Below, piece by piece: positions 1 to 32,000 of a DNA stretch of 32,000 nucleotides. A program made the translations under genes and the position numbers. The notes under the pieces are model-generated. The model made no database searches. It was not told where the DNA came from and worked only from the letters and a program-made list of their open reading frames with translations. Within the stretch, counting starts at the first letter, position 1; the number at the start of each line of letters is the position of its first letter. Where the stretch lies: positions 150,001 to 182,000 of the forward strand of contig JAWLBH010000001.1 in NCBI GenBank assembly GCA_041395025.1. Reading direction: 5' to 3'. The stretch comes from Chlamydiales bacterium. Its GTDB lineage: Bacteria; Chlamydiota; Chlamydiia; Chlamydiales; JAAKFR01.

Positions 1-8748: not shown

Positions 8749-9354
8749 ATGAAAGATTCCTATTTATTTATTAAAAGATTTTTTTCTCATCCATCAACTA
8801 TCGGATCTGTTGTACCAAGTTCGAAAAGTTTAGCCTGGCATATGACTAAACAAGCACTTCAAAAAAAAAATAGGCCTTTGCGTTATCTTGAAGTTGGTGC
8901 TGGATCAGGTGCTCTAACTAAACACCTCATCCCAAAGCTAAGAAAAAATGATACGCTGGATCTTGTAGAAATTGATCCTTATTTCTGCTTACAATTAAAA
9001 AAAAAATACTCACACTTCCCCTATATAAAAATTCATCAAATCTCAATTCTTGAATTTGAAAAAAATAACTATGATGTTGTCATTTCTAGTCTTCCTATCA
9101 ATGCGTTTAAATCGAGTTGCGTTGATAAAATCCTCATCAAGTACAAAACATTAGTAAAACAAGGGGGAGTTATTTCTTATTTTGAATACATGGGTTTAGG
9201 AAAAATTAAAAAACTATATCTATTGGGAAAACTTCAAGTTGATTTCAACACAATTCTTCTATTAAAGAAAAATTTTGTTGAGAGTTATTGTACTGAAGTC
9301 AATAAAATTTGGTGGAACTTTCCTCCTGCTCGTGTTTTTCACTGTCAAATGTAG
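8749..9354 (+). CDS. Class I SAM-dependent methyltransferase (COG3963 phospholipid N-methyltransferase-like)
   Basis: The track starts at TTG 8746; an ATG follows at 8749. N-terminal FIKRFFSHPSTIGSVVPSSKSLA plus the SAM motif LEVGAGSGALT are typical of the small COG3963 family. Confidence 0.65.
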   Translation: MKDSYLFIKRFFSHPSTIGSVVPSSKSLAWHMTKQALQKKNRPLRYLEVGAGSGALTKHLIPKLRKNDTLDLVEIDPYFCLQLKKKYSHFPYIKIHQISILEFEKNNYDVVISSLPINAFKSSCVDKILIKYKTLVKQGGVISYFEYMGLGKIKKLYLLGKLQVDFNTILLLKKNFVESYCTEVNKIWWNFPPARVFHCQM

Positions 9355-9506
9355 TCAAATCATTGTTAAGTAATTATAAAATCCCTTACCTAAAAAAATA
9401 TCCATACACACTTTTGGATTATTAAAAAACCAATAACGGTGGATATTGTAATAACCTAGGACTTCAAAACTAAAAATAGCTTGATGATATTTTCTTTATC
9501 TTTGGT

Positions 9507-10337
9507 CTAAATACCGTGGTCATTAACTACATTGAATTTATCCCTATCCGTAATCCGTAAAGCTTGTTGATCAGCTTCAAACATACGAGAAAGACGCTCC
9601 GATTCTTTTTTATTGATAAAATCTTTTAATTGACTATCAGCTAAAGTACAATCAAAGGTTTTAGAGAAAGAATCAAGATAACCATATCTTAAACCTAAAA
9701 ATTGAATTCCTTCTTTTTGACACGCAAGAGAGACTGATTGAAGATTTTTTTCTTTATCGTCAATAAAAAGAATCTTTTTTGGCCGGTAATTCAGCTGATT
9801 TAAAAAACGTATTAACGTCTCTCCTTTATCGTTCTTTAACCCCACGAAAATAATCCCTTCTAAATATTTAGCACCTCCCTCAATTTCACAATCAAAATTT
9901 TTTAAAGTATTTAAGGTGAAATCTATTCCAATTGAATGGATTTGATCAATCGTAGGATATGCCATTTCAACATAACGAGCTGTTAAACCTAAAACAGTAT
10001 TTCCTTGTTTTTGTAATTTGCGAATTACACCAGCTGTTGAAGGCTCTACAGCTTTAAATTTAGCCTCCATCAGAATATGATGCCAAAGAGGAATAAAACT
10101 ATCCATGATCTCAACTTTTGTCATCCCTGTGGATGCCATTCTTTTTTTTATTTCATAAGCTGCCCAGGTATCGGATCCAAGAGATTCTGTCGTTGTCATA
10201 AGCACATCATTAAGATCAGTAATAATTAATGTCTCTGGATTTGCAAATGCTAACAGATCACGAATATCATGACTCTCCAGAATTTCTGCTGACAAATAAC
10301 TAGAAAAGAAAAACAGGACAAAAATATATTTTTTCAT
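9507..10337 (-). CDS. Secreted HAD-fold protein (recalls the DUF2608 family of intracellular bacteria)
   Basis: Signal peptide MKKYIFVLFFFSSYLSA. HAD-like motifs ITDLNDVLMT (motif I with Asn in place of the second Asp), LGLTAR (motif II), and ILFIDDKEKN (motif IV). I prefer the ATG at 10337 over the GTG at 10340 (GAGGT just upstream). Confidence 0.6.
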   Translation of the reverse strand: MKKYIFVLFFFSSYLSAEILESHDIRDLLAFANPETLIITDLNDVLMTTTESLGSDTWAAYEIKKRMASTGMTKVEIMDSFIPLWHHILMEAKFKAVEPSTAGVIRKLQKQGNTVLGLTARYVEMAYPTIDQIHSIGIDFTLNTLKNFDCEIEGGAKYLEGIIFVGLKNDKGETLIRFLNQLNYRPKKILFIDDKEKNLQSVSLACQKEGIQFLGLRYGYLDSFSKTFDCTLADSQLKDFINKKESERLSRMFEADQQALRITDRDKFNVVNDHGI

Positions 10338-10660
10338 CACACCTCAAATTTTAAAGAGATTTTGTATGTCAAAATGACTTTTTTTTCTATACTTTTTTCT
10401 ATTTTTAAATTTAATTAATCTAAAAACCACTTAGATTGATATATAAATAAAATAACTTAATTTTTTTTATAAAAATTCAATGTATATTTTCATCTATTCT
10501 TAAAATTGACAAATAAATCAATACTATTGACAATCAACTTATATATAACTCTACTACGTTCTACTATGAATTTTTTTTTAAATTTAACCTTTCTTCTGAT
10601 TTTTCTTCCTGCAACTTTATTTAACCAAAGGGTTTATGCGAATGAAGAATCTAAAGAAGT

Positions 10661-10716
10661 ATTGATGACAAGTCAACTTCAGGTATTAATTGATGACAAG
10701 TCTACTTCAGGTATTA
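10661..10716 (+). repeat. 28-bp tandem direct duplication (2 copies, 1 mismatch)
   Basis: Copy 1 is 10661-10688 (attgatgacaagtcaacttcaggtatta). Copy 2 is 10689-10716 (attgatgacaagtctacttcaggtatta). The mismatch is 10675 a versus 10703 t. The unit length is not a multiple of 3. Confidence 0.95.
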
Positions 10717-11343
10717 CCAGACAATCCTAAAATTCGATCTCTTACGAATCATCTTCTAAGTGAGTGGCAAAATTACAAAACTTACGAAAATCCAAGCTTC
10801 AATACTCACCAATTAATTTGTGCGATCATTTACAGTGCACATCAACATGCGAATCAAGTACGAAAAGATAAAGAATCTACTCCCTATATTATTCATCCTT
10901 TAGAAGTTTGCAATAATCTTTGGGAAGTAGGCCAGGTGCGTAACGCAAATATTTTAATGTCAGCTATTCTTCATGATACTCTTGAAGATACTTTGGCGAC
11001 AGAAGATGAGATTCAAAAATATTTTGGACAACGTGTTCTGATCACGGTCAAAGAAGTAACTAATGCACCTAATCTCAGTAGTGATGAAAACAAACAATGC
11101 CAAATAGATCATGTACCTTGTATGTCACAAGATGCTCGTCTCGTTAAATTAGCAGATCGATTAGCCAATATTACCGATTTAAATACTAATCCTCCTTCTT
11201 CATGGACATCTCAAAAAATTGAGAATTATTTTACATGGGGAGAAAAATTATTGGCAGCATTACGAGGAACAAATCATCAACTTGAAACGATGTTAAAAAA
11301 AATGATAGAAGATCACAGTACCTCTAAAGAGGTAAGACAATGA
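10693..11343 (+). CDS. HD-domain hydrolase, SpoT/Mesh1-like small alarmone hydrolase family (signal-less form as currently encoded)
   Basis: YIIHPLEV...AILHDTLEDT (the HD motif of (p)ppGpp hydrolase domains) and VKLADRLANI. ATG at 10693 inside repeat copy 2. No strong Shine-Dalgarno sequence upstream. Confidence 0.65.
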   Translation: MTSLLQVLPDNPKIRSLTNHLLSEWQNYKTYENPSFNTHQLICAIIYSAHQHANQVRKDKESTPYIIHPLEVCNNLWEVGQVRNANILMSAILHDTLEDTLATEDEIQKYFGQRVLITVKEVTNAPNLSSDENKQCQIDHVPCMSQDARLVKLADRLANITDLNTNPPSSWTSQKIENYFTWGEKLLAALRGTNHQLETMLKKMIEDHSTSKEVRQ

Positions 11344-11444
11344 CCCCCGTTTTCTTCTAGTATAAACATTTCCAAATGCATACGAGAATCATCCTCTATC
11401 ACTTCAATAAAACTTCCCTTAAAAGCTTATCCCTTTATAAAGAG

Positions 11445-11527
11445 TGGGGGCAGCTGGATTCGAACCAGCGGATCCCGAAGGAGTCGGATTTACAGTCCGA
11501 TGCAATTGGCCACTATGCGATGCCCCC
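11445..11527 (-). tRNA. tRNA-Tyr (GUA), type II with long variable arm
   Basis: Folded by hand: acceptor GGGGGCA/TGCCCCC, anticodon stem-loop TCGGA-CTGTAAA-TCCGA, long variable arm, T arm GCTGG-TTCGAAT-CCAGC, discriminator A. CCA is not encoded. Confidence 0.9.
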
Positions 11528-11535
11528 AAAAAATA

Positions 11536-11608
11536 TGCTGGAGAAAGGACTTGAACCCTCAACCGTCCGATTACAAGTCGGATGCTCTACCAATTGAGCT
11601 ACCCCAGC
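11536..11608 (-). tRNA. tRNA-Thr (UGU)
   Basis: Acceptor GCTGGGG/CTCCAGC, D arm GCTC-AATTGGTA-GAGC, anticodon stem-loop TCCGA-CTTGTAA-TCGGA, T loop TTCAAGT. 73 nt. Confidence 0.9.
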
Positions 11609-11650
11609 AAAAAACGTGAATTTTGTACCAGAAAAAAGGATTTTTTTTGA

Positions 11651-12037
11651 CTATTTATTTTCTTGAAGATCCTCGGATGTTGGATTAAATGGTTCGTCAG
11701 GTTTGGGTAGATGACGTGTACGCGCGACTGGATTTTTCTCACTTCCTTTAAATTTCAATGACTCTCCAATTTTTTTACTTTGATAATCATTCTCTGTGCT
11801 CCGAAATTTTTTCATTCTTTCCAGAACATTGTTTTTAATAGGAGTCTCCTGAATTGGCGTCAATCGATCAAAAAGGCCTAAATTTCCTTGGTTAATTTTA
11901 ATCACCTTGGCTTTAAACTTTCTCTTACCAGAAGGTGTATATTTAGCCACTACTTGCTCTTTATTCATACAGCAGTTTTTATATTTCTTACCTGAACCAC
12001 ATGCACAAGGATCATTTCTTCCTATTTTTTTTGTCAT
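11651..12037 (-). CDS. Small basic protein with N-terminal SEC-C metal-binding motif
   Basis: 128-aa ORF. RNDPCACGSGKKYKNCC is the SecA C-terminal / YecA / YchJ-type zinc motif. The remainder is Lys-rich and low in complexity. Confidence 0.7.
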   Translation of the reverse strand: MTKKIGRNDPCACGSGKKYKNCCMNKEQVVAKYTPSGKRKFKAKVIKINQGNLGLFDRLTPIQETPIKNNVLERMKKFRSTENDYQSKKIGESLKFKGSEKNPVARTRHLPKPDEPFNPTSEDLQENK

Positions 12038-12055
12038 TCCCTAACCATGATAAAA

Positions 12056-12089
12056 ACAACATCAGTCTATCTGATTATCTTGATGTTGT
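12056..12089. repeat. 9-bp perfect inverted repeat (16-nt spacer) in the SEC-C gene leader / divergent promoter region
   Basis: acaacatca (12056-12064) ... tgatgttgt (12081-12089), starting 19 nt upstream of the SEC-C ORF start codon (12037). Confidence 0.4.
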
Positions 12090-12259
12090 CTAGATTATGC
12101 AATCAGTGAATACAAAAAACTTATTTTAAGATTTTTTACTTTAATTTTCTAAAATAAATTTATGAAAACATAAAAAAGAAAATAGGATGGTGAAAATAGC
12201 ATCTATGGATCTATTAATTGATATCACATCTAATTCTATGTACTGATATACTTCTTTTT

Positions 12260-13009
12260 ATGCTAGATATCTCTCTACCTATTCCCACTCCCCCATGGAA
12301 AAAGCTCGGCAGACACTTAGAAAGTGTCATCCGTAAAGGAATTTATGAATACCAAATGCTAGAAGGAATCGACACACTGGCAATTGCACTAAGTGGTGGA
12401 AAAGATAGCTTAACCCTTTTATTCATGCTAAAAGCAATTTCTGGACATGGATTTCCTAAACTTAATCTCTATGCTATTCATATTAGAGGAAGTTTTTCTT
12501 GTGGAGCCAGTTTACAAGACAATCTTTTAGAAAAAATTTGTAAAAAACTTGAAATTCCCCTAATTATCTGCCAATCAAGCCAAAAAGAAAATATGCAAAA
12601 TTGCTACTCTTGCTCAAGAGAAAGAAGAAAACTCATCTTTGAAGCAGCAAAAAAAGTTGGTGCTACTACAGTAGCGTTTGGCCATCACCGCGATGACAAC
12701 GCCCAAACCCTCTTAATGAATCTTTTTCATAAGGGAGAATTCGCAGGTAATCTTCCAAAACTCTATATGGTAGACTATAAAATTTGCATTATTCGTCCTT
12801 TAATTTTAGTTGCTGAAAAAAATATCACACAATTTGCTAAGGAATATGGGTTTTATCGCCTTACCTGTCGTTGCCCCATTGGACAAAATTCGATGCGCAA
12901 AAAAATGGATCGTCTTCTTAGTGAAATGGAAGAGCTATTTCCAAATATACGTGGTAATATAGGACAAGCTAGCCTCTTATATGGATCAGACAAAGCAAAG
13001 AAAAAATAA
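12260..13009 (+). CDS. ttcA: tRNA 2-thiocytidine biosynthesis protein TtcA-like PP-loop ATPase
   Basis: PP-loop ALSGGKDSL, CxxC (CYSCSRERRK) and a C-terminal CRCP cysteine pair. The track starts at TTG 12218; I prefer the in-frame ATG at 12260. Confidence 0.75.
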   Translation: MLDISLPIPTPPWKKLGRHLESVIRKGIYEYQMLEGIDTLAIALSGGKDSLTLLFMLKAISGHGFPKLNLYAIHIRGSFSCGASLQDNLLEKICKKLEIPLIICQSSQKENMQNCYSCSRERRKLIFEAAKKVGATTVAFGHHRDDNAQTLLMNLFHKGEFAGNLPKLYMVDYKICIIRPLILVAEKNITQFAKEYGFYRLTCRCPIGQNSMRKKMDRLLSEMEELFPNIRGNIGQASLLYGSDKAKKK

Positions 13010-13310
13010 TTCACTGGGTAAGAAAAAGAGAAGTTCACAATCGATTACTTACAGCCTGGCTCATAATTAATAAAGAGTATAGTCTACTTAATGTCCATTT
13101 GATATGAAAACAAGAATAGCGTTCATCTGGATAAACCTTTGATAAGACAGTTTTTTTATCTATCTTATTATTGTTTATATAGCAAAAAAACTTCCAAAAA
13201 GTACAATAAAAACCCTTGCATCTTATTTAGGAAAAAATGCTTATCTTCCTATTACCCAGCTCTTACGTATCCTTATCAATCCATCTAGATATTTCATCTT
13301 TTAGGTGGTC

Positions 13311-14123
13311 ATGATAGAAGAAAGTATGATGCATCGTCCATCTATTATTTTAACAAATGACGATGGAATTGAAGCTTCAGGAATCAAAGCCTTATGGGAT
13401 GCTCTGCATGAAGCCAATTTTGCGGATTTATTCATAGTGGCTCCTCTAGTTGAACGCTCTGGTACTGGTGTCAGTATTACTTGGGATCGTCCTATGTTGA
13501 TTCAAGAAAGACAATGGCCGGCTAACACTCCTGCTTGGTCTGTTGACGGCACCCCTGCTGATTGTATTAAAATGGGAATGCGTATCCTTCTTAAAAAGAA
13601 ACCTGATTTTATTATTTCTGGAATCAATGCAGGTTCTAATGCTGGCCGCAATGTTTTGCATTCTGGAACAATCGGTGGAGTGATTGAAGGTGTTCTACGT
13701 GGTATACCAGGAATAGCTTTTTCATGTGAAGATGGTGGAAACCCTAATTTTCATGTGGCTAAAAAATATATTATCCCCATCGTACGTTATTTAATGGAGT
13801 ACCCTCTTCCTCCGGGAAATTTTTTAAATGTCAATTTTCCTCAAACTGCAAAAGATAAAGTGAAAGGATTTCACCTCACCTCTCAAGGAAGAGGACGATG
13901 GAGTGAAAACCCCTATTTCCACATTCAAACTGATGATGGACCCAGCTACTGGTTAGGTGGAAAGTCAGAAGAATTAGCTGAAGAAAAAGATTGTGATATT
14001 GCTCTACTTAAACAAGGATATCTAACAGCTGTGCCTATTCAAATTCAAGAATTGACTAACCATCATGAGCTCAATTCCAGAAAAAAAACATTTGAAGACT
14101 ATTTATCAAATCTCATCGAATAG
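13311..14123 (+). CDS. surE: 5'/3'-nucleotidase SurE
   Basis: IILTNDDGIEASGIKAL and GINAGSNAG are SurE signatures. The start is ambiguous (GTG 13305, ATG 13311, or later ATGs). Confidence 0.9.
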   Translation: MIEESMMHRPSIILTNDDGIEASGIKALWDALHEANFADLFIVAPLVERSGTGVSITWDRPMLIQERQWPANTPAWSVDGTPADCIKMGMRILLKKKPDFIISGINAGSNAGRNVLHSGTIGGVIEGVLRGIPGIAFSCEDGGNPNFHVAKKYIIPIVRYLMEYPLPPGNFLNVNFPQTAKDKVKGFHLTSQGRGRWSENPYFHIQTDDGPSYWLGGKSEELAEEKDCDIALLKQGYLTAVPIQIQELTNHHELNSRKKTFEDYLSNLIE

Positions 14124-14251
14124 CACCACTATACTTATTTCTTTATCTTCATCTTCGCTAAGGAAAATTTAAGTTTCTAGGGTAATTTTTTTCCTTTTTT
14201 ATAAAAAACTTGTTCTTATTTTCTATCTTGATTACCCTATGTTACTTTTTT

Positions 14252-14326
14252 GGGCGTATAGCTCAGCGGTAGAGCTCCTGTTTTACACACAGGCGGTCAT
14301 AGGTTCAAATCCTGTTGCGCCCACCA
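14252..14326 (+). tRNA. tRNA-Val (UAC), CCA encoded
   Basis: Acceptor GGGCGTA/TGCGCCC, D arm GCTC-AGCGGTA-GAGC, anticodon stem-loop CCTGT-TTTACAC-ACAGG, T loop TTCAAAT, then ACCA. Confidence 0.9.
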
Positions 14327-14338
14327 TGTTTTTCTTTT

Positions 14339-14412
14339 GCGGGAGTAGTTCAACTGGTTAGAGCACCGCCCTGTCACGGCGGAAGTTGCGGGTTCGAGTC
14401 CCGTCTCCCGCG
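14339..14412 (+). tRNA. tRNA-Asp (GUC)
   Basis: Acceptor GCGGGAG/CTCCCGC, anticodon stem-loop CCGCC-CTGTCAC-GGCGG, T arm GCGGG-TTCGAGT-CCCGT, discriminator G. CCA is not encoded. Confidence 0.9.
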
Positions 14413-14432
14413 AATCTTAAAGGAATTGATCG

Positions 14433-15356
14433 ATGTCTAAGCCAATTTCTACTACTTTTTACTTCGGAAAATTCTATTTTAAAACCTTACTCTGGTTAAT
14501 TATAGGTGCTACTCTTGCAGCAGGAGGAGTAGAACTAATTCTGATTCCCAATCACTTAATTGACGGGGGAATTGTTGGCATAGCTATGATGTCCTCTTAC
14601 ATTTTTGGCGATCAATATCTCCCTTATTTTATGATTTTGTTTAATCTTCCTTTTGTCATTTTAGCTTATAAACAGATTGGACGCCATTTTGTCATCCAAA
14701 TGATGACAGCTATCCTTCTTTTTTCAATTGCACTTTCGATGTATTACTGGATCCCAAGATGGCTAAATATACAACCAATTCATTTTCAAGGAGACACTAT
14801 TGAAGTAATTGTTTTAGGAGGCTTTATTATTGGATGTGGGATTGGATTAATTATTCGTCATGGAGGATCGACTGATGGAACTGAGATTATGGGAATTATT
14901 ATTAACCGTAAAAAGGGATTTACAGTAGGTCAAGTCATTCTCTTTGCAAATATTTTTATATTTGCTCTTGCGGGTTTTATTTATCGAAATTGGCATTCAG
15001 CTTTTCTTTCACTGATGACCTATGCTGTAGCAACCAAGGTAATGGATATGGTGATTGTTGGTTTTGAGGATACAAAATCAGTCATGATTATTTCGGTGAA
15101 ACCTCAAATCTTAGCAAATGTACTGATGGAAGAGCTTGGTGTAGGCTTGACCGTCATGTATGGGAAAGGAGGATATACAGGAGATTCGCGTGAAATCCTT
15201 TACATCGTTGTAGAACGCCTTCAACTTGCTGAACTTAAGGAAATTGTTCATAGAAAAGATCCACAAGCTTTTATCGCAATTGAAAATTTACATGAAGTGA
15301 TCAATGGACGCCATAACTCTCTTGGTACCCATCAGAAACCCTCGAGTATTAATTAA
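14433..15356 (+). CDS. YitT-family integral membrane protein (DUF161 repeats plus C-terminal DUF2179)
   Basis: 307-aa polytopic ORF. AAGGVELILIPNHLIDGGIVGIAMM and a soluble C-terminal domain (ILYIVVERLQLAELKEIV...DPQAFIAI) are typical of YitT proteins. It starts 20 nt after tRNA-Asp. Confidence 0.75.
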   Translation: MSKPISTTFYFGKFYFKTLLWLIIGATLAAGGVELILIPNHLIDGGIVGIAMMSSYIFGDQYLPYFMILFNLPFVILAYKQIGRHFVIQMMTAILLFSIALSMYYWIPRWLNIQPIHFQGDTIEVIVLGGFIIGCGIGLIIRHGGSTDGTEIMGIIINRKKGFTVGQVILFANIFIFALAGFIYRNWHSAFLSLMTYAVATKVMDMVIVGFEDTKSVMIISVKPQILANVLMEELGVGLTVMYGKGGYTGDSREILYIVVERLQLAELKEIVHRKDPQAFIAIENLHEVINGRHNSLGTHQKPSSIN

Positions 15357-15357
15357 A

Positions 15358-15963
15358 TTACATAGTATTACTATTAACATCTTTACTTTTCCATTTTAAA
15401 TAAAGATTGTGTTCTATTCTTAAAATATCTAAAACTCTTCCAACAATGAATTTTTCGATATCCTCAATTGTTTTTGCTTGAATGTACCAAGCAGGCACAG
15501 GAGGAATAATTGTGGCTCCCCGACGACTAAGTATCAGCATATTCTTTAGGTGAATTTCACTTAAAGGAGATTCACGCGGAACAAGGATAAGCGAGCGTTT
15601 TTCTTTAAGAGTGACGTCGGCAGCACGTCGTAGTAAATTATCGCCAAGACCACAAGTAATTGCTGCTATAGTTGTCATGCTACAGGGAATAATGATCATT
15701 CCATCTGTTAAAAATGAACCACTCGCAACTGCAGCACCAATATCTTGATTAGAATAAAGCGTGATCAGCTCCTTCCTTTTGACATAAGAAAGGAATTGTT
15801 CAGCATGAGCATAATCTTTCCCTATTTCCAAAGCAGCCACATAAAGAGCATGTTTAGTAAATATCAGCTCTACCTTATGTCCTTCGTTCGTTAAGGTACG
15901 CAAGAGATGCATAGCTAATACAACTCCAGAAGCTCCACTGACTCCAACTACATAACGGCCCAT
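15358..15963 (-). CDS. ubiX: Flavin prenyltransferase UbiX
   Basis: 201-aa ORF. VGVSGASGVVLAMHLL, IIPCSMTTIAAI and LILVPRESPL are UbiX/Pad1 signatures. Confidence 0.9.
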   Translation of the reverse strand: MGRYVVGVSGASGVVLAMHLLRTLTNEGHKVELIFTKHALYVAALEIGKDYAHAEQFLSYVKRKELITLYSNQDIGAAVASGSFLTDGMIIIPCSMTTIAAITCGLGDNLLRRAADVTLKEKRSLILVPRESPLSEIHLKNMLILSRRGATIIPPVPAWYIQAKTIEDIEKFIVGRVLDILRIEHNLYLKWKSKDVNSNTM

Positions 15964-16796
15964 AATACACTGACTAGTACGAATATAAAAACAGTCGATC
16001 CCACTGAAACAGTAAGAAAAAAGAAAATTTTTTCGGAATTTTTTTTTTCAATTTTTTTGTGGAATATATAAAAAACACATCCTGTTATACCAATTACCCA
16101 ATAATAAAATAGAGGAAAATGAGCAGTGATCCCTAATCCAACTAGCATAATAAGAGAAAAACCATGCAATAGACGGGCAATGCTCTGACTCTTTTTTAAA
16201 CCTAACCTAGACGGAATGCTGAATAAATGATGGTCGCAATCAAATTGATAATCCTGAATTGCATAAATAATATCACTCCCAACTATCAAACCAAAAGCGA
16301 CTCCACCTAAGAAAAATGAAGAGATCAATACATCTCCTGAAATTGCAACTGAAGACATCACAGGCACTAAAAAATGAATCACTCCTAAAACCACATGACA
16401 AAAAGAAGTGAAACGTTTTAAATAAGAATAAATAAATAGAAGAAAAGCAATCACAAATGCCATTAAGAAACAGTACTCATTGATTTGCAGACAAATCATA
16501 AAAAAAAGAATTAGAGATCCCCAAGCAATTTTCCAGGCTACCTTTTCTTTCATTCCTTTGCTTGGAAGAATGCGTTCTTTTGTGCGTGGATTTTTTGCAT
16601 CAATATGACGATCAATTAATTGATTAAAGGCCATGCCAGAAATTCTTGCACACATAAATGCAGGAAGAATCCATAACCAATACAAACTAAACTTCGCATT
16701 GAGTTCTTGCATGGGTAAGAGTACTCCTGCTAGAAGGAAAGGCAAACCAAAAAATGTTTGTTCAATTCGAGTTAAACTTTTCCATGCAGTAAACAT
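15948..16796 (-). CDS. UbiA-family aromatic polyprenyltransferase (4-hydroxybenzoate polyprenyltransferase-like / possible MqnP)
   Basis: 282-aa polytopic ORF. First Asp-rich motif NQLIDRHIDAKNPRT and second motif YAIQDYQFD. Its end overlaps the ubiX start by 16 nt. Confidence 0.8.
   Translation of the reverse strand: MFTAWKSLTRIEQTFFGLPFLLAGVLLPMQELNAKFSLYWLWILPAFMCARISGMAFNQLIDRHIDAKNPRTKERILPSKGMKEKVAWKIAWGSLILFFMICLQINEYCFLMAFVIAFLLFIYSYLKRFTSFCHVVLGVIHFLVPVMSSVAISGDVLISSFFLGGVAFGLIVGSDIIYAIQDYQFDCDHHLFSIPSRLGLKKSQSIARLLHGFSLIMLVGLGITAHFPLFYYWVIGITGCVFYIFHKKIEKKNSEKIFFFLTVSVGSTVFIFVLVSVLWAVM

Positions 16797-32000: not shown

What the first reader, a model, noticed from the sequence alone, without database searches (positions are those of the whole stretch)
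10566..11343. 28-bp tandem duplication frameshifts a SpoT/Mesh1-like HD hydrolase away from its predicted signal peptide
Seen in sequence: two adjacent 28-nt copies (10661-10688 and 10689-10716) differ at one base. Because 28 is not divisible by 3, the upstream frame (MNFFLNLTFLLIFLPATLFNQRVYA NEESKEVLMTSQLQVL) terminates at 10730, while the HD-domain frame continues from within copy 2. Removing one copy fuses the frames perfectly (..SQLQVLPDNPKIRSL..). Copy 2 also supplies an in-frame ATG (10693) for a signal-less protein. Inference: this is either a recent pseudogenisation, an on/off or localisation switch by gain and loss of a repeat unit, or an assembly artefact. A secreted or periplasmic (p)ppGpp-hydrolase-like enzyme would itself be unusual and could act on host-derived nucleotides. 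The n-region of the putative signal peptide lacks a basic residue, so the export prediction is only moderate.
Basis: seen in the sequence. Interest (0 to 1): 0.7.

Follow-up and report, generated by a model that had tools for sequence, protein, structure and literature searches.

The report
Duplication splits exported alarmone-hydrolase gene
A 28-base stretch has been copied in tandem near the start of a chlamydial gene for a Mesh1-type nucleotide hydrolase, cutting the enzyme off from its export signal; this is most likely an ordinary recent mutation, although the family of exported hydrolases it belongs to seems undescribed.

Summary
Two adjacent 28-nt copies (10661-10688 and 10689-10716) differ at one base. 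They shift the frame, so the ORF that starts at ATG 10566 with a signal-peptide-like leader stops at 10730. The hydrolase domain continues in the +1 frame from ATG 10693 to 11343. Deleting either copy gives one 249-aa ORF.

That ORF is colinear with its relatives. Of 86 full-length relatives, 75 have a hydrophobic N-terminal leader. The closest solved structures are human and fly MESH1, and all catalytic residues are present.

I found no other broken gene among the ORFs with Pfam matches in the window, and ORFs containing long homopolymers are intact. The two copies are not identical. An assembly artefact is therefore unlikely, but I could not exclude it.

No relative I examined has a repeat at this site, so nothing supports a programmed switch.

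Best reading: a real, fairly recent tandem duplication that abolishes export. The result is either a young pseudogene or a cytoplasmic, leaderless enzyme translated from ATG 10693. The lesion itself is ordinary.

The family is more interesting. It is a clade of signal-peptide-bearing Mesh1-like hydrolases, at least partly chlamydial. A 2011 survey found no RelA/SpoT-family enzymes in 15 chlamydial genomes.

The parts
10506..10534 (+). Promoter-like site TTGACA-17 nt-GACAAT, about 32 nt upstream of ATG 10566
   Evidence: Best consensus match in 10300-11500 (10 of 12 positions). No + strand promoter-like site lies between 10566 and 10693. This is a consensus match only.
10566..10640 (+). Ancestral start codon and signal-peptide-like leader (M1-A25: MNFFLNLTFLLIFLPATLFNQRVYA, predicted cleavage VYA|NE)
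   Evidence: Best 10-residue Kyte-Doolittle mean is 2.49, and V/A sit at positions -3/-1. AlphaFold pLDDT is 51-76 over the first three 10-residue blocks, against 95 or more from residue 31. The equivalent leaders are present in 75 of 86 relatives. There is no K/R in the n-region.
10571..10579 (+). T9 homopolymer inside the leader
   Evidence: Gain or loss of one T does not rescue the frame: T8 stops at codon 5 and T10 at codon 20.
10661..10688 (+). Copy 1 of the 28-nt unit, carrying the derived base A at 10675 (CAA, Gln in the upstream frame)
   Evidence: The closest orthologues aligned have Leu at this residue.
10689..10716 (+). Copy 2 of the 28-nt unit, carrying the ancestral-type base T at 10703 (CTA, Leu in the hydrolase frame). 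It contains TTG 10690 and ATG 10693.
10681..10683 (+). AGG at the end of copy 1, 9 nt upstream of ATG 10693. The duplication junction creates this weak Shine-Dalgarno-like context.
   Evidence: The anti-SD duplex is -3.8 kcal/mol here, against -1.4 for the same ATG in the one-copy context and +1.2 for ATG 10566. The median for window genes is -2.4, and 32% of all ATGs in the window reach -3.0 or lower. This is weak evidence.
10728..10730 (+). Premature stop (TAA) of the leader frame
10693..11343 (+). Hydrolase ORF as annotated in the source record (216 aa, MEZ5314722.1). It lacks the leader and the first 8 residues of the predicted mature protein.
   Evidence: P0001 is 100% identical and is named 'HD domain-containing protein [Chlamydiales bacterium]'.
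10822..11202 (+). Pfam HD_4 match (residues 77-203 of the repaired ORF). It includes H85, R90, H101, H127-D128 (10972-10977), E131-D132 (10984-10989), D188 and N192.
   Evidence: The alignment to human MESH1 has a constant offset of 67, so these residues fall on its metal-binding and catalytic residues.

Best explanation
The gene originally encoded a 249-aa, Sec-exported, Mesh1-type small alarmone hydrolase. It had a cleavable signal peptide, a two-helix N-terminal extension and an HD catalytic domain. A genuine and evolutionarily recent 28-bp tandem duplication then arose between the signal peptide and the first helix. Because 28 is not a multiple of 3, ribosomes starting at ATG 10566 now make a 54-aa leader peptide and stop at 10730. 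The catalytic domain can only be translated from ATG 10693 (or TTG 10690) inside copy 2. That product would have no signal peptide, would lack 8 residues of the mature N-terminus, and would stay in the cytoplasm. The allele is therefore export-null. I estimate about 60:40 that it is a young pseudogene rather than a source of a leaderless cytoplasmic enzyme. Shown: the repeat, the frames, the ancestral one-copy state, the family-wide leader, and the intact catalytic domain. Inferred: that the duplication is real and not an assembly error, that the leader directs export, and the fate of the downstream ORF.
For: The repeat and frames are confirmed. Orthologues at 55-64% identity are single continuous ORFs of 238-258 aa, colinear through the duplicated segment with no repeat. 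Of 86 full-length relatives, 75 have a hydrophobic N-terminal leader. A promoter-like site sits upstream of ATG 10566 and none sits upstream of 10693. The window protein deviates at 0 of 53 columns that are at least 90% conserved (family median 1), so decay has not started and the event is recent. Every other ORF with a Pfam match shows a complete or near-complete match to its main domain. These include ORFs containing A10, T10, A9 and T9 tracts, so the consensus is not prone to indel errors. The copies differ at one base, which an exact k-mer overlap artefact would not produce (inference). The structure model has mean pLDDT 93.3, and residues 30-64 form two confident helices, so the duplication lies in the folded mature part just after the leader.
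Against: No reads were available, so I cannot show that the duplication exists in the organism or is fixed in it. This genome is the only instance of the species found: there was one protein cluster with one member, and no exact 29-mer hit in the JGI metagenomes. The duplication has no microhomology at its boundaries, so the usual slippage origin is not visible. The intact domain, the retained ancestral Leu in copy 2 and the SD-like AGG at the junction are equally compatible with a functional leaderless enzyme. The leader lacks a basic n-region, and no trained predictor was run.
Confidence: 0.68

Rival explanations
1. Assembly or consensus artefact. The organism has one copy, and the second copy was introduced during assembly or polishing, for example by stacking two population variants (A or T at the mismatch) in tandem.
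For: The source is a metagenome-assembled genome seen only once. The mismatch could in principle be a population polymorphism. The duplication has blunt ends with no microhomology. No reads could be examined.
Against: No other ORF with a Pfam match shows a frameshift, although the window holds 39 long homopolymers (A/T runs of 8 or more, G/C runs of 6 or more). It is the only such repeat in 32 kb. Overlap artefacts based on k-mers are exact, and this repeat is not (inference). A 56-bp tract is spanned by single reads on every current platform (general knowledge).
Confidence: 0.13
2. Reversible on/off or localisation switch. Gain and loss of one 28-nt unit toggles between the exported enzyme (one copy) and a cytoplasmic or absent enzyme (two copies), as a contingency mechanism.
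For: Loss of one copy by recombination or slippage between 28-nt direct repeats restores a perfect ORF. The two-copy state offers ATG 10693 with a slightly better SD context than the one-copy state. Reversible tandem duplications that inactivate a gene are reported for Ralstonia solanacearum phcA, as cited in the preprint read.
Against: There are only two units, they are imperfect, and the unit is 28 nt, unlike known contingency loci with many short units. Three copies do not restore the frame. None of the relatives aligned or inspected at the DNA level has a repeat at this site, and the two relatives that appeared to lack a leader turned out to be a mis-called start and a changed start codon. 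A substitution between the copies suggests the two-copy state persisted without reverting (inference).
Confidence: 0.07
3. Native two-ORF arrangement. The downstream Met is the true start of a normal cytoplasmic hydrolase, and the upstream ORF is unrelated.
For: The depositors annotated the 216-aa ORF from ATG 10693. Generic Mesh1-like hydrolases of about 180 aa have no leader.
Against: The upstream ORF is colinear with the leader and the mature N-terminus of the orthologues. The repaired ORF matches them over up to 99% of its length. The promoter-like site precedes ATG 10566.
Confidence: 0.02

Closest known systems
MESH1 / HDDC3 (human 3NR1, 5VXA; Drosophila 3NQW), the metazoan SpoT-like small alarmone hydrolase
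   Same: Single HD domain. Sequence E-values are 1.6e-38 to 2.5e-35 over residues 72-240. The model superposes on 3NR1 with TM 0.93 (normalised to the target), rmsd 1.0 A and 40% identity. H, HD, ED, D and N are all conserved at the aligned positions.
   Different: MESH1 has no signal peptide; Atkinson 2011 describes it as probably cytoplasmic. The ancestral form here has a signal-peptide-like leader plus a conserved two-helix extension of about 45 residues (residues 30-64) that MESH1 lacks. In this window the leader is also disconnected by the frameshift.
Bacterial small alarmone hydrolases (P. aeruginosa SAH 6YVC/6Z3N, C. glutamicum RelH 7QOD, Mesh1-L group of Atkinson et al. 2011)
   Same: Same RSH hydrolase fold and single-domain architecture.
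   Different: The sequence similarity is much weaker (E about 1e-14; TM about 0.8). Those are cytoplasmic proteins of about 180-200 aa. Atkinson 2011 lists no RSH proteins in 15 chlamydial genomes.
Exported alarmone synthetases (SaEAS, VpEAS, RelV; mBio 2025, PMC12691689)
   Same: Members of the RSH superfamily that carry Sec signal peptides and act outside the cytoplasm. Removing the signal peptide changes where the enzyme acts.
   Different: Those are synthetase-domain proteins. This is a hydrolase-domain protein, and I found no exported hydrolase in the parts of that paper returned by my term searches. No activity or export has been tested here.
Reversible gene inactivation by tandem duplication (Ralstonia solanacearum phcA, Poussier et al. 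2003, as cited in bioRxiv 10.1101/2023.04.27.538605)
   Same: A tandem duplication within a coding region inactivates the gene, and precise loss of one copy can restore it.
   Different: Reversion was observed experimentally there. Here there is one genome, no population data, and an imperfect repeat.

Membership tests
RSH-superfamily small alarmone hydrolase, Mesh1/Mesh1-L type | HD_4 (PF13328) domain above the curated threshold | tested here: met
   52.3 bits against a cut-off of 27.2, residues 77-203.
RSH-superfamily small alarmone hydrolase, Mesh1/Mesh1-L type | Single-domain protein without synthetase, TGS or ACT domains | tested here: met
   Only HD_4 and HD match in Pfam. TIGR00691 spoT_relA matches only profile positions 2-124 of 687.
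RSH-superfamily small alarmone hydrolase, Mesh1/Mesh1-L type | Metal-binding and catalytic residues (His, His-Asp, Glu-Asp, Asp, Asn; Arg for the substrate) | tested here: met
   H85, R90, H101, H127-D128, E131-D132, D188 and N192 are invariant in the 86-sequence alignment and align to human MESH1 at a constant offset. The assignment of roles rests on my knowledge of the Mesh1 and RelSeq structures. The inactive E65A mutant is mentioned in PMC12691689.
RSH-superfamily small alarmone hydrolase, Mesh1/Mesh1-L type | Mesh1-like fold | tested here: met
   The model has pLDDT 93.3. Foldseek on the PDB puts 3NR1, 9CHY, 5VXA and 3NQW on top, with target-normalised TM 0.92-0.93 and rmsd 1.0-1.1 A.
RSH-superfamily small alarmone hydrolase, Mesh1/Mesh1-L type | Hydrolysis of (p)ppGpp, (p)ppApp or NADPH | not testable with these tools
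   This needs a recombinant enzyme assay.
Sec-type cleavable signal peptide | Positively charged n-region | tested here: not met
   No K/R precedes the hydrophobic core in the window sequence. 64 of the 75 relatives with a leader have at least one K/R in their first 8 residues, and 11 have none.
Sec-type cleavable signal peptide | Hydrophobic h-region followed by small residues at -3 and -1 | tested here: met
   FFLNLTFLLIFLPATLF has a best 10-residue Kyte-Doolittle mean of 2.49, followed by V-Y-A|N-E. This is a home-made heuristic, not a trained predictor.
Sec-type cleavable signal peptide | Conservation of the leader across the family | tested here: met
   75 of 86 full-length relatives have one, many with sites such as SFA|D or AFA|D.
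Sec-type cleavable signal peptide | Demonstrated export and cleavage | not testable with these tools
   This needs SignalP or DeepTMHMM and reporter fusions or N-terminal proteomics.
Repeat-mediated phase-variable (contingency) locus | Hypermutable tract of many short identical units | tested here: not met
   Two units of 28 nt with one mismatch.
Repeat-mediated phase-variable (contingency) locus | Repeat present or variable at the same site in related genomes | tested here: not met
   There is no repeat in the orthologues aligned as protein or DNA. The relatives that appeared leaderless have other explanations.
Repeat-mediated phase-variable (contingency) locus | Copy-number heterogeneity within a population | not testable with these tools
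   No reads are available, and the species was not found in any other assembly.
Frameshifted pseudogene | Reading frame interrupted relative to intact orthologues | tested here: met
Frameshifted pseudogene | Further decay (extra stops, loss of conserved residues) | tested here: not met
   0 of 53 conserved columns are changed, and there is no further stop in either part. This fits a very young pseudogene or a domain that is still functional.

The most novel reading that the evidence does not exclude
The gene belongs to an undescribed clade of Sec-exported Mesh1-type hydrolases, at least partly chlamydial, that act outside the cytoplasm on host- or competitor-derived nucleotides such as (p)ppGpp, (p)ppApp or NADPH. 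They would be the degradative counterpart of the recently described exported alarmone synthetases. In this reading, gain and loss of the 28-bp unit is a reversible switch that redirects the enzyme between the periplasm or exterior and the cytoplasm.
Probability: 0.07. Interest if true: 0.7.

Novelty: new member of a known kind. Interest (0 to 1): 0.33.

Why it matters
The lesion on its own matters little. It is a textbook frameshift by tandem duplication, and it mainly shows that the deposited annotation (216 aa from an internal Met) hides the gene's original architecture.

The gene family it exposes is of more interest. The 2011 RSH survey found no RelA/SpoT-family enzymes in 15 chlamydial genomes. 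This family is a Mesh1-like hydrolase with a conserved export signal. In one Parachlamydia contig it sits beside a Ppx/GppA-family protein that also carries a signal peptide. Exported alarmone synthetases were described in 2025, and an exported hydrolase would be the missing degradative side of extracellular alarmone metabolism. Alternatively it could be a way for an intracellular bacterium to process host nucleotides. This natural export-null allele offers a ready comparison for testing what export is for.

Tried and rejected
1. An exact look-up of the annotated protein's contig found nothing on record, so I could not read the rest of the 1.32-Mb genome.

2. The genome-contig scan with the family alignment was swamped by generic Mesh1-like genes from Proteobacteria, Chloroflexota and others. 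It did not return the source genome. Only one chlamydial locus (Simkania) came back, and it has a different architecture.

3. An exact 29-mer from the 3' flank of the repeat had 0 hits in the JGI metagenomes, so no second strain is available for counting copies.

4. Synteny: the contigs of the closest orthologues (P0002, P0004, P0007) share no neighbours with the window, so orthology rests on sequence alone.

5. Recurrent leader loss in relatives was rejected. P0057 is a mis-called start; its true ORF is 247 aa with a leader. P0008 has ATT where the start codon is expected, and no repeat.

6. Rescue by slippage at the T9 tract (10571-10579) was rejected, because both T8 and T10 run into stops.

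7. Programmed +1 ribosomal frameshifting in the overlap 10690-10730: I saw no recognised slippery motif in the codons listed, and the product would replace the conserved LPDNP segment. I did not pursue it.

8. Target-site duplication or a transposon footprint was rejected. The copies are directly adjacent with nothing between them, and 28 nt is far longer than usual target duplications (general knowledge).

9. Rfam found only the four tRNAs, with no regulatory RNA near the gene.

10. NCBIfam has no specific model for the family.

Full report
**The observation.** Tandem Repeats Finder reports one array at 10661-10716 with period 28, 2.0 copies, 96% matches and score 105, the highest score in the window. 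The two units differ only at unit position 15, which is A at 10675 and T at 10703. Neither flank extends the repeat, so the duplication is blunt and shows no microhomology. A scan of periods 15-60 for adjacent copies with at most one mismatch finds only this repeat in the 32 kb. None appeared in 20 shuffles that preserve local composition.

The ORF from ATG 10566 runs through copy 1 and, out of frame, through copy 2 to TAA 10728-10730, giving 54 aa. The hydrolase frame opens at TTG 10690/ATG 10693 inside copy 2 and runs to TGA 11341-11343. Deleting either copy gives one 249-aa ORF. Three copies do not restore the frame.

**What the gene is.** The repaired protein matches Pfam HD_4 at 52.3 bits against a cut-off of 27.2. 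Its best solved relatives by sequence are human MESH1 (3NR1, E 1.6e-38; 5VXA) and Drosophila Mesh1 (3NQW, E 2.5e-35). Bacterial small alarmone hydrolases and long Rel/SpoT enzymes are much further away, at about 1e-14 or weaker.

An AlphaFold model built on 86 family sequences has mean pLDDT 93.3. It superposes on the MESH1 structures with target-normalised TM 0.92-0.93 and rmsd 1.0-1.1 A. H85, R90, H101, H127-D128, E131-D132, D188 and N192 are invariant in the family. They align at a constant offset to the MESH1 chain. From my knowledge of the Mesh1 and RelSeq structures, these are the metal-binding and catalytic residues. The protein is therefore a Mesh1-type small alarmone hydrolase. Its activity is untested.

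**The source.** The 216-aa product from ATG 10693 is identical to MEZ5314722.1, 'MAG: HD domain-containing protein [Chlamydiales bacterium]', on a contig of 1,319,052 bp. The cluster has one member on one contig. The depositors therefore annotated the downstream ORF only.

**The ancestral state.** Relatives at 36-64% identity are mostly 235-260 aa and cover up to 99% of the repaired ORF. In the alignment, the closest ones (P0002-P0009) read ..LPKAYFMETLFETLPDNPKIRSL.. where the repaired window protein reads ..ESKEVLMTS(Q/L)LQVLPDNPKIRSL.., without gaps. The DNA alignment shows a single copy in all three orthologues examined.

Of 86 relatives with at least 80 residues before the TPYIxH motif, 75 have a hydrophobic N-terminal segment (10-residue Kyte-Doolittle mean of at least 2.0). 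Most have Lys or Arg near the start and sites such as SFA|D. The generic Mesh1-like proteins of about 180 aa at the bottom of the hit list have no such leader. The window's leader, MNFFLNLTFLLIFLPATLFNQRVYA|NE, has a strong hydrophobic core and a V-x-A site but no basic residue. Eleven of the 75 relatives with a leader share that feature.

The model gives low confidence for the leader (means of 51, 61 and 76 for the first three 10-residue blocks). It predicts two confident helices at 30-40 and 45-64, which MESH1 lacks. The duplicated segment encodes residues 33-41, which fall in the first of these helices. A promoter-like TTGACA-17-GACAAT lies at 10506-10534, just upstream of ATG 10566, and none precedes ATG 10693 on the + strand. 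The one-copy ORF with its leader is therefore the original gene, and the duplication is derived.

**Which copy changed.** All the closest orthologues aligned have Leu at the residue affected by the mismatch. Copy 2 (CTA, Leu in the hydrolase frame) therefore keeps the ancestral base, and copy 1 (CAA) carries the substitution. This is one event with even odds by chance, so it is only a hint that the hydrolase frame is still under selection.

**Real mutation or artefact.** I could not see reads.

- The indirect evidence favours a real mutation. Every other ORF with a Pfam match shows a complete or near-complete match to its main domain. Examples are Oxidored_FMN 2-338/342, SurE 1-189/189, Ribul_P_3_epim 2-198/198, biotin carboxylase, EF-P and FabH.
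- The window also holds 39 long homopolymers (A/T runs of 8 or more, G/C runs of 6 or more). These include A10 and T10 tracts inside intact ORFs. The consensus is therefore not prone to indel errors.
- An overlap artefact would give identical copies, and these differ.
- I put the artefact at about 0.13.

**Pseudogene or leaderless enzyme.**

- The catalytic domain shows no decay. The window protein deviates at 0 of 53 columns that are at least 90% conserved, against a family median of 1.
- The product from ATG 10693 would lack only 8 residues of the predicted mature protein.
- The junction places an AGG 9 nt upstream of that ATG. The anti-SD duplex is -3.8 kcal/mol, against -1.4 in the one-copy context and +1.2 at the native start. 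However, 32% of all ATGs in the window reach -3.0 or lower, so this is weak.
- These facts fit either a very young pseudogene or a cytoplasmic enzyme that is still made. I lean 60:40 to the pseudogene.

**A programmed switch?**

- Precise loss of one unit would restore the gene, and reversible tandem duplications are reported for Ralstonia phcA (cited in the preprint read).
- The tract, however, has only two imperfect units of 28 nt.
- No relative has a repeat there.
- The two relatives that looked leaderless have other explanations. P0057 from a Parachlamydia MAG is a mis-called start; its real ORF is 247 aa with the leader MTFNLFGFIISLMLAVGSVSYA|NEN. P0008 has ATT where the start codon is expected.
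- Slippage at the T9 tract cannot rescue the frame.
- I give the switch about 0.07.

**Comparison with what is known.** The event is an ordinary frameshift by tandem duplication. The protein is a member of the Mesh1/Mesh1-L hydrolases by every sequence and fold criterion tested. It differs in having a conserved export leader and the two-helix extension.

Atkinson et al. 2011 list no RSH proteins in 15 chlamydial genomes and describe Mesh1 as probably cytoplasmic. A 2025 paper describes Sec-exported alarmone synthetases, including periplasmic RelV. My term searches of that paper returned no mention of an exported hydrolase. Five literature searches for exported or chlamydial small alarmone hydrolases found no description of such a family. 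This is absence of evidence within a library limited to open-access papers.

Only a few family members carry taxonomic labels or recognisably chlamydial neighbours: Chlamydiales, Parachlamydia, and a neighbour from a Chlamydia trachomatis-named Pfam family. 'Chlamydial clade' is therefore provisional.

**Verdict.** The lesion is most likely a real, recent, unprogrammed mutation that abolishes export of a Mesh1-type hydrolase. Interest in the lesion is low. The exported hydrolase family it points to deserves a separate look.

Noticed in passing
Family level (P0002-P0100); repaired window ORF residues 1-64: Nearly all close relatives of this Mesh1-like hydrolase (75 of 86) carry a signal-peptide-like leader. 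The aligned relatives also share a two-helix N-terminal extension that MESH1 lacks. I found no paper describing exported small alarmone hydrolases, and a 2011 survey lists no RSH proteins in 15 chlamydial genomes.
   Followed up: partly
L088 (Parachlamydia sp. JAJFUZ010000057.1) 1417-2160 and 2561-3562: The family member here is annotated 28 residues too short; the true ORF has a leader. Its downstream neighbour is a Ppx-GppA family protein that also starts with a signal-peptide-like sequence (MQRIYLLTLSFLLFVHSLSA|AVE). This suggests an exported pair of enzymes acting on nucleotide or polyphosphate substrates.
   Followed up: partly
L015 (Simkania sp. NZ_OZ244056.1) 3929-5413; L086 6764-8272: In Simkania the HD_4 domain is fused to a C-terminal Exo_endo_phos-like domain (Pfam E 2.7e-4, below the cut-off) and has no leader. 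In another contig the leader-bearing hydrolase sits next to a 502-aa Exo_endo_phos protein with a hydrophobic N-terminus. This may be a functional link.
   Followed up: partly
window 9507-10340 (-): The divergently transcribed neighbour is a DUF2608 protein (Pfam E 1.8e-45) with its own signal-peptide-like start (MMKKYIFVLFFFSSYLSA|EIL). It has no PDB relative by sequence and no NCBIfam model.
   Followed up: partly
window 10571-10579 and 38 other sites: There are many long homopolymers (A/T runs of 8 or more, G/C runs of 6 or more), including T9 directly after the start codon of this gene and A10/T10 tracts inside intact ORFs (8861-8870, 8997-9006, 16039-16048). All the ORFs involved are intact.
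   Followed up: partly
L087 (ENA scaffold_681428) 365-394: The orthologue P0008 has ATT at the position of the expected start codon, preceded by an in-frame TGA. The leader may therefore start at a non-canonical codon or be truncated to MLSGLALLTSGIAS. It comes from a short metagenome scaffold.
   Followed up: no
window 10660-10717: The duplication has no microhomology at either boundary, so the usual origin by slippage between short direct repeats is not visible. The junction forms ATTAAT, and an imperfect inverted repeat (10685-10696 / 10806-10817) spans it.
   Followed up: no
window 23034-23596: The roughly 1-kb stretch without large ORFs (22739-23723) holds small membrane-protein ORFs, including a 71-aa TM2-domain protein (Pfam E 3.3e-15). 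I saw no pseudogene remnants.
   Followed up: partly
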